Sequence record: PP712906.1
Reading direction: 5' to 3' (one strand)
DNA length: 64,000 bases
Shown here: piece by piece, positions 1 to 64,000 of the stretch
Layout of the letters: the number at the start of each line of letters is the position of its first letter
How positions within the stretch are numbered: position 1 is the stretch's first letter
Position numbers and translations under genes: made by a program
The notes under the pieces: generated by a model
The model's input: the letters and a program-made list of their open reading frames with translations, nothing else
Databases searched by the model: none
Told to the model about the DNA's origin: nothing

Positions 1-2
1 GA

Positions 3-701
3 CTGATCAGCGACTTGCGCAAATACACTGAGCTTTCAGACGAAGATTTCTGCATTTGGCAGCAAAATCTCGACGAGCTAAACGAGCGTGCAAAGAAAGC
101 AGGTATTGTTCGAAATGAAGACGATCTCGGTTATGTTTACGGTAAAGTATGGCGTAAGCGTCTATCTGTGACTGCTGACAAAGAAGTGACTGAGTTCGAT
201 CAGATTCATCAATTGCTGTGCGATATTGCAGCGGTTAAAGAAGACCCGACGCAAAGTGCGCAGCGTCGCATGATAGTTGAAGCATGGGACCCGTACTTCC
301 ACACTGAAAGCAACTCGGTTGACGTAGCTCTACCGCCGTGTCACTATGGCTTTCAAGTGTTCGTGCGTAATGGTAAGATCAGTCTGAAGTGGAATCAGCG
401 TTCAGTTGACACATTCTTGGGTCTGCCGTTCAATATCGCATCGTATGCACTATTGGTTCACATTCTAGCACAGCTAACTGGCTTGAAAGTAGGTGAACTG
501 ATTTTCTCTGGTGGTGATGTTCACATTTATGAAGATCACATTGTGCAGGTACTGAAACAATTGCGACGTACTCCGCGTGAGTTACCGCAAATTCAACTAC
601 CTGAATTTGATACGTTGTCACAATTGTTGACTAAACGTGCAAGCGACTTTGTTGTGTACGACTATGATCCGTACCCAGCACTAAAAGGTAAAATGTCATG
701 A
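3..701 (+). CDS. td: thymidylate synthase (5'-truncated by the window edge)
   Basis: LPPCH catalytic motif, WNQRSVDTFLGLPFNIASY, GDVHIY; the frame is open to the window start. Confidence 0.97.
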   Translation: MISDLRKYTELSDEDFCIWQQNLDELNERAKKAGIVRNEDDLGYVYGKVWRKRLSVTADKEVTEFDQIHQLLCDIAAVKEDPTQSAQRRMIVEAWDPYFHTESNSVDVALPPCHYGFQVFVRNGKISLKWNQRSVDTFLGLPFNIASYALLVHILAQLTGLKVGELIFSGGDVHIYEDHIVQVLKQLRRTPRELPQIQLPEFDTLSQLLTKRASDFVVYDYDPYPALKGKMS

Positions 702-892
702 TCAGCAAAACCGATTATTTTGAACTGAAAACAGGTACGCCAATCATCGTGATTGAGCGTATTGACACAATCGACGGTGAGCTTCTAAAGCTCCCGTTCA
801 GTAAAGTTGTTGCCGCAGATGATCCGAATATCAGCGAATCGTTAGCTGACGGTAAAATTCACTATCTTTTTGACTTCGAAATAGGTGAGTAA
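698..892 (+). CDS. hypothetical protein
   Basis: Start overlaps the td stop (ATGA coupling). Confidence 0.6.
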   Translation: MISKTDYFELKTGTPIIVIERIDTIDGELLKLPFSKVVAADDPNISESLADGKIHYLFDFEIGE

Positions 893-894
893 TC

Positions 895-1101
895 ATGAAC
901 GTTGGTGAGTTCGTAGAAGGGTTGTTGACATTAATGATATATGGTATCATTGCAGTTTGTCTTATTCTCGTACTGTCAGTTGGCGGGCTTATCTTCGGAA
1001 CGTGGCTCATCATTTCGGGTCATACAATCGCTGGGTGGGTTGTTTCTGTTGTCTCAGCGATTATTTTTGCTTTCATATGCGCATTAATGAGGAATTTGTA
1101 A
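895..1101 (+). CDS. small two-TM membrane protein
   Basis: Two hydrophobic stretches; in-operon spacing. Confidence 0.6.
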   Translation: MNVGEFVEGLLTLMIYGIIAVCLILVLSVGGLIFGTWLIISGHTIAGWVVSVVSAIIFAFICALMRNL

Positions 1102-1391
1102 TGTCTTTACACATTTACGTAGAAGTTGACACCAACGACGGTGATTATGTCGGCGGTCTAACCGCAGCATCAAGTGAAGAAATCGAAAGATTTGAAACAC
1201 TTGTTCATCTTTCGGGTGATAGTCTAGCGAGTTGGACAGAAGGCGAATGCCAAGACCGCCCGAATTCAGAAGTATACCCGCAGTTTAGCGAAAATGACAT
1301 CGAGTTCATTTCCGATAAAATGCCCCACTGTGAATACGGCTTTCACACCGTTGAACAAATTAAAATTGTTGATGTGTTGAATACGCTATGA
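1101..1391 (+). CDS. hypothetical acidic protein
   Basis: ATG overlaps the upstream stop (TAATG); GAGG SD. Confidence 0.6.
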   Translation: MSLHIYVEVDTNDGDYVGGLTAASSEEIERFETLVHLSGDSLASWTEGECQDRPNSEVYPQFSENDIEFISDKMPHCEYGFHTVEQIKIVDVLNTL

Positions 1392-1708
1392 TCAATGAAA
1401 TTCTAGCTTCAAGCAAGCGAATCGACAACGGTCGAACTGTTAAAGACGTTCATATGAGCGTTGTTGAAGAAGTAGGCGAACTAGCAACTGAAGTTCGCGT
1501 CAAGTACGGCACGTCGTACAAAAACGCTGACGTTGACGGCATTCTGGGTGAAGCAGTAGACGGGATTTTGTGTCTCGTTGATCTGATTTACGTTGATAAC
1601 CCGAACATCACTGAAGCTGAAATCATGAACGTTGTTCGTAACAAGCTCGCCAAATGGGAGCGCAAAGAAAACGAACACAAAACAAAATCTGAACAAATGG
1701 TGAAATAA
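1388..1708 (+). CDS. MazG-like nucleotide pyrophosphohydrolase
   Basis: EEVGELA...GEAVD acidic all-alpha NTP-PPase motif; about 100 aa. Confidence 0.8.
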   Translation: MINEILASSKRIDNGRTVKDVHMSVVEEVGELATEVRVKYGTSYKNADVDGILGEAVDGILCLVDLIYVDNPNITEAEIMNVVRNKLAKWERKENEHKTKSEQMVK

Positions 1709-2005
1709 ATGACAAATCGTTATACATTCGAAGAAATTCTTGGTGAAGACTACGAAAACAAAGACTATCTTGACTTTCTGCTATATGGCGATGGTGACTT
1801 CTCGGGCGTAAACTTCATTGAACAAGATGGTGGTGGCGAAGGTGGTTCTGAATACTGCTACACGATTCTTGAAAAAGACGGTCGTTACTTCAAGACTGAA
1901 TACAGTTACTACAGTTACCACGGTTACGACAACTACGGTGATTCGTTCGTTGAAGTTTACCCAAAGCAAGTTACGGTCACCCAATACGTGAGCACTCCTC
2001 AGTAA
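1709..2005 (+). CDS. hypothetical acidic protein
   Basis: Abuts both neighbours; the EQDGGGEGG motif recurs in phage small ORFs. Confidence 0.65.
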   Translation: MTNRYTFEEILGEDYENKDYLDFLLYGDGDFSGVNFIEQDGGGEGGSEYCYTILEKDGRYFKTEYSYYSYHGYDNYGDSFVEVYPKQVTVTQYVSTPQ

Positions 2006-2766
2006 TGCGTATTGTTGTCGGGTCAACTGCGTTGCATCATAATGGTATTCGACTGCGTAAGACCATTAAAGATCTAGATGTATTCGTAGACTCGCCCGAC
2101 TCGGCTAACGACGGGGATGATTTTATTGTCATGCCCGTCGAGATATTGCAGATGTTCGATGGTGATATAGCAACTGCTGACGAAATATACACGATTAAGT
2201 GCAGTCATCTTGGTTGGGATGAGCATAAAGTCGGATATAGTCAGTTTGGTGGTTCGACATTGTGGGACAAGCATAAGCGTGATGTTATGGCGCTGTCGCG
2301 ATTCTGCAAAATCAAGCCTGAGCTATACGCAGCGTTGACGAATCATTGGCGAAGAACGCTTGGCAATAAAGAGTATCTGTGCTTGAACAAAGACGCAGAC
2401 GACTTCTTTAATGACAAAGTGAGATACGTATATGACCATGATGAGCTCCATCGAATGGTTGCAGCACCAAATCGCCCGTTGTATGAGAAAATTCTCAAAG
2501 ACGACTGTGATGTTTTAGTCAGTAAAGAGAAGTTCGAACAATTGTCATTCGAAGACAAGATCAATTTGTTCCACGAGGAAATTTCGGTGATTGCTATTGA
2601 ACGATATATTGTTCACGGTATGATGCCGCTGAATGCGTGGAATCATGCGTTGAAGAAGACAATTACACGGCTGACCAAGAATTGGGCATGTGATTTCATT
2701 TGTGCAAACATGAGTCATTACATGAAGCCGAAATATAATTTGAATATTCTTGAAGAAAAGGGTTGA
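2005..2766 (+). CDS. putative nucleotidyltransferase-fold protein
   Basis: N-terminal VVGSTAL...KDLDVF matches the pol-beta hG[GS]...DxD motif; helical C-terminus with YDHDELH. Confidence 0.6.
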   Translation: MRIVVGSTALHHNGIRLRKTIKDLDVFVDSPDSANDGDDFIVMPVEILQMFDGDIATADEIYTIKCSHLGWDEHKVGYSQFGGSTLWDKHKRDVMALSRFCKIKPELYAALTNHWRRTLGNKEYLCLNKDADDFFNDKVRYVYDHDELHRMVAAPNRPLYEKILKDDCDVLVSKEKFEQLSFEDKINLFHEEISVIAIERYIVHGMMPLNAWNHALKKTITRLTKNWACDFICANMSHYMKPKYNLNILEEKG

Positions 2767-2838
2767 CTGCGGTCAGCCCTTTCGCGTATTATAGCTTCAT
2801 CAACACGACGTTGACCAAAACAAAGAGAGAACATTATG
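2757..2838 (+). promoter_or_regulatory. early (sigma70-type) promoter cassette with the -35 inside a terminator-like hairpin
   Basis: TTGACT 2763-2768, TATTAT 2787-2792, CATCAACACGA 2798-2808, AAGAGAG SD. Confidence 0.8.
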
Positions 2839-3165
2839 ACTGACCTAACTAAATTCGACATCAAATTTGCTGAAATCAAAGTCGTTTATTCTATGCGTGC
2901 AGAACACCAAAAAGTAGCAATGCGCCTTGAAGACGGTACAATCATGCTGCATGAAGTGCTTTTCATGGATGCGAAAGGTTCATATTGTGAAAGTCGCAAA
3001 CTGTGGAGCACTACAGTTGAAAAGGCATGTGCATGGCCAGGTTATGAGTCAGCGCAGCTTATTGACAAAATCAAAGCAGCGGGTAAAGTGTCACTTAAAC
3101 ACTGGCGCGCAGCATCAAACGGCGACTACGAAATCTTTCGCCTTATCGAATCATTTGAGGGTTAA
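2836..3165 (+). CDS. hypothetical early protein
   Basis: Directly behind the promoter cassette; strong SD. Confidence 0.75.
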   Translation: MTDLTKFDIKFAEIKVVYSMRAEHQKVAMRLEDGTIMLHEVLFMDAKGSYCESRKLWSTTVEKACAWPGYESAQLIDKIKAAGKVSLKHWRAASNGDYEIFRLIESFEG

Positions 3166-3167
3166 TC

Positions 3168-3569
3168 ATGACAGAAGTTTACCAAATGTGGGAAAAGAAC
3201 ATCCAACGCCTTGACGAAATGCACAAGAAAATCTACGACATGGGTCAACTTGCTGCTGGTGATGAAGGCAAGTATATTTTCAAGACTGAAATGAAGCGTG
3301 AACATCTATCACGCGAGATTTCACATGAAATTGACCATAAAGGTCTAGATCTACACCATCTTATGTACAAAGGTTTGCATGAGACAGCACGTGAATATCA
3401 AAGTGCAATCATGATTTTCTGCAAAGAAATGCCTCTTGAACAGCGTCGAGAACTGTTTGACAAGATTCGCGCTGTGTTCAATATTGATGCTTACACCGAC
3501 GAAGCATGGGACGGCGTTCTTAAACGTTTTAAAGATTCACTGTTAAGCCAAGGTATGATTGAGGAGTAA
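3168..3569 (+). CDS. hypothetical protein
   Basis: Operon spacing; GAGG SD. Confidence 0.7.
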   Translation: MTEVYQMWEKNIQRLDEMHKKIYDMGQLAAGDEGKYIFKTEMKREHLSREISHEIDHKGLDLHHLMYKGLHETAREYQSAIMIFCKEMPLEQRRELFDKIRAVFNIDAYTDEAWDGVLKRFKDSLLSQGMIEE

Positions 3570-3572
3570 ATT

Positions 3573-4280
3573 ATGAGCAGCTACAATGTCAAGAAAGCAG
3601 AGTGTGAAAAGCGCGGCATTGCATTCAACTTCACAGAAGAACAATGGAAAACATTACAAAATATGAAGAACGGTGGTCGTTGTGCGTACACCAACCACCC
3701 GTTTAATCCAAGCAGCAAGAAAATGCGTGCTACAGTCGAGCGAATTGATGAGTCGATGCCGTATGAACCAAAGAATTGTGTTCTTGTGACTCAGCTTGCT
3801 AACAACGTAAAGTGTAACTACATCGAGCAGAATCAGCCCGTGAGTAAAGCAAATGCTGAAGAAGTTCATACATTGAAGCAGATTCAACGTGTTCTTGCTG
3901 ATGATAAGAAAGTCAAAAGCATCATTCAGACATATATTGAACGCTACAAAGGTGAAGTTATTGAAACTCCGATGACTGATCTTGAGATCACCAAGCTATA
4001 CGTGAAGTACGCAACTGAAGCACAGCGCAAAGGTAAGCACTTTGAAATCACGATAGGCGACTTCAAACGAACTGTATCGCGTAAACGCTGTCAGGTTAGT
4101 AAAGTATTACTGCCGAACATGAAACAGCGCGTAGTGCGCGTCATAGACGATTCTAAGCCTATTACGTGCGACAACATTCAAGTAACTTCGCGTCAAATCG
4201 ACGAAATCATGACTGCCATTGAAGAAATGGACATGACACTCGCGCAAAAACGAGCAATGATGAAATCAATTGGAGCATAA
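3573..4280 (+). CDS. srd: Srd-like protein with two tandem HNH-derived modules
   Basis: KRGIAFNFT..CAYT..PF..TVERID..Y..KNCVLV resembles the T4 Srd N-terminal module; a degenerate second copy follows. Confidence 0.55.
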   Translation: MSSYNVKKAECEKRGIAFNFTEEQWKTLQNMKNGGRCAYTNHPFNPSSKKMRATVERIDESMPYEPKNCVLVTQLANNVKCNYIEQNQPVSKANAEEVHTLKQIQRVLADDKKVKSIIQTYIERYKGEVIETPMTDLEITKLYVKYATEAQRKGKHFEITIGDFKRTVSRKRCQVSKVLLPNMKQRVVRVIDDSKPITCDNIQVTSRQIDEIMTAIEEMDMTLAQKRAMMKSIGA

Positions 4281-4281
4281 C

Positions 4282-4542
4282 ATGAGCTATTTGTTATCAA
4301 TGAACAAAGGTTGTTCAACTGTAGTAATGGTTAGTGGTGTACCGTTAGTTGTTGTTCACGAGATCGAGTACGTGACGGTTGATAAAAATGGTTATGTAAC
4401 GGGGTGGACTGACCGCCCTTATTTCGACGAAGACGATAAAACGTGGTCGTGTTACGAGCTATATGGTGAACAATGGCATCTTGCAACGATTGCAAATCCA
4501 ACACTAGAAGCAATTGAAACATTAATTGAGGTATATCCATGA
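4282..4542 (+). CDS. hypothetical protein
   Basis: Operon spacing; GGAG SD. Confidence 0.6.
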   Translation: MSYLLSMNKGCSTVVMVSGVPLVVVHEIEYVTVDKNGYVTGWTDRPYFDEDDKTWSCYELYGEQWHLATIANPTLEAIETLIEVYP

Positions 4543-4907
4543 AAAACGTAATGCAACAACTTGCAGATGAGTATCGTAACTCAGACAAAAATGATCCAGA
4601 GTTACACTGTGACATTTTTCTTTTACCCGTTAATGAAGGCGATGGGATTGATTCAGAGTACATCAAAGAAACACTTTCTGCGGTATATGCTGAAATTCGT
4701 CGATTTACGGGAATGACTCTCACTGAAGCAAGAGAATGGTTCTCGACACAACAATGTGAAACGTGGTTTGGTGAATCAAAAATCGTAAACGAAAAAGTTT
4801 ATAAGTCGTTCTACGTGCGATACGATATTCCTGAAGACTTATTGAAACCCGTATTCACGTCAGATTGGACACAGGGTCCGTCTGCAACAGTTGAGGAAGC
4901 AATTTGA
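4539..4907 (+). CDS. hypothetical protein
   Basis: ATGA coupling; GAGG SD. Confidence 0.65.
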   Translation: MKNVMQQLADEYRNSDKNDPELHCDIFLLPVNEGDGIDSEYIKETLSAVYAEIRRFTGMTLTEAREWFSTQQCETWFGESKIVNEKVYKSFYVRYDIPEDLLKPVFTSDWTQGPSATVEEAI

Positions 4908-5644
4908 GAATTTTTATTTTTAGTGGTGCTGGACTTGACGCCGAATCAGGTATCAGCACGTTTCGAGACGCAAATGGTTTGTGGGAAAATCATGATATTA
5001 TGCAAGTTTGCAATATCAATACATTCCTCAACAACTACGAGTTGACTCACAAGTTTTACAACCAACGTCGCGTGCAATTGGCAGATGTTCACCCGAACGC
5101 AGCACATTACAAAATTGCTGAACTATGCGAAAAATACGACGTTGACAATTACACTGCGAACGTTTCTGATCTATTAGAGCGTGCGGGGTGTAAAGATGTG
5201 AAGCACATTCACGGTGAATTGACCAAGATTGTGCAAGATTACACATCAAAAGACAGTACGGTCATTGACATTGGTTACAATGAATATGAACTACGCACTG
5301 GTCGACGCGATAAACCGGGTGTTGTATTCTTCAATGAAGGCGCGCCGATGTACACGCAGCTCTGGGGTGATATTGACACTCTATTGCCAAGCGACATTGC
5401 TATCGTTGTTGGTTCAACTCTCGAAATCAACCCAATCCATTGGGATTTGGCAAAAACGGGTTGTAAATTCATTTTAATTAATCCGACTGGCATTGATACA
5501 GAGAAACACACTGAATTGAATGAAGCTATCCGAATGTGTGATATTTTCATCAACAAGCCAGCCACTGAGGCATTTGATGAAATTGACAAGCATATTGAAG
5601 AACATGTTTCTATTCACTTTCCACATGGCATCCCTTCTGTTTGA
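4904..5644 (+). CDS. Sir2/CobB-family NAD-dependent deacylase
   Basis: FSGAGLDAESGISTFRD, NVSDLLERAG, HIHGEL, KPGVVFFNE, VVGSTL; TTG start. Confidence 0.92.
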   Translation: MRIFIFSGAGLDAESGISTFRDANGLWENHDIMQVCNINTFLNNYELTHKFYNQRRVQLADVHPNAAHYKIAELCEKYDVDNYTANVSDLLERAGCKDVKHIHGELTKIVQDYTSKDSTVIDIGYNEYELRTGRRDKPGVVFFNEGAPMYTQLWGDIDTLLPSDIAIVVGSTLEINPIHWDLAKTGCKFILINPTGIDTEKHTELNEAIRMCDIFINKPATEAFDEIDKHIEEHVSIHFPHGIPSV

Positions 5645-5796
5645 AGCAATCGGGATTATCATTAGTGCGAGTGGTGCTGCTGTTTCTTTCATATCAGCGT
5701 TTTTACTCATTCTAGATAAGTTGTATATTTTAGCAGTATGTGCGTCTATACTAGGCGCACTGTTAACGTACTGCTATGTGAAATTGAGTGAGGAAC

Positions 5797-7593
5797 ATGA
5801 TGTCTAAGCAAGACAATTTTCAAATTTTATCAGACAAACAACACGTGCTTAAACGCCCGGGCATGTACATCGGGTCAGTTGATAGAGAAGCACATGAACG
5901 TTTTGTTCTAGGCGAATACAAGCAAATCGAATATGTACCGGGTCTTGTGAAAATCATCAACGAAGTGATTGACAACTCTCTTGACGAGGCGATTCGTACG
6001 AAATTCAAATTTGCAAATGTCATCGAAGTCAAGGTCGAAGGCAATCGAATTACTATTGCAGATAACGGTCGCGGTATTCCGCAAGACAAGGTTATCGACC
6101 CGCATGGTAATGAACTTCTTCGACCAGAAGCTGCGTGGACTCGCACAAAGGCAGGTAGCAACTTTGAAGACGACCGAACAACGGTTGGTATGAACGGGGT
6201 TGGTGCTGCATTAACAAACTACTTCAGTCATCAATTCATCGGTAAGACGTGTGATGGTAAGAACACAGTTACCGTAAGCTGTTCGAACAACGCAGAGCGT
6301 ATTTTCGTTAGAACTTCGAAAGGTGGCACACAAGGTACGTCGGTTGAATTCATCCCTGATTTCAATCGTTTTGGTGTCTTCGGTATTTCACCACAAGACG
6401 AAGAAATCATCAAAGATCGATTGGCTGCGTTATCAGTGGCATTCCCTGAAATCACGTTCAAGTACAACGGTAAGAAGCACGCACCTACGCTGAAGCAATA
6501 CGCGAAGATGTTCGGGACTGATGTTTCATTTGAGTTTGATAACGTCGCGTTGTTTATTGCAGCGTCTGATGAATTTAGACATAATAGTTTCATCAATGGT
6601 GTGCATACTATTAATGGCGGTACGCATGTTGATTATTTCTCGAATAAATTAGCCGATGAGCTAATCCCGATGATTAAGCGCAAGCACAAAATCAACGTGC
6701 CGAAGCCACAATTGAAGAACGGATTGACAATTGGTCTGTTTATCAGAAACTTTGTTGACCCGAAATTCGATAGTCAGACAAAAGAGCGTCTAACGAGTTC
6801 TCAAGGTGATGTGTCGCCATACTTGAAAGACATTTCTTACGACAAAATTGCCAAGAAGATTTTAGCTGATGATGACATCATCATGCCAATCATCGAAGCA
6901 TTGCTTGCAAAGCAACATGCAGCGGAAGCACGCGAGTTGGCACGCAAGCAGAAAAAAGCACAGAACGCAAAAGTCGCAGATCACATCAAAGCAACTATGC
7001 CTGGTGGTACGTTGTTCTTGACTGAGGGTAAGTCAGCGATTGGTTATTTGATCAAAGTTCGTGACAGTAAGAAACACGGTGGTATTCCGCTGCGTGGTAA
7101 AGTACTGAGCACATGGGGTAAACGCCCTGCTAAGATCATGGAAAACAAAGAACTGTGCGATATTATGTCAGTTCTGAACATTCAGCTTGGCAACGACGAC
7201 ATTCGAGACATGTATTACCACGACATCGGAATCTTAGTGGACGCTGACGTTGATGGTAAAGGTTCGATCTTCCCGTTATTGCTTGCGTTTTTCTATAACT
7301 GGCCAGAGTTATACAAACAGAAGCGAATCAAATTCGTTCGTACGCCAGTAGTGATTGCGACTAACAAGAAAGAAACTAAATGGTTCTATTCTATTGATGA
7401 GTATCGCAAGGCTAAGCTGTCTAAAACGTGGAAGATTCGTTACATCAAGGGTTTGGGTTCATTGACTGAAAAAGAATACAAGAAAGTTATTAACGAGCCA
7501 GTTTTTGACGAGATTGTAATTGATGACCCATCTTGTTTTGAACTACTATTCGGTGACGACACTGATAAACGTAAGGATTGGATGACCCAATGA
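5797..7593 (+). CDS. 39: DNA topoisomerase II large subunit (gp39+gp60 fused)
   Basis: GHKL ATPase motifs EVIDNSLDE, DNGRGIP, GMNGVG; TOPRIM motifs LTEGKSA, PLRGK, DADVDG, YIKGLGSL. Confidence 0.97.
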   Translation: MMSKQDNFQILSDKQHVLKRPGMYIGSVDREAHERFVLGEYKQIEYVPGLVKIINEVIDNSLDEAIRTKFKFANVIEVKVEGNRITIADNGRGIPQDKVIDPHGNELLRPEAAWTRTKAGSNFEDDRTTVGMNGVGAALTNYFSHQFIGKTCDGKNTVTVSCSNNAERIFVRTSKGGTQGTSVEFIPDFNRFGVFGISPQDEEIIKDRLAALSVAFPEITFKYNGKKHAPTLKQYAKMFGTDVSFEFDNVALFIAASDEFRHNSFINGVHTINGGTHVDYFSNKLADELIPMIKRKHKINVPKPQLKNGLTIGLFIRNFVDPKFDSQTKERLTSSQGDVSPYLKDISYDKIAKKILADDDIIMPIIEALLAKQHAAEARELARKQKKAQNAKVADHIKATMPGGTLFLTEGKSAIGYLIKVRDSKKHGGIPLRGKVLSTWGKRPAKIMENKELCDIMSVLNIQLGNDDIRDMYYHDIGILVDADVDGKGSIFPLLLAFFYNWPELYKQKRIKFVRTPVVIATNKKETKWFYSIDEYRKAKLSKTWKIRYIKGLGSLTEKEYKKVINEPVFDEIVIDDPSCFELLFGDDTDKRKDWMTQ

Positions 7594-7820
7594 TTACAGC
7601 AAAAGAAGCACGAGCACGCAGGAAGAAACTCCCTGCTGCTGTTGAAAAATCGCTTGAGGAACTGGATTTTGCGGTGCAATGCGCCGCTCAGTCGAAGAAC
7701 CGTGTCGATTTTCGCACTGACAAACTGACCGAAAGTGAACGCGATCAACTACGAGCTATATTGATTAGCCTCGGTTATGAAGCGTTTATTGCCGGTGAAA
7801 AACTTGAGGTAATGTGGTAA
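7590..7820 (+). CDS. hypothetical protein (local paralog 1)
   Basis: AKEARAR...LGY...LEVMW pattern. Confidence 0.65.
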   Translation: MITAKEARARRKKLPAAVEKSLEELDFAVQCAAQSKNRVDFRTDKLTESERDQLRAILISLGYEAFIAGEKLEVMW

Positions 7821-8035
7821 TGAGCAATTTTCTTCGAATTCTAGAAGACATGTGTCGCGACTTTCGCGGCGAACTGAACGAAGCAGCGACTGCCGAGGTT
7901 GATTACTACCTCATTCAGATATATGTCGCGTTGCTTTCACTAGGCTTCGGCGTGCAGATTGCGATTTTCGTTGCATTTTATGCAATTTTTTACATCCCAA
8001 TGAGTATGATCGGTCGAGTGGTAGGTATTAAATAA
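7814..8035 (+). CDS. small membrane protein
   Basis: Hydrophobic C-terminal half. Confidence 0.55.
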   Translation: MVMSNFLRILEDMCRDFRGELNEAATAEVDYYLIQIYVALLSLGFGVQIAIFVAFYAIFYIPMSMIGRVVGIK

Positions 8036-8052
8036 GAGACGGAGGTGGCACT

Positions 8053-8319
8053 ATGCTAAAGTCTTTTATTGAAATATCACTGAACGAAATGACATACCAA
8101 GAGTTGCGTGATCTCACGATCAATGAGATTCACGCGCTCGTTAAGAAGCTGAAGAAACAGCTTCCGAAGAAGTACAAAGACATTATCGACGAACTAGAAC
8201 CAGACATGTATGAAGATCTGATTGCAGAAATCGCATATGATGGTGGGTTAAAAGGTAAGAAATTTGTCAACTTAAAAATCCCGAAGCGAATCTTAGATAG
8301 GTACGCTGACTACTTCTGA
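8053..8319 (+). CDS. small protein with capsid-targeting-like leader (candidate internal head protein)
   Basis: MLKSFIEISLNE leader; TATTAAATA late-like motif at 8026-8034. Confidence 0.6.
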   Translation: MLKSFIEISLNEMTYQELRDLTINEIHALVKKLKKQLPKKYKDIIDELEPDMYEDLIAEIAYDGGLKGKKFVNLKIPKRILDRYADYF

Positions 8320-8329
8320 GAGAAATATT

Positions 8330-8722
8330 ATGTTTGATGCTGCTAGTATGCGGGCCCGTTATAAGCCGAAACAACCGTCCGACCTTCAGATGCAGAAAAT
8401 CGAAGAATTTCAAGATTTTTTGTATAACACTCTGCAATCAATTGATAAAATAGCTGATACGGAACTTGAGATAAAAGTCGGCGTGAAAGCTGAATTTTAT
8501 GAATCAGCGGTTGTGCAATTTGAGAAATTAGGTTACAATATCAGAGCAGTGAAGAAGACATTCGATATTGAAAATCGAATCAATCCTCACGAGCCGCCAG
8601 AAATCGGTTACTTAAAGTACGAAACTCACAGTTTAGCACTTGCTTATGTGAATCGTATGTTGAGAGAACGCGGTTCTGAACACATGATATTGACGATAAT
8701 TGATTGGAGACGTAAGGCATGA
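8330..8722 (+). CDS. hypothetical protein (local paralog 2)
   Basis: AASMRAR...LGYNI...IIDW pattern. Confidence 0.65.
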   Translation: MFDAASMRARYKPKQPSDLQMQKIEEFQDFLYNTLQSIDKIADTELEIKVGVKAEFYESAVVQFEKLGYNIRAVKKTFDIENRINPHEPPEIGYLKYETHSLALAYVNRMLRERGSEHMILTIIDWRRKA

Positions 8723-8982
8723 TTATGAAAGCCGAAGAAGCACGAGCACGCAGCATCAAAGTAATGGAAGAGAAATTCCCAGTTGACGATCTGGAACATC
8801 TAGATGAGCGCATTGCACAAGCAACCGACGAAATGCGTTTTGGTATCAATATTCGAATTCGCGACGAAATGCCAGGTATCAATAGCCACAGTCTGAAACG
8901 ACTATTGATTGAATATCTGCGTTTGCACAATTACAACGCATTTTATGTTGATGACATCTTGGAGATTCGATGGCAAATTTAA
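8719..8982 (+). CDS. hypothetical protein (local paralog 3)
   Basis: AEEARAR...HNY...LEIRW pattern. Confidence 0.65.
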   Translation: MIMKAEEARARSIKVMEEKFPVDDLEHLDERIAQATDEMRFGINIRIRDEMPGINSHSLKRLLIEYLRLHNYNAFYVDDILEIRWQI

Positions 8983-9698
8983 AGGTTTATTACTGTAGTG
9001 ACATTCATAATGATTATCACGACGAAAACGCGCTAGAACGCATCACGGGCGACAAAGACGCTGTATTGGTAGTAGCAGGTGACATTAACAGCAAAGGGCG
9101 AACAGTGCGCGATTTAGAAGCTGTCGCCGACCGCTGGCGTGCTGTTATCGCAGTGCCGGGAAATCACGATTGGTGGGGTCTTGCGATTCACGAGCGACAC
9201 AAATTTGAAACTTCGGTTGACAATGTTCACGTATTGCTTGAAGATACAGTTCAGATTGACGACGTGACATTCTGCGAGACTACGCTGTGGCACGAAGTCA
9301 ATGACTGGTTTGAAGGTCAACGCTGGAAAGAAAACATGAACGACCGCCGTAAGATTCGCGGTCCTCAATGGCGACCTTTGTATGGTGAAGATGTTCACGC
9401 GCTTCATTGCCAATCAGTAAAATTTATCGAGAAATGTCGCGAGATTGAAGGTAAGAAAGTGTTAATAACACATCACGCCCCGTCTCTGAAGAGCATTTCA
9501 TCTTACTATGCGTACTCAAGTACGAATAGTTTTTATTGCACTGACCTTGAGCATTTGCTTGAAGGGTTCAACTTTGCAATTCACGGTCATGTTCATCAAG
9601 AATTTGACTATCACGTAAACGGCTGTAATGTACTGTGTAACCCACGTGCATACGGCTCAGAAAACCCAGATTATGGGCTTAGGATTTTCGACATATGA
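8970..9698 (+). CDS. calcineurin-like metallophosphoesterase
   Basis: SDIH, AGDI, PGNHD, ITHHAP, IHGHVH motifs. Confidence 0.93.
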   Translation: MANLKVYYCSDIHNDYHDENALERITGDKDAVLVVAGDINSKGRTVRDLEAVADRWRAVIAVPGNHDWWGLAIHERHKFETSVDNVHVLLEDTVQIDDVTFCETTLWHEVNDWFEGQRWKENMNDRRKIRGPQWRPLYGEDVHALHCQSVKFIEKCREIEGKKVLITHHAPSLKSISSYYAYSSTNSFYCTDLEHLLEGFNFAIHGHVHQEFDYHVNGCNVLCNPRAYGSENPDYGLRIFDI

Positions 9699-9883
9699 CT
9701 TTTTTTCTTGGTTACTTACTAATCGGTGCTTTGCTTACTATCGCTATCAACCCTCAATTGAGTAAGCACTTTAAGCAAATGGGTGGCGAAAGCATCATTC
9801 TTATGAATGTAGCATCGGTAGTACTGTCGCCGTTATTCGTAGTTATCCTGCTGATTAAAAAACTGTTTGGTAAACTAAAATAA
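9695..9883 (+). CDS. small membrane protein
   Basis: Two hydrophobic segments; ATGA coupling. Confidence 0.55.
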   Translation: MTFFLGYLLIGALLTIAINPQLSKHFKQMGGESIILMNVASVVLSPLFVVILLIKKLFGKLK

Positions 9884-9928
9884 CGTATTAAATACGTGCG
9901 TCTAATAATAACTTAAAAGGTAATACAA

Positions 9929-10174
9929 ATGACGCACGATTTGAATATGCTTCTTGAGCAGTACAACCTCGCGAATTACGATTGCGACGGTGATTTTGAA
10001 GACTATTACTGGTCGGTGGCAGAATGGATTGGTCAGACTGTCTTTAGTCACGGTACAATTCGTAAACACGATATTCTTGAACTGCTTTGCGATTTACTTG
10101 AAATATCTGAAGACCAAATCAACGTAGATGACGTTGACGATTTTCTAACCGAAGTTTATGAGGTGATTGAATAA
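9929..10174 (+). CDS. hypothetical acidic protein
   Basis: AAGG SD; acidic composition. Confidence 0.65.
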   Translation: MTHDLNMLLEQYNLANYDCDGDFEDYYWSVAEWIGQTVFSHGTIRKHDILELLCDLLEISEDQINVDDVDDFLTEVYEVIE

Positions 10175-10234
10175 TGAAGAAAATTCATCGTAAGGAGCTG
10201 TTTCACTGAGTAATTTAACTCGGAGAAACAGCAA

Positions 10235-10747
10235 ATGACTGAAGTCAAAAAATACAAAGGCGTAAAAGAAAACGAACTACCAATCTACAACTCTCGTGAA
10301 ATGCGCTACAGGTACATTTACAAGGTAGATGAAGGTTCATGGGTACCAGAGTGGGCTAGAACATATGTTCGTTACGAACGTTTCTGGACGATGCGTCTAG
10401 AAGTCGGGTTTTACATTGCCGACGAAGCAAGTCGCAAGCTAGATCTGATTCGCAAAGCCGAACGTCTGGCATCATACAAAGGTAACTACGTTTTCCGTTA
10501 CACGCCAGTGCCACATACAGGTGGCTACAAGAACTGGGTATCAACCATTCGAGGGAAGGGGTTGATGTCTGAGATCCATCACAATAAGATTTGCAAAGAC
10601 GAAATTGAGCCAGAATACGGTAATGTCGTACGCAAAAAGCGTGATAAACTAGTGCGCTGTCTTAGAGATTGGGATGGTCTAGAGTCGTATCATTCACAAC
10701 AACGCGGTTGGAAACGTTCTAAGAAGCGTAAGCAGTGGATGAAATAA
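10235..10747 (+). CDS. hypothetical basic protein
   Basis: GGAG SD lies in a hairpin; basic C-terminus RGWKRSKKRKQW. Confidence 0.75.
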   Translation: MTEVKKYKGVKENELPIYNSREMRYRYIYKVDEGSWVPEWARTYVRYERFWTMRLEVGFYIADEASRKLDLIRKAERLASYKGNYVFRYTPVPHTGGYKNWVSTIRGKGLMSEIHHNKICKDEIEPEYGNVVRKKRDKLVRCLRDWDGLESYHSQQRGWKRSKKRKQWMK

Positions 10748-10751
10748 TGAA

Positions 10752-10819
10752 GAAAAGGGTTGCAATTCGCAGCCCTTTTTAGTATCATACAGTAGATTCA
10801 CCTTGAGAGATATATTATG
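10752..10819 (+). promoter_or_regulatory. early promoter overlapping a terminator hairpin
   Basis: TTGCAA 10760-10765, 17 bp spacer, TATCAT 10783-10788. Confidence 0.7.
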
Positions 10820-11413
10820 ACTGATAAGAAACAAAAACCAACTCTAATTTTTGACGTAGATGGTGTTCTAATTGATTGGGCAAGCCAGCTACCGTTATTC
10901 TGCAAACGCTGCGGAATCGACCCTGTTCGTGCGCTGAAGCATTTCACAGCGAAAGAACACGTTGACGTACGCGACCTATTCGGCGTTGAACAACGCTCAA
11001 TTGCATTCGATTTGCTTGAGAAATACAATCTCGAACATGGCAAATACATGACTGCTTTCCCAGATGCTGTCGAGCACGTACACAAAATCGCCAAAGAGTA
11101 CAATCTAGTCGCATTGACTAAATTCGGTGACACTACAGATCACTGGCTAGTTCGCAAGTTCAATCTTGAGACGTTCTTCCCTGGGTGTTTCAGTGAGTTG
11201 ATCACAATTCGCGGTGATGAGAGCAAAGTCGGGTATGTTGCTGCATTACAAGCAGATCATAATGTAGTTGGTTTTATCGACGACCAGCTTGAGAATATTC
11301 AAGCAATCGGTCGAGCAACGAATCTGAAAACGATTCATCTAAACCGCTACGATGAACGCGCTGATGTTCATCACATGTCGAAGCTATTAGACTTTCTTCA
11401 CGAAAAAGTTTAA
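10817..11413 (+). CDS. 30.2: HAD-family phosphatase, T4 gp30.2-like
   Basis: IFDVDGVL motif I and FIDD motif IV; upstream of the ligase as in T4. Confidence 0.75.
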   Translation: MTDKKQKPTLIFDVDGVLIDWASQLPLFCKRCGIDPVRALKHFTAKEHVDVRDLFGVEQRSIAFDLLEKYNLEHGKYMTAFPDAVEHVHKIAKEYNLVALTKFGDTTDHWLVRKFNLETFFPGCFSELITIRGDESKVGYVAALQADHNVVGFIDDQLENIQAIGRATNLKTIHLNRYDERADVHHMSKLLDFLHEKV

Positions 11414-11470
11414 TACAGCAATAACTCATCGTATAATAAAGCTCCGTTTGGGGCTTTTTTGGATTCGAAG

Positions 11471-11770
11471 ATGATTAAACGAGCTTATATTATTCACGCA
11501 GATAGCGCACTTGCAAAACGCGCAGTCGCGCTTGACAAACGAGAAGCAAAAGGTAAACCGTTCTTCACTAGTAAAGAAGAGTGGGAAGCTGAACTGCAAA
11601 CGGATTGGCAAGAATGGAACAAGGAAGCATGTGATTACATCGTTCACATATACGGCGATCATATCGCTGGGAAAACATTCTTAGTTACAATTCAAGACGG
11701 CAACGTATATTTTGAGGAAAATGATGTTTGCTATACTAATGAAAAGCAACCAAGAAGTGGCGATTATTGA
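11471..11770 (+). CDS. hypothetical protein
   Basis: ATG after a GTTTAA-N18-TATAAT promoter. Confidence 0.6.
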   Translation: MIKRAYIIHADSALAKRAVALDKREAKGKPFFTSKEEWEAELQTDWQEWNKEACDYIVHIYGDHIAGKTFLVTIQDGNVYFEENDVCYTNEKQPRSGDY

Positions 11771-11901
11771 TCTCGGTGATGTTACAATGCCTGCATTGTA
11801 CATGAAAGAAGATGACGCGCTTCGAGTGTTGTACAAAAATGATTTACACGACCGTTGCTTTGTTGCACGTGTTCGTCCTGAAATTTATATAGAGGGTCCA
11901 G

Positions 11902-13245
11902 ATGATTCTACCGATTCTAAACAAACTAGCAGCAACGACTAAGCGTACTGAAAAAGAGAAGATCTTGAAGTCTGAAGCAAGCAACGAATTGCTGAAGCGA
12001 GTCTTCCAACTTGCGTACACGCCAACATATCAGTACAACATGAAAAAACTGCCTGAAGTTTGTCATGAAACTGCTGCTCTACACGTCGATTGCTATCTTC
12101 CGCTTGAAGAAGCACTTGAGCATGTGTTTGATGCGCTAGTGACTAAACAAACTCGCGGTCAAGCTGCTCAGACTGTTGTCTCTAACATCTTGAAGCAAGT
12201 AACTGCTGATGATGCTGAGGTGATTCGTCGTGTGATTCTACGAGATTTGCGCACTGGTTGTACTGGCAGCACTGCTAACAAAGTGTGGAAGAAACTGATT
12301 CCTGAGCAGCCACAAATGCTTGCAAGTGCGCATAACGAAAAGCTAATCGACGCGATTCTGACTAAAATCGCATATGCTGAACTAAAAGCAGACGGCGCAC
12401 GCTGTTTTGCTCACGTTGACCTTGACGGTAATATTACGCTGACATCGAGAAACGGCAAACCGTATCTTGGCTTACAGAAAGTAGAGAAAGCATTGACTGC
12501 AATGGGCGTGAATGGCTTTGTAATTGACGGTGAGCTTGTCTATGCACCGAATGGTCTGCACGCAGTTGAAGACCGTTCAACTGGTAACGGCATCGTTAAC
12601 AAAGCAAGCAAAGGCACGATTTCTCTAAAAGAGCAAGCTGACATCATCTTCCAAGTATGGGACATCATCCCAGAAGATGTGTACTTCGGCAAGTCAAACG
12701 AACTCAACATGGCGTACAGCAAGCGTAAGCGTGTTTTAGCAGATGTTGCGCTTAAAGCAAAGGGTGTCATTGAGCCGATTCCGTGGCAAACAGTTTCGAC
12801 TAAAGAACAAGCGTCTGAAATCTACAATCAGTACGTTGCTCAGGGTCTAGAAGGCATCATCTTGAAAGATCCAGATGCGCTTTGGGAAAACAAGCGAAGC
12901 AAATCACTTGTGAAGTACAAAGAAGTGCATGACGGTGATCTTGAGATCATTGAAGTCATCGAAGGCGACAAGAAGAACAAAGGCAAGATGGGTGCTCTTC
13001 TATTGCGTTCAGCTTGCGGTAAGTTGATTACTAAAGTTGGTAGCGGATTCACTGACAAAGATCGCGAAGAAATCTGGGAACGTCGTGATGAAGTTATCGG
13101 CATGATTGTCGAAATCAACTACAACGCGATTACTCGCGCACGAAACAAAGACACATGGTCGTGTTTCTTGCCAATTTTCGTGCAATTCCGCGACGACAAA
13201 GACGTTGCGAACATGCTTGAAGAAATGAGCGGGTTCAAGGGTTAA
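11902..13245 (+). CDS. 30: ATP-dependent DNA ligase
   Basis: ELKADGAR adenylation motif, DGEL, EGIILK, KVGSGF. Confidence 0.97.
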   Translation: MILPILNKLAATTKRTEKEKILKSEASNELLKRVFQLAYTPTYQYNMKKLPEVCHETAALHVDCYLPLEEALEHVFDALVTKQTRGQAAQTVVSNILKQVTADDAEVIRRVILRDLRTGCTGSTANKVWKKLIPEQPQMLASAHNEKLIDAILTKIAYAELKADGARCFAHVDLDGNITLTSRNGKPYLGLQKVEKALTAMGVNGFVIDGELVYAPNGLHAVEDRSTGNGIVNKASKGTISLKEQADIIFQVWDIIPEDVYFGKSNELNMAYSKRKRVLADVALKAKGVIEPIPWQTVSTKEQASEIYNQYVAQGLEGIILKDPDALWENKRSKSLVKYKEVHDGDLEIIEVIEGDKKNKGKMGALLLRSACGKLITKVGSGFTDKDREEIWERRDEVIGMIVEINYNAITRARNKDTWSCFLPIFVQFRDDKDVANMLEEMSGFKG

Positions 13246-13246
13246 T

Positions 13247-13269
13247 AAAAGGGGCTTTCGCCCCTTTTT
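13247..13269 (+). terminator. rho-independent terminator
   Basis: AAAAGGGGC-TTTC-GCCCCTTTTT. Confidence 0.8.
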
Positions 13270-13271
13270 CG

Positions 13272-13279
13272 TATAAATA
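13272..13279 (+). promoter_or_regulatory. T4-type late promoter
   Basis: Exact TATAAATA about 20 bp before the ATG at 13301. Confidence 0.85.
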
Positions 13280-13300
13280 CTTTCATTTAGAGAGAAAGCT

Positions 13301-14182
13301 ATGATTATATTCGAAGACATTAATCCGCTTTGTGAAGCATTTGACCGCCCAGCACCTTATAAATGGGATTCTATGTACAACGAAGCTCGATTTACGGTTG
13401 GGAACGTGCAGTATGTCGCGTTTATCAAAGATAATGACACAGCAAGAGGTTTAAGTCTGTATGTGGCATTTCAGCGTCGTGATAACGCAACTGGTCAATG
13501 GACTCACTCACTTGCTAAAGGCTCGCCGAAAGACGCAATGACGGTATTGAGCACAATACTGGCAGCAACATTTGACAAGGCATCAAAAGTTGAACCGAAT
13601 GAAATTACATTCAGTGCATTTCGTGACGCAGAGGACGAAGACGCAAATAAGCGTTTTAGACTGTACAAGCGTATGGCTGAGCGATACGCAAAGCAAATGA
13701 ATTACACAGTTCATATCACTGGTAATAGCTTCACACTAACAAACAACAATGCACCTAAGGTTAGACGACTTCACAATGACGGCATTCACAAAGATGATGA
13801 ACTTACATACGTAAATTTCCCTGCTTGTAATGCATTCACATGGGCGAAGCTTTTCTGGCTCGACAATGACGGCGATTACATCAAACTTACATTACCTCAC
13901 GGTCGTATTCACATTGTGAAAAAATCAAGTGACGTGATTGAAATCGAAGCAATCACACCGAAAGGTCGTTTTGACAATCTAGATTCAGATGAGATTTGGA
14001 TGTCGATGTTATCTGATATTAAAGTGAAAGCTAGAGGCGGAAGCACATTTACTATATCAGAGAAAGGCGCGATTTTAGATGCGGGTGATATGATTTTGTG
14101 TGAGCAAGGTACGTTTTATTACCTAAGTTCTGAAGATGATTTCAAAGAAATATGGGGATATGAAATCGTCTCGATTGAATAA
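13301..14182 (+). CDS. candidate internal head protein, paralog family member A
   Basis: Late promoter; LCE|AFDRP leader; core SLAKG..KDAMTV..ITFSAF..D..KRFRLYKRMAER shared with the ORF at 49762. Confidence 0.75.
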   Translation: MIIFEDINPLCEAFDRPAPYKWDSMYNEARFTVGNVQYVAFIKDNDTARGLSLYVAFQRRDNATGQWTHSLAKGSPKDAMTVLSTILAATFDKASKVEPNEITFSAFRDAEDEDANKRFRLYKRMAERYAKQMNYTVHITGNSFTLTNNNAPKVRRLHNDGIHKDDELTYVNFPACNAFTWAKLFWLDNDGDYIKLTLPHGRIHIVKKSSDVIEIEAITPKGRFDNLDSDEIWMSMLSDIKVKARGGSTFTISEKGAILDAGDMILCEQGTFYYLSSEDDFKEIWGYEIVSIE

Positions 14183-14212
14183 AAAAAAAGGGAGCAAATT
14201 GCTCCCTTTTTT
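14181..14212. terminator. bidirectional terminator
   Basis: A-tract GGGAGC-AAATT-GCTCCC T-tract between convergent genes. Confidence 0.85.
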
Positions 14213-14214
14213 GA

Positions 14215-15879
14215 TCATGGTGTTAGAGGACTACGCTCTTTAACCTTGCGTTCATCGTCGATGTCAATATCAACAACTCGCATGAAGTTAGCGACTTCGG
14301 TTAGCTCATGTAAACGGTCTTGCTTTTTGTAAGCAGACAGAACACCGATTTTCGCTGAATTGTCTTTGACTTTCAATCGAATCACCGCATCGAACTCAGA
14401 CAATTGAACCACGTCGGCTTCGAACATCGTATTACGGTTGATGATGAAATCACAATCGCCTTTCTTCCCGTATTTGCCTGGTGCTAGAACAGGTAACCCG
14501 TCAGACTCAATAACAAACACAACGTTCAGTTTTCTGTCAGATTCGAGCATATCACGCATAATTGATTTGCTATTCTTGCTCGTCGCGTTGACGATTGTTT
14601 TCGCGCTAGATTCAACAAAGTCACATGCAACAAATGGATCAGTTGATGATGTAATGAACGCAGTTGAAACGAACGCACCAGATTCAAGAATCGAGGCGAC
14701 ACGTTTGCTAGACATTTCACAACCACGATATAACGTAACGCCATTCGACACCTTACCAGCTTCATAGAAAGCTCGGTCTAAGCGAGAAATTGCATCCCTA
14801 ACCTTTTCATCACCAGTGCCGTGAACTAACTCTTCATTGACCTTCCACGAATAACGAGACGCAGAATAGCGAGAAATTGCAGCTTGGGTAAGAGAAGATA
14901 GACCAGCATATGAATCTTCTTGCATCATTTGCAACGATAATTGGTCATATTGCTTCTCAAACGCACGTGAGCGGGCTTTTAACAGTGCGGAGCATACTTC
15001 ACTAATCAAATTAGATTTAACGCCCTCTGAACGTGCTGAAGCGATATATGGGTTCATTCGTTCTGCTACATCAACAAGGTCGATGTTCATATCAACAATT
15101 GCTTGAGCAGCGTTAGCCAATTTCGTTAGACCGTCAGTTGCTGCCGCTTCGGTTAATTGCTGCTTGATAGATGCACTGACACGCGCTTCCATTTGTGGCA
15201 TTTGCAGAATTTGATTCGGGACGCGAACGGCAGGGTTTTCTTCTACCCATTGACCTAGAACATCATCTTCATAATCATCATAGCCAACATCGGCAGTCAC
15301 GATGATTGTTTTCTTGCTTGAAATGTCAGTCTCTTTCGCCATTTTAGCAGCAAGAATATTGATTGTTTCTTCGGTTGCTTCGACGAGTTTATCAGCGTCA
15401 TAGCCAGGTTTCGTGATCACGAAGAAGCTGAAATCTTCAGCCATTTCATTATCACCGACGTTCATGATTTTAGTCGTTTCGCAGCCGTATCGAAGTTTCT
15501 TGAACAGCGTTTTAACACGCATGTCGAACATTTTACCGCTACCGATCTTTTGAATACGCATAGACACAGCGTTGGCACGTGTTTTCAACATGAAACTTTG
15601 GATCAATTTAACCAATGTTTCTTGAAACTTTTCTTGGTCTCCCATGTCACGAATGGTTAATCCGCCTTTTTTGCCTCGCATTGCTGAGACAGTACAGAAC
15701 CACGAACGTTTTCCGCGATTTCCGATGTTTGATTTTGTTTTAGTTGTGAACGAAACTACAACGTCACGAGCTTCGCCTTTCATATCGATCACAAAGAATT
15801 TGTTTTCTTTGGTCGAGCGAGCCGGATAGTAGTCGTACGTTGCGCTCATGTTTTCAGTTAATTGTTGAAATCCAATCAT
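14215..15879 (-). CDS. alt: Alt-like ADP-ribosyltransferase
   Basis: C-terminal ART fold: TLYRG, TSST and a catalytic loop reading GDCDFII; MIGFQQLTE leader; late motif CATAAATA at 15912-15919 on the minus strand. Confidence 0.78.
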   Translation of the reverse strand: MIGFQQLTENMSATYDYYPARSTKENKFFVIDMKGEARDVVVSFTTKTKSNIGNRGKRSWFCTVSAMRGKKGGLTIRDMGDQEKFQETLVKLIQSFMLKTRANAVSMRIQKIGSGKMFDMRVKTLFKKLRYGCETTKIMNVGDNEMAEDFSFFVITKPGYDADKLVEATEETINILAAKMAKETDISSKKTIIVTADVGYDDYEDDVLGQWVEENPAVRVPNQILQMPQMEARVSASIKQQLTEAAATDGLTKLANAAQAIVDMNIDLVDVAERMNPYIASARSEGVKSNLISEVCSALLKARSRAFEKQYDQLSLQMMQEDSYAGLSSLTQAAISRYSASRYSWKVNEELVHGTGDEKVRDAISRLDRAFYEAGKVSNGVTLYRGCEMSSKRVASILESGAFVSTAFITSSTDPFVACDFVESSAKTIVNATSKNSKSIMRDMLESDRKLNVVFVIESDGLPVLAPGKYGKKGDCDFIINRNTMFEADVVQLSEFDAVIRLKVKDNSAKIGVLSAYKKQDRLHELTEVANFMRVVDIDIDDERKVKERSPLTP

Positions 15880-15960
15880 TTTATAGACTCACCCTTTAGA
15901 AAATATATGAGTATTTATGATGCACATAACACCCGTTGAAAATATTTTAAACTTTTTCGC

Positions 15961-16040
15961 AAAAAAGGTTGCACAACGATAATGTTATCTCCTATGATTA
16001 CTTCATCAAAACGAATTAACAAAAAGAGAGAACAATTATG
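15961..16040 (+). promoter_or_regulatory. early promoter cassette
   Basis: TTGCAC 15969-15974, TATGAT 15993-15998, CATCAAAACGA box, AAGAGAG SD. Confidence 0.75.
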
Positions 16041-16541
16041 AATGCACAATCAATGACTAACGCTCAAATCGCTGAACTATTCGACATGACAGTTGACGCA
16101 AACGGTTTTCAAGCAGTTGATGCGAAAGGTCGTCGTCATTACCTGACCGACTTACGTCAAAAAGCAATGAAAGCTGCTAAGACGAAGAAAGCACGTAAAG
16201 TACGCGCTGAAGCACAACCTAAAGCAACTGCCGAAGAACTACTTGCAGAACTACAAAGCGAGTCGTCAGATTTCTGGGAAATTCGCGAATCTCAGCCAGG
16301 GATGGACTCTGAAGAACACGGTCTGAACGTGTACGTGACTGCTGGTCTGCCTGATCGTCACCGCGTAATGATTCGCTCAAGTGTTTTGACAAACAAAGAG
16401 CTTGAACGCGAACTCGGCTACTTGAAGCCTACAAATCAGAAAGAAGAACAGCGTCGCAACAAATCGACAATTATCTTCTCTAATCGTTCAGCGAAAGAAA
16501 TCGTTGAAATCATTGAAAAAGTGAAGTCAATTAGTGAATAA
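16038..16541 (+). CDS. hypothetical early protein
   Basis: Behind the promoter cassette; codon usage looks like highly expressed genes. Confidence 0.8.
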   Translation: MNAQSMTNAQIAELFDMTVDANGFQAVDAKGRRHYLTDLRQKAMKAAKTKKARKVRAEAQPKATAEELLAELQSESSDFWEIRESQPGMDSEEHGLNVYVTAGLPDRHRVMIRSSVLTNKELERELGYLKPTNQKEEQRRNKSTIIFSNRSAKEIVEIIEKVKSISE

Positions 16542-16652
16542 TGTGAAATAAATCACGAAAAAGTAGTTTTCGGGTATTGACAATAACACATCAATACCCG
16601 ATAATAAACACATCAAGACGAGATACGAACTACTTAAAGAGAGAACATTATG
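16542..16652 (+). promoter_or_regulatory. early promoter with an upstream CRP-like site
   Basis: TGTGA-N6-TCACG 16542-16557; TTGACA 16577-16582; GATAAT 16600-16605; CATCAAGACGA 16611-16621. Confidence 0.7.
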
Positions 16653-17474
16653 ACAATCACTAAAGCAGAAATGAAAGCAATCGCACTTGATCTAATGAGC
16701 GGTAACAATCTAATGCAACGCGATTTGATTGCTGAAGGTTGGTCTTTCGAATTCTCAACTCGCAAAGCTGCACTTGGTGACTGTAACTACCGTACTAAAG
16801 TACTACGTCTTTCTGAAGTGTACTTGAATGCTCGTACTAAAGAAGAGCAAATCAACACAATCACTCACGAAATGGCTCACGCAATCGCGTACACTGATTT
16901 CAACGAACGTGGTCATGGTGCTATCTGGAAGCGTGTGCATCGTCAACTAGGCGGTACTGCTGAACGTTGTTCAACTGTTTCAAACCCTGAAGCCGTAGAC
17001 AGCAAGTACGTTGTTTTCTTCGAAAACGCTCAGGGTGAACTAGAAGTAGTTCAAAAAATGGATCGCATGACTAAGCGTTTTCAACCAGTACACATCAAGT
17101 CTCTATACTTGAAAGGTCGCAAAGCTGAAACTGAAGGTCAACTTCGTTGTGTTTCTTCAGCGACGTTCAAAGCTATCAAAGCTGATTTAGAAGCTAAAAA
17201 AGCTGATAACGCTGAAGCAGCAAAACCAGTTGAACCAGTTGCACCTAAAGCTAAGAAAACTGAAACACCTAAGCCTGCTAAGAAAGTTTCAGCACGCGGT
17301 CAAGCTGCTCGTGACGCAATCGCAGAAATCGTGATGACTACTACTCACAAAGGTTGCAAGTCAGTGTCTTTCGAACAGCGTGGTAAATACAAAGACTGGT
17401 ACATCATGATTGAACTAGAAGCTCACACAATCGAACAGCGTCTAGATACTTTCAAAAAGAAACACAGTTTGTAA
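16650..17474 (+). CDS. SprT-like zinc metalloprotease
   Basis: LGDCNY..LRLS..TITHEMAHA..GHGAIWK; Pro/Lys-rich linker and a small C-terminal domain. Confidence 0.88.
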   Translation: MTITKAEMKAIALDLMSGNNLMQRDLIAEGWSFEFSTRKAALGDCNYRTKVLRLSEVYLNARTKEEQINTITHEMAHAIAYTDFNERGHGAIWKRVHRQLGGTAERCSTVSNPEAVDSKYVVFFENAQGELEVVQKMDRMTKRFQPVHIKSLYLKGRKAETEGQLRCVSSATFKAIKADLEAKKADNAEAAKPVEPVAPKAKKTETPKPAKKVSARGQAARDAIAEIVMTTTHKGCKSVSFEQRGKYKDWYIMIELEAHTIEQRLDTFKKKHSL

Positions 17475-17484
17475 TCTCTCAATT

Positions 17485-17505
17485 AGCCCCGAAAGGGGCT
17501 TTTTT
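17485..17505 (+). terminator. rho-independent terminator
   Basis: AGCCCC-GAAA-GGGGCT TTTTT. Confidence 0.88.
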
Positions 17506-17510
17506 AGGTT

Positions 17511-17580
17511 TGAGGCGGAAAAATTCCGTCTCATCTTAGTAGAATTAGTGCTTTTAGTGATATTAGAAGTATTAGTAAGA
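17511..17580. repeat. hairpin plus 9-bp-period TTAG array (copy 1)
   Basis: TTAG at 17536, 17545, 17554, 17563, 17572 after TGAGGCGGAAAAATTCCGTCTCA. Confidence 0.85.
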
Positions 17581-17631
17581 TTTGTTTAACAAACACCTTG
17601 ACAGCCGTATAATACACGTCGAGGTGATGAA

Positions 17632-17871
17632 ATGATAACGATATACACAATTCCTAACTGTGACGGTTGTCGTCACGCTATCGCCCTCTGTAAGTTCAAA
17701 CACGTTCCGTATACTGTAATCGAGTTACAGTCGCAGACTGACATCGACCAATTACATCAAAAGCTTGGTGATAATCGCAACATTCGCGTTCCTCTTGCTA
17801 TGCATGGTGACACATACATCGGTCACCTGCCTGAATTGAAGAAATGGGTTGATGAACAGACGTATAAATAA
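17632..17871 (+). CDS. glutaredoxin-like protein
   Basis: ITIYTIPNCDGC CxxC motif, VP motif, YIG. Confidence 0.9.
   Translation: MITIYTIPNCDGCRHAIALCKFKHVPYTVIELQSQTDIDQLHQKLGDNRNIRVPLAMHGDTYIGHLPELKKWVDEQTYK
17863..17870 (+). promoter_or_regulatory. T4-type late promoter
   Basis: Exact TATAAATA upstream of the capsid-like gene. Confidence 0.85.
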
Positions 17872-17929
17872 AAGAAATTACGTACATTCTCTCCGCTGAA
17901 ATGCGGCAATAAATTAAAGGAATCAAACA

Positions 17930-18826
17930 ATGACTGTATCTAATAGTAACGGTTTACCAGACATTGTTACTGTTCAAAAACGACTATATCCGCTGATCTT
18001 CACGGAAATCGTTTCTGAACAGCCAACAAAGCAACCCGTTGCAACTGCTTACGGATTTAAAGCTGTACCTGAAGCTGATGACGGCAGCGGCTGGACACAA
18101 TTTGGGTTTAGACTTGATCGTTGGTATGCTCAAGTTGAATCTTCAAAAATGAAGACTGAAATCTCTCTTGAAACGCTGCAAGATATGCAAGCACTTGGGG
18201 TTAGCAATTCAGTGATCGTAGACTCACTAGCTGACCAAATTGCTGATGAAATCAATACGTCGATTATCGGTGCGTTAAATAGCATTTCAACTGTTGGTAC
18301 TGCACTAACCCTGACGGGTAATAATGATTTTGAAAAAGGTCAAGATCTTTATACGAAAGTACACCTAGCAGCGGCTGAAATTGAAAAAACAACTGGTTGT
18401 AAAGGCACATATGTCGTTGCGGGCGGTAAATGTTTCGGTTATTTGACTGGTTGTGGTGTTGTACAGCGAGTTGGCGAATCGGACGTTTACAAAGCATGGT
18501 CTGGTTTATACATCGTACACGACAAATACGCAACAAGCGATTACGTGACTGTAGGTGTTAAGAAAGACATGGGTGATTATGAAATCTCAAGTCTAGTATT
18601 CAGCCCGTATCAATTCGACCAAGCGAATGACGGTGCGATTGCTTATCAATACAAGGGCACTGACCCGAAATCATTCCACCCTGTGTATGGTGTTATTGCT
18701 CGTTACGCACTAACTGTTCCGCCACTAGAAGACAATCAGACTGGTGCAGTTGAGATTGATTGGTCGAACTTAGGCGCGCTTGCTAATAGCTCAAAGCTTT
18801 CATACACATACGCAGTAACAGTATAA
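17930..18826 (+). CDS. 24: gp23/gp24-family capsid (vertex-like) protein, short form
   Basis: IVSEQPTKQPVATAYG, TEISLETLQDM, LADQIADEINTSII and VIARYAL motifs typical of gp23/24. Confidence 0.75.
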   Translation: MTVSNSNGLPDIVTVQKRLYPLIFTEIVSEQPTKQPVATAYGFKAVPEADDGSGWTQFGFRLDRWYAQVESSKMKTEISLETLQDMQALGVSNSVIVDSLADQIADEINTSIIGALNSISTVGTALTLTGNNDFEKGQDLYTKVHLAAAEIEKTTGCKGTYVVAGGKCFGYLTGCGVVQRVGESDVYKAWSGLYIVHDKYATSDYVTVGVKKDMGDYEISSLVFSPYQFDQANDGAIAYQYKGTDPKSFHPVYGVIARYALTVPPLEDNQTGAVEIDWSNLGALANSSKLSYTYAVTV

Positions 18827-18834
18827 GGTGTGAC

Positions 18835-19347
18835 ATGAAAAATCATTATGTAGATAATAAAGCTCTATACGCATCACTATGCGAATGGAAAGACGAAATG
18901 AATAAGAATCCTGATGCGACAATCCCAGTACCTGATGTGGTCGCGATTAGCATCATGAAGATTAGCGAGAACCTGTCTCGCCGTTACAACTTTAGTGGTT
19001 ACACTGCTACGTGGAAAGAAGAAATGATTGGTGACGCAATCGAACATTGCTTGCGTTACATCAAAAATTTCGATACTGATAAGTACAATAATCCACACGC
19101 TTACATCACTCGTATCTGTTTCAATGCGTTCGTGCAACGCATTAAGAAAGAAAGAAAAGATACAGCGATTAAATATAAAGTATTCTTATGTGATTCGTCT
19201 AACTACACAGTTGAAGGCGAAGAGACTGATTTCGAGTTTCTTCAGCAAATGTTAGAGCGTGTCAATTCTTACGAGTCTGGCAAAACGGCTAAAGCTCAAC
19301 CAGATGAACAGAAAGAACCACTTAACTTACAGAAATTTTACGATTAA
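18835..19347 (+). CDS. 55: late sigma factor
   Basis: NHYVDNK, YNFSGYT..WKEEMIGDAIE, NPHAYITRICFNAFVQRIKKE. Confidence 0.96.
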   Translation: MKNHYVDNKALYASLCEWKDEMNKNPDATIPVPDVVAISIMKISENLSRRYNFSGYTATWKEEMIGDAIEHCLRYIKNFDTDKYNNPHAYITRICFNAFVQRIKKERKDTAIKYKVFLCDSSNYTVEGEETDFEFLQQMLERVNSYESGKTAKAQPDEQKEPLNLQKFYD

Positions 19348-19356
19348 GGAATTAAC

Positions 19357-20802
19357 ATGTTAGGTAACTTTGACTCATTTCTGAGTGAAAATCGCCGTCA
19401 AACTCAGGGTGGAAAAATCTACCCTAAGTTTGGTCAAGTTATTGTTGAGCTAGGCACTGCATCTACTGAGTTCAGCAAAGCCAAAGGCGTTGAAACAACT
19501 ATCGGCATGATGGAGAAGGCAAATGAGCTTAAATCTATCATGAACACTAAACTGGCTGAAGATAAAAACGTCGATGAGAAACATTTCGACATCAATCTGA
19601 GCGAGAACGTAAGCACGGTTAACCTGCTTATGGAAAACGAATTCTTGGCGCTGCCAGCTCATGAGCTACAGCAAGTCAAATCAATGATCATGTGTACTGA
19701 AGCACGTCTTCCTAGCATCGTGATTAAAGGTGGTTCATTGGATCAAGTTGTTGCTGAAGCAACGAAACTAGGCTACAAGAAAAGTGACATTCACGTTGTT
19801 TTCCCGATGCGTGAAATGAAAATCAATCTTGCTGACTCTGACAAGCTTGTTATTGAATCTCTATCAATTGACGACAATTCAGCGTCTGAGATTCTTTCAA
19901 TGGCTGAAAACATCGAGCTTGGTGACGTTTATGTGACTGTAGAATCGGTTGATTCTAAGGCTGAACTGTCTGAAATCACTGAACTGAAGATTAAATCTGG
20001 TAAAAATGCGCTGACACTAGCTGCACTTAACCGCAAGATCATGGATCAGTTTATCGTGAAAGAAGCGAAAGAAGTTTCATATGCACGTGAGCGCAAAGAA
20101 GACACTGGTCTCCCAATGCTTGAAGGGTTCAAGGCATACGATCTGAAACAGAACATCACCATGATTGAACATGCTCAGAACGCATTCACAAAAGAGATTA
20201 CAGTAGCTCCGCTATCTTCGACTGCGTGGCAAAATCTTGTTGATGTTAAAGAAGCTTACTTCGATAACGGTTGGAAACTGAAGCACAACAATACAAGCAT
20301 CGTTCTAACAAACGCTGAACACGCAATGCGTGCTGGTCGTGTTTGTGAAGAATATCGAGTCGAGCTATCTGAAGCAGGTTATCCTCTTCTTGATATGATC
20401 GCAATGATGGAAAGCAAAGGCATGACTCGCTTTGATTGTAAATCATTTGCTGAAGCAATGATGAAATTCGACGGCTGTGTTACGCCAGAGCGCCAGACTG
20501 TGACTGCATTTGTTACTGAATCTGCTAGTAATCGCGTATTTCACCCGAATATTATGTCAAGCCTACGTCCTGTGACCGAAATGGTTGATGATGTTGACAG
20601 TCTAATTCGTGCGCTTGCTAATGATCAGTTCAGCACGTTCAAAATCGGACAATCATTCTCTGAATCAATGCTTGACCAAGAAACGCTATACTCTATGATG
20701 GAAAGCATTGTTTCTGATGGTGTTGATGTATCAGTGGACGGGACTTTGATTGAATTCAAAGTGAATGCAACCAATTACCTAATCAATATCGACATAAAAT
20801 AA
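19357..20802 (+). CDS. hypothetical protein with capsid-targeting-like leader
   Basis: 481-aa ORF; MLGNFDSFLSE leader; AGGA SD. Confidence 0.8.
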   Translation: MLGNFDSFLSENRRQTQGGKIYPKFGQVIVELGTASTEFSKAKGVETTIGMMEKANELKSIMNTKLAEDKNVDEKHFDINLSENVSTVNLLMENEFLALPAHELQQVKSMIMCTEARLPSIVIKGGSLDQVVAEATKLGYKKSDIHVVFPMREMKINLADSDKLVIESLSIDDNSASEILSMAENIELGDVYVTVESVDSKAELSEITELKIKSGKNALTLAALNRKIMDQFIVKEAKEVSYARERKEDTGLPMLEGFKAYDLKQNITMIEHAQNAFTKEITVAPLSSTAWQNLVDVKEAYFDNGWKLKHNNTSIVLTNAEHAMRAGRVCEEYRVELSEAGYPLLDMIAMMESKGMTRFDCKSFAEAMMKFDGCVTPERQTVTAFVTESASNRVFHPNIMSSLRPVTEMVDDVDSLIRALANDQFSTFKIGQSFSESMLDQETLYSMMESIVSDGVDVSVDGTLIEFKVNATNYLINIDIK

Positions 20803-20810
20803 GGTGAAAC

Positions 20811-21458
20811 ATGAAACAATTTTGTAATTTTTTAGCTGAAGTTCAGAAATACAGTTCAGCGGCTACGTCGATTCGCGGTAAAGAAGTTGCTGCATTGGTT
20901 AAATTGTTCAAGTCAGGCATGTTCGTGCCTGGCGGAACAGCACTTGACTACGGCGCGGGCAAATACGGTCGTAATGCTGAATTTCTTCGCAGTGAAGGCA
21001 TTCGCACTTACGCATACGACAAATTCAATGGGACATCGGCTGATGGTTGGAACGCAGTTAGCTTAACTATCCCGAATGGTGAGACATTCGATACTGGCTT
21101 CACGTCATACGTATTGAACGTTGTTCCTGAAGAAGTCGAAGCAGAAATCATACGTGATGTTGAGTCTCGTACACGCGGTAAAGTGTTCCATATTACACGC
21201 GGTACTGACATCACTCAGACTGTATTCAACGTAATCAGCGGTAAGAGCAAGAATGACGTAATGATGCAATTCATTGCTCAAGAATATCCAGAGATTTACG
21301 GTCAGATTGTCGCGAACGGTGGGACTAAAGAATTGGCTAAAGAGATTGCAACTCGTGGAGTTGTAACAGCTAAAGACAGTTTCCAACGTATTCCAGACCT
21401 ATCGAAATACGGTTACAAGAAATCTGGTTCAGGCGCTTCAGTCGTTTGGACAAAATAA
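20811..21458 (+). CDS. class I SAM-dependent methyltransferase with capsid-targeting-like leader
   Basis: LDYGAGK motif I, AYD motif II, YVLNVV motif IV; MKQFCNFLAE leader. Confidence 0.85.
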   Translation: MKQFCNFLAEVQKYSSAATSIRGKEVAALVKLFKSGMFVPGGTALDYGAGKYGRNAEFLRSEGIRTYAYDKFNGTSADGWNAVSLTIPNGETFDTGFTSYVLNVVPEEVEAEIIRDVESRTRGKVFHITRGTDITQTVFNVISGKSKNDVMMQFIAQEYPEIYGQIVANGGTKELAKEIATRGVVTAKDSFQRIPDLSKYGYKKSGSGASVVWTK

Positions 21459-21475
21459 TTTGAAATTATTTGAAT

Positions 21476-21555
21476 AAAAGGGTTGCTTCGGCAACCCTTT
21501 TTGCGTATTATAGCTACATCGAAACGAGATACGAACACAAAGAGAGAACGTTATG
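21476..21555 (+). promoter_or_regulatory. early promoter cassette within a terminator hairpin
   Basis: TTGCTT 21483-21488, 17 bp spacer, TATTAT 21506-21511, CATCGAAACGA box. Confidence 0.8.
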
Positions 21556-21813
21556 ATGATTACTGAATACCTACGCAATAATACAGTTCGCGAAATGCTA
21601 GATTGCCCTGCTACTTCGCTTGCATTCTGGTCACAAGAATTCATGATCATCCCTGATGAAGACCTAACTTTTGTTGAAAACGATGAAAACGTTCTAATCA
21701 AGATGAACGAAATCGAAGTTGTTGTGCCGTACAATATGACGCTTGAAGTTCTTGAGCAAATGTTCGGTGACGCACTAAGTGAACATGTTAGAAAGATTAA
21801 AGAACGTGTTTAA
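21553..21813 (+). CDS. hypothetical early protein
   Basis: Behind the promoter cassette. Confidence 0.7.
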   Translation: MMITEYLRNNTVREMLDCPATSLAFWSQEFMIIPDEDLTFVENDENVLIKMNEIEVVVPYNMTLEVLEQMFGDALSEHVRKIKERV

Positions 21814-21860
21814 CATCGGTTTATCTCATCCTATAATACTCAAACATTGAAGGAAATATT

Positions 21861-22319
21861 ATGATCTACATTGAAACAAGCAACATCCTTTCTGATGACA
21901 CTCTCGGCTTTGCAATGGCTGGCGCGCCTCAAGTCGATAAACTTGAGAAAAAAGAGCGTGACAATGTGCTTAACAAAGCTGTTGAAGTCAAGCTCTACGA
22001 ACGTCTTCCATCGACTGCTGTACTTGATTTTCTCTTGAATCAAAAAATTCCCTTCATCGCCGTACTGAGCAAAGTAGAAGTTATTGCTGAACAGCAACGT
22101 GCGTGGTTTGATGCAATTGGCAAGCACTTGAATATTGATGTGATGTACACAGATTTTCAAGAAGTCGAGCACAATCTCGATACGCTGTTGATTGCTGAAG
22201 ATCGACATGAACTGAAACGTCACGCTCAAAATAACGGTAGAATTCTACCATTCACAACTGAAACACAATTTCAATTCATTATCGACCATCTATCTTCGGT
22301 CGACAATAAGGAGCAGTAA
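21861..22319 (+). CDS. hypothetical protein
   Basis: GAAGGA SD; after a GTTTAA-N18-TATAAT promoter. Confidence 0.75.
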   Translation: MIYIETSNILSDDTLGFAMAGAPQVDKLEKKERDNVLNKAVEVKLYERLPSTAVLDFLLNQKIPFIAVLSKVEVIAEQQRAWFDAIGKHLNIDVMYTDFQEVEHNLDTLLIAEDRHELKRHAQNNGRILPFTTETQFQFIIDHLSSVDNKEQ

Positions 22320-22669
22320 TGCAAGAGAAGCCAGATTTACTCAAAGACGACGAAATTGTTGATGTAGTTGAAGATCAAGAAGTTCTTGACTATCTTGATG
22401 AACTACAAGCTCAACGTCGTGCGCTTGTCGAGAAAGAAGCACATCGTCGTATCAAGAAAAACTCGCGTGAGATTAAACGTCTGCATAAACACGCTGAAAA
22501 GTGTCTAATCGAAGGTAACAAAGCGGGTTACGTCTACGCAATCGGCAAACTTCGTTCTATTACTGGTCAGACAGTTGGTGACGATGTACTTGAAACGTTA
22601 TGGAAAACTAGTCGTGAGCAAGTACTAACAATCGCACGTTCATTTGCAGAAGCGAAAGCAGGTCAATAA
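22319..22669 (+). CDS. conserved T4-like protein (a-gt.4-like)
   Basis: IKKNSREIKRLHKHAE...YAIGKLR resembles a-gt.4 as recalled; location upstream of gene 47. Confidence 0.6.
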   Translation: MQEKPDLLKDDEIVDVVEDQEVLDYLDELQAQRRALVEKEAHRRIKKNSREIKRLHKHAEKCLIEGNKAGYVYAIGKLRSITGQTVGDDVLETLWKTSREQVLTIARSFAEAKAGQ

Positions 22670-23133
22670 TGGACATTAAATCAGGCGCTGGTTATCCAGC
22701 CAGTGCGCTGTCAAACTTTGCGCCTCACGCATTCGTTGTGCGTGGTGTTGAGTGTGCTTCTATGGAAGGGTTTCTTCAGTCGTTGAAGTTCAAAAACCCA
22801 GAAATGCAACGTGAAGACTGCAAACTCGTGGGTAAAGTTGCTAAAGCACGCGGTGCGAAGAAAAACTGGCAACGCACTCAGACACTTTATTGGCAAGGTG
22901 AGCCGATTCAGCGTGCTTCGGTTGGGTATCAAACGTTGCTCGATGATGCATACGCTGCATTAGCTCAGAACGTGAAATTTCAAAAGGCACTGCTTGCTAC
23001 CGGTAAAGCTACCCTTACACATTCAATCGGGCGTAAGAAGCAGGCAGAGACGGTTTTAACTGTACAAGAATTCTGTAGCCGATTGACAGTGATTCGGGAA
23101 CATTTGCAGAATGAAGCTGATGAATGTAGTTAA
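22669..23133 (+). CDS. 30.3: NADAR-family ADP-ribosylhydrolase, T4 gp30.3-like
   Basis: SALSNFAPH.F..GV.CASMEGFLQSLKF; ALLATGKATLTHSIG. Confidence 0.8.
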   Translation: MDIKSGAGYPASALSNFAPHAFVVRGVECASMEGFLQSLKFKNPEMQREDCKLVGKVAKARGAKKNWQRTQTLYWQGEPIQRASVGYQTLLDDAYAALAQNVKFQKALLATGKATLTHSIGRKKQAETVLTVQEFCSRLTVIREHLQNEADECS

Positions 23134-23137
23134 ATTA

Positions 23138-23623
23138 ATGATTCGTGCGATTGCTCGTGCGAAGAAAACAGACAAGCCTATCGTATACATTGACATGGAC
23201 AACGTGCTGGTTGACTTTCAGAGTGGAATAGATGCTCTTTCTATCTGGGAAAAGAATCAGTATGAGGGTCGATATGACGAATGTCCGGGTATTTTCGCTC
23301 ATATGAAGCCGATGAAAGGTGCGATTGCTGCATTTGAAGTGTTGAACAAACACTTTGATTGCTATATACTGTCTACCGCCCCGTGGGATAATCCCGGGTC
23401 ATGGCAAGATAAGCGTCTGTGGGTTGAACGTTACTTGGGCAAAGGTGCTTACAAGCGACTGATCTTGTCACATCACAAGCAGTTAAACTTCGGTCATTAT
23501 CTCATCGACGACCGCACGAAAAACGGTGCAGGTGAGTTCATGGGCGAACACATTCACTTTGGCACAGACGAATTCCCTGATTGGTTTTCGGTTGTGACTT
23601 ATCTTACGAGTGAGAACAAATGA
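23138..23623 (+). CDS. 5'(3')-deoxyribonucleotidase (HAD)
   Basis: IYIDMDNVLVDF-type motif, ILSTAPW, LIDDR. Confidence 0.9.
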   Translation: MIRAIARAKKTDKPIVYIDMDNVLVDFQSGIDALSIWEKNQYEGRYDECPGIFAHMKPMKGAIAAFEVLNKHFDCYILSTAPWDNPGSWQDKRLWVERYLGKGAYKRLILSHHKQLNFGHYLIDDRTKNGAGEFMGEHIHFGTDEFPDWFSVVTYLTSENK

Positions 23624-24660
23624 AAGTAGCATTGCTAGGTGACTTGCATATCGGCATCAAAGATGACGACATGTGGGTACAAAATTACCAGCGCAAGTTC
23701 TTCGACTTTATGTTCGCAGAACTAGAAGAGCGCGGTGTAAAAGAAATAATTCAACTCGGTGACTGGTTTGACGTACGTCGAGGCGCAACGCAAGAAACAC
23801 TGATGTTTCAACGAACGTATCTGAATGGCATGTTGAAAGGTCACAATACACACGTTCTAGTGGGTAACCATGACATGCACTTGCGTGAATGCATTGTACC
23901 GAATACTCCGTATGAAGTATTGAGCGTTGTACCAGACGTTACAATCTACGAGCACCCGACGACTGTTGAGTTTGATGGTGTTAAAATTGACATCATCCCG
24001 TGGATTTGTAAAGAAAATGCAGTCGAAATCGACGAATTCATTAAAAATTCAACGTCTGAATACTGTGTCGGTCACTTTGAGTTGAACGGGTTTGAATTTC
24101 ATAAAGGTCAAAAAGCAACTGGCTGTCTTGATGCTGGTTTCTTGAAGAAATACAAACAAGTTTGGTCTGGACACTTTCATACTCAGTCTGAAGCGGGCAA
24201 TATCAAGTATCTCGGTACGCCGTATACATTGACTCTTGCAGACGCTGACGATAAGCGTGGTTTTTGGTTGTTCGATACTGAAACACACGAAATGGAGTTC
24301 ATTGAGAACCCCGATTGTTGGCACACCAAGCTGTATTTTGACGCTGAAACGTTTGACGCGAAAACAATCCCGTCATATGAAAATCGCAACGTCAAGATCA
24401 TCGTTGAACGACGTTCAAGTGACAAGCGTGAAATCTCTTTTGATGTAGTCGAAGATCGCATTGCGCAAATTGCACATGCGTGTCAGACTCTCGATGAGCT
24501 AGACATCAAAAAAGACGTAGCAGATGACATCAAATCTATCAAAGATATTGATGATTATGTTGCTGAATATGCAGATACGCTAGACGAATCGACTGAAGTC
24601 AAGTCAAAAGTCAAAGCAATCTTCTCGGCGCTTCGTGCTGAAGCTCAGGAGAATGCGTAA
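23620..24660 (+). CDS. 47: recombination endonuclease subunit (Mre11-like)
   Basis: LGDLHIG, LGDWFDVR, GNHD, GHFEL, SGHFH, YLGTPY. Confidence 0.96.
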   Translation: MKVALLGDLHIGIKDDDMWVQNYQRKFFDFMFAELEERGVKEIIQLGDWFDVRRGATQETLMFQRTYLNGMLKGHNTHVLVGNHDMHLRECIVPNTPYEVLSVVPDVTIYEHPTTVEFDGVKIDIIPWICKENAVEIDEFIKNSTSEYCVGHFELNGFEFHKGQKATGCLDAGFLKKYKQVWSGHFHTQSEAGNIKYLGTPYTLTLADADDKRGFWLFDTETHEMEFIENPDCWHTKLYFDAETFDAKTIPSYENRNVKIIVERRSSDKREISFDVVEDRIAQIAHACQTLDELDIKKDVADDIKSIKDIDDYVAEYADTLDESTEVKSKVKAIFSALRAEAQENA

Positions 24661-24884
24661 TGGAACGTGATTTAGTTAGTCCTTGTAAAATATGCGGTAA
24701 GCTCCCATTCATTCATAAGTCGCCAGTAATGGCGAATGGTTGTTCATTCACAGCTTGGATTGTTGAGTGTGACAATGACGACGATGATCAGCGCACTCCG
24801 CCTTTCGTTGAACATAGTCTAGTAGTCTATGGTTCGACAAAAGAAGAAGCAATTGACCGATGGGATGAAATAGCGAATGATTAA
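24660..24884 (+). CDS. Lar-like zinc-binding small protein
   Basis: SPCKICG...VEC...TKEEAIDRWD resembles the Lar restriction-alleviation family. Confidence 0.5.
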   Translation: MERDLVSPCKICGKLPFIHKSPVMANGCSFTAWIVECDNDDDDQRTPPFVEHSLVVYGSTKEEAIDRWDEIAND

Positions 24885-27114
24885 GTTCAAAGAAGTGACG
24901 TATAGCAATATCATGTCAGTTGGTAATACGCCGATTACGATTAAGCTAGACGAATTTAACAAAACGTTGATTACTGGCACGAATGGTGCTGGTAAATCAA
25001 CGTACATCGAAGCAATCTGTTTCGCACTGTACGGCAAACCATTCCGTAACATCAAGAAAACACAGATTGTCAATGCTGTGAACAAGAAAAAGCTATTGGT
25101 TGAAATTACGTTTCAAGACAATAAGCACGTGTACAAGATTGTTCGCGGTATCAAACCAAACAAGTTCGAGATTTACAAAGACGATGAACTGATTCCGCAA
25201 GAAGCCGCGGTTGCTGATTACCAAGACATGCTTGAAAAGAACATCTTGAAGATGAATCTGAGCACGTTTAAGCAAATCGCTGTTCTAGGTACTGCGGGTT
25301 ACACGCCGTTTATGTTGCTTCCGGCTGCGAAACGTCGTGAAATCGTCGAAGATTTGCTTGATATTGGTATTTTCAGTGACATGGCAGCGTTGAACAAAGT
25401 CGCACTGAAGCAACTCAATGAGCAGATCAAAGACACCGAAGCGGATATCGAACGTCGAATGGGCGAATTGAAGTTGCACATTCAGTTCCAAAAAGAACAG
25501 CAAGATAATCGCGACGGCGATTTGGCACAGCTTGAAGCACGTAAATCAGAAGCTGAAGCTGAACTCGCACCACTTTCATTCGAAATTTCTCAACTTGAAT
25601 CGCAGATCAGCGAAGATAGCAAGAAATTGCGTGACTTGAAAGAAAAATTGGCATTCGAGTTGTCTGCGGCTGAAGAAGAGCAAGCAACTGAACTGATTGC
25701 ACTTGATGCTGAACATCAAGCAAACATTGAAAAGATTGAAGCTGAACAAAAAGCTGAAATCGACGCGCTAAAAGCCAAGCAAACGAGTGAGCAGAACGTC
25801 ATTGATGAACTCAATGAACAGGCTGTGTTAGATCTCGATAAAGATCATTCACAGGCTCTAATTGATTTTGACGCTGAGACTAAACTGAACACGCCGGAAG
25901 CACCGGATGCTGATGAAATTGCTGCTGACACCTCTACGGTTTTGAGCAACAAGAAAGAAATCACGAAACTCAAAGAGAATAAAGAATTCTTTGAGAAGAA
26001 CGGTGACTGCGAGTGTTCGACGTGTAAGCAAACAATCTCGTCTGATTTTGCGCAAAGTGTCATTGATATGGCAGACGCACAGATCGCAACTCTGACTGAA
26101 GAAACGAAAGTTCTGGCTGAGAAGATACGTGCAGCGCAAGCGCAATCTAAAGCACGTAGTGAGTATCTTAGCACTCGCGCTAGTGAACGTTCAGCTTTAG
26201 ACGAAAAACAGCGTGCAGAGCGTTCTACGCTCATTAAAACGCAATCAACTGAACGTATGCGAGTCGTAGATGCGCAGCGTGAAGCAATGTCGAGCTTAAC
26301 AAGCACATTCAATGAGGCTCTTTCTCTATTGCGCAATACGCAATCGAAAGCTCGTTCTGAAATTGTATCGCAACATGCGACGATTAATGCTGAGTTGACG
26401 AAGAAAGGTGCGAGTGAGCGTGAAACGCTGACTGAAAACATTGGCAAATATCAAGCTGATCTAGCGAAGATTTTGGCTGATGAAAAGAACCTGACGTCCA
26501 AGATCGCGACGATTGAATCAGATATTGCTGATGTTAAAGCAAAAGCGGCAACTGAAGACCGTACGGACTTAATCAAGAAATTGACGGCTGACGTGCGTGA
26601 TGTTAAGAAAGGCTTACAAACTGACATGCAAACTAAGCACTGTCGTACCATTGTTGGCACGTTGTTGAAAGATGACGGTGTGAAATCAATGATTGTTCGC
26701 CAATACATTCCGATGATCAACAAGTACATCAATGATTACTTGAAGACCATGAATGCGAACTACAACTTCGTGCTTGATGAAGAATTCAACGAGACTATCA
26801 AATCTCGTGGTCGTGATGACTTTAGTTACACGTCATTCTCTCAAGGTGAGCGTTGTCGTATCGACTTGGCATTGTTGTTTGCTTTCCGTGATTTGGTTAG
26901 CGCACGTACTGGCTCAATGACTAACTTGTTGGTTCTTGATGAGGTATTCGATTCAGCGGCTGACTCTGACGGTGTTGATTCTATCAACCAGATTCTAAGC
27001 AGCATCAAAGACAACGTGTTTATTATCTCACATAGTGAGAAGCACGAACAAAGCATGTTTGATAAGCATATCAAATTTGCGAAAAAAGGCAACTTCACAA
27101 GAGAGGTCAAATGA
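24877..27114 (+). CDS. 46: recombination endonuclease ATPase subunit (Rad50-like)
   Basis: Walker A GTNGAGKST, CxxC hook, signature FSQGE, Walker B LVLDEVFD. Confidence 0.96.
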   Translation: MIKFKEVTYSNIMSVGNTPITIKLDEFNKTLITGTNGAGKSTYIEAICFALYGKPFRNIKKTQIVNAVNKKKLLVEITFQDNKHVYKIVRGIKPNKFEIYKDDELIPQEAAVADYQDMLEKNILKMNLSTFKQIAVLGTAGYTPFMLLPAAKRREIVEDLLDIGIFSDMAALNKVALKQLNEQIKDTEADIERRMGELKLHIQFQKEQQDNRDGDLAQLEARKSEAEAELAPLSFEISQLESQISEDSKKLRDLKEKLAFELSAAEEEQATELIALDAEHQANIEKIEAEQKAEIDALKAKQTSEQNVIDELNEQAVLDLDKDHSQALIDFDAETKLNTPEAPDADEIAADTSTVLSNKKEITKLKENKEFFEKNGDCECSTCKQTISSDFAQSVIDMADAQIATLTEETKVLAEKIRAAQAQSKARSEYLSTRASERSALDEKQRAERSTLIKTQSTERMRVVDAQREAMSSLTSTFNEALSLLRNTQSKARSEIVSQHATINAELTKKGASERETLTENIGKYQADLAKILADEKNLTSKIATIESDIADVKAKAATEDRTDLIKKLTADVRDVKKGLQTDMQTKHCRTIVGTLLKDDGVKSMIVRQYIPMINKYINDYLKTMNANYNFVLDEEFNETIKSRGRDDFSYTSFSQGERCRIDLALLFAFRDLVSARTGSMTNLLVLDEVFDSAADSDGVDSINQILSSIKDNVFIISHSEKHEQSMFDKHIKFAKKGNFTREVK

Positions 27115-27575
27115 AACTCGTACCGATGACGGTCGATTACAGTGAGGATATTTACACGATGTGTAAGTATCTTCTACTTAACGACACACACACAGACTGT
27201 CCAGAAACTAAGATCGGGCGATTTATGCTCGGTCGTGCGACTGGTCACACAACTTCGATGGTAAAGGCGGCTGAACGTCTACGTCGTGAAGGCTTCAACG
27301 TTCTTGAAGTCTATTACAACGAAGCGAATCGAACGATGAATCGTCGTGATTGGAATCATGACATGGCAACGACTTATGACAAGATCGTGCGTGACGGATT
27401 CTATCACAACGCATTCGTAGGTCGTGGCAACGCAAACATGCCAGACATCATCTTGTTTGACACATATTCGTTTGCTGAACAACGCATTCGCGGTGTATCT
27501 ACGAAAGTAGATGAATTGATGCATATTTTGCATCGTGAGTTTAACAAGAAAACTGCGTTTTTCTTCATTCAATAG
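27111..27575 (+). CDS. hypothetical protein with a degenerate P-loop
   Basis: GRATGHTTS and IILFD; ATGA coupling. Confidence 0.65.
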   Translation: MKLVPMTVDYSEDIYTMCKYLLLNDTHTDCPETKIGRFMLGRATGHTTSMVKAAERLRREGFNVLEVYYNEANRTMNRRDWNHDMATTYDKIVRDGFYHNAFVGRGNANMPDIILFDTYSFAEQRIRGVSTKVDELMHILHREFNKKTAFFFIQ

Positions 27576-27631
27576 TGTTTAGACCGGTAAATAGCTGTGC
27601 TAATATGAGCGCAGCTATTGAGGAAATACAC

Positions 27632-27841
27632 ATGAACTTAGACAATCACTTATCAATGCCAGAGATAAAGCACTGGGTCATCATTGACAGCTTCACTGGC
27701 CAAGAAAAAATTCTCCCTGAGGCGCAACTGCTTGAAGCGTTTGGTCAAGAACGTTGGCAGAAAATCACTTCTGGGATTGACGACTACTTTACAGCTTACG
27801 AGTATAACTTTGAATATACTGAACGTGGCTTTAAACTGTAA
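27632..27841 (+). CDS. 45.2: gp45.2-like protein
   Basis: Synteny between 46 and 45; GAGGA SD before ATG 27632. Confidence 0.6.
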   Translation: MNLDNHLSMPEIKHWVIIDSFTGQEKILPEAQLLEAFGQERWQKITSGIDDYFTAYEYNFEYTERGFKL

Positions 27842-27875
27842 TTGAATACTATATCATAATTTTGAAGGTAAAAGA

Positions 27876-28541
27876 ATGAAACTTAACAAATCTACAATCG
27901 AAGTACTGAAGAACTTTGCAGGCATCAACAACGGTATGGTTATTCATGCTGGTTCACGTATTCGAACTCAAGACAACTTGAACAAGCAAATCGCTTATGC
28001 TGACATCGAAGATTCGTTCCCTGTAGAATTCGCAGTGTACGATCTGGGTGAGTTTCTAAGCGCATTGAATCTACTTGACAACGCTGAACTTGATTTCCAA
28101 GAAAAATTCGTTGTTGTTACTGGCGACGGTGGCACTAAGCTGACTTTCCAATACGCAAACGCTGAGTTCGTGACTGAAGCTCCTGAAAAAGTGAACTTCC
28201 CGACTGAACTAGACGGTGGTGCTGAATTCGACCTTAAAGGTGAAGATCTACAGCGCGTTAAGAAAGCGTCTGCGACTCTTGGTCTGTCTGACATTTGTGT
28301 ACGCACTGAAGCGGGTAGCACTGCAATCACGCTGTCAGCTACTGACGCACAAGGTTCAAGCAAGCACACGTTCGAAATCAACGTTGGTGAAGCTGATGTT
28401 GACACTGAATTCAAATTCTTCTTCAAATCAGAGCGTTTGAACATCGTCGACCAAGACTACAAAGTTTCGATTCACCCGGCGGGTATTTCTCGATTCCTTG
28501 GTCTTTCACTTGAGTACTTCATTGCAACTGAAGCACTGTAA
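27876..28541 (+). CDS. 45: sliding clamp
   Basis: MKLNKSTIEVLKNFAGINNG, FAVYDLGEFL, YFIATEA. Confidence 0.95.
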   Translation: MKLNKSTIEVLKNFAGINNGMVIHAGSRIRTQDNLNKQIAYADIEDSFPVEFAVYDLGEFLSALNLLDNAELDFQEKFVVVTGDGGTKLTFQYANAEFVTEAPEKVNFPTELDGGAEFDLKGEDLQRVKKASATLGLSDICVRTEAGSTAITLSATDAQGSSKHTFEINVGEADVDTEFKFFFKSERLNIVDQDYKVSIHPAGISRFLGLSLEYFIATEAL

Positions 28542-28563
28542 GAGCTAGATTTTTGTAAGTTAC

Positions 28564-28585
28564 GGGGCGTAACAGCCCCTTTTTT
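28564..28585 (+). terminator. rho-independent terminator
   Basis: GGGGC-GTAACA-GCCCC TTTTTT. Confidence 0.75.
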
Positions 28586-28611
28586 GATTATTTTATTATG
28601 GGAAACGAACA

Positions 28612-29568
28612 ATGTCATTTAATTTCGATCCAAAAGAGCTTCTATGGGAACAACGCTACCGCCCGCAATCAATCAAAGATTGTGTACTGCCTGAACGTGT
28701 TCGTAAACTGTTTCAGAAAATGGTAGACGACAACGAAATCCCAAACATGTTGCTATGTAGCTCTTCACCGGGTACTGGTAAAACGACTGTTGCTCGTGCA
28801 GTACTTGCAGATATGGGTTATGAAGTTCTATTTGTTAACGCATCATCAAGCCGTGGTATTGGTCTTGTTCAAAACGACTTACCGGCATTCTGCTCAACTG
28901 TTTCATTCTCTGGTAATCCAAAAGCGGTTATTCTCGATGAGGCAGACAACTTAACTCCAGACGCTCAAAAAGCTCTACGTGGTTTGATTGAACAGTACAG
29001 CAAAAACGTTCGCTTCGTTCTGACGTGTAACTACGCTCAGAAAATCTTGACACCGATTCGCTCACGTCTGCAAGAATTTGAATTCGTGTACAACAAAGAA
29101 GAACAGCTATCTTGCGTTAAGCAAATGATTGTTCGCTCTATGCAAATCTGTAAACAAGAAGGTGTATCGGTTACTAACGCTGCTGTTCTCAAAGAGCTTG
29201 TGAAGCGTAATTACCCAGACAATCGCAAAACCATCGTTTCACTGCAAAACTACGCACGAAACGGCGTGATTGACGAGGGTATTCTGTCTGAAATCACTGC
29301 TAACGACGATATTTCTGAAATGCTAGACGCATTGAAATCGAAAGACTTCAAAACTGTGCGTAGTTTGATTCCGAAATACTCTGGTGACATTGCATCGTTT
29401 CTGCATAATCTTTACAAAGCAGCATACACGCATTTGGACGGTAATAGCATCCCTGTCTTCATTCAAATTGTCGGTGAAGCGAACAACAACGCGACCACAT
29501 GTGTCGATACTGAAATTCTACTAGCGTACACATTGGTTCAGATTATGCTTGAATGTACTTTCGCATAA
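28612..29568 (+). CDS. 44: clamp loader large subunit
   Basis: LWEQRYRPQSI, SPGTGKTT, ILDEAD, PIRSR (SRC motif). Confidence 0.96.
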   Translation: MSFNFDPKELLWEQRYRPQSIKDCVLPERVRKLFQKMVDDNEIPNMLLCSSSPGTGKTTVARAVLADMGYEVLFVNASSSRGIGLVQNDLPAFCSTVSFSGNPKAVILDEADNLTPDAQKALRGLIEQYSKNVRFVLTCNYAQKILTPIRSRLQEFEFVYNKEEQLSCVKQMIVRSMQICKQEGVSVTNAAVLKELVKRNYPDNRKTIVSLQNYARNGVIDEGILSEITANDDISEMLDALKSKDFKTVRSLIPKYSGDIASFLHNLYKAAYTHLDGNSIPVFIQIVGEANNNATTCVDTEILLAYTLVQIMLECTFA

Positions 29569-29574
29569 GGGGGT

Positions 29575-30066
29575 TTGATGGACATTTTTGAACTACTCGC
29601 GAAAGGTGAAGAAGCTGAGAAAGCAGCGCAGAACGAACAGGCTGAGTTCGAAGCTGAAATGAAGGCGGCGAAAGTCAAAAAACTCTCGCCATTTGACTTT
29701 CTCAATAGCTTGTACATGAAAGACTACATCATGAACGATGATGTGAAGAGTCAATATCAAGCATTCATGGTGAATCGCGGTATGTCGAATGGCATTGACA
29801 CAGTGGTTCATGCGTACATCATGGATCAAGTCGGTAGTAAACTGCCACCTGATATGCAATATGATTACTATTATCATGCAGTTCGAAAAGGTAAGCGATA
29901 CAACTCGTGGGCGAAAGAAACGAAATACGAAGCAGTTGATATGATCATGGAAATCTATCAAATCAACAAGCAAAAAGCTATTGATGTGCTTCATCGTCTG
30001 ACCGATGATGAGCTTGAGCAGTTGACTACATGGTTTGAATCCCGAACAGGGGGCTTAACACGCTAA
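29575..30066 (+). CDS. 62: clamp loader small subunit
   Basis: FMVNRGMS, QYDYYYHAVRKGKRYNSWAK; synteny 44-62-regA. Confidence 0.9.
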   Translation: MMDIFELLAKGEEAEKAAQNEQAEFEAEMKAAKVKKLSPFDFLNSLYMKDYIMNDDVKSQYQAFMVNRGMSNGIDTVVHAYIMDQVGSKLPPDMQYDYYYHAVRKGKRYNSWAKETKYEAVDMIMEIYQINKQKAIDVLHRLTDDELEQLTTWFESRTGGLTR

Positions 30067-30100
30067 TAAATATGTTTTTATTATGCTGTTGAGATTAATC

Positions 30101-30481
30101 ATGGACATTATTAACAAACTTGAAATTCAATTACCAGATGACGATGCCTTTCTAAAGATTCGCGAGACTCTAACGCGAATTGGCATCGCCAATAACAAAA
30201 CAAACACTCTGTACCAGTCATGTCATATTCTTCAGAAGCGTGGCGTTTACTTTCTGGTACACTTCAAAGAGCTTTTAGCACTTGACGGTCGTTGTGTGGA
30301 AATCACTGCTGAAGACATTGAACGACGCAACAACATCGCCAAGTTACTCGAAGATTGGAACTTGTGTAAGATTGCTCATCCTGAGTCACATGAATTCACT
30401 GGTGACAATAAATTCCGCGTGATTTCGTTCCGCGATTCTAAAAACTGGAATCTAAGGTACAAATATCGCATAGGATCTTAA
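30101..30481 (+). CDS. regA: translational repressor RegA
   Basis: DAFLKIRETLTRIGIAN, LYQSCHILQKRG.Y.LVHFKEL. Confidence 0.96.
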   Translation: MDIINKLEIQLPDDDAFLKIRETLTRIGIANNKTNTLYQSCHILQKRGVYFLVHFKELLALDGRCVEITAEDIERRNNIAKLLEDWNLCKIAHPESHEFTGDNKFRVISFRDSKNWNLRYKYRIGS

Positions 30482-30483
30482 AA

Positions 30484-31110
30484 TCACTTAGACTTGCAAT
30501 TGTCAAAGTGGTGACGAGTCATTGCACCGCCCTTTTTGCCTTGCTTTCCGCAATGCGGGCACGTGACAACGGGGAGATTCAAAAGAGCCTCGCGTATTTT
30601 CTGCGAGTGTTCTTTTGATTTCGAGACACCTTTTCGTGATTTTGACATTTTTTCTTTTGTTGTATCACTAGTGGGTTCTCTATTCTCCCATGCCTTTTTA
30701 AGGTTTTCACGATGTTCTTCGCTGAATGGGGCACGTTTGATACCTGTCAGTGTTTGAGAAATGGCTTTTGCATGAGCTTCACGTGCATAACGATAGCTGT
30801 GCGAATTGTGTCGATTATCGTTGGCTAGTCGATGCCACGCATGTGCCATTTTGTTATTGTTATAAATTTTAAACAGGAGCCAGTGGACTAAGAAGTGTTC
30901 TCTTGCAGTGAGTACTACAAGATTACTCTTTTCTTCTGAATCCATGTCAAATACGTATTCATCACGTTCTATACTCTTGGTATATCTACACATAGACTTA
31001 GGTAATATGTGATGGAGTTCTACGTAGACTGGTGCAGTTGACTTCGTCCACGCTCTTTCGACTGCTCGATTTATAATTTCGTCGTGTATTCTTTTGTAAT
31101 TCATATGCAT
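30484..31110 (-). mobile_element. free-standing HNH homing endonuclease (Mob-like)
   Basis: ELHHILPKS..NLVVLTAREHFLVH; NUMOD3-like repeats; C-terminal CPHC; TATAAATA on the minus strand at about 31129-31136. Confidence 0.88.
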
Positions 31111-31178
31111 TCCTAAAAGGTTTCTTTGTATTTATAACGGAATAGTCGAAAATTCGGGTTTTATTTGAGGAATACACT

Positions 31179-31697
31179 ATGAACAACGAACGTTTTCAAG
31201 AACTACTACAATTCGGCGGTGAATTCGAAGCTGCTGTTGAGCCTAAGATAGCAAGAGTGTTCTGTCACGCTGACCCAGACGCAATGCTAATCAATACGGC
31301 AACATCCAAAACAGATCAGAAACATAAGCGCGGTCAACGCCTCATGTACTGTCAAGACACATCCGCAAGCTTTATGCTACCTGACGTGTTTGTTTTCACA
31401 AAAGGCAAACAATTCTGCGTAGAAATCAAATGCAAGAAACGCTTTTACCGACACACTGATGGTAAATTATATGGCGTAATCGACACCTACAAAGTTCAAG
31501 AGTATCGCGACGCAGTTCGCCACATGGGATTTGATGGTATTTTCTATGTGTTCGGTGATGAAGAAACACGCTCGGTTTATTTTGCAAAAGACGACCCGAT
31601 TGACATCAAAATCCCTGCGTTTCGCGAATACAAAAACAAAAAAGGCGAGTTTAAAGCCTGGCTAATCGACGATTTGCACTTTTTAGGGAAATGGTAG
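31179..31697 (+). CDS. PD-(D/E)xK nuclease-fold protein
   Basis: LPDVFVF...VEIKCK catalytic motif. Confidence 0.7.
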   Translation: MNNERFQELLQFGGEFEAAVEPKIARVFCHADPDAMLINTATSKTDQKHKRGQRLMYCQDTSASFMLPDVFVFTKGKQFCVEIKCKKRFYRHTDGKLYGVIDTYKVQEYRDAVRHMGFDGIFYVFGDEETRSVYFAKDDPIDIKIPAFREYKNKKGEFKAWLIDDLHFLGKW

Positions 31698-31757
31698 TTT
31701 AGAACTGCATTTTTCTCTGATAGCATAACAGCACGTAACAACTTGTGAAGGAATAAC

Positions 31758-34310
31758 ATGACAATCTATACATCAATTGAACGAATCGGCTCTAATCTTT
31801 GCGAACGCTACATCGACGACGACGGTTTTGAGCATATGCGCAAAGTGAAATACGAACCGACGTTGTTCATTCACTGCAATGAAGAAACTGGATACAAAGA
31901 CATTTACGGTCGCAACTGTCGCCCTAAGATGTTTGACACAATGGGCGAAGCGAGTAAGTACATCAAAGACGCGAAGCAGTTCAACGAAGTGCTTGGTATG
32001 GATGATTTCATCGTTACGTATATCTCAGATGTGTATAAGCAGCGTGAATTCGATATGTCTCGCATTCGCATTGCTAACATAGATATTGAAACTCCGTCTG
32101 TGGAGTTCCCTGAAGCAGCACATGCGCCAGTGCCGATCACGTCAATTGGTCACTATGACAACATCGACGATAAATTCTACGTTTACGGTATCCCGTCAAA
32201 CACTGAGTGGAAACGCGAAAGCAGCATCGTTAAGCCAGAGCTTCTAGAAAAGACTGTTTACATTCGCTGTGCTACAGAAAAAGAGCTACTTGTCAAGTAT
32301 CTTCAATTCTGGCGCGAGAAAACACCAGCAATCGTAACGGGTTGGAACATTGAATCGTTCGATATGCCGTACATCGTCAACCGATACAAGAATCTGTTTG
32401 GCGAGAAAGTGATGAACAGCTTATCACCGTGGGGTAAAGTTCAAGTATCAACTACCGTCAACGACTACGGTCAAGAAATCTGTAAAGTGAATATTCTCGG
32501 CGTATCTGAACTCGATTATCTTCAACTTTACAAGAAATTCACGTATGTGACACGACCATCATATCGTCTAGATTACATCGGTGAAGTTGAGCTTGATGAG
32601 AAAAAGGTCGAGTTCGAGCAAGCTAACTACCTTGAGTTCTATGAGCAAGATTATCAGAACTTCATTGACTACCAGATTCAAGACGTTAACTTGGTTAAGC
32701 GCCTAGATGAGAAGCTTCAGCTAATGCTTTTGACTATCTCTCTAGCGTACTATGCTGGTATCAACTATCAAACGGTATTAGGCACAATCAAGCCGTGGGA
32801 TGCAATCATCTTTAACAGCTTGAAAGCTGAGAAGAAGGTTGTTCCGATGATGCGTTCTCACGAAGGTGGACGATTCATGGGTGCGTTTGTTAAAGCGCCT
32901 CAAGTGGGTTACCATCGTGGCATTGGCTCTTTCGACTTGACATCACTATACCCGTCGATTATTCGCGAATGTAACATTTCACCAGAAACAATCGTTGGTC
33001 AGCTTGACTACGAAGGGTCTCTTGAAGATCGTATCGACAAGATTGTTGAAGGGTTGATCACGTTCCCTGCTGATGAGTTATCAAACAGCGCGAACGGTAT
33101 GCAGTATCGCAAAGACGTACGCGGCGTGATTCCAGTTGAAATTGAGAAAGTTTTCTTCCAGCGTAAAGCGAATAAGAAGAAAGCATTCGAATACGAGCAA
33201 CAAGCAATCGACATCCAGAAACAGATGGATGAACAAGGTGAAACGCCTGAACTGCGTGCAGCGTATGAAGAAGCGAAACATCAAGCGAAGATCTACGACG
33301 TACAGCAAATGGCTCGTAAGATTCTTATCAACTCACTCTATGGTGCGTTAGGTAACGAATACTTCCGATTCTATGACTTGCGTAACGCTGAAGCAGTAAC
33401 AGCTTACGGTCAGCTTGCAATCAAGTGGGTAGCGCGTGACGTGAACATTTGGTTGAACAAAGTTTGTAAGACAACTGACAAAGACTACGTGATTTACGGT
33501 GATACCGACTCAATCTACGTTAACTTCGATCCGTTGCTTGAACTGACAGGCATCAACAAGCTTGAGGGTGACGACTACACAGACAAATTCGCTAAAGTAT
33601 GTGAGACTGTTGAAACGAAAGTTATCAACCCGTCATACGAAGCACTTCACAAGTACATGAACACGTACGAGCGTCAAATGTTCATGGATCGTGAGGTACT
33701 AGCACGTACTGGCTTCTTTATCGCGAAAAAGCGTTATGCACTTGACGTACAAGATAACGAAGGCATTCGTAAACCGAAGCTGAAAATCATGGGTATTGAG
33801 ACTCAACGTAGTTCAACACCACCACTTTGCCAAAAAGGTCTTAAAGAAGCAATTCGTTTGATTCTGCAAGAAGGCGAAGCGAAGCTTCAAGAATTTGTAA
33901 AGGGGTATGAGAAAGAGTTCAAGGCAGCTCCGTATCAAGAAGTGTCATTTGTATCTAGTGCAAACAACATGAACAAATACTCTGATGATAAAGGTAATCC
34001 TGGTAAGGGATGTCCGGGTCACGTGAAAGGCGCGCTGTACTACAACAAGCTTGCTGAAGAGCACGGGTTCGACAAGATCAACGAGGGTGACAAAATCGCT
34101 GTTGTGTTCTTGACTCGAAACAAGCACGGTATTGACCGTATTGCTTACCCGTCTGGCGGCAAACTGCCTGAAGCAATCTCATACTTGATTGAACACGTTG
34201 ATTACAATCGTCTGTATGAAGATAAGTTCATCAAACCGTTGAGCGCGATTTCTGAAGCAATTCAGTTCGACTACAAGAAAACAATCACATTGGAGAGTTT
34301 CTTTGGCTAA
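31758..34310 (+). CDS. 43: family B DNA polymerase
   Basis: Exonuclease DIET; polymerase [27 protein letters not shown]. Confidence 0.98.
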
Positions 34311-34341
34311 TGTAGATAAATTTGCAATCGGGGGCGCAGAA

Positions 34342-34611
34342 ATGCGCCCTGAGATTGGCGACGTGTGTCGTGACCACTTTCCGACTTCGAGAAATTGGCA
34401 TGAGGATTGGAACACGACTGCGATTAATTACGTGAAATACGAGCGTGATATTCACCTCGACATTTCATCTTGGTACGTAGATGCAGAGAACAATGTTCTA
34501 TCAATCACGTTGAAAAATGAAGAGCCGTCGATTCACGGGATGATTGTTCCACCTCGTGTTTGCCTTGACCTGACTAAGGTCAGAGAAATAATCACAGAAA
34601 TCTTGAAATAA
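34342..34611 (+). CDS. hypothetical protein
   Basis: ORF after gene 43; start uncertain. Confidence 0.55.
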   Translation: MRPEIGDVCRDHFPTSRNWHEDWNTTAINYVKYERDIHLDISSWYVDAENNVLSITLKNEEPSIHGMIVPPRVCLDLTKVREIITEILK

Positions 34612-34674
34612 GACGTTGACAGTGTGCATGAACTCGTGTACACTGTTAAAAGACTATTTTGAGAGGAAAAGACA

Positions 34675-35820
34675 ATGACTACACAAGAACTATACAATCA
34701 TTTGATGACACTGACCGACGACGCTGAAGGCAAGTTCTTCTTTGCTGATCACATTTCACCGCTCGGTGAGAAACTTCGTGTGTTTAGCTATCACATTGCG
34801 TCGTACTCTGACTGGCTGCTGCCGGGTGCTCTTGAAGCGCGTGGTATCATGTTCCAGCTTGACGAACAAGATAAGATGGTTCGTATCGTGTCTCGCCCGA
34901 TGGAGAAATTCTTCAATCTGAACGAGAATCCCTTTACGATGGATCTTGACTTGACGACTACTGTTCAGCTAATGGACAAAGCTGATGGTTCTTTAATCAG
35001 TACGTATCTGACTGGTGAGAACTTCGCGCTGAAGTCAAAAACAAGCATCTTCTCTGAGCAAGCCGTTGCAGCGAATCGCTACATCAAATTGCCAGAGAAT
35101 CGCGACTTGTGGGAATTCTGTGACGACTTAACTCAAGCTGGTTGTACAGTCAACATGGAATGGTGCGCGCCAAATAACCGTATTGTTCTTGAGTATCCAG
35201 AAGCGAAGCTGGTCATCTTGAATATTCGTGACAACGAAACAGGTGATTACGTGAGCTTTGACGACATCCCGCTACCTGCGTTGATGCGTGTCAAGAAGTG
35301 GTTAGTTGATGAGTATGACCCTGAAACTGCACACGCAGACGATTTCGTTGAGAAATTGCGTGCGACTAAAGGCATCGAAGGCATGATCTTGCGCCTAGCA
35401 AACGGTCAATCGGTGAAAATCAAGACTCAGTGGTATGTCGATCTGCACTCGCAAAAAGACTCTGTGAACGTTCCGAAGAAGTTGGTGACAACTATCTTGA
35501 ACAACAATCACGATGATCTGTATGCGCTGTTTGCCGACGACAAGCCGACAATCGACCGCATTCGTGAGTTCGATTCTCACGTATCGAAGACTGTATCTGC
35601 ATCGTTCCACGCTGTAAGTCAGTTTTACGTGAAAAATCGACATCTGTCGCGCAAAGATTATGCAATCGCAGGTCAGAAAACACTTAAACCGTGGGAATTT
35701 GGCGTAGCAATGATCGCGTATCAGAATCAAACCGTCGAAGGCGTGTACGAAGCTTTAGTCGGTGCGTATCTGAAGCGACCAGAACTACTCATTCCTGAGA
35801 AGTATCTGAATGAGGCATAA
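34675..35820 (+). CDS. rnlA: RNA ligase 1
   Basis: SRPMEKFFNLNE, KADGSL adenylation motif, EGMIL, VKIKTQWY; TTGACA-N17-TACACT promoter upstream. Confidence 0.95.
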   Translation: MTTQELYNHLMTLTDDAEGKFFFADHISPLGEKLRVFSYHIASYSDWLLPGALEARGIMFQLDEQDKMVRIVSRPMEKFFNLNENPFTMDLDLTTTVQLMDKADGSLISTYLTGENFALKSKTSIFSEQAVAANRYIKLPENRDLWEFCDDLTQAGCTVNMEWCAPNNRIVLEYPEAKLVILNIRDNETGDYVSFDDIPLPALMRVKKWLVDEYDPETAHADDFVEKLRATKGIEGMILRLANGQSVKIKTQWYVDLHSQKDSVNVPKKLVTTILNNNHDDLYALFADDKPTIDRIREFDSHVSKTVSASFHAVSQFYVKNRHLSRKDYAIAGQKTLKPWEFGVAMIAYQNQTVEGVYEALVGAYLKRPELLIPEKYLNEA

Positions 35821-36093
35821 ATGCACCACTTTGTATTTCAAAACGGGGAGCCGATGCGAGTCGGCAACCCACAAGAGTTCATAGAAAAATTCAACAAATA
35901 TTTCCTACCAGAGCTGCAAAAACGATTAGATGACGACCCGAAAACTCGCGGTGGTCGAATCGTGTATGCGGGCCCTTCTAAAACAGACACTATTCAAGGC
36001 ATTGATGTTCAAATCATGGACAAAGATGGTATCGTGTCTACGTTTTACGTGAATGTCTTCACACAGACGTTCAGTCCTGTCTTCTACCAGTGA
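35821..36093 (+). CDS. hypothetical protein
   Basis: Abuts rnlA; GAGG SD. Confidence 0.6.
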   Translation: MHHFVFQNGEPMRVGNPQEFIEKFNKYFLPELQKRLDDDPKTRGGRIVYAGPSKTDTIQGIDVQIMDKDGIVSTFYVNVFTQTFSPVFYQ

Positions 36094-36129
36094 TAAATAC
36101 TCCCGTATGAATAATATGGGAGTAATATC

Positions 36130-36513
36130 ATGTTCGCACAATACAAAATCTATGTGCTATTGGCTATTGCTGCTGTGTTCATTGGGTCTATTGGTTATCT
36201 GAAGTATGAGAATGTTAGTCTTGAGAAAGAACTAGTCACTCAAATTGCTGAAGTCGAACGACTGACTGGTGATAATGAACGCTTGCACGCGACTGTTGAA
36301 AGCAAAGACCGCACAATCGAGAACTGGCGTTCAGTTTACAACGAGCAAGAGCAGTATCGAAGCAAACTTCAGAAAGATCTAGACGAACTAACCGCAACTA
36401 TAGACACGTATAAGTCACGTCAAGACATCGTGTTTAAAAAGCCAGGTCTAGTTCAGATTAAAGAGCAGAAAGCTCTTGATAAGTTCTTTGATGAGGTGCG
36501 CAATGGTCAATAA
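36130..36513 (+). CDS. inner-membrane spanin (pseT.3-like)
   Basis: N-terminal TM then coiled coil; GATAAATA late-like motif upstream; T4 synteny. Confidence 0.8.
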   Translation: MFAQYKIYVLLAIAAVFIGSIGYLKYENVSLEKELVTQIAEVERLTGDNERLHATVESKDRTIENWRSVYNEQEQYRSKLQKDLDELTATIDTYKSRQDIVFKKPGLVQIKEQKALDKFFDEVRNGQ

Positions 36514-36832
36514 AATCATAGCTATTGCTCTATGTTTGATGCTGGCTGGGTGTATAGGCACACCAAAAGAGCCAGTACCCGAGCCGCCAAAGAATGAAAT
36601 CGTTCATCCGAATATGCCAACACCGCCACCAAATCCCGGTGTCAAAATATTGGTCATTACGACTGACACTATCAAAGCTAATACAGCTTACGTGGGGTTT
36701 GAGTACGACGAATGGCTAGACTTCGCGAAATGGATGCACTCGTACAAGTCATATAACCAAGATTTGCTTGAAGTTATTCGACTGTATAAAGAGCAAGATC
36801 CGAACATTCAGAAAAAAGTTGAAAATAATTAA
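36503..36832 (+). CDS. outer-membrane lipoprotein spanin (pseT.2-like)
   Basis: Lipobox LAGC and a Pro-rich segment; overlaps the i-spanin end. Confidence 0.82.
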   Translation: MVNKIIAIALCLMLAGCIGTPKEPVPEPPKNEIVHPNMPTPPPNPGVKILVITTDTIKANTAYVGFEYDEWLDFAKWMHSYKSYNQDLLEVIRLYKEQDPNIQKKVENN

Positions 36833-36834
36833 AG

Positions 36835-36914
36835 AAAAGGGTTGCTTCGGCAGCCCTTTTTGCGTATTATAGCTTTATCGAAACGACATCGACTAACAAA
36901 GAGAGCATATTATG
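36835..36914 (+). promoter_or_regulatory. early promoter cassette within a terminator hairpin
   Basis: TTGCTT 36842-36847, 17 bp spacer, TATTAT 36865-36870, TATCGAAACGA box. Confidence 0.8.
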
Positions 36915-37211
36915 ATTCAATTCAAACGCAGAAATCTTGTACCTGACAATCAATCTCCACTATGGGCATATGATTCAGTTGACGCGCTTAAAAGCGACGA
37001 TTTGAATGAGCGTAACTTTTACAACAACGTAACAGGTGAAACTCATAACAAACTGCGTATCACACGCGGTCGATTTGACAAGAAATGGGTTCTTCGTGCT
37101 ACGTCTAAAGACAACGACTTCAAATTGTTAGTTGTCGCTGATGACTTCAAAACGAAGAAAGAAGCAATTGAATACGTAAATGACGTTTACTTAAACACAA
37201 AAGGGCTGTAA
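36912..37211 (+). CDS. hypothetical early protein
   Basis: Behind the promoter cassette. Confidence 0.7.
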   Translation: MIQFKRRNLVPDNQSPLWAYDSVDALKSDDLNERNFYNNVTGETHNKLRITRGRFDKKWVLRATSKDNDFKLLVVADDFKTKKEAIEYVNDVYLNTKGL

Positions 37212-37212
37212 G

Positions 37213-38370
37213 ATGAACGAACTTATTGATGCAACAAACGAAGCGCGTACGCAATACGAGCAGTATGGTGCATGTAGTGCTTTTCAAATCGAAGGTCTAC
37301 TTACTGAACTCGAAAAGCACGCTTCTGACAACGCTGTTGTGAAGTCTGCACGAACTGAGTTCGACGATTACGAGAATTTGACTGGTACACGTATTGATCA
37401 ACTACTGACAGTCGCTGAAGTCACCATCTTTAAAACAAGTGAGAAAAACTTAATGAAACTGATTGTAACAGTCGGTGTGCCTGCGTCCGGCAAAACTACG
37501 TGGGCTGAGAAATTCTGTGCAAACGGAAAAGCAGTAAATGTCAATCGCGACGATACTCGTCAAGAACTGTTCGGTCCCTTCAAGTGGGGCGAATACAGCT
37601 TCAAGAAGCAGAACGAAGAACTTGTGACGAAAGTCAACAAAGACAAAGCTATGCTTGCCCTACGTTCTGGTAAAGACGTTGTAATCTCTGATACTAACCT
37701 TGTGCCAGAGCGTCGTGAAGAGTGGCGTAATATCGCTAAACAGCTTGGTGCTGAATACGAAGAGAAGTTGTTTCATATCTCTTTCGATGAAGCATTTGCA
37801 CGCGATAAAGCTCGTGAAATGTCAGTTGGTGGTAAAGTTCTAACAACTATGTTCCAGAACTACCACCGAAACAACCGTGATTTGATTATCGCGCACTTCA
37901 AATCACTGCTTGAGCCTCTTTGGGAAGCTGGTACTGAGTTGTGTGTATTGTCTGACATCGACGGCACAGTTGCTGAAATGCACAAAGGTGTTAAAGGTCG
38001 TCGTAGCCCATTTGAATGGCTACGTGTTGAAGAAGACTCACCGCGTGACACTGTAATCGAAATGCTAGATCTTCTGAGCGCCCACTATCCAATCATTTTC
38101 ATGAGCGGTCGTGATGGTGTTTGTGAAGAGCATACACGCCGTTGGCTATTGAAGCATATGCCATTCGCGTATTCAAGTGGGTTTGACTTGGTCATGCGTG
38201 GTAAAGGCGATTCACGCCCAGACTGGGTAATCAAACTAGAATTGCTACTAGAATTAGCAAAACGTGGTTATCGTCGTCCTATCGTGATGTTCGATGACCG
38301 TGATCAAGTAGTCAATACTCTACGTGAAGTAGGTGTTGAAGTGTTCCAAGTACAACCGGGTAACTTTTAA
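37213..38370 (+). CDS. pseT: polynucleotide 5'-kinase/3'-phosphatase with an N-terminal extension
   Basis: GVPASGKTT, NRDD, ISDTNL; HAD motif DIDGT, MSGR, MFDDR. Confidence 0.95.
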   Translation: MNELIDATNEARTQYEQYGACSAFQIEGLLTELEKHASDNAVVKSARTEFDDYENLTGTRIDQLLTVAEVTIFKTSEKNLMKLIVTVGVPASGKTTWAEKFCANGKAVNVNRDDTRQELFGPFKWGEYSFKKQNEELVTKVNKDKAMLALRSGKDVVISDTNLVPERREEWRNIAKQLGAEYEEKLFHISFDEAFARDKAREMSVGGKVLTTMFQNYHRNNRDLIIAHFKSLLEPLWEAGTELCVLSDIDGTVAEMHKGVKGRRSPFEWLRVEEDSPRDTVIEMLDLLSAHYPIIFMSGRDGVCEEHTRRWLLKHMPFAYSSGFDLVMRGKGDSRPDWVIKLELLLELAKRGYRRPIVMFDDRDQVVNTLREVGVEVFQVQPGNF

Positions 38371-38379
38371 GGCAAAATT

Positions 38380-38934
38380 ATGACTGAAGTATTAATCACA
38401 ATCGCTGCAATCGCATTTGTAGCACTCGTAGTAACACTGATCGTACGTGCTCGTATCAAGCAAAAAGAAGAAGCTGCGAATGCATTGTCAATGCGTGAAG
38501 CTGCGGCTAATCGCACACGTGAACAACTCGAATCAATCAGCGCAATGAGTAACGGTGCTTCTCGTATGAAGCCTAAAGCTCCATCACGACCTGCGAGTTC
38601 TTCTCGACATAGCGCACCATCACGTTCTCACGTGTCTCGTACGCGACGTGACGACGATGACATCATCACTAACCCGTTGCACCCGTTAAATCCGATTACT
38701 GACCCGGTCGGTCTGTATGAACGCGACGAACCGGTACGTGAAACACGCTCAGAACCAAGCTACTCTGCACCTGAGCCGAGTTACAGTGAGCCAGAACGTA
38801 GTTCTAGCGTATCAAGCCCAGGCAGCTACTCATTCGGTGGTAGTTCGGATAGCGGCTCAAGCTACTCAAGCTCAAGTGACAGTGATTCAAGTTACTCAAG
38901 TAGCGGTAGTAGTTCAGGCGGGAGCTTCGACTAA
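38380..38934 (+). CDS. membrane-anchored protein with a Ser-rich disordered tail
   Basis: N-terminal TM; C-terminal SSYSSS low-complexity region. Confidence 0.75.
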   Translation: MTEVLITIAAIAFVALVVTLIVRARIKQKEEAANALSMREAAANRTREQLESISAMSNGASRMKPKAPSRPASSSRHSAPSRSHVSRTRRDDDDIITNPLHPLNPITDPVGLYERDEPVRETRSEPSYSAPEPSYSEPERSSSVSSPGSYSFGGSSDSGSSYSSSSDSDSSYSSSGSSSGGSFD

Positions 38935-39446
38935 TGATTGTATCTGAAATTCGTGGCGACTTGGTCGCCACCCTTGCTCAAGCAATTGAAAATCCGAATC
39001 ATCAACGTACGTTTATCATGGGGCAAGGTTGTAACTGCTTTATCAGACAAGGTTCTGGCATTGCAGGTCAGCTACGCCGTTTCCCTGAAGTATATCAAGC
39101 TGATATTGACTACGGTCGTGAAGGCGATCCGTTGAAACTTGGTGAATTCTCTGTTGCATTGTTCGACAAACACGGAACTGTTCCACAAGCTGCTGTGTTC
39201 AACCTGTACACGCAGTTCAGTATGGGGACTCGTGAGCGTCATGCTGAATATTCAGCAATCAAAGAAGGCGTTCGCGCTATGGTTCGCTACCTTGAAGACA
39301 ATGACGACAAGATCTACTTGCCATTAATCGGTGCTGGCTTAGCTGGCGGCGATTGGGAAATCATTCGCCATATCATCGACAAAGCAAGTGGAAATAAAGA
39401 AATTGTCATTGTACATTTCGAAGAAGGCACACTAATCGACTGGTGA
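38934..39446 (+). CDS. macrodomain ADP-ribose hydrolase
   Basis: RGDL, GCNCF..QGSGIA, NLYTQ, PLIGAGLAGGDW. Confidence 0.9.
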   Translation: MIVSEIRGDLVATLAQAIENPNHQRTFIMGQGCNCFIRQGSGIAGQLRRFPEVYQADIDYGREGDPLKLGEFSVALFDKHGTVPQAAVFNLYTQFSMGTRERHAEYSAIKEGVRAMVRYLEDNDDKIYLPLIGAGLAGGDWEIIRHIIDKASGNKEIVIVHFEEGTLIDW

Positions 39447-39616
39447 TTTATGTTTACCTCAGCATTTGTGTATAACGCACTGATTTTTCTCGCTATTCTA
39501 TCTGTTGGTGCTATTTTTGCATATTTTATTGCGAAAATGCTTGACAAGAGTGAGGAGAAACGTGTTAAACTACGTCACAAGCTCATAAGACAACGAGCGA
39601 GAAAGAGACTACCGAA

Positions 39617-39847
39617 ATGAGTTTTGAAACAAACAAAAAGCTTGCCGAAGCATTTGACTCATGGCGTGTAGTGCCTAGAATTTTAGTTGCACTGTACTGT
39701 TACTTACTGTATACTACAGCAATATGGTTCATGGCACTGCCTGATCCGTCAGCAACTCAATCAGCATTCGTATCGACAATTGTCGGTGCGGGTGCTGCAA
39801 TCTTCGGCTTATACACTAATTCTGGAAAAGGAAAGACTAATGGCTAA
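39617..39847 (+). CDS. small two-TM membrane protein
   Basis: DSWRVVPR followed by two TM helices. Confidence 0.7.
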   Translation: MSFETNKKLAEAFDSWRVVPRILVALYCYLLYTTAIWFMALPDPSATQSAFVSTIVGAGAAIFGLYTNSGKGKTNG

Positions 39848-40031
39848 ACGACTATACCCACATGAAGTTGATCACGAACTACAGCGTCGCGACGTTTGGT
39901 TGAAAGCGTGGTGTCATACTGCTAACGCTAATGACTGTAAAGAAACATCAACTGCAACAAACTATGCTGATGCGTGTCTGGCTGCATTTGACCGTCGTTT
40001 TGAAGCTATCGAGGTAATTAAACATGACTGA
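39840..40031 (+). CDS. hypothetical protein
   Basis: Overlapping start; AAAGGA SD. Confidence 0.6.
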   Translation: MAKRLYPHEVDHELQRRDVWLKAWCHTANANDCKETSTATNYADACLAAFDRRFEAIEVIKHD

Positions 40032-40422
40032 TTTTGATATTGCACTACTTAATCCGACTATCATCAAGTCAACTGAAATCGCAGGTCATAACTTCGGTAA
40101 CAAAGTTATCGAGATTGTGAGTGATCACATTGACGGCGATGACATGGATAACTTCATTGAATTCATCGTTGAAGCTGAAGCACGAGAGCGTGAGCACCCG
40201 TATGTAGGTCATTTCTACGGTGATTTGTTAGTCATGAGCTTGTCTGAAGACCGTCATCACTTCGAAGCACGTATGTCTGACGAAGACATTGCGAATCTGA
40301 CAATCACGATTGATGATGCATTCATTCAATACACAAATGAGTTTATTGAATGGTACAAGCAGAAAGCGCGAGAGTTCTTCGATGATGATGAATTGGAATT
40401 CATCATTGAAAACGAAATCTAA
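40024..40422 (+). CDS. hypothetical acidic protein
   Basis: GAGG SD; followed by a terminator. Confidence 0.7.
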   Translation: MTDFDIALLNPTIIKSTEIAGHNFGNKVIEIVSDHIDGDDMDNFIEFIVEAEAREREHPYVGHFYGDLLVMSLSEDRHHFEARMSDEDIANLTITIDDAFIQYTNEFIEWYKQKAREFFDDDELEFIIENEI

Positions 40423-40424
40423 CA

Positions 40425-40451
40425 AAATCCCGTCTTAATGGCGGGATTTTT
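40425..40451 (+). terminator. rho-independent terminator
   Basis: AAAATCCCG-TCTTAATGG-CGGGATTTTT. Confidence 0.75.
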
Positions 40452-40494
40452 AGTTTTCATCTAAATAGAAGAAACAACACAAAAAGGTATCATA

Positions 40495-41949
40495 ATGAAA
40501 CTGTTTACTGAATTTTATCAAGAAGTTCGACTTGACGAAATCTCAGATCGTGCGAATATCGACATTGATTGGGATTGGGGTCATGAGAACGGTACGGGAG
40601 AAACTTCGGCGAGATTTGACGCAGCCGGTGAGAAATTCCAAGTTAGCGTTGACGAGAGCAACCCGGGTTATTTCACAATCACATTCCAGAACTCTAGTGG
40701 TTATTCTCAGACTGGTAGAGCGGGACACTCTGCGGCTGCTGTATTCTCTGGCGTATTGACGACTTTACGTGAATTCACCGAAACGTACGAAGAAGAAATG
40801 GGCATGAAACCATATGAATATGACTTCAGCGCAGCGTACGAACTACCGAGAAATCACGACTATTACTCGTTGGTTCACAATCGTCGCGAGGCAACTCGTT
40901 TAGATGAAGAAAGCAAGAAAAAGCTATTGAAAGACTTGATTTCTCGCCCTATGCTTTACTACGCACTATCGTTGACGTTTGGTAAAGAATACGGCTATTC
41001 AACTGAAATTAGCGACCGTTGGCTTGCTCGTCTTGCAGGGGGCGCGAATGATTTCCGTTCCGTTCGTAAGAACGTGACTCGAAGCATTCTGTCGATGAAT
41101 GACAACGACGTTAACCAAGCGTTGATGAACATGAGCGGTTCTGTTTCGTTCACTCTTACCAACGAAAACGAACGTCCTAGCAGCTACGACACAGCATTCG
41201 GTGGCGGTCCGTCTCTTGAAGACTACGTTGATGAAGCAGACCAGTACCAAATCGAAGCGTGGATCAATGATGGTCGTGAAGATGAAATCATCGAACATGC
41301 TGATTGGCAAACTCTAGTTCGCATTGCGGAATGGGGTCTGATGCACGATGAACTGATTTTCCATGATGATGAAGACGTTCGAAACGCGGTAATCCGCACA
41401 GACTACGAAATGGGCGAGAAACTAGCCGAATCGCCTGAGTGGGAACATCGTAAACAAGCTGCTGAAAATGGTTTTGGCATTTGGGATCTTGTTCTTGACT
41501 CTGACGAAGACGTGCGCGAAGCTGCATGGGACTGGTCGTTTGAAAATGACGATGCTGATACTCGAATCACATACGCGAAACGCTACGAAGGCAACTTCGG
41601 TCGCGCAATGGCTGAAGACGTGTGGGATCGCATGATCGACGATTCAGATGACTATGAAGAGCGTCAATACGTAGCTGAACAAGGTTATCGTCTTGAAGAA
41701 CTTCTAGCAGACCATGACGAAGACGTGCGTTCTTCTGCAATCAATGCTGTATTCACGGTAATGGGTCTGGATGGTCGAGAAGCGGCTGAGTTCTTGATGG
41801 AAAACTCTGAACCTTACCAAGAAGAAGTGTTTGAATACGCGATTAACGGTAACTTCGGTCCATCTTTCGATGAAGCACTAATCGAAATTGCTGAAGAAAA
41901 CGGCGTTGATGTTTCTGAGTACAAAGAAGACGAAGACGAAGACGAATAA
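40495..41949 (+). CDS. very acidic HEAT/LRV-repeat protein with capsid-targeting-like leader (paralog family member B)
   Basis: MKLFTEFYQEVRLDE leader; CTAAATA at 40461-40467; three units ending DEDVR. Confidence 0.82.
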   Translation: MKLFTEFYQEVRLDEISDRANIDIDWDWGHENGTGETSARFDAAGEKFQVSVDESNPGYFTITFQNSSGYSQTGRAGHSAAAVFSGVLTTLREFTETYEEEMGMKPYEYDFSAAYELPRNHDYYSLVHNRREATRLDEESKKKLLKDLISRPMLYYALSLTFGKEYGYSTEISDRWLARLAGGANDFRSVRKNVTRSILSMNDNDVNQALMNMSGSVSFTLTNENERPSSYDTAFGGGPSLEDYVDEADQYQIEAWINDGREDEIIEHADWQTLVRIAEWGLMHDELIFHDDEDVRNAVIRTDYEMGEKLAESPEWEHRKQAAENGFGIWDLVLDSDEDVREAAWDWSFENDDADTRITYAKRYEGNFGRAMAEDVWDRMIDDSDDYEERQYVAEQGYRLEELLADHDEDVRSSAINAVFTVMGLDGREAAEFLMENSEPYQEEVFEYAINGNFGPSFDEALIEIAEENGVDVSEYKEDEDEDE

Positions 41950-41952
41950 TGA

Positions 41953-42020
41953 AAAAAGGGTTGACAGATGTCAGCCCTTTCGTGTATTCTACGTATAAGA
42001 AATCAACGGAGAGTAATATG
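41953..42020 (+). promoter_or_regulatory. early promoter within a terminator hairpin
   Basis: AAGGG-TTGACA-GA-TGTCAG-CCCTT hairpin; TATTCT at 41985-41990. Confidence 0.7.
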
Positions 42021-42281
42021 AACATCCAAGACTTAACTGAAATCTTTATCAATTTTCATGACGAAAATTATGAAGTTGATGCAACACTTGACCGAATTGA
42101 AGACGTAATCGACCGAGAAGACGTGCATGGCGTAATGCTGCCATTTTCTCAAGGCGTGAGCATCTTTATTGAAAAGGTCGACAATACCGATCTTACCATT
42201 GCTGAATATGAAGCATTCGTTGTTGAAAAACTTGAAGAAGAGTTCAACGACGAAATTGGCGAAATCGAATTCATTTACTAA
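42018..42281 (+). CDS. hypothetical acidic protein
   Basis: GGAGAG SD before ATG 42018. Confidence 0.7.
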   Translation: MNIQDLTEIFINFHDENYEVDATLDRIEDVIDREDVHGVMLPFSQGVSIFIEKVDNTDLTIAEYEAFVVEKLEEEFNDEIGEIEFIY

Positions 42282-42291
42282 GAGAGAAAAC

Positions 42292-42915
42292 ATGCTTCTA
42301 GCTGACTACATCAAACACGCAATGCAAGAATATCACACGATTTTCCCGACACGATTTTCTGTGCTTGAACACCTTTTCGCTACGAATGGGAATGGAATCA
42401 CGCTCAAAAACGGTTATATTTATGATCGCGAGACTCGTGACGTAAAGCAAAAGCCCTTGCTATCGCGTGAAGACATCATTCTAGAAGTGAAAGACGCTTC
42501 TGAGCATTCTCTAGGCATGTGGGCTCGGTTTGTCAAAGAACTCGGTGATGAACACCCAGAGCTAGTCGAAAAATTCAAGAAGAAGATCGACGCACAGCTT
42601 GAAGAAGATGAACGCACGGTCGAAAGACTATGTAACATCGACGAAGCATACAAAATTCATCCAGATTTAACCAATCTGCATGTATATGCATGGGGCGGGG
42701 ATCGTCGCTACATTCCAATGTATGACTTCGAAAACTCGAAGTACGATGACACAATCGAGCAACTTGAGTACTTCAGAGATTGCATTGCCAACGCAACTGT
42801 ACGTGAAGTCACAGAAGACGACTCACAAACCGATCAGTTCTACGCTCGTGGACTCGTATCGTGGAAAGAAAACATCGGTGAAATCGACAAAATCATCGAG
42901 AAGCTTCGTAAGTAA
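42292..42915 (+). CDS. hypothetical protein
   Basis: AAGAGAG SD before ATG 42292. Confidence 0.75.
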   Translation: MLLADYIKHAMQEYHTIFPTRFSVLEHLFATNGNGITLKNGYIYDRETRDVKQKPLLSREDIILEVKDASEHSLGMWARFVKELGDEHPELVEKFKKKIDAQLEEDERTVERLCNIDEAYKIHPDLTNLHVYAWGGDRRYIPMYDFENSKYDDTIEQLEYFRDCIANATVREVTEDDSQTDQFYARGLVSWKENIGEIDKIIEKLRK

Positions 42916-42972
42916 TGTTTAATCTCTCTTGTTTATTGACTATAATTTAAGCATAACAAGAGAGGTGAACAA

Positions 42973-43188
42973 ATGGGACATTACGATTGCAAAGAATGCG
43001 GCACTTTTGGTTGTTTCGGTGAGTGTCAAGAGCCAGCAAACGTCGAGCGAGAAAAGCAACGTGTAGAGCGTCAAGCACGTGCTGACAAATACGCTGCGAT
43101 TCTTGAAGCTGAAGAGAGACGAGTACGCGACTTAGAAAAAGCACGCGCATTCTTCTTGGTGCATTATAAGAAAGGGAATCCGATTTAA
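42973..43188 (+). CDS. small Cys-rich protein
   Basis: YDCKECGTFGCFGEC; GAGGTG SD. Confidence 0.7.
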   Translation: MGHYDCKECGTFGCFGECQEPANVEREKQRVERQARADKYAAILEAEERRVRDLEKARAFFLVHYKKGNPI

Positions 43189-43565
43189 TGCTGCACAAGT
43201 ATTCGACAAATCGTTTCATGAACATGGTTAATTACATGAGTTCTCAGTTCGTACAAGGTACGATTTTCTTGGGATTCATGCCGATTACAGCGCCTGACGA
43301 TTCTTGGGGAATGAACGTACCTGAGAGTGACCATCGTTGGTGCGCTGTCCATTTATTCGATTCTGAGCAACAAGCTACACGCTCAGATGAAGAAGAACGC
43401 GAACAGAAGCGAATCAATAAAGGTTATGAGTGGTTGGTCGTGCTTTATGGAACTGACAACACATCGTACATGAAACGCTTTAAACGTCGCGAAGACGCAA
43501 TCGCGTGGTTCTTCAATGAAGAATCGGTAAAAACACTAGATGGGCTATTTTTCTACAATAGTTGA
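43188..43565 (+). CDS. hypothetical protein
   Basis: TAATG coupling. Confidence 0.65.
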   Translation: MLHKYSTNRFMNMVNYMSSQFVQGTIFLGFMPITAPDDSWGMNVPESDHRWCAVHLFDSEQQATRSDEEEREQKRINKGYEWLVVLYGTDNTSYMKRFKRREDAIAWFFNEESVKTLDGLFFYNS

Positions 43566-43567
43566 AT

Positions 43568-43636
43568 AAAAAGGGTTGCACAGTGCAGCCCTTTTCTATA
43601 TCATGAGCACATCAAAACGAAAGAGAGACGAATATG
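43568..43636 (+). promoter_or_regulatory. early promoter cassette within a terminator hairpin
   Basis: TTGCAC 43576-43581, 17 bp spacer, TATCAT 43599-43604, CATCAAAACGA 43610-43620. Confidence 0.8.
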
Positions 43637-44254
43637 AACGTTGAACAAACACTACGTGAATTGAATATCACCAACAACCAAGTTTACACTCGCATCGTAA
43701 ATGAAGCAATGAAACCGAACATTCTTTCAATTTATGAACACATGAGATTGAAAATCGGATATAATCAAGAAATTTGGTATGGTGACGCTGATGTGTATGT
43801 ATCAATCGAGCCTGCATTCGAGAAATACAGAGAACAGCATGACGTTTTGATCATCAACAACGTTGTATCGTGCTTTGATCGAGCAATTGTCATTGCAATT
43901 ATCAACAAAGAGACTGGCGACATACCATTGTGTAAATGTGTCGAGGGTCAAGGTGTGAAACACGAGGGTTGGAATTTCGGTGATCATCGTGATTGGAAGA
44001 TTGAAGGTCTCGATACGCTTCGCGAACACAAGTGGAAATTTGGTTACGAGGATTTGCGCGACGACTCGCTTGTATTTCAGCTAGATTCGATTTGGGCTGA
44101 TATTCGACCAGATAAGCCGTATAACGGTTGGCATCGTTCGTCTTATGGTTGTGGGTTTCATGTTGAGAATCTACTGTACGCAGAACGCGAAATCAGATGG
44201 GCATTCAGTTCTGTTGTTGAAGAAGAAGCATATACAATTTGCGAAAAAGAATAA
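43634..44254 (+). CDS. hypothetical early protein
   Basis: Behind the promoter cassette. Confidence 0.78.
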   Translation: MNVEQTLRELNITNNQVYTRIVNEAMKPNILSIYEHMRLKIGYNQEIWYGDADVYVSIEPAFEKYREQHDVLIINNVVSCFDRAIVIAIINKETGDIPLCKCVEGQGVKHEGWNFGDHRDWKIEGLDTLREHKWKFGYEDLRDDSLVFQLDSIWADIRPDKPYNGWHRSSYGCGFHVENLLYAEREIRWAFSSVVEEEAYTICEKE

Positions 44255-44278
44255 AAAGAGGGGCATTCGCCCCTTTTT
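44253..44278. terminator. bidirectional terminator
   Basis: AAAAAGAGGGGC-ATTC-GCCCCTTTTT between convergent genes. Confidence 0.8.
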
Positions 44279-45332
44279 ATGGTCTGTAGATCATGTGATT
44301 TGAACCCATTCGTTCCCATGTACCTAGATTCATGCGATTTTTCATTTCAGCGAAGAATGCTGGGTTTGCTCTAATGTCATCAAGTGGCAGTGCAACAACA
44401 CCTTCAGTTTTATGCGCCAATAGCTCTAGTTTATCAAGCAAATCAGACGTTGTACGACCGTCATATTTGAATTGACTGAACCAATAACCAATCTTACTGA
44501 ATTTCGTATCTCTTGTGTATTTCACATCAAAGCCTTTCAGAGCATACGCTAAGTTACTTTCTTTACCGTGAAACGGCTTGCGATATGCGCTATGTTCAGC
44601 ACCAGCACGAGCAAGCAATCTCTTCTTAGCTGCGTCTGGTAGATTGAACCACCCATCAAAGTTTTTCTTGAAGTTCAACATCCATGCTTCTGGCGTAGCC
44701 GGTGAGCCTTTGAAGTATGCTTTCGTATCAGCAATGGCTTGTGCATAGCGTGCGTTAATCTCATGAGAATAGTTCTGATATTCGTCGTGAGACGCTTCGT
44801 GACCGCTTTTAGCGTGACGGATGAACTCTTTATCAATGTATCCGCGTTTACGCCCTGAGTGTTGATACACGCCCTCTGCGTCGCTTGTCTCGAAGTCTTC
44901 AATGTCACCAGAACGATAGTTGTCGTAAGCGTGTTGCAGTTCATGTAATGCCGTGCTATACAACTGTGGCTTCTGCAATCTGAATTTCGCCATGATTTGA
45001 CTAACTGCTGTTACTCCAGTTATATCCACGACAAGCTTGAGATACCCTGCTTCTGTGATCGAGTCGTCATGTAATTTGCCATTCCAAACACCGAGTTCGG
45101 TTGGGTTATTATTGTCTAACTTCAGATATGCTAGAATACCTTCAGCTAGTAATGCATCGAACTCACTCTCACCAGTTCTGATATTCAGAGTTTTTGTGTT
45201 GACGGATAGTTTATTTGGATCCCATGGTGCTTTACTTAGAGCGCCTTCTAACTGGCGTTCCAATGTATCGACGATGGTTTTTGACGCTTGTTCTAATGCG
45301 CGTTGTGATTGTACGTTTTCAAAAATAATCAT
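44277..45332 (-). CDS. HExxH zinc metallopeptidase-like protein with a late promoter
   Basis: TALHELQHAYD; MIIFENVQSQRALE leader; CTAAATA on the minus strand at 45365-45371. Confidence 0.78.
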   Translation of the reverse strand: MIIFENVQSQRALEQASKTIVDTLERQLEGALSKAPWDPNKLSVNTKTLNIRTGESEFDALLAEGILAYLKLDNNNPTELGVWNGKLHDDSITEAGYLKLVVDITGVTAVSQIMAKFRLQKPQLYSTALHELQHAYDNYRSGDIEDFETSDAEGVYQHSGRKRGYIDKEFIRHAKSGHEASHDEYQNYSHEINARYAQAIADTKAYFKGSPATPEAWMLNFKKNFDGWFNLPDAAKKRLLARAGAEHSAYRKPFHGKESNLAYALKGFDVKYTRDTKFSKIGYWFSQFKYDGRTTSDLLDKLELLAHKTEGVVALPLDDIRANPAFFAEMKNRMNLGTWERMGSNHMIYRP

Positions 45333-45350
45333 CTTTTTTCTCGAATTCGG

Positions 45351-45412
45351 TTGACTGTATTACTTATTTAGGTTAATATCTCTCTCATCGAAACGAAAGA
45401 GAGAACATTATG
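45351..45412 (+). promoter_or_regulatory. early promoter cassette with a nested divergent late promoter
   Basis: TTGACT 45351-45356, 17 bp spacer, TAATAT 45374-45379, CATCGAAACGA 45386-45396. Confidence 0.8.
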
Positions 45413-46105
45413 ACTAATGCAGCACGCAAATATGTATACGACATCTTCCATGATGAGCTTCAAAAGCCGGTTGTGAATCTAGACGTATTTAAAATCAAGG
45501 GTTCAGATGGTAAGCCAGTGATTAACTATCTATCGAACCCGCACCTACGCAAACAACGCTTTATTATGTTCGTGAATAAACGACATAACATCAAGTATGG
45601 ACGTTCTTTTTGGTCGCATGATATTCGTGATGATTGTGACAAAATCGAAGGTACTTGGTCGAGCGTGGCTAAGGAAATCATCAAACGCAAAGCCGAATAC
45701 GCAAATTACGTGACTAAGACGTATCTTGATTACGACTATGGTGTTGAAGAGCCGACCCTTGCAATCATCGACAAGATGCTGAATAAGCCGAAGCGTTTTC
45801 ACGTTGCAAAGTACATCAATAATGAACTGTGTGTCACATCGACGAACAATTCAACTGTGCTAATTGATCGTGATACTGGTGTGAAATTCGTTGCGAAGAT
45901 GCAAGATTATCGCCATACTAGTGATATAATGCGACTTGCAACACCTGAAAAAGTGTTTACACCTAACGAAGAAAAAGCACTTTGCAGTGCAATTACACAT
46001 CTTGTAAATTCTCGCATCAACGATATTCGTGCTAAGAAACGTGCGAAAGAAGAGAAACGCCGCCAAGCAAAACGTCAACAACTAATCGAAGCATACGGGG
46101 CATAA
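45410..46105 (+). CDS. hypothetical early protein
   Basis: Behind the promoter cassette. Confidence 0.8.
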   Translation: MTNAARKYVYDIFHDELQKPVVNLDVFKIKGSDGKPVINYLSNPHLRKQRFIMFVNKRHNIKYGRSFWSHDIRDDCDKIEGTWSSVAKEIIKRKAEYANYVTKTYLDYDYGVEEPTLAIIDKMLNKPKRFHVAKYINNELCVTSTNNSTVLIDRDTGVKFVAKMQDYRHTSDIMRLATPEKVFTPNEEKALCSAITHLVNSRINDIRAKKRAKEEKRRQAKRQQLIEAYGA

Positions 46106-46107
46106 TC

Positions 46108-46500
46108 ATGGCATACGAAGTAATCAACGGCAAATTGCGTAAAGTAAAGAAAAACAAGCCACGCGACTATGATAAAGAATGGTCAAAGATGCACGAATCT
46201 GCCAAGAAGCAAGTCGAAATCATGGATCGTATTCATGAACGTGAGCGCATTGACCGTCTAGGTACTCGTGAGCGTCACGAAGCAATGATTGACCTTGCTA
46301 AACGCAATGAGCGTAAAGGTAAGAAAGGCGGTGACTGTAACGTAACTCAGTGTCAAAAGCCAGGCGCAAGCTCTTACAACACTGCAATGAGAGCGTATTA
46401 CTGCGAGTCTTGTGCTCACGATATTTGGCAAGCAGGTCAACGCGACGGTCGTGACTTCATTCGACCAACACCAGATTACACATACAAGTACGAGGGTTAA
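46108..46500 (+). CDS. zinc-finger-like hypothetical protein
   Basis: CNVTQC...YYCESC. Confidence 0.7.
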   Translation: MAYEVINGKLRKVKKNKPRDYDKEWSKMHESAKKQVEIMDRIHERERIDRLGTRERHEAMIDLAKRNERKGKKGGDCNVTQCQKPGASSYNTAMRAYYCESCAHDIWQAGQRDGRDFIRPTPDYTYKYEG

Positions 46501-46504
46501 TCTC

Positions 46505-46744
46505 ATGGGCGATTTTCTATTGGCAATGTTTATCTTCTCGTTCGTAATGGCAAACATCGGTTCGATTTTCATTTGCTTGTATGCGGCATTCAATCGCCAA
46601 TACAACGTACCGATGATCTTAGTTGCACTGTACGGGTTCATGGGTACATTTGTTGTCGGCATCGTGTTCTTTCTGCTGTTCATCTTTGCCAAAATCGAAG
46701 AAACGAAATTCTGGCAAAAACTGTCTAAAATGAGGGAATTCTAA
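46505..46744 (+). CDS. small membrane protein
   Basis: Two TM segments; GAGGG SD. Confidence 0.65.
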   Translation: MGDFLLAMFIFSFVMANIGSIFICLYAAFNRQYNVPMILVALYGFMGTFVVGIVFFLLFIFAKIEETKFWQKLSKMREF

Positions 46745-47076
46745 TGCAACAAACTGTATTATTCATCGACTTCCGCAACCCACACACTGCGATTGTCGCC
46801 AACACGACATTACGAGACAAAAACTTCGATTTGTCGGGTATGGGATTGCGTCGAGCTTGTCAGTCGAACTATATTGCACTTGAGAAGCAAGGCAAATGGC
46901 GTTTAGTGAAATGTCGTTACATGTTTGGGTTCGAATCTATGGAATTCAACACGCTCGATGGTGTTGTTGCATTCATCAACGCGATTAACATCGACAACAA
47001 TCAACCATTGATTCGTGAAGTTGTTGTTGAAGAAGTCGCACCCGTGTACACTAACATTAAAGTACGAGGTTTATAA
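46744..47076 (+). CDS. hypothetical protein
   Basis: TAATG coupling. Confidence 0.65.
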   Translation: MQQTVLFIDFRNPHTAIVANTTLRDKNFDLSGMGLRRACQSNYIALEKQGKWRLVKCRYMFGFESMEFNTLDGVVAFINAINIDNNQPLIREVVVEEVAPVYTNIKVRGL

Positions 47077-47357
47077 TGGGATTTGAAACAAAAATTATCT
47101 GCTATGCAGCGCACGTAACTGAATTTGAGCCAGGATGGGGAACTCGACCAGATGGTTACATCATTGCCAAGACTGAAGCTGATGTTCTGGCAAAAGGCGA
47201 GCACATGCGAGAGATCGCTAAACAATCCAAACACGGCTATGAGTATATCGGTGAAGTCTTTAAGTTCGAACCGACTCAGAAAGCTATTGATGAATTAACC
47301 GACCGTGACTATATCTGGACTGGTCGAAACTTTGATGAATGGGGTACTGTACTATGA
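47076..47357 (+). CDS. hypothetical protein
   Basis: TAATG coupling; EFEPGWGTRPDG motif. Confidence 0.7.
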   Translation: MGFETKIICYAAHVTEFEPGWGTRPDGYIIAKTEADVLAKGEHMREIAKQSKHGYEYIGEVFKFEPTQKAIDELTDRDYIWTGRNFDEWGTVL

Positions 47358-47587
47358 CAATCTTTCTGCTTGTATCATTCTTTCTAGGCGCTTATTTCAT
47401 GAGCGAACTGCCACCAGAATTGCGATACAAAACAACATCGCCTAAGAAACTATGGGCTTCTGCATCACGACTGCAACAAATTGCACTTGTTGTCGGGTTT
47501 GTCGGCGTGCTGTTCTTCTACTTGATTCTAGCTATCCTAATTGGATGGACTAAAGTTAAAGAATCTGACTGGAATCGCAAGGCATGA
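47354..47587 (+). CDS. small membrane protein
   Basis: Hydrophobic segments; ATGA coupling. Confidence 0.6.
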   Translation: MTIFLLVSFFLGAYFMSELPPELRYKTTSPKKLWASASRLQQIALVVGFVGVLFFYLILAILIGWTKVKESDWNRKA

Positions 47588-47750
47588 TAGTTCTTCAGCA
47601 CGAGACTGACGGGTATATCGTCCAAATTGGATGTGACATTTGTTGCACCCCTGACATTGACAAAGCATCCATATTCGAAACTGTTGGTGTCGCACAAGAA
47701 TTCAAAGATCAATGGGACTTATGGGACTGGGAAGTTAGAGAGGTCGGCTT

Positions 47751-47939
47751 ATGATGCGTAGGCATGAAATTCAAGAACTAGTTGAGCGTCGCGGGTTTGA
47801 ATTTCGCGAAGCAATCAATGAATACAGCGAATCACGTTGGCAAGTCATCGACAATGGTACAGTGGTCTACGAATCATACAATGAATACTGCATTGAAGCA
47901 TTCTTGCTTGGCGTAGATTACATCACAGACGCAATTTAA
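47751..47939 (+). CDS. hypothetical protein
   Basis: GAGG SD; followed by a terminator at 47939-47959. Confidence 0.6.
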   Translation: MMRRHEIQELVERRGFEFREAINEYSESRWQVIDNGTVVYESYNEYCIEAFLLGVDYITDAI

Positions 47940-47968
47940 GCCGCATTTCGCGGCTTTTTGAGGTTCAT

Positions 47969-48271
47969 ATGAAGAAACAAATATTAAACATTCAGCGCGA
48001 CGATGCGAAATTCGAGCTATATCGTCAAGGTCAAGCTGCACGTCATGCACGTGCTGAAATCATCCGACACGTTGCGAAGAATCATAACCCATTTCTAGTT
48101 GGTCAATACACGCTTTACAAAGAGCACGACGTGAAAATCGTTCGTCAGTTGCTGCGTTATGCTGAGATAGATGCTGATGTGCGAGTTGTCCCTACGATTG
48201 GTCGTTTGCCAGACTGTTTGAACGAAATTCACGGAATCGGATTCGAGGTAACGCTAAATAATGATAGTTAA
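47969..48271 (+). CDS. hypothetical protein
   Basis: GAGG SD. Confidence 0.65.
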   Translation: MKKQILNIQRDDAKFELYRQGQAARHARAEIIRHVAKNHNPFLVGQYTLYKEHDVKIVRQLLRYAEIDADVRVVPTIGRLPDCLNEIHGIGFEVTLNNDS

Positions 48272-48545
48272 CATTGCTCATCATTCTTTTGATGTGTACA
48301 TTGGTCGCGGCACACCGTTCGGAAATCCATTCAAAGCAGGGATCGACGGCACTCGGAGCGAAGTTATTGAGCTTTATCGAGAGTGGTTGCGCATTCAATT
48401 ACAAGACGACGAATTTAAAAAGCAGTTTATGCAACTAAAAGGAAAGATTCTCGGCTGTCATTGTAAGCCAAAAGCGTGCCATGGCGATGTAATTCTCGAA
48501 GAACTTGATAGATTGAGCAGCCCACTAAACAATTTTATAGGTTAA
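48261..48545 (+). CDS. DUF4326-family protein
   Basis: DVYIGRGTPFGNPF..LKGKILGCHCKPKACHGDVI. Confidence 0.88.
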   Translation: MIVNIAHHSFDVYIGRGTPFGNPFKAGIDGTRSEVIELYREWLRIQLQDDEFKKQFMQLKGKILGCHCKPKACHGDVILEELDRLSSPLNNFIG

Positions 48546-48548
48546 TCT

Positions 48549-48842
48549 ATGAGAGAAGCAATTGCATTATTAAGCAACACGAGAATGGGATATACTGACA
48601 TTAGCGCATTTGGCGATCCAGTATTATATGTTCATGCGGGACATGAGACGGTATTAAAAGTGCAATACACTGAAGATTGCTACTCATTTTACGACTACAG
48701 AAGCAAGTATCTTTATACAGAGCAGTCCATCGACGACTTAGAGATACATTTGAAATCAATAGATGTCGGGCTAGACGATGATCTACCGTTAAATGGTAAC
48801 ATCGACAAAGACACAATACCAGACGGGGAATTTTTAGAATGA
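48549..48842 (+). CDS. hypothetical protein
   Basis: ORF leading into the paralog pair. Confidence 0.6.
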   Translation: MREAIALLSNTRMGYTDISAFGDPVLYVHAGHETVLKVQYTEDCYSFYDYRSKYLYTEQSIDDLEIHLKSIDVGLDDDLPLNGNIDKDTIPDGEFLE

Positions 48843-49759
48843 AGTTTAGTGAATATCAAAGAATAAACGAATCTCTAGATCGCCCTGGCAATTATAAACT
48901 GGTTAGAGAACTCCCGAACTTAAACGTGTATGCGTTTCAAGTTGATGGTGTTTATTATGAAATAGACATTCAGAAATCAAACATACGAGAGCCTAATGGG
49001 ATGCAGTCAATGAAAGCTGAAGTCTCATTCAAAGCACTCGACGGTAGTGGTTATCAACTAACCAAAAAAGACGATAAAACGGCACGAATTGTACTATCAA
49101 CCGTAGTTGATGCTATCTTCAGCTTCGTACGCGAATACAATCCCGCTCAAATATTATATTCCGCATTCAACGATGCTGATCCGTCAGATGCTGCTAAACG
49201 ACTTCGTTTATATCAGATCATGACTAAAGCAAAACTGCGTGAATTCCCCGAATATGATTTCCGAAACGTTGGGCGAGATTTCATCGTCTACGATGTCAAT
49301 TACCAACAACGAGTCGAGGAATTTTCAAGAAGAGCACGTCGACCAGTGGGGTATGAAGAAAGATCAGACCACGTTGAAGTGAATTTATCACACGCCAACG
49401 CTTTTGCGTTTATACGGGCGTTTGGGGTAAATGATGGCGACTCAAAGAGCGGCGTACTAGGTAAAGGTCGAGCTTTCGTAGGCGCAACAAACGAAATTAA
49501 AGCACGTCTAAGAGTAGATCGTGTGGTGTATGAAATGTCTGATAGAGAAGGATGGCTTGCGGCTCTTCAGCACCCTATTTTTGACTATGGCGAGGGTCCT
49601 GAAGTTGATCGAACATATCTAGTCGGGGCATTTAAAAACTTCTATATCGTGTTGACTAGTCAAACAAGTCTAAAAATATACACCGATGATGCTGCGTTTA
49701 CAAAATATGTGAATGCTTTCGACGCGCCATGGTTAAACCCAGAAATAATGGAATCTTAA
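48839..49759 (+). CDS. candidate internal head protein, paralog family member C
   Basis: MKFSEYQRINE|SLDRP leader; ILYSAFNDADPSDAAKRLRLY core. Confidence 0.78.
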   Translation: MKFSEYQRINESLDRPGNYKLVRELPNLNVYAFQVDGVYYEIDIQKSNIREPNGMQSMKAEVSFKALDGSGYQLTKKDDKTARIVLSTVVDAIFSFVREYNPAQILYSAFNDADPSDAAKRLRLYQIMTKAKLREFPEYDFRNVGRDFIVYDVNYQQRVEEFSRRARRPVGYEERSDHVEVNLSHANAFAFIRAFGVNDGDSKSGVLGKGRAFVGATNEIKARLRVDRVVYEMSDREGWLAALQHPIFDYGEGPEVDRTYLVGAFKNFYIVLTSQTSLKIYTDDAAFTKYVNAFDAPWLNPEIMES

Positions 49760-49761
49760 AA

Positions 49762-50613
49762 ATGAAATTTAGCGAATATCAAAACGAGCTAACGGAAGCA
49801 TTTGATCGACCTGCACAGATCACAGCACGTCGTGGCAATCAGAGTTTTTTCATGATTGGTGACACTGAGTACATGGTCGGGTTGTATTACGACGACTCGA
49901 AAAAATCACTCGGAGTTGACTTCATGCATAAACCGGGCGATTCAGCAACGTACTACTACAGCTTAGCCAAAGGCAACTCAAAAGACGCAATGACTGTTTT
50001 TGCCACAGTGATTGCAGAAATCAAGCGGCTTATGAAAGACAACCCGGTAAATAAAATCAGCTTTAGCGCGTTTCAAGACTCTGATAGCTCAGATGCTAAA
50101 AAGCGTTTCCGTTTGTACAAGCGTATGGCAGAACGTTTCAGCAAAGAGCTTGGGTTCAGAATGACCACGTATGGCGATTCTTTCACCATGACACGTATAA
50201 ATCCTGTTGCAGTCAATGTAGAAGAGCCAACTGGTTATGATACAGCGTGGGGTACTGAAATGCTCGATCTGTATGAAGTCAACGACGCTGCAATTGCCAA
50301 AGTCACAGAAGGTGATGGTGAATGGCGTTTGAATAACTGGAACAAGCTGATTGTTCGCAACGGTAAAGTAACACTAACATCGGGTCCAATTCGAATGTCA
50401 GACGCTTGGTACGATGCGTTTTACGACTTAGAATGGTATCACGATGAAGAAGGCGAACAATGGTTCGATGATGAACAGAAGATCGCGATCATCAATGGTA
50501 AAGTTTGGGTCATCCACGACATGGAAATTACTATTTGGCCAAGTATTGAGAAATTAGAATTGCAAAGTGACTCGGAATTATCAAGCGGGACACGTCAATT
50601 GCTCGGATATTAA
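49762..50613 (+). CDS. candidate internal head protein, paralog family member D
   Basis: MKFSEYQNELTE|AFDRP leader; core closely matches the ORF at 13301. Confidence 0.78.
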   Translation: MKFSEYQNELTEAFDRPAQITARRGNQSFFMIGDTEYMVGLYYDDSKKSLGVDFMHKPGDSATYYYSLAKGNSKDAMTVFATVIAEIKRLMKDNPVNKISFSAFQDSDSSDAKKRFRLYKRMAERFSKELGFRMTTYGDSFTMTRINPVAVNVEEPTGYDTAWGTEMLDLYEVNDAAIAKVTEGDGEWRLNNWNKLIVRNGKVTLTSGPIRMSDAWYDAFYDLEWYHDEEGEQWFDDEQKIAIINGKVWVIHDMEITIWPSIEKLELQSDSELSSGTRQLLGY

Positions 50614-50617
50614 TCAG

Positions 50618-50642
50618 AAAGGTAGCTTCGGCTACCTTTTTT
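50618..50642 (+). terminator. rho-independent terminator
   Basis: AAAGGTAGC-TTCG-GCTACCTTTTTT (UUCG tetraloop). Confidence 0.9.
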
Positions 50643-50654
50643 CGTTTTCAGAGC

Positions 50655-50725
50655 AAAAAACGGTTGCACGAAATGCTTGAAACGCCTATTATAGCTTCAT
50701 CGAAACGAAAGAGGAAAACGAAATG
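50655..50725 (+). promoter_or_regulatory. early promoter cassette
   Basis: TTGCAC 50664-50669, 17 bp spacer, TATTAT 50687-50692, CATCGAAACGA 50698-50708. Confidence 0.8.
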
Positions 50726-51022
50726 GATGTAACATCAAAACTTGAATTGTCGATGAAAGAGTTCGTTGACGTTCCATACAACGAGTTCAAAACTCATTCT
50801 ATTGTTGGTCAAGCAAGTGAGCACATCAACTCGTATTACAACAATCCGGGTGAAATCGTGACTTCAAACGTCATGTACGTTGAAATCAACGGTGGTATTG
50901 TGTATGCTGTAACGCACTCTAAGAGTCGCTACCAGCTAACCAATGTGTCTCATGATGAGATTGCGCAAATGGTTAAAGCCGCAAGCGAACGCGGGATTAA
51001 TATTCCGCTTTACAAAAACTAG
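50723..51022 (+). CDS. hypothetical early protein
   Basis: Behind the promoter cassette. Confidence 0.7.
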   Translation: MDVTSKLELSMKEFVDVPYNEFKTHSIVGQASEHINSYYNNPGEIVTSNVMYVEINGGIVYAVTHSKSRYQLTNVSHDEIAQMVKAASERGINIPLYKN

Positions 51023-51082
51023 AAAAATTGCTTTAATACAAACTGATTCACTACTTTTGATTACTTTTAAGAGAAATATATT

Positions 51083-51397
51083 ATGACTACTATCGTAAAC
51101 TTCACTGCTGCAATCGAACTAACTACCAAAGCTCTTGTTGAAACTAACCGTATCGAGGGTCGTTTCTACAACTCACGTATCGGTCACGAGCAAGGTGAGC
51201 AAGCGAAAACTGACGCAGTTCGAGCGTTCAAAGTAATCGACAACAAAGTATATGCTGAAACTCGCAACTGCGTGTTCCATCTTCGCAATCTGTCTGCTCT
51301 TGCACTAGCTGACTTCAACACTATCAACGCACCAGTGTACATGAAGAAAGCTGATGCTGAGTTCGACGAAATGGTTAAAGCAGCCCTGTTCTCGTAA
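51083..51397 (+). CDS. hypothetical protein
   Basis: AAGAGA SD; codon usage looks like highly expressed genes. Confidence 0.75.
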   Translation: MTTIVNFTAAIELTTKALVETNRIEGRFYNSRIGHEQGEQAKTDAVRAFKVIDNKVYAETRNCVFHLRNLSALALADFNTINAPVYMKKADAEFDEMVKAALFS

Positions 51398-51849
51398 TGT
51401 ACCCGAAGAATAAAAGCTATTATGACTTGATGTATCTTGACATCGCCAAGTCATTTGCTAAAAAAAGCACCTGCAAGCAGAAGCAAGTAGGTGCTGTCAT
51501 CGTCAAGAATGATCGCATTATCTCACACGGTTACAATGGTACGCCGTCAGGTATGCTTCACTGTAAAGATACCGCTGACTTCGGTGATCTAACCCACCGT
51601 CAATGGTCAGAAATTCACGAGATTCATGCTGAACAAAACGCGATTTGCTACGCTGCACGTGCTGGCATATCTACTGAAGGCGCGACTATGTACGTCACAG
51701 CGTCGCCGTGTCATAACTGTGCCAAGCTGATAGTCGCGGCTGGCATCAAAATTCTCATTGTAGGTTCGATTTACAGCGGTTCGCAACCCGATTGGTGGCA
51801 CTGGCTACGTGATCGCGGTGTGAAAGTTATTATGTTCGAAGACGAATAA
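51397..51849 (+). CDS. cd: dCMP deaminase
   Basis: QVGAVIVK, GYNGTP, HAEQNAI, SPCHNC. Confidence 0.95.
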   Translation: MYPKNKSYYDLMYLDIAKSFAKKSTCKQKQVGAVIVKNDRIISHGYNGTPSGMLHCKDTADFGDLTHRQWSEIHEIHAEQNAICYAARAGISTEGATMYVTASPCHNCAKLIVAAGIKILIVGSIYSGSQPDWWHWLRDRGVKVIMFEDE

Positions 51850-51903
51850 TGTTTAATATAAGTAATTCGGACTTATAATAGAGCTTTAACAAGAGAGAAA
51901 CAT

Positions 51904-52830
51904 ATGAAAAGTACAATGTTTTTGAACAACATCACATGCATCGACCATGCATGGGTTGATGATATGGGTGAAATGAATGGTAATAGCTACAATCTATGTG
52001 TAGAAATTACCGGTGAAGTTGACGAAACTGAACAAGTCGTTATTGATTTCAGTGGTTGTAAGAAAGCAATCAAACATCTTGTGGATGATTCGGAATTCGC
52101 CATTGATCATCGTCTAGTCGTCGTTGACGGGTTTAGTGATGCAGTTCTTTCTCAAGTCGAAGATCGACTACGCATTCAAATCGACACGCCGGTCTTCCAT
52201 GCAGTGTCTACGGTTGACGACTGGTATCAAGTCATCAAGCCGAGCGAATTGATCGAAGCCGACTTTAAAATCCCTAGCGATTCTCTGTACATGTCGTATG
52301 TTACTGAGTATCTTGAAAATATGCTACTCGAACAGCTACGTAAACAAGGCTATCCTGTTACACACGTCGCTGTAGAGCTTTCAGAGTCGTTTGACTTACC
52401 ATCATGGGCAAACAGTCACGTTGAATTCAATTACGCTCACGGACTGCGTTCAAGCACATCATACGGATGTCAGAACATTGCACACGGTCACCGTTCATTC
52501 ATTGCAGTAGATAAGCACTTGAATAGTAACGGTCGCAAGGTACTGAAGCGCATTGCTAAAGAAATGAGCGGTTATATTGCTTGGTCAGAAAACATTCGCA
52601 AAGAAGATGAAGTGTCTTACACTTCAAATCGCGGCAACTTCTACTTGAGACACAGCAATATCAAAGTAATCCCGACTGAAACTACAGTCGAAAATCTAGC
52701 TAATTACATTGCAACTACATACGAAGAAGAGTTCCAACGAATGGGCGTTCAGCGTGTGTGGGTATCTGAGGGTCTATCAAAAGGCTCGGTTGTAGACATC
52801 AAAATCAACAAAGAATTGCTCTATAAGTAA
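51904..52830 (+). CDS. queD: double-domain QueD-like 6-carboxytetrahydropterin synthase
   Basis: Two T-fold halves: IDFSGCK/IDHRL and AHG..CQNIAHGHRSF..TTVENLA..WVSEG. Confidence 0.82.
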   Translation: MKSTMFLNNITCIDHAWVDDMGEMNGNSYNLCVEITGEVDETEQVVIDFSGCKKAIKHLVDDSEFAIDHRLVVVDGFSDAVLSQVEDRLRIQIDTPVFHAVSTVDDWYQVIKPSELIEADFKIPSDSLYMSYVTEYLENMLLEQLRKQGYPVTHVAVELSESFDLPSWANSHVEFNYAHGLRSSTSYGCQNIAHGHRSFIAVDKHLNSNGRKVLKRIAKEMSGYIAWSENIRKEDEVSYTSNRGNFYLRHSNIKVIPTETTVENLANYIATTYEEEFQRMGVQRVWVSEGLSKGSVVDIKINKELLYK

Positions 52831-52898
52831 TCAACAAATTAATGTTTAGTAGCACGTCTCGGCGTGCTATTATTGTTTTCTATCAATGAGGAAATAGA

Positions 52899-53573
52899 AT
52901 GTTAGACAAAAATAAAGTAGATCCAGTACTTGGACAAAAAGTTGAAGCGCATCTTCGTAAAATCGGGATGCACACGCCGACTGTTGAAAACGGTCTAACT
53001 GATGATGAAAAGAAAGCTATTCTTGAAGATCGTTTCACTGACATCATGCAAGCTCTTGGTCTTGACTTATCAGACGATTCATTAGTTGATACTCCGAAGC
53101 GTTGGGCTAAGATGATGGTTAACGAGCTTATGAGCGGTCTGTCGCCAGATATGTTCCCGAAATGTACGGCTGTAGACAACAAAATGAACTACGATCAGAT
53201 GGTTTGTGAAAAAGGTATTACTGTTCTTTCACAATGTGAACATCACATCGTAACAATCGACGGCTTTGCCACAGTTGCATACATCCCGAAGAAAAAAGTT
53301 CTTGGTCTGTCAAAAATGAATCGCATCGTTGAGTACTTCGCTCGACGCCCGCAGATTCAAGAGCGTCTGACTGTTCAAATCGCTGAAGCACTGAAATTCA
53401 TTCTTGAAACTGACGACGTAGCGGTGATGTTAGACTGCAAACACTATTGCGTCAAAGCACGCGGTGTTGAAGATAACAATTCAAGTACTGTTACAAGTCA
53501 TCTTTCAGGTGCATTTAGAAATGAACCAGAAGCACGAGCGGAATTTATGTCTCTTGCTCGTTCACAGGCGTAA
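52899..53573 (+). CDS. folE: GTP cyclohydrolase I
   Basis: DTPKRWAKM, SQCEHH, GLSKMNRIV..FARRPQIQERLT, HYCVKARGV. Confidence 0.97.
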   Translation: MLDKNKVDPVLGQKVEAHLRKIGMHTPTVENGLTDDEKKAILEDRFTDIMQALGLDLSDDSLVDTPKRWAKMMVNELMSGLSPDMFPKCTAVDNKMNYDQMVCEKGITVLSQCEHHIVTIDGFATVAYIPKKKVLGLSKMNRIVEYFARRPQIQERLTVQIAEALKFILETDDVAVMLDCKHYCVKARGVEDNNSSTVTSHLSGAFRNEPEARAEFMSLARSQA

Positions 53574-54246
53574 CGTACCAATCTTTGAACTTAGCCGATG
53601 TGTATTTTACGCATCGGTTATACACAGTCACATTAGTGGTATCATTAGCTTCGGCTGCTAATCGAGACGACTCAAACACCCCGTTTGGTGTGTGGAATAG
53701 ATACTTCGATTGTGGGTTTTGACTCCCGACTTTAGACTTAGCGAGCTTTCGCTTATGTTCTTCAGTTTTTGTCGTGCCCTTCAGAACACCTTTACTCTTC
53801 GCAACATATTCACCGCGAAGGTATCGTTCGTCGTCAACTCGAATGTATTCAGTTTCACCAGTAGCAATGCATATCGCAGCAAACTTACCTATATGATGCT
53901 TTGCAGCATCTTTTCTGGCATCTTTTGTCATCGACTCAAACAACCTAGAGTTCATCTTGAACTCGCGTTGCTGTGAGTTGTTCGACATATTAAATGCTGT
54001 TAGTGCAAACTTCAGCCGATGTTTCAAGTTACCATTGAACATCTTAGCCAATAGCAAATGAGCTATATAATGCTCACGTGCTGTCAATCGCACTAGGTTA
54101 TTTGATTCATCACTACCACCCGCACATTTAGGTAAAATGTGATGTTTTTCGCTATAACCGTCTGGTGTGTTTTGAATTCGATTCTCGATTAGAGAAATGT
54201 ACCATTTTGTGTATTTGTTTAGTATAAGATTGTCGTGTGTTAACAT
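53545..54246 (-). mobile_element. free-standing HNH homing endonuclease (Mob-like)
   Basis: EKHHILPKCAGGSDESNNLVRLTAREHYIAH; NUMOD3-like segment; TATAAATA on the minus strand at 54280-54287. Confidence 0.9.
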
Positions 54247-54307
54247 TGTACTCTCTTTAAATAAGCATTACTGTGTTAATATTTATAATTTTAAGACGAG
54301 GTTCACA

Positions 54308-55684
54308 TTGATCATTGAATACGTTATGTCTGCGACGGGTCATGCCCGTCTCGGTGCAGCACATAAGCTAATGGACGTAGTTGACACGTCCTATTTGCGC
54401 GATATTCTAAATGCAGCGCAAGATCTCGACGGTGTTCACAAAATCAGTATGCTGTACAACGCATATACTGAAAAGAAAGTCGGTCATCAAATCAATGACT
54501 TGTTTGGCGATTCTGTCTACAAGGTACACGTCGATTCGGGTGGTCTACAGATAGTCAACTTGGGTTTAGAGAATACGCCAGAACTTCGTAAAGCAGTTTA
54601 CGAGAATCAAGCAGAATCTGGCGATATTGGCATGTGTTTTGACGAAATCCCGTTGCACAACGAAGCAAAGGGTGGTGGCGCTGCTCGTATCAACACGAAA
54701 GACAAGGTCTTCATGTATGATCTAGCGTACAAGTACGGCGTCAAAACAGGTAAGAACATTCGCGCACAAATCGAAACTTATATCGAGAAGGGTAGCAAAT
54801 GCAAACCGTATATCATCTTACAAGGCAACTCAGACGACGACTTTAAAGCATTCAGTGACGGGATTATGTCTCAACTCGAAGGCGTTGAAGATCACATTGC
54901 TGGTTGTGCTGCTGCCGATACATGCATTGGTAATGGCGTGCGTGAGTCTATCGACATGATGAGCGTCATTCCGAAACTCAACATCCCAGAGAAAGCAAAG
55001 AAATCAGTGCATATGCTGGGAGTTGGCTCAGTTAAACGTCTATTGCCTGCTGTAGCACTTATCAGAAGTGGTTATTTTGGCGATGACTTTCATATCAGCT
55101 ATGACTCATCAACGCATACTGGATGTCTGACTAACCGAGAATACACTGATAAGCTTGGTCGTCGTCGTAAGATCTCGGGTCACGGCATCATGAAAGATGG
55201 TAAGAAATTGCCTTCTCGTGAGCTTGATGAAATGCTAGATGAAGTGTGGGGTCGATTCGGTCATGCTCTACCGCGTAGCAAAGAAGAGTTCAAGGAATTC
55301 GCGACACGTCTGTGGTTGAAAGAACTCGACAAAGAAACAATGACTGACGAAGATATTGTGTTTGAAGTTGCTTGCAACTTGTGTATAATCTTATCACAAG
55401 TCAACAACTTTCAAGCGATTATCTCTGAAACGTTTGACTTGAATACGCCAAAAGCTGCTGATTTGTCAGCGTTCTTCGGTGGTTCTATTGAGAAAAAAGA
55501 GCCGCAAGAGGGATTCAAGAAGTGGTCAGCGATTCGTCGTCTTGATGTTCTTGATAAACTACTTGACGTTAAAACTATCGAAGCATATGATCGCTGGCAC
55601 AGTAGCTATGTTGATAGACTACCGTCAATGCGCATTCGTCGCGGCACAACTGCTGAATTCCCAGCTTTCAAAGAACAAGAATAG
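54308..55684 (+). CDS. dpdA: DpdA/TGT-like 7-deazaguanine DNA transglycosylase
   Basis: HVDSGGLQ, MCFDEIP, ILQGN, HMLGVG, SYDSST; TTG start after GAGG; deazaguanine-cluster context. Confidence 0.82.
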   Translation: MIIEYVMSATGHARLGAAHKLMDVVDTSYLRDILNAAQDLDGVHKISMLYNAYTEKKVGHQINDLFGDSVYKVHVDSGGLQIVNLGLENTPELRKAVYENQAESGDIGMCFDEIPLHNEAKGGGAARINTKDKVFMYDLAYKYGVKTGKNIRAQIETYIEKGSKCKPYIILQGNSDDDFKAFSDGIMSQLEGVEDHIAGCAAADTCIGNGVRESIDMMSVIPKLNIPEKAKKSVHMLGVGSVKRLLPAVALIRSGYFGDDFHISYDSSTHTGCLTNREYTDKLGRRRKISGHGIMKDGKKLPSRELDEMLDEVWGRFGHALPRSKEEFKEFATRLWLKELDKETMTDEDIVFEVACNLCIILSQVNNFQAIISETFDLNTPKAADLSAFFGGSIEKKEPQEGFKKWSAIRRLDVLDKLLDVKTIEAYDRWHSSYVDRLPSMRIRRGTTAEFPAFKEQE

Positions 55685-55702
55685 CGCCTTCGGGCGCTCT
55701 TT
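55683..55702 (+). terminator. hairpin / weak terminator
   Basis: AGCGCC-TTCG-GGCGCT CTTT. Confidence 0.6.
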
Positions 55703-55713
55703 ATGAGGTAAAC

Positions 55714-56622
55714 ATGAGCAATTATGATCAAGTTTCAGCTATTGCTGCTGAACATTTAGGTAAAAAAGCTGGCGATTACAGCGATTTCGTTGACATCGTA
55801 GAAGTTCGCCCTGATTTACTCGTGCCAATCCCGCGTGAACTGAATCGAACTGACTACGGTATCACAAATGAAGACTTTGCAGGGTTTGATACGTGGCATG
55901 GCTTCGAAGTTTCTGCACTGACTGAACAAGGTCTGCCTGTATCAGGCATGGCTAAAGTAGTGTATCCGAGTGATTCACCGAACATCGTTGAAAGTAAATC
56001 AATGAAACTGTACTGGAACAGCTTCAACATGGCTAAAGTCGCTGCGACCCGTGCTGAAGTGAAAGGTGCAATTGAAGCAATCGCGTCGCGTGATCTATCT
56101 GAAGTCATCGGTGCGCCTGTTCAAGTGAGTTTCTTCACTGAAAAGCTAACCCAACCTCATGGTATGACTGGCTTTGCTGAACTCGACAAATATGTTTCTG
56201 AATCGACCGTGTTTGACTCTGAGAGTGGTGCTGACACCGAGCTATTGCAAGAGTCGCACATCAAGAAACTGAAAGTGTTCACGCCTAATCTGCGTTCAAA
56301 CTGTCGCGTTACACATCAACCCGACTTCGGTGATTTGTACGTATACATGAGCGGCGAAAAGACTCCGACTGTTGATAGTCTGATGCAATACATCGTTTCT
56401 TTCCGCAAAGAGAATCATTTCCATGAAGAATGCGTTGAAATGATTTACAAAGCGTTGCTTGACAAGTTCGACCCGACTGAACTGATGGTCACAGCGTTAT
56501 ACACACGTCGCGGTGGATGGAATATCTGTCCAGCACGAGCGACACACGAAGAGCTATTGCCAGAAGCACTTGGTAGTAAATCTGTCTCGCACACTAACGG
56601 AAGTTGTTTATTCCGTCAGTAA
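55714..56622 (+). CDS. queF: NADPH-dependent preQ0 reductase (bimodular QueF)
   Basis: QueF motif ESKSMKLY, catalytic SNCRVT..QPDFG, FHEECVE, YTRRGG. Confidence 0.94.
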   Translation: MSNYDQVSAIAAEHLGKKAGDYSDFVDIVEVRPDLLVPIPRELNRTDYGITNEDFAGFDTWHGFEVSALTEQGLPVSGMAKVVYPSDSPNIVESKSMKLYWNSFNMAKVAATRAEVKGAIEAIASRDLSEVIGAPVQVSFFTEKLTQPHGMTGFAELDKYVSESTVFDSESGADTELLQESHIKKLKVFTPNLRSNCRVTHQPDFGDLYVYMSGEKTPTVDSLMQYIVSFRKENHFHEECVEMIYKALLDKFDPTELMVTALYTRRGGWNICPARATHEELLPEALGSKSVSHTNGSCLFRQ

Positions 56623-56677
56623 TAAGAGCTATGATGAGTGTTCAATTGTGAGCACTCATATACTTGAGAGGTTAAAA

Positions 56678-57394
56678 ATGAAAGTAGTATCTGTTCTAAG
56701 CGGTGGCTTGGACTCAACAATCCTTACGTACAAACTAGTTGACGAATTCGGCAAAGACAATGTGTTTGCATTATCGTTCTACTACGGTCAAAAACAGTCG
56801 ATTGAGCTAGAAAAAGCTAAATTGACTTGTCAAAAGCTCGGCATCGAGCATCGTCTAATTGACATTTCATTCTTAGGTGAAGTCGTCGCGCCAGTCTGTG
56901 CGAATATCGCTGGTTCAGATGTTGCTATGCCAACTATTCAAGATGTTCTCGGTGACCCTCAGCCACCAACTGAAGTTCCATATCGTAACATGCTATTGAA
57001 CACAATCGCGTTCTCATTCGCGCAAGCAAATGATTGTTCAGCGGTGTTTACTGGCATTCAAGTGCATGACGCATATGGTTATTGGGACTGCACGCAAGAT
57101 TTTCTTGACGGCATGAACAAAATTTCAGCACTGAATCGTCAGCACGAAATTTTGTTACTTGCGCCATTCGCTCAAATGTCAAAAGCAGATGAAATAGAAA
57201 TCGGCGTTCAGCTTGGTGTGCCGTTCGAGGATAGTCTGACTTGTTACGACCCGAACGAAGCTGGCGAAAGCTGTGGTAAATGTCCGTCTTGTGCTGAACG
57301 CATCATGAACTTCGGCAAAGCTGGTATCGTCGATCCTGCGCCTTACTCAATTGACATCCCGTGGGAGCAAGTATTTGCTAAGGCAGGTCATTAA
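56678..57394 (+). CDS. queC: 7-cyano-7-deazaguanine synthase
   Basis: SGGLDS, YGQK, VPYRN, YWDC, C..CGKCPSC zinc site. Confidence 0.96.
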   Translation: MKVVSVLSGGLDSTILTYKLVDEFGKDNVFALSFYYGQKQSIELEKAKLTCQKLGIEHRLIDISFLGEVVAPVCANIAGSDVAMPTIQDVLGDPQPPTEVPYRNMLLNTIAFSFAQANDCSAVFTGIQVHDAYGYWDCTQDFLDGMNKISALNRQHEILLLAPFAQMSKADEIEIGVQLGVPFEDSLTCYDPNEAGESCGKCPSCAERIMNFGKAGIVDPAPYSIDIPWEQVFAKAGH

Positions 57395-58002
57395 TGTGTG
57401 GATTATTTGCTGCTAGAAGCAAGCAAGAGCTTATTGAATTGTCAAAAAGCAACATTCATCGTGGTTCGCGTACTCACTCTGTGAGTACGTTTAAGAACGG
57501 TCACGTGACGATTCATAAGTTTACAGGCGCGTTTGACGCGACGAATGTTCCCGATAGTGCAGATTTTTATATCTGTCACGTACAAGCACCAACGGGAACA
57601 AGTGCTCAAGCACATCCCGCTATTGTGACAATCGAAGAGAATGGTCAGTTACACGATTCACACGTGTGGCACAATGGCATTCTTAAAGATCATTACATGA
57701 AAAAGCAGTCTCAAGATTGGGATACTGCACACATTGCCGAAGCAATTTGCTACGGAAAACTAAACGAACTTGACGGTACATTTGCTTGTTTTCACTTCAT
57801 AAACGGTCATTTGCGTGTATTTCGCAATGAAATCAGCCCGCTGTTCATGAGTGAAGACGGGACATCGTTTAGCAGCACGCGAACGATTCTCACGCCAGAG
57901 CATGTTGAGCCGAATAAAGTGTTTAACATCGACTTGAAGACGTTTAAAATGTCAATCGTAAACGAGTTCAAGACTCTAGAAAACCCCTATTTCTTTATGT
58001 GA
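57394..58002 (+). CDS. class II (Ntn) glutamine amidotransferase, stand-alone
   Basis: N-terminal MCG, HRG, HP, WHNG, WDT, DGTFA; TAATG coupled to queC. Confidence 0.88.
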   Translation: MCGLFAARSKQELIELSKSNIHRGSRTHSVSTFKNGHVTIHKFTGAFDATNVPDSADFYICHVQAPTGTSAQAHPAIVTIEENGQLHDSHVWHNGILKDHYMKKQSQDWDTAHIAEAICYGKLNELDGTFACFHFINGHLRVFRNEISPLFMSEDGTSFSSTRTILTPEHVEPNKVFNIDLKTFKMSIVNEFKTLENPYFFM

Positions 58003-58010
58003 GGTAAAAC

Positions 58011-58286
58011 ATGATTGAAGTGAATATCGACGACTTGCTTAAAAACGGCAAAGTCACATTTGAATTTGAGAAAGCAGACGGTACTATCAAGACAGTGACT
58101 GGTACGCGCAATCTCGATTTCATCCCTGCTGAGTTTCACCCGAAAGAAAAGCCTTTAGCTGAAGGCGAGACGAAGCCAGAGAAAACAGAAAAGCAAAAAG
58201 CAACATGCGGTTATTTCGATCTTGAAGCTAACGGCTGGCGCTCATTCAAACGTGCAAATCTTCGCGAAGTAAAATCGTTTGTATAA
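58011..58286 (+). CDS. WYL_2/SH3-like small protein
   Basis: FEKADGTIKTVTGTRN...YFDLEANGWRSF. Confidence 0.75.
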   Translation: MIEVNIDDLLKNGKVTFEFEKADGTIKTVTGTRNLDFIPAEFHPKEKPLAEGETKPEKTEKQKATCGYFDLEANGWRSFKRANLREVKSFV

Positions 58287-58479
58287 CGACCCGTTTGCTG
58301 AACAATTGCGCGTCGGACAGTGGATTCTTCACAAGAAGACGGGTAATGTGTATATAGTAACGAGTAAAGGCAAACTCAAGTTCGACGGTAAATGGTATAA
58401 TTCTGTCACTTACACGAGCGAACTAGGCGACGTATATACAAGAACATACGACGACTTCCGCGGGTTTGAACTAGCATAA
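58279..58479 (+). CDS. hypothetical protein
   Basis: HKKTGNVYIV...YTRTYDDF pattern common to small phage proteins. Confidence 0.6.
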   Translation: MYNDPFAEQLRVGQWILHKKTGNVYIVTSKGKLKFDGKWYNSVTYTSELGDVYTRTYDDFRGFELA

Positions 58480-58584
58480 GTCCGCACTGAGAGACGGTCG
58501 CAGTGCGCTGATAAAACAGCGATCAACAAATAGGAGTGATGGGACCTAACTCATCAATTCATCAACTTTCGTGAGATCTATATA

Positions 58585-58791
58585 ATGGCTACAGATAAAG
58601 AATTACTCAATGACGTAAACAACTTCTGGATTGGTTGGGATCAACGCGGTCCCGAGAGTCGAGATTACGATGTTGAGCACGGTAATATGCGCAAGAAATG
58701 TCGTGAGTTTGAAGAGCGTAAGAAAGCTACAGACGAACGCATTGCAGCATTTGAAGAAACACGAAACAAATACAAAAGACGAGAGAAATAA
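58585..58791 (+). CDS. hypothetical protein
   Basis: TAATG coupled to gene 31. Confidence 0.65.
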   Translation: MATDKELLNDVNNFWIGWDQRGPESRDYDVEHGNMRKKCREFEERKKATDERIAAFEETRNKYKRREK

Positions 58792-59129
58792 TGACACTTA
58801 AAGCATACGCAATGGGCGAACAAATCATCATCGACACAAAAGCTGTTAAAGAAGGTGAAGAAATCAAATCCGAAGGCGGCATCGTTCTAGGACGTGCAAC
58901 ACAAGGTGAAGTTCCGCTACACGGTATCGTAATTTCTGTCGGTGAAGACGTTGACCAAAACGTCATCAAAGTCGGTGATAAAGTTCTATTACCACAAGGC
59001 AATATGAAAAACGTTCCAGATCCACGCATTATCGCAGGTATCATGAAGCCAGATGATCAAGACCGCGCACTCTGGGTACACACTCACTACAAAAATATCG
59101 CGGCTGTGTATCGCGACGACGAGGAATAA
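58791..59129 (+). CDS. 31: GroES-like co-chaperonin
   Basis: SEGGIVLG mobile loop, GIVISVG, VGDKVLLP, HYKNI. Confidence 0.92.
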   Translation: MTLKAYAMGEQIIIDTKAVKEGEEIKSEGGIVLGRATQGEVPLHGIVISVGEDVDQNVIKVGDKVLLPQGNMKNVPDPRIIAGIMKPDDQDRALWVHTHYKNIAAVYRDDEE

Positions 59130-59130
59130 G

Positions 59131-59520
59131 ATGAACGACAACTTACGAATGATTGAAGTTTCAGCAACTGGTTACTACAGCAACGCTACAGCGGCACATA
59201 CTTGTTGGGTGACTGCTGAATTCGTTGAGAAGTACGAAGACGAAATCAGAAAGTTCGATTTCTACTTCAGCGACCTTGATGGTAAGCATTCTGAAACTCA
59301 TGCTGACATTGAAATCTACTCCGACCAACGTGATATGGCATTGGCGTGGAGCGAATCTCAAGGTGAAGATTGGTCAATTACTGAAATCATGTTCGACCAA
59401 GATGTGTTTGAAGATGCTGATATTGAAGAAATGATCAGCCTGAACGAAGACATGAACAACACAATTGAAGTCAAGACACAAACAGTCATCACAATCGGTA
59501 CTGAAACTATCGTTGTATAA
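59131..59520 (+). CDS. hypothetical acidic protein
   Basis: GAGGA SD before ATG 59131. Confidence 0.7.
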   Translation: MNDNLRMIEVSATGYYSNATAAHTCWVTAEFVEKYEDEIRKFDFYFSDLDGKHSETHADIEIYSDQRDMALAWSESQGEDWSITEIMFDQDVFEDADIEEMISLNEDMNNTIEVKTQTVITIGTETIVV

Positions 59521-59549
59521 TTCAGCGAAAAGTGAAAGTATAGTTACAC

Positions 59550-59575
59550 AAAAGGGAGCTAATTGCTCCCTTTTT
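59550..59575. terminator. bidirectional terminator
   Basis: AAAAGGGAGC-TAATT-GCTCCCTTTTT. Confidence 0.82.
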
Positions 59576-59576
59576 G

Positions 59577-60086
59577 CTATTCATCATCTTCTGCGTAACC
59601 ATACTTGTTGTTGTCAAAGTCACAACGCGGATTATGCAAGAAACTCTTTCTATAAATCTTCTCTAAATCACTCTTCTTAGCGTTGTCTGGGTACTTAATA
59701 CCTAGACTGTCCAAATGTTCCTTTTGCTCTTGCAGCTTCAATCGACTGAAGATCTTAGTTTGGTCTTTCGGATGCTGTGGGTGATAATCATTATCTGAGT
59801 AATCGGCTTCTAGGTAATCAACGAGATTACGCAACCACTGAACGTAATTTATTCCACGCCCTTTCAAACCAGAGCGAGTGAACTTGTGAATAACAACACC
59901 CTCGTAAGTGTTGCACGCACGGCAAAGAACGCCACGAATATGACCAGTATTATGGTCATGATCAGTATGCGGTGTGCTCTTCTCTTCACTCAGTTTCGTC
60001 CCACATAACACACAACGGTCAAGTTGGCTCATGATGAGTTCGTTGCGGCATTCGGTCAGTTCTGATTGTTTTAATTGCTTGCTCAT
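59577..60086 (-). CDS. 49: recombination endonuclease VII-like (Holliday junction resolvase)
   Basis: CVLC..DHDH..GHIRGVLCRACN, WLRNLVDYLE, YHPQH and a C-terminal dimerisation helix. Confidence 0.88.
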   Translation of the reverse strand: MSKQLKQSELTECRNELIMSQLDRCVLCGTKLSEEKSTPHTDHDHNTGHIRGVLCRACNTYEGVVIHKFTRSGLKGRGINYVQWLRNLVDYLEADYSDNDYHPQHPKDQTKIFSRLKLQEQKEHLDSLGIKYPDNAKKSDLEKIYRKSFLHNPRCDFDNNKYGYAEDDE

Positions 60087-60165
60087 GTATTTTTCTCAAA
60101 AAGTTATTGACTATACTCTTGTTTATATGTACAATGAGAAGGCAAATTCGTATAAGGAATATAAC

Positions 60166-60420
60166 ATGGCAGCAAGACTATTAAGACAACGACTTGAAAC
60201 ACTCGCGTTGTGTGAGTTTAGTCAAGTTGAAGTGCGATACTTCGAAAACGGTAGCGAACGCTACAAAACACCCGAACTGACATTTGATGTCGATGCAAAT
60301 TCAGCAATCATTGTAATGTCAGACTCAGCCGGTCGAGTTGAATACTCAGACACGGAGATCGAAAAACAAATCGCGAGTCTTGAAGAACTCGCACATCGTG
60401 AACGCTTTTTAGGAATTTAA
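60166..60420 (+). CDS. hypothetical protein
   Basis: TTGACT-N17-TACAAT at 60107-60135; AAGGA SD. Confidence 0.7.
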   Translation: MAARLLRQRLETLALCEFSQVEVRYFENGSERYKTPELTFDVDANSAIIVMSDSAGRVEYSDTEIEKQIASLEELAHRERFLGI

Positions 60421-60429
60421 GGTAAATTT

Positions 60430-61437
60430 ATGAGCTTTGTGAAATACACATCATTAGAAAACAGCTACCGTCAAGCATTCGTAGACAAATGCGACATGCT
60501 TGGCGTTCGCGAGTGGGTAGCACTTGAGAAGATTCACGGTGCTAACTTCAGCTTCATCGTCGAGTTCAAGCCGAATGAAGCACAAGACGGCGCAGAATTC
60601 ACTGTAACGCCCGCTAAACGCACTTCTACTATCGGTGCTAACGTTATGGGCGATTACGACTTCTACGGCTGTACGAGCGTTGTAGAAGCTCACACAGCGA
60701 AGATGGAAGCAATCTCGAACTGGCTGTGGGCGCGTGGGATCATCAATGTAGGTGAAACAATCATCGTCTACGGTGAACTTGCAGGCAAAGGCGTTCAGAA
60801 AGAAGTGAACTACGGTGATAAAGACTTCTGGGCTTACGACATCTTGCTGCCTGAAACAGGCAAGTTTCTAGATTGGGATGTCGTGCTCGAAGCGTGTGAG
60901 TTTGCAAAAGTCAAGACGACTCACGAAATTGCTCGTGGCACACTCGATGAACTACTTCGAATTGACCCCCTCTTCAGAAGCTTTCACACGCCCGCTGACG
61001 TTGACGGTGATAATGTAGCAGAAGGGTTCGTTGTTAAGCAATTACGCAATGAGAAACGCTTACACAACGGTTCTCGTGCAATTCTGAAGGTCAAGAACGA
61101 TAAGTTCAAAGAGAAAAAGAACAAAGCAGGTAAAACTCCGCGTGCTGCTGTTGTTCTTACTGAAGAGCAAGAGAAACTACACGCTGCGTTTAGCTGCTAC
61201 TTAACGGAAAACCGTTTACGCAACGTGCTAAGTAAGCTTGAGACTGTGACACAAAAGCAGTTCGGGATGATCAGCGGTTTATTCATCAAAGACGCCAAAG
61301 ATGAGTTTGAGCGTGACGAACTCAACGAAACGGCAATTGCTCGTGATGATTGGGACGTGATCAAGCGTTCACTGACGAATATCGCCAATGAAATTTTACG
61401 CAAGAACTGGCTGGATATTCTAGACGGGAATTTCTAA
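60430..61437 (+). CDS. rnl2: RNA ligase 2
   Basis: FVKYTSLEN, EKIHGANFS, VYGELAG, AEGFVVK, ILKVKNDKFKE. Confidence 0.96.
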   Translation: MSFVKYTSLENSYRQAFVDKCDMLGVREWVALEKIHGANFSFIVEFKPNEAQDGAEFTVTPAKRTSTIGANVMGDYDFYGCTSVVEAHTAKMEAISNWLWARGIINVGETIIVYGELAGKGVQKEVNYGDKDFWAYDILLPETGKFLDWDVVLEACEFAKVKTTHEIARGTLDELLRIDPLFRSFHTPADVDGDNVAEGFVVKQLRNEKRLHNGSRAILKVKNDKFKEKKNKAGKTPRAAVVLTEEQEKLHAAFSCYLTENRLRNVLSKLETVTQKQFGMISGLFIKDAKDEFERDELNETAIARDDWDVIKRSLTNIANEILRKNWLDILDGNF

Positions 61438-61439
61438 AC

Positions 61440-61634
61440 TTGAAAAAGCGTGCGTGGTTCTTTGTATTTTGCGGAATCGGTGCTATAAGCTACTTCGGTG
61501 GCTTATTCTTAGCGTCGCTGCTTATCTCGAAGTCAATCGAAGCATCTATAATGTTCATCGGAATCGTGTTTCTAGCCCTCTTAAATACAATCAGAGCGGG
61601 CATCGAAGAAGATGAAAACAACAAAGCCCCTTAA
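61440..61634 (+). CDS. small membrane protein
   Basis: Two TM segments; TTG start. Confidence 0.55.
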   Translation: MKKRAWFFVFCGIGAISYFGGLFLASLLISKSIEASIMFIGIVFLALLNTIRAGIEEDENNKAP

Positions 61635-61647
61635 TTGGGGCTTTTTT
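61623..61647 (+). terminator. rho-independent terminator
   Basis: AAAGCCCC-TTAATT-GGGGCTTTTTT. Confidence 0.82.
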
Positions 61648-61661
61648 ATGGGTGAAAGAAA

Positions 61662-62210
61662 ATGGCATTTATGAAAAAAGAGAAAGACGCAAAAGACATT
61701 ACCGAAGCAGATATGCAGTACGCAATTGCAGTACAAAGCGTATGGATTCACAAACGCTACACAGCGATTATTCCAAACTGTTACACCAAATGGGATAATG
61801 AAGCTGATCTGTTTGCTATTCGTCCAAGTGGTCTTTGTGATGAGATTGAAATCAAAGTATCCAAAGCTGATTTTCGAATTGATGAACAAAAATCCGTTAA
61901 GGTCATCGACGAAAGTACGCCAAATTTACGTTGGCATCGTTATGAAGACGTTCCAAAACGCACAGCATTGCAAGATGGTAAAATGTCGAACTACTTCTGG
62001 TATGCATTCCCTAAAGGGCTTGTAGACCACTCTGAAGTCCCAGAATGGGCTGGTATAATCGAAGTGGATGGATTTCTGAACGCCAGAGAAGTAAGAATGC
62101 CTAAACGTCTGCATGGCGGTAAGATGACAATCGAAGAACAGCTAAAGCAAATCAAGAAACTTGGATATCGCTTCTGGAATCTGGTTAAAAAGAACAAAAA
62201 GGAACAGTGA
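61662..62210 (+). CDS. MmcB-like PD-(D/E)xK nuclease-fold protein
   Basis: EADLFAI..DEIEIKVSKADFRID; NYFWYAFP; AGII. Confidence 0.8.
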   Translation: MAFMKKEKDAKDITEADMQYAIAVQSVWIHKRYTAIIPNCYTKWDNEADLFAIRPSGLCDEIEIKVSKADFRIDEQKSVKVIDESTPNLRWHRYEDVPKRTALQDGKMSNYFWYAFPKGLVDHSEVPEWAGIIEVDGFLNAREVRMPKRLHGGKMTIEEQLKQIKKLGYRFWNLVKKNKKEQ

Positions 62211-62283
62211 GGCGGAAAAATTCCGCATCATCTTAGTAGAATTAGTAGTTTTAGTGAAGTTAGAGATATTAGTAGTATTAGGA
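62208..62283. repeat. hairpin plus 9-bp-period TTAG array (copy 2)
   Basis: TTAG at 62233, 62242, 62251, 62260, 62269, 62278 after TGAGGCGGAAAAATTCCGCATCA. Confidence 0.85.
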
Positions 62284-62321
62284 GATTGAAAATGACTTGA
62301 AAAAGTTGTTGACAGTCTCCT

Positions 62322-62350
62322 TTTTTGATCGTACTATACAGTCCTTGAAA
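62322..62350 (+). promoter_or_regulatory. sigma70-type early promoter
   Basis: TTGACA-N17-TACTAT upstream of the ArdA-like gene. Confidence 0.75.
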
Positions 62351-62371
62351 CAAATTATGTGAGTGAAGACT

Positions 62372-62899
62372 ATGAGCTTGAGTGAACGTGAAGAAGAGCT
62401 AAAAGCATTAGCTATCGACCATGTGTGTGACGATGAAGTTGCTGTCACCGTTTCATGCGCTGGTATGAGTAATTACTACACTGTTTGCCCGTCAGAGTTC
62501 AAAGACTTTTTGGACAACCATGAGGGAACATCTTATGTAGCATTTGAATGGCACAACATCCCAGACGATTTACAAGATGAAGAACTAGACTTCGATGGTC
62601 TACTTGCTTGGTTCAATCTAGATGAACATGAGCGTGAAATCTGCGAAGCATTGTATGATAATAACGTTTGTATGTCATACGAAGATGCAGCCGAGAAAGT
62701 CAGTGACTGTTGGGTTTTTGAAGGCACGAGCGAAGACTATGCAAGACATGTAACGTCTGAATTAATGGGCATTCGCTTAGAAGATATGCCTGTCATTGTA
62801 AGCAGCAACATCAACTGGGGTGATGTATTCATCGACCTTGACGCAGAAGGTAGTATCTACGAAATTGGTCGCGACAAATACTTAACAGTACACGGTTAA
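62372..62899 (+). CDS. ArdA-like antirestriction (DNA-mimic) protein
   Basis: Strongly acidic; FEWHNIP, EDYARHV, DMP..VSSNINWGDVFIDL resemble ArdA motifs. Confidence 0.62.
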   Translation: MSLSEREEELKALAIDHVCDDEVAVTVSCAGMSNYYTVCPSEFKDFLDNHEGTSYVAFEWHNIPDDLQDEELDFDGLLAWFNLDEHEREICEALYDNNVCMSYEDAAEKVSDCWVFEGTSEDYARHVTSELMGIRLEDMPVIVSSNINWGDVFIDLDAEGSIYEIGRDKYLTVHG

Positions 62900-62901
62900 A
62901 A

Positions 62902-63480
62902 ATGAGTAGCACAAAAGGTAACGTTAACAAAGACGATTACTACGCTACGCCAGACTGGATTGTTGAAGAGTTTCTTGAAAATTTCGAGAGACGGATACAC
63001 ACAACTCATCATTTGAGTATGCCTGCTATGCATGTTCTTGACCCATCATGTGGTGGTTGTTCTGAACACAAAGCAGCATATCCAGTAGCTTACAAGAAAT
63101 TGTATCATGTCGATATTGACACAATGGATATTCGTGAAGACAGTCACGCGCAAATTATCGCGAACTATCTCGAAACTGATGTTCAGAAGAATCATTACGA
63201 CATGATCATGACGAACCCGCCGTTCAGCTTATCAGTTGATTTTGCTGAGAAAGCACTGAGCGAAATCAAGAACGGTGGTTATGTCGTCATGCTACAGCGT
63301 CTGAACTGGCTAGGTAGTATCAAAAGAAAGCCTTTCTGGGACACAATGCCCCTGAGAGCAGTGATGGTTCACCATCGTCGACCATCATTCCATGGTACAA
63401 AAGGCACAGACTCGATTGAGTACGCGCACTTTGTATTTCAAAAAGGTTACGCAGGTAAAGCAGAGATTATAGTAATATGA
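62902..63480 (+). CDS. DNA N6-adenine (amino) methyltransferase
   Basis: DDYYATP, VLDPSCG, TNPPFS. Confidence 0.9.
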   Translation: MSSTKGNVNKDDYYATPDWIVEEFLENFERRIHTTHHLSMPAMHVLDPSCGGCSEHKAAYPVAYKKLYHVDIDTMDIREDSHAQIIANYLETDVQKNHYDMIMTNPPFSLSVDFAEKALSEIKNGGYVVMLQRLNWLGSIKRKPFWDTMPLRAVMVHHRRPSFHGTKGTDSIEYAHFVFQKGYAGKAEIIVI

Positions 63481-63686
63481 TTACTTCAGTTGAAACTTAT
63501 GAAGGTCTACTAGACACATTCGAAAAACCACAACCAATGAAAATTGTGACTGGTGAGATTCACTATTCATTATTTGGCATTCCGTTGCTTCGTCGCAAAT
63601 GCGAACTATTGCTAGAGACTTACTTGGTTTCAACTGACTCTATGCTCGGTGATGTTTACATGTGGGACGTGGCAAAACGTTTATGA
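63477..63686 (+). CDS. hypothetical protein
   Basis: ATGA coupling. Confidence 0.55.
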   Translation: MITSVETYEGLLDTFEKPQPMKIVTGEIHYSLFGIPLLRRKCELLLETYLVSTDSMLGDVYMWDVAKRL

Positions 63687-63706
63687 GAAAATTATTAAGG
63701 GGACTT

Positions 63707-64000
63707 ATGTCCAATTTCAAAGCAAATCTAAAAAGTCGCAGTACAATTAAGATCAATGGTACTGAGTATCACGGTACAAGTGTGACGATCAAAAACGGCA
63801 AAGTCGTCGTTGACGGTCGTTTGCAAGGTGACATTGATGATCGCGTGGTGAACGTGTATATTGATGGTGACTGTACGCTTGTTCAGAACGAGAACGGCAA
63901 TATTGCATGTCGTAACGTACAAGGTGACGTGTCAACGACTAATGGCGACATTGAATGTGACGATGTTAACGGTTCAGTGTCATCAACGAACGGCGACATT
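63707..64000 (+). CDS. beta-helix repeat protein (3'-truncated)
   Basis: AAGGGG SD; repeats V.GDVST.NGDI; runs off the window end. Confidence 0.7.
   Translation, partial: MSNFKANLKSRSTIKINGTEYHGTSVTIKNGKVVVDGRLQGDIDDRVVNVYIDGDCTLVQNENGNIACRNVQGDVSTTNGDIECDDVNGSVSSTNGDI

Follow-up and report, generated by a model that had tools for sequence, protein, structure and literature searches.

Two copies of a hairpin and phased TTAG array

The window analysed here, a stretch of 64,000 nucleotides from record PP712906.1, derives from the genome of Vibrio phage TCU-VP03-AIR1, a T4-like phage of the KVP40 type. It holds two copies of a non-coding module of about 100 bases, composed of hairpins and six TTAG motifs at an exact spacing of 9 bases. 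The features around copy 1 and copy 2 are as follows.

16650..17474, plus strand: gene upstream of copy 1, SprT-like, 274 aa (Pfam SprT-like, E = 3e-19)
17485..17510, plus strand: canonical intrinsic terminator directly before copy 1, GC stem and T run
17512..17532, plus strand: main hairpin of copy 1, 'TC' variant, one G-T wobble
17533..17589, plus strand: ATC linker and array of copy 1, five exact TTAG units (17536-17580) and a degenerate sixth
17586..17613, plus strand: sigma70-like promoter 3' of copy 1, TTAACA, 16 nt, TATAAT
17632..17871, plus strand: gene downstream of copy 1, glutaredoxin-like, 79 aa (Pfam Glutaredoxin, below the curated cut-off)
61662..62210, plus strand: gene upstream of copy 2, 182 aa (open reading frame list)
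62209..62229, plus strand: main hairpin of copy 2, imperfect stem of 9 pairs with one G-A mismatch, 3-nt A loop, 'CA' variant
62230-62232, plus strand: invariant ATC linker of copy 2, read from the sequence
62233-62286, plus strand: array of copy 2, six 9-bp units, each opening with TTAG
62309..62337, plus strand: sigma70-like promoter 3' of copy 2, TTGACA, 17 nt, TACTAT (promoter scan)
62363..62899, plus strand: gene downstream of copy 2, 178 aa, PHROG 15771, the 'ArdA-like' gene of the sequence-only reading

The sequence-only reading had reported that copy 2 (62208-62246) matches copy 1 (17511-17549) at 37 of 39 positions. Our comparison gives the same count, and the two differences fall at the stem positions it had named, one turning a G-T pair into G-C and the other a G-C pair into a G-A mismatch. 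The six TTAG motifs of copy 2 start at 62233, 62242, 62251, 62260, 62269 and 62278, in the exact 9-bp phase that had been described, while in copy 1 the array opens at 17536 with five exact units, followed by a degenerate sixth that merges into the first hexamer of the downstream promoter. The sigma70-like promoter after copy 2 was likewise recovered, and the genes around the two copies are indeed not the same. The label 'ArdA-like' could not be upheld, since the product of the gene downstream of copy 2 has no Pfam match and belongs to a PHROG of unknown function; this protein is highly acidic (42 D+E versus 10 K+R).

A search for phased TTAG (at least three motifs) matched the window 7 times, counting overlaps, versus 0 in 100 shuffles, and the 17-nt hairpin core occurs in it exactly twice. 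As DNA, the main hairpin of copy 2 is predicted to fold at -8.5 kcal/mol (z = -5.1). Its linker and array (62230..62286) have no C on the top strand, and among all 54-bp windows of the genome the array duplex ranks within the least stable 0.1%. The stop codon of the upstream gene, whose product has only a weak, sub-threshold MmcB-like Pfam match, overlaps the first bases of the element. No terminator-like site was found in 61900-62500, neither between this gene and the element nor at the element hairpin itself, which lacks a T run and was rejected as an intrinsic terminator. At copy 1, the glutaredoxin-like gene is followed by the capsid vertex gene (record annotation).

Six syntenic copies in KVP40-type phages

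We compared five phage genomes from three lineages (TCU, KVP40, VH7D, nt-1 and D480), which together contain 30 copies. Each genome has six hairpin-plus-array copies, not two, and degenerate extras are absent. The six loci are syntenic and form an identical set in all five genomes. Because this synteny extends over three lineages, a recent neutral duplication is ruled out. All six copies are co-oriented with local transcription, four on the plus and two on the minus strand of the genome. Core genes (gene 1, wac, uvsY and gp24) adjoin four of the six, and the genes downstream of the copies include uvsY, gene 1 and the glutaredoxin-like gene. The earlier reading had proposed a genome-wide map of the copies as a check for regular spacing; on this map the spacing is more regular than chance (P = 0.006 for the minimum gap, P = 0.003 for the CV), which counts as one observation because the loci are syntenic.

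A scan of IMG/VR and the genome collection for the phased-TTAG pattern returned only unrelated repeats among the matches listed. An AT-rich viral contig (L132/L515) matched the model weakly, at 38.9 bits. In the papers examined, we found no printed occurrence of the element sequence.

Near-identical arrays in PLE-like islands

PLE-like islands on Vibrio and Photobacterium chromosomes contain near-identical arrays within their ORF-less region. Each island has one copy, always with six units; TTAG is intact in 36/36 units of the six distinct island copies, and every island array is within 0-2 of 45 nt of some phage copy. The island DNA otherwise bears no resemblance to phage. The islands, which lie next to an M32 peptidase gene, encode a large serine recombinase and homologues of a clamp or clamp loader, contain iterons and a region without ORFs, and fit the description of PLE-like phage satellites (PMC9410903). 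As in PLE, the large serine recombinase is at one end, the genes are almost all hypothetical, and iterons with a putative initiator lie beside a big ORF-less region between divergent operons; the islands measure about 14 kb versus about 17 kb for PLE and, unlike PLE, are located beside the M32 peptidase gene (PMC9410903).

The island array sits among repeated promoter-like modules, and in some islands one of these lies just upstream of the element. The modules lack the invariant final T of the sigma70 -10 hexamer, and the repeated 36-nt promoter-like module was not found in the phage genomes. The promoter scan beside the array gave no match in five of seven island copies (L466, L475, L489, L521 and L523), and the sole match in the other two (L517 and L525) is weak (9/12) and lies 69 nt past unit 5.

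Besides the element, the islands share with KVP40-type phages a gp45-type clamp domain, a clamp-loader homologue and a PHROG 15749 fragment. Together, these links point to KVP40-type phages as the putative helper of the islands; the PLE literature leaves the helper phage of non-cholera PLE-like satellites open (PMC9410903).

Constraint on the repeat units

TTAG is intact in 150/150 units of the 30 phage copies, and none of the 20 TTAG columns varies, versus 19 of the 25 spacer columns (Fisher p = 7e-8). The sequence-only reading had taken conserved phase with free spacers to imply selection. Selection on phase and on TTAG is borne out, but 'free' overstates the latitude of the spacers: although 19/25 columns vary, the spacers contain 1% C, and unit position 6 is a purine without exception. 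Each unit also retains a preferred spacer of its own.

A small protein-coding gene across the array was rejected. TTAG spans a third-codon position in all frames, yet it is invariant in the 150 units, and the distance to possible start codons varies among orthologues, so the reading frame is not maintained. Short ORFs are annotated over the element in the D480, nt-1 and TCU records, and several of these genes are probably spurious.

Together, our results show that the module is a composite, strand-oriented, non-coding and cis-acting element, in which selection acts on the nucleic acid itself. The simplest reading of the phased motifs is that a putative protein reads them.

Hairpins and an oriented strand

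From 5' to 3', the module usually begins with a terminator and usually a mini-hairpin motif, continues with the 9-pair hairpin, CATC and the array, and usually ends with a promoter. The CATC junction between hairpin and array is invariant, and in the array a strand free of C carries five to six units of 9 nt, with TTAG invariant throughout. Over the 30 phage copies, 88% of the cells of the main hairpin are paired, with compensatory changes at two pairs, including one double compensatory change. Wobble pairs in the hairpin are exclusively G-T on the top strand.

A GCGNAGC/GCGNNAGC mini-hairpin motif lies 40-46 nt 5' of the array in 21/30 phage copies and is missing at two of the six loci. The motif is defined by free loop letters, a fixed GC...GC frame and a G...A closure (PMC13037366), and all three variants upstream of the element obey this rule. 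In the element, the loops of this motif are GAA, GCA, GTTA and GTCA, with CC-GAA-GG in the islands, where the stems are changed by compensation (compare the motifs in PMC13037366). Genome-wide, GCGAAGC was found 56 times versus 17.7 expected, and nearly all other copies are within coding sequence. Mini-hairpins of this type resist nucleases, are much less stable as RNA, and are known from the primase-dependent origins of G4, St-1 and alpha3, from RSF1010 ssiA and from N4 early promoters (PMC13037366). The element shares with these systems the motif, its permitted variation, the confinement to one strand and an adjoining second hairpin; the known examples, however, function in single-stranded DNA of phages or plasmids, or in the extruded promoters of a virion RNA polymerase, whereas the genome carrying the element is a T4-type duplex.

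The spacers with 1% C, the G-T-only wobbles, the double compensatory change and the mini-hairpin motif all argue for a single-stranded top strand. We consider it highly probable that a sequence-specific phage trans-acting factor reads the phased TTAG and that the top strand would matter in single-stranded form.

The module might instead act at the RNA level, in read-through or polycistronic transcripts. Its hairpins would protect the upstream 3' end, and its unstructured A/U/G-rich repeats would offer phased sites to an endoribonuclease or a ring-shaped RNA-binding protein, insulating transcription units. The transcription orientation of all six copies, the tolerance of G-U-type pairs in the hairpin on the top strand only, the lack of a preceding terminator at copy 2 of the window and the promoter-like module just 5' of the element in some islands agree with such a role. 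At the ORF111 locus the array forms a 5' leader that holds the ribosome-binding site and runs directly into the start codon, which in nt-1 lies within unit 5, so the array is transcribed there. However, canonical intrinsic terminators, separate from the element hairpin, lie 10-45 nt upstream at four of the six loci. A known RNA family was rejected, with no Rfam 15 match at the gathering threshold in the whole window, as was the folding of the array into a specific RNA hairpin, since shuffling the order of the units gives the same energy (z = -0.37). The GTTA and GTCA tetraloops obey the rule for DNA mini-hairpins, which are much less stable as RNA, and presumably fall outside the GNRA rule for stable RNA tetraloops. 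An RNA-level role also fails to explain why island and phage arrays are nearly identical and why the copies are evenly spaced in the genome, and we regard it as improbable.

Flanking promoters, terminators and duplex stability

A sigma70-like promoter lies 3' of the array at five of the six loci and in 23/30 copies, versus 8.4% of random windows, and its orientation always matches that of the element. The promoter downstream of copy 2 is retained at its locus in 5/5 genomes, as is an equivalent of the copy 1 terminator at its own. The promoters start 4-31 nt past unit 5 with no fixed helical phase, and one locus is entirely without a promoter. The GC content of the arrays is 22-28%; in duplex stability they rank among the lowest 0.1-0.7% of 54-bp windows genome-wide, five of the six in the lowest 0.1%. 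Such low duplex stability would likewise be compatible with a regulatory region.

The arrays could be promoter-upstream platforms, where a phage DNA-binding protein would coat phased duplex sites and switch the downstream promoter on or off. Because the clade has AsiA and no MotA (KVP40 has AsiA and no recognisable MotA), a MotA-independent 'middle' mode is conceivable, and the islands could carry the platform to sense infection. We take the T4 counterparts of uvsY, gene 1 and the glutaredoxin-like gene, all downstream of copies, to be middle-mode genes, which would fit this mode, as would the position of the island array amid repeated promoter-like modules. Contiguous arrays of short repeats bound by small regulators are of a known kind. 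The closest parallel is Cox of helper phage P2 acting on satellite P4: about six 9-bp boxes on both P2 and P4 are read by this small helper protein near promoters, with a period of about one helical turn, compared with exactly 9 bp in the element.

Several observations sit poorly with a platform. The promoter is wholly absent at one locus, and elsewhere its distance from the array varies without fixed helical phase. A C-free strand, G-T-only wobbles and a single-strand mini-hairpin are unexpected for a duplex-binding site, and the presence of only six sites per 245 kb, evenly spaced, is left unexplained. In the islands, the promoter-like modules lack the final T of the -10 hexamer, and a promoter adjacent to the array is missing in 5/7 copies. 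We consider a promoter platform possible but rather unlikely.

Recombination among copies

In the between-lineage comparison, the core of the element is more conserved than its flanks. At the uvsY copy, TCU and KVP40 differ at 8/69 core positions and at 0/144 flanking positions. Gene conversion between the copies, which homogenises them, is visible in this comparison. The homology between copies stops short of the promoter.

Gene conversion would be expected if the element were an ordinary sub-family of the PeSL-type (promoter-early stem-loop) cassettes of nt-1 and KVP40, kept alike by recombination, with no factor reading TTAG. Terminator-promoter cassettes with an AT-rich stretch 5' of the -35 have been reported for these two phages (PMC2839356, PMC4122927). 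PeSLs and the element alike are intergenic, repeated and transcription-oriented, comprise a stem-loop, then an AT-rich stretch, then a sigma70-like promoter, and exchange sequence among copies by recombination (PMC2839356, PMC4122927). However, the PeSL stem-loop, with the nt-1 consensus of A-run, G-run, loop, C-run and T-run (PMC2839356, PMC4122927), is the terminator itself, whereas the element hairpin is not a terminator. PeSLs are numerous and clustered in hyperplastic regions by indels, whereas the element occurs at just six syntenic places, most of them in core regions. Of the PeSL hallmarks the element has the promoter and lacks both the terminator stem-loop and the many copies in hyperplastic regions. 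What sets it apart from PeSL is a mini-hairpin motif, a separate hairpin that is no terminator, and the TTAG array with its strict phase; we found this array mentioned nowhere in the running text of the two papers (PMC2839356, PMC4122927). Homogenisation is unable to give 0/20 variable TTAG columns beside 19/25 variable spacer columns, and the host islands show the same constraints. An ordinary cassette is very improbable.

A packaging or recombination signal would also accommodate gene conversion. The small subunit of the terminase or the recombination machinery would then use the element as a landmark, for example a hotspot seeding recombination-dependent replication, and the satellites would share it as others share cos or pac. 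Sharing of a cis site between helper and satellite mostly concerns packaging. Mini-hairpins are nuclease-resistant (PMC13037366), and T4 origins coincide with recombination hotspots, according to the title of a cited paper. On the other hand, copies on both strands are ill-suited to unidirectional packaging, and the association with promoters is left unexplained. Packaging in T4-type phages is regarded as largely sequence-independent. Conversion alone is little informative, since any 70-100-bp repeat would recombine in a T4-type phage. We judge a signal of this type to be distinctly improbable.

Comparison with known origins

[quoted passage not shown] In the T4 record, oriF is annotated at the uvsY start (rep_origin, NC_000866.4). 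The element likewise occupies several dispersed sites, is joined to promoters, has an easily melted stretch and includes one copy directly 5' of the uvsY promoter, the position of oriF in T4; as in oriE, its short direct repeats stand at even intervals. It also has the phased direct repeats (five to six, exact 9 bp) and the easily unwound stretch of an iteron-type origin. It does not conform to the oriF/oriG type. The T4 unwinding element is downstream of a MotA-dependent promoter and transcribed, whereas at five loci the array precedes the promoter, and at four a terminator precedes the array itself, in a clade without MotA. The T4 origins lack a common motif, whereas the element consists of six near-identical modules.

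The DnaA-trio system (PMC8287927) also uses a short, strictly phased motif on one strand, there in the unwound stretch; the published trio (5' to 3') is contained in TTAG, and the 9-nt unit equals three trio steps. In a bacterial basal unwinding system (BUS), three or more NAN triplets in a row lie no more than 16 bp from a DnaA box (PMC8287927). No DnaA box was found near the arrays, the best match mostly having 3 mismatches, which is the chance level, and within the unit the three triplets have a central A in 100%, 55% and 68% of cases. The host DnaA system was rejected on these grounds. The element is not a BUS member, and at most would work in a similar way via another oligomeric factor.

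Discussion

The six conserved, evenly spread loci and the presence of the element in host islands suggest that phage machinery very probably reads the module as a signal, most likely at DNA-opening sites. Our tentative proposal, for which we claim less than an even chance, is that each copy is a putative origin-like site of DNA opening and loading, read by a phage factor. The array would melt with exceptional ease, much like an unwinding element, and its six phased contacts would place an oligomeric phage factor. The hairpins may fold on the displaced non-template strand and keep it open, and the neighbouring promoter, directed away from the array, would aid opening. The copies would then be the counterpart in this clade of the several origins of T4, and by carrying the site the satellite-like islands would couple themselves to the infecting phage.

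The sequence-only reading had suggested multiple origins or a genome-organising element. The even spacing, low duplex stability, position at uvsY and single-strand hairpin motifs fit that suggestion, although none of them shows initiation. Against an origin-like site stand the arrangement in T4 oriF and oriG, where the unwinding element is transcribed 3' of the promoter while the array lies 5' of it, at four loci behind a terminator; the transcription of the array at one locus; and the degenerate main hairpin in about half of the island copies. About 0.5 kb from the array, the islands also possess iterons and a putative initiator of their own, so a second origin is perhaps unneeded.

A wider and more doubtful version of the origin-like site is a shared cis 'handshake' between T4-like vibriophages and PLE-like satellites, in which an oligomeric phage factor would open six origin-promoters. 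The factor would read the six TTAG contacts on the unwound C-free strand beside the single-strand hairpins, and the satellites would have copied the site and thereby tied their own programme to infection.

T4-type phages are a classic model of replication and transcription, yet their origins have no shared motif, and KVP40-type phages lack the activator MotA. A sequence-defined, strand-oriented module in six copies at conserved boundaries offers a tangible entry point for studying how DNA-opening sites or regulated promoters are marked in this clade. Its presence in both phages and PLE-like islands of Vibrio and Photobacterium is an apparently unreported link. If the handshake holds true, KVP40-type phages would be the long-sought helpers of non-cholera PLE-like elements, and the module would represent the first sequence-defined, multi-copy origin signal for T4-type phages.

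Copy number and conservation of the element

The window corresponds to positions 181586-245585 of the genome of Vibrio phage TCU-VP03-AIR1 (TCU). Its final 4 kb match the end of TCU (PP712906.1) at 100% identity and KVP40, a T4-like Schizotequatrovirus, at 99%. The element consists of a hairpin, a CATC junction and an array of 9-bp units that each begin with TTAG. The two copies described by the sequence-only reading were recovered: copy 2 (62208 onward) and copy 1 (17511 onward) agree at 37 of 39 positions, both differences fall at the stem positions it named, and TTAG recurs at exact 9-bp steps, in a series of six starting at 62233 and one of five starting at 17536. Promoter-like sites lie 3′ of both copies, as it had also noted. 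Phased TTAG arrays are absent from shuffled window sequence. The label “ArdA-like” for the gene after copy 2 finds no support in Pfam or PHROGs. This gene (window 62363-62899) encodes a very acidic 178-aa product (42 acidic versus 10 basic residues) that is assigned to no family and could be a DNA mimic; nothing speaks in favor of ArdA membership.

A genome-wide count had been proposed as a check. Scanned piecewise, the whole TCU genome contains exactly six copies instead of the two first seen. The inter-copy distances of 26-55 kb are more even than chance (P = 0.003-0.006), which, given the synteny of the loci, counts as a single observation. A search with a covariance model trained on 30 copies (six loci in five genomes) recovers these six in TCU and the corresponding six in D480, a divergent phage, and no additional degenerate copy in either. 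By BLAST, the module is matched in 51 Vibrio phage records, at about six places per record. The six copies occupy the same loci in TCU, KVP40, VH7D, nt-1 and D480, and every copy is oriented in the transcription direction of its neighboring genes.

Loci of the element common to the five phage genomes
5′ of uvsY
5′ of gene 1 (dNMP kinase)
5′ of wac
5′ of the glutaredoxin-like gene preceding gp24
5′ of the acidic-protein gene
5′ of the lipoprotein-like gene

The six copies are old. Orthologous copies differ on average at 8.1 positions per 69 nt and paralogous copies at 10.7, and between lineages the core is generally more conserved than the flanks. Sequence comparison indicates that patches transfer between copies: between TCU and KVP40, the uvsY copy shows 8 differences in 69 core positions and none in 144 flanking positions, despite 99% identity of the two genomes overall.

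In two metagenomic relatives of the phage with 60-79% protein identity (L492:3768-3856 and L500:2480-2569), the wac and glutaredoxin-locus copies are retained. A few C occur in the spacers of these copies, which shows that the C-free spacer rule is strong but not absolute. An AT-rich viral contig (L515:3700-3780 and L132:12141-12204) has no main hairpin but does have GCGTAGC, the CATC junction and an array of five TTAG units whose phase slips once; with a model score of 38.9 bits, this could be either a distant relative or coincidence. At window 17251-17281 (minus strand, within the SprT-like CDS), four TTAG-like units occur in phase, with one mismatch; this run is probably a chance match, since it has no hairpin, no junction and no covariance-model match.

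Sequence constraint and anatomy

In units 1-5 of the 30 copies, 0 of 20 TTAG columns vary as against 19 of 25 spacer columns (p = 7e-8). The sequence-only reading was thus right about conserved TTAG, whereas its free spacers did not hold up: 1.07% of spacer letters are C, unit position 6 is a purine in all units, and each unit has its own preferred spacer. The hairpin-to-unit-1 junction is invariant. Coding constraint is ruled out as the cause of TTAG invariance because TTAG covers a third-codon position in every one of the three frames. Some records annotate short genes over the element, namely TCU ORF237 (L004:28425-28625, in a TCU genome piece), nt-1 ORF204 and D480 genes VPHD480_0031, 0096, 0302, 0404 and 0430. 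They keep no common frame, one is on the opposite strand, and they are probably artefacts of stop-free frames created by the repeat.

The main hairpin has 88% of cells paired across the 30 copies; two neighboring pairs change jointly from G-C to C-G, and all wobbles are G-T on the top strand. It is not terminator-like, which rules it out as an intrinsic terminator; a canonical one lies closely 5′ of the element at four of six loci. By analogy, the element can be likened to a hybrid of a PeSL cassette and an iteron-bearing origin, yet defining features of each are missing. In PeSLs (PMC2839356, PMC4122927) the stem-loop is a terminator and many copies occupy plastic regions, unlike here, and a plain PeSL-type repeat is very improbable, well behind regulation of the adjacent promoter. 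No DnaA boxes were found at the arrays and no Rfam family matches the element.

GCGAAGC or a variant is present in 21 of 30 copies, 40-46 nt 5′ of the array. All variants, which have GCA, GTTA or GTCA loops, conform to GCGNAGC/GCGNNAGC, an extraordinarily stable DNA mini-hairpin that is far less stable as RNA and is known from G4-type phage primase-dependent origins, RSF1010 ssiA and N4 promoters (PMC13037366). The whole TCU genome (pieces L002-L005 plus the window) has 56 GCGAAGC versus 17.7 expected. Four are in the element and nearly all others lie within genes, which points to codon usage as the source of the excess.

A sigma70-like promoter begins 4-31 nt past unit 5 at five of six loci (23 of 30 copies versus 8.4% of random windows). 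At the sixth, the array continues into a ribosome-binding site and start codon, the nt-1 start codon lying inside unit 5. At this locus, that of ORF111, the ribosome-binding site is part of the array (L334:9362-9370 in nt-1; L002:47375-47392 in TCU). As the start codon it also gives in nt-1 belongs to a different downstream gene, the array is a translation-start region for unrelated proteins.

Array GC is 22-28% versus 42.6% for the genome, and five of six arrays rank among the 0.1% least stable 54-bp duplex windows. Fold prediction leaves them unstructured as single-stranded DNA. As RNA they can fold via G-U pairs, but shuffled unit order folds equally well, ruling out a specific RNA fold; an RNA-level role is unlikely, less likely than a regulatory one at the promoter.

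The element in chromosomal islands

A metagenome scan with the invariant junction returned two further phage relatives and four other contigs. The four have no protein-level similarity to the phage; one encodes Thoeris, a restriction-modification pair and an M32 peptidase. Homologues of the gene adjoining the element occur only in Vibrio and Photobacterium chromosomes. An island family of ~14 kb lies beside the M32 peptidase gene in both genera (L517:3300-17300, Vibrio chromosome CP150876.1; also L489, L475 and L521-L526).

Features of the islands
Large serine recombinase: far end
HTH regulator and small resolvase
ORF-less region, 1.4 kb: between divergent operons
Iterons: 5′ of a putative initiator
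Variant gene: gp45-type clamp domain
Variant gene: AAA protein, 27.6% identity to phage clamp loader
Variant gene: VapE or ParA
Variant gene: conserved 77-aa protein, match to phage ORF158 family

The iterons change in sequence along with the N-terminal portion of the neighboring protein (330-380 aa), and the cargo is variable (Thoeris, restriction-modification pair, ParA, VapE, gp45-like clamp). Judged by sequence, the islands fit PLE-like satellites, which have been described in non-cholera vibrios with helper phages unknown (PMC9410903).

Six distinct island variants carry one element copy each and two carry none. Every array consists of six units, all with TTAG intact (36 of 36), has no C in its spacers, and lies 0-2 of 45 nt from the nearest phage copy. 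About half of the copies have a degenerate main hairpin; the upstream GAA-loop hairpins are retained, with compensating stem changes. Apart from the element, the ORF-less region has no resemblance to the phage. At L517:8960-9480 and L521:1700-2500 it contains a cluster of at least seven short hairpins whose loops are GAA or GNA, together with a 36-nt promoter-like module in two to four copies; the second hexamer of this module has A, not T, as its last base. The literature searched, which did not cover the original KVP40 paper, yielded no description of the TTAG array or its occurrence in host islands.

Proposed function

It seems safe to predict that a phage factor recognizes the phased units in a sequence-specific manner, because TTAG invariance and the near-identity of island and phage arrays would otherwise be unexplained, and that the top strand acts single-stranded at least in part. 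The main rival, a platform where a regulator would bind duplex DNA for the adjacent promoter, is attractive because the clade has AsiA and lacks MotA; we regard it as possible though doubtful. A packaging or recombination signal is less likely than this platform, and improbable.

We tentatively propose that the element is an origin-like site for DNA opening and loading. Against this proposal stand three points: the array lies 5′ of the promoter rather than 3′, unlike a T4-type origin, in which the unwinding element follows the promoter; no initiator was identified; and the islands possess their own iterons. The origin-like proposal draws on the melting-prone array, the priming-type hairpins, the outward promoter and the six even copies. 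The array would provide an extreme unwinding-prone stretch with phased contacts, beside single-strand hairpins of the type found at priming signals, and the promoter would direct transcription away from it. The six evenly distributed copies would then recall the several origins of T4, one of which is the uvsY promoter (PMC3016281).
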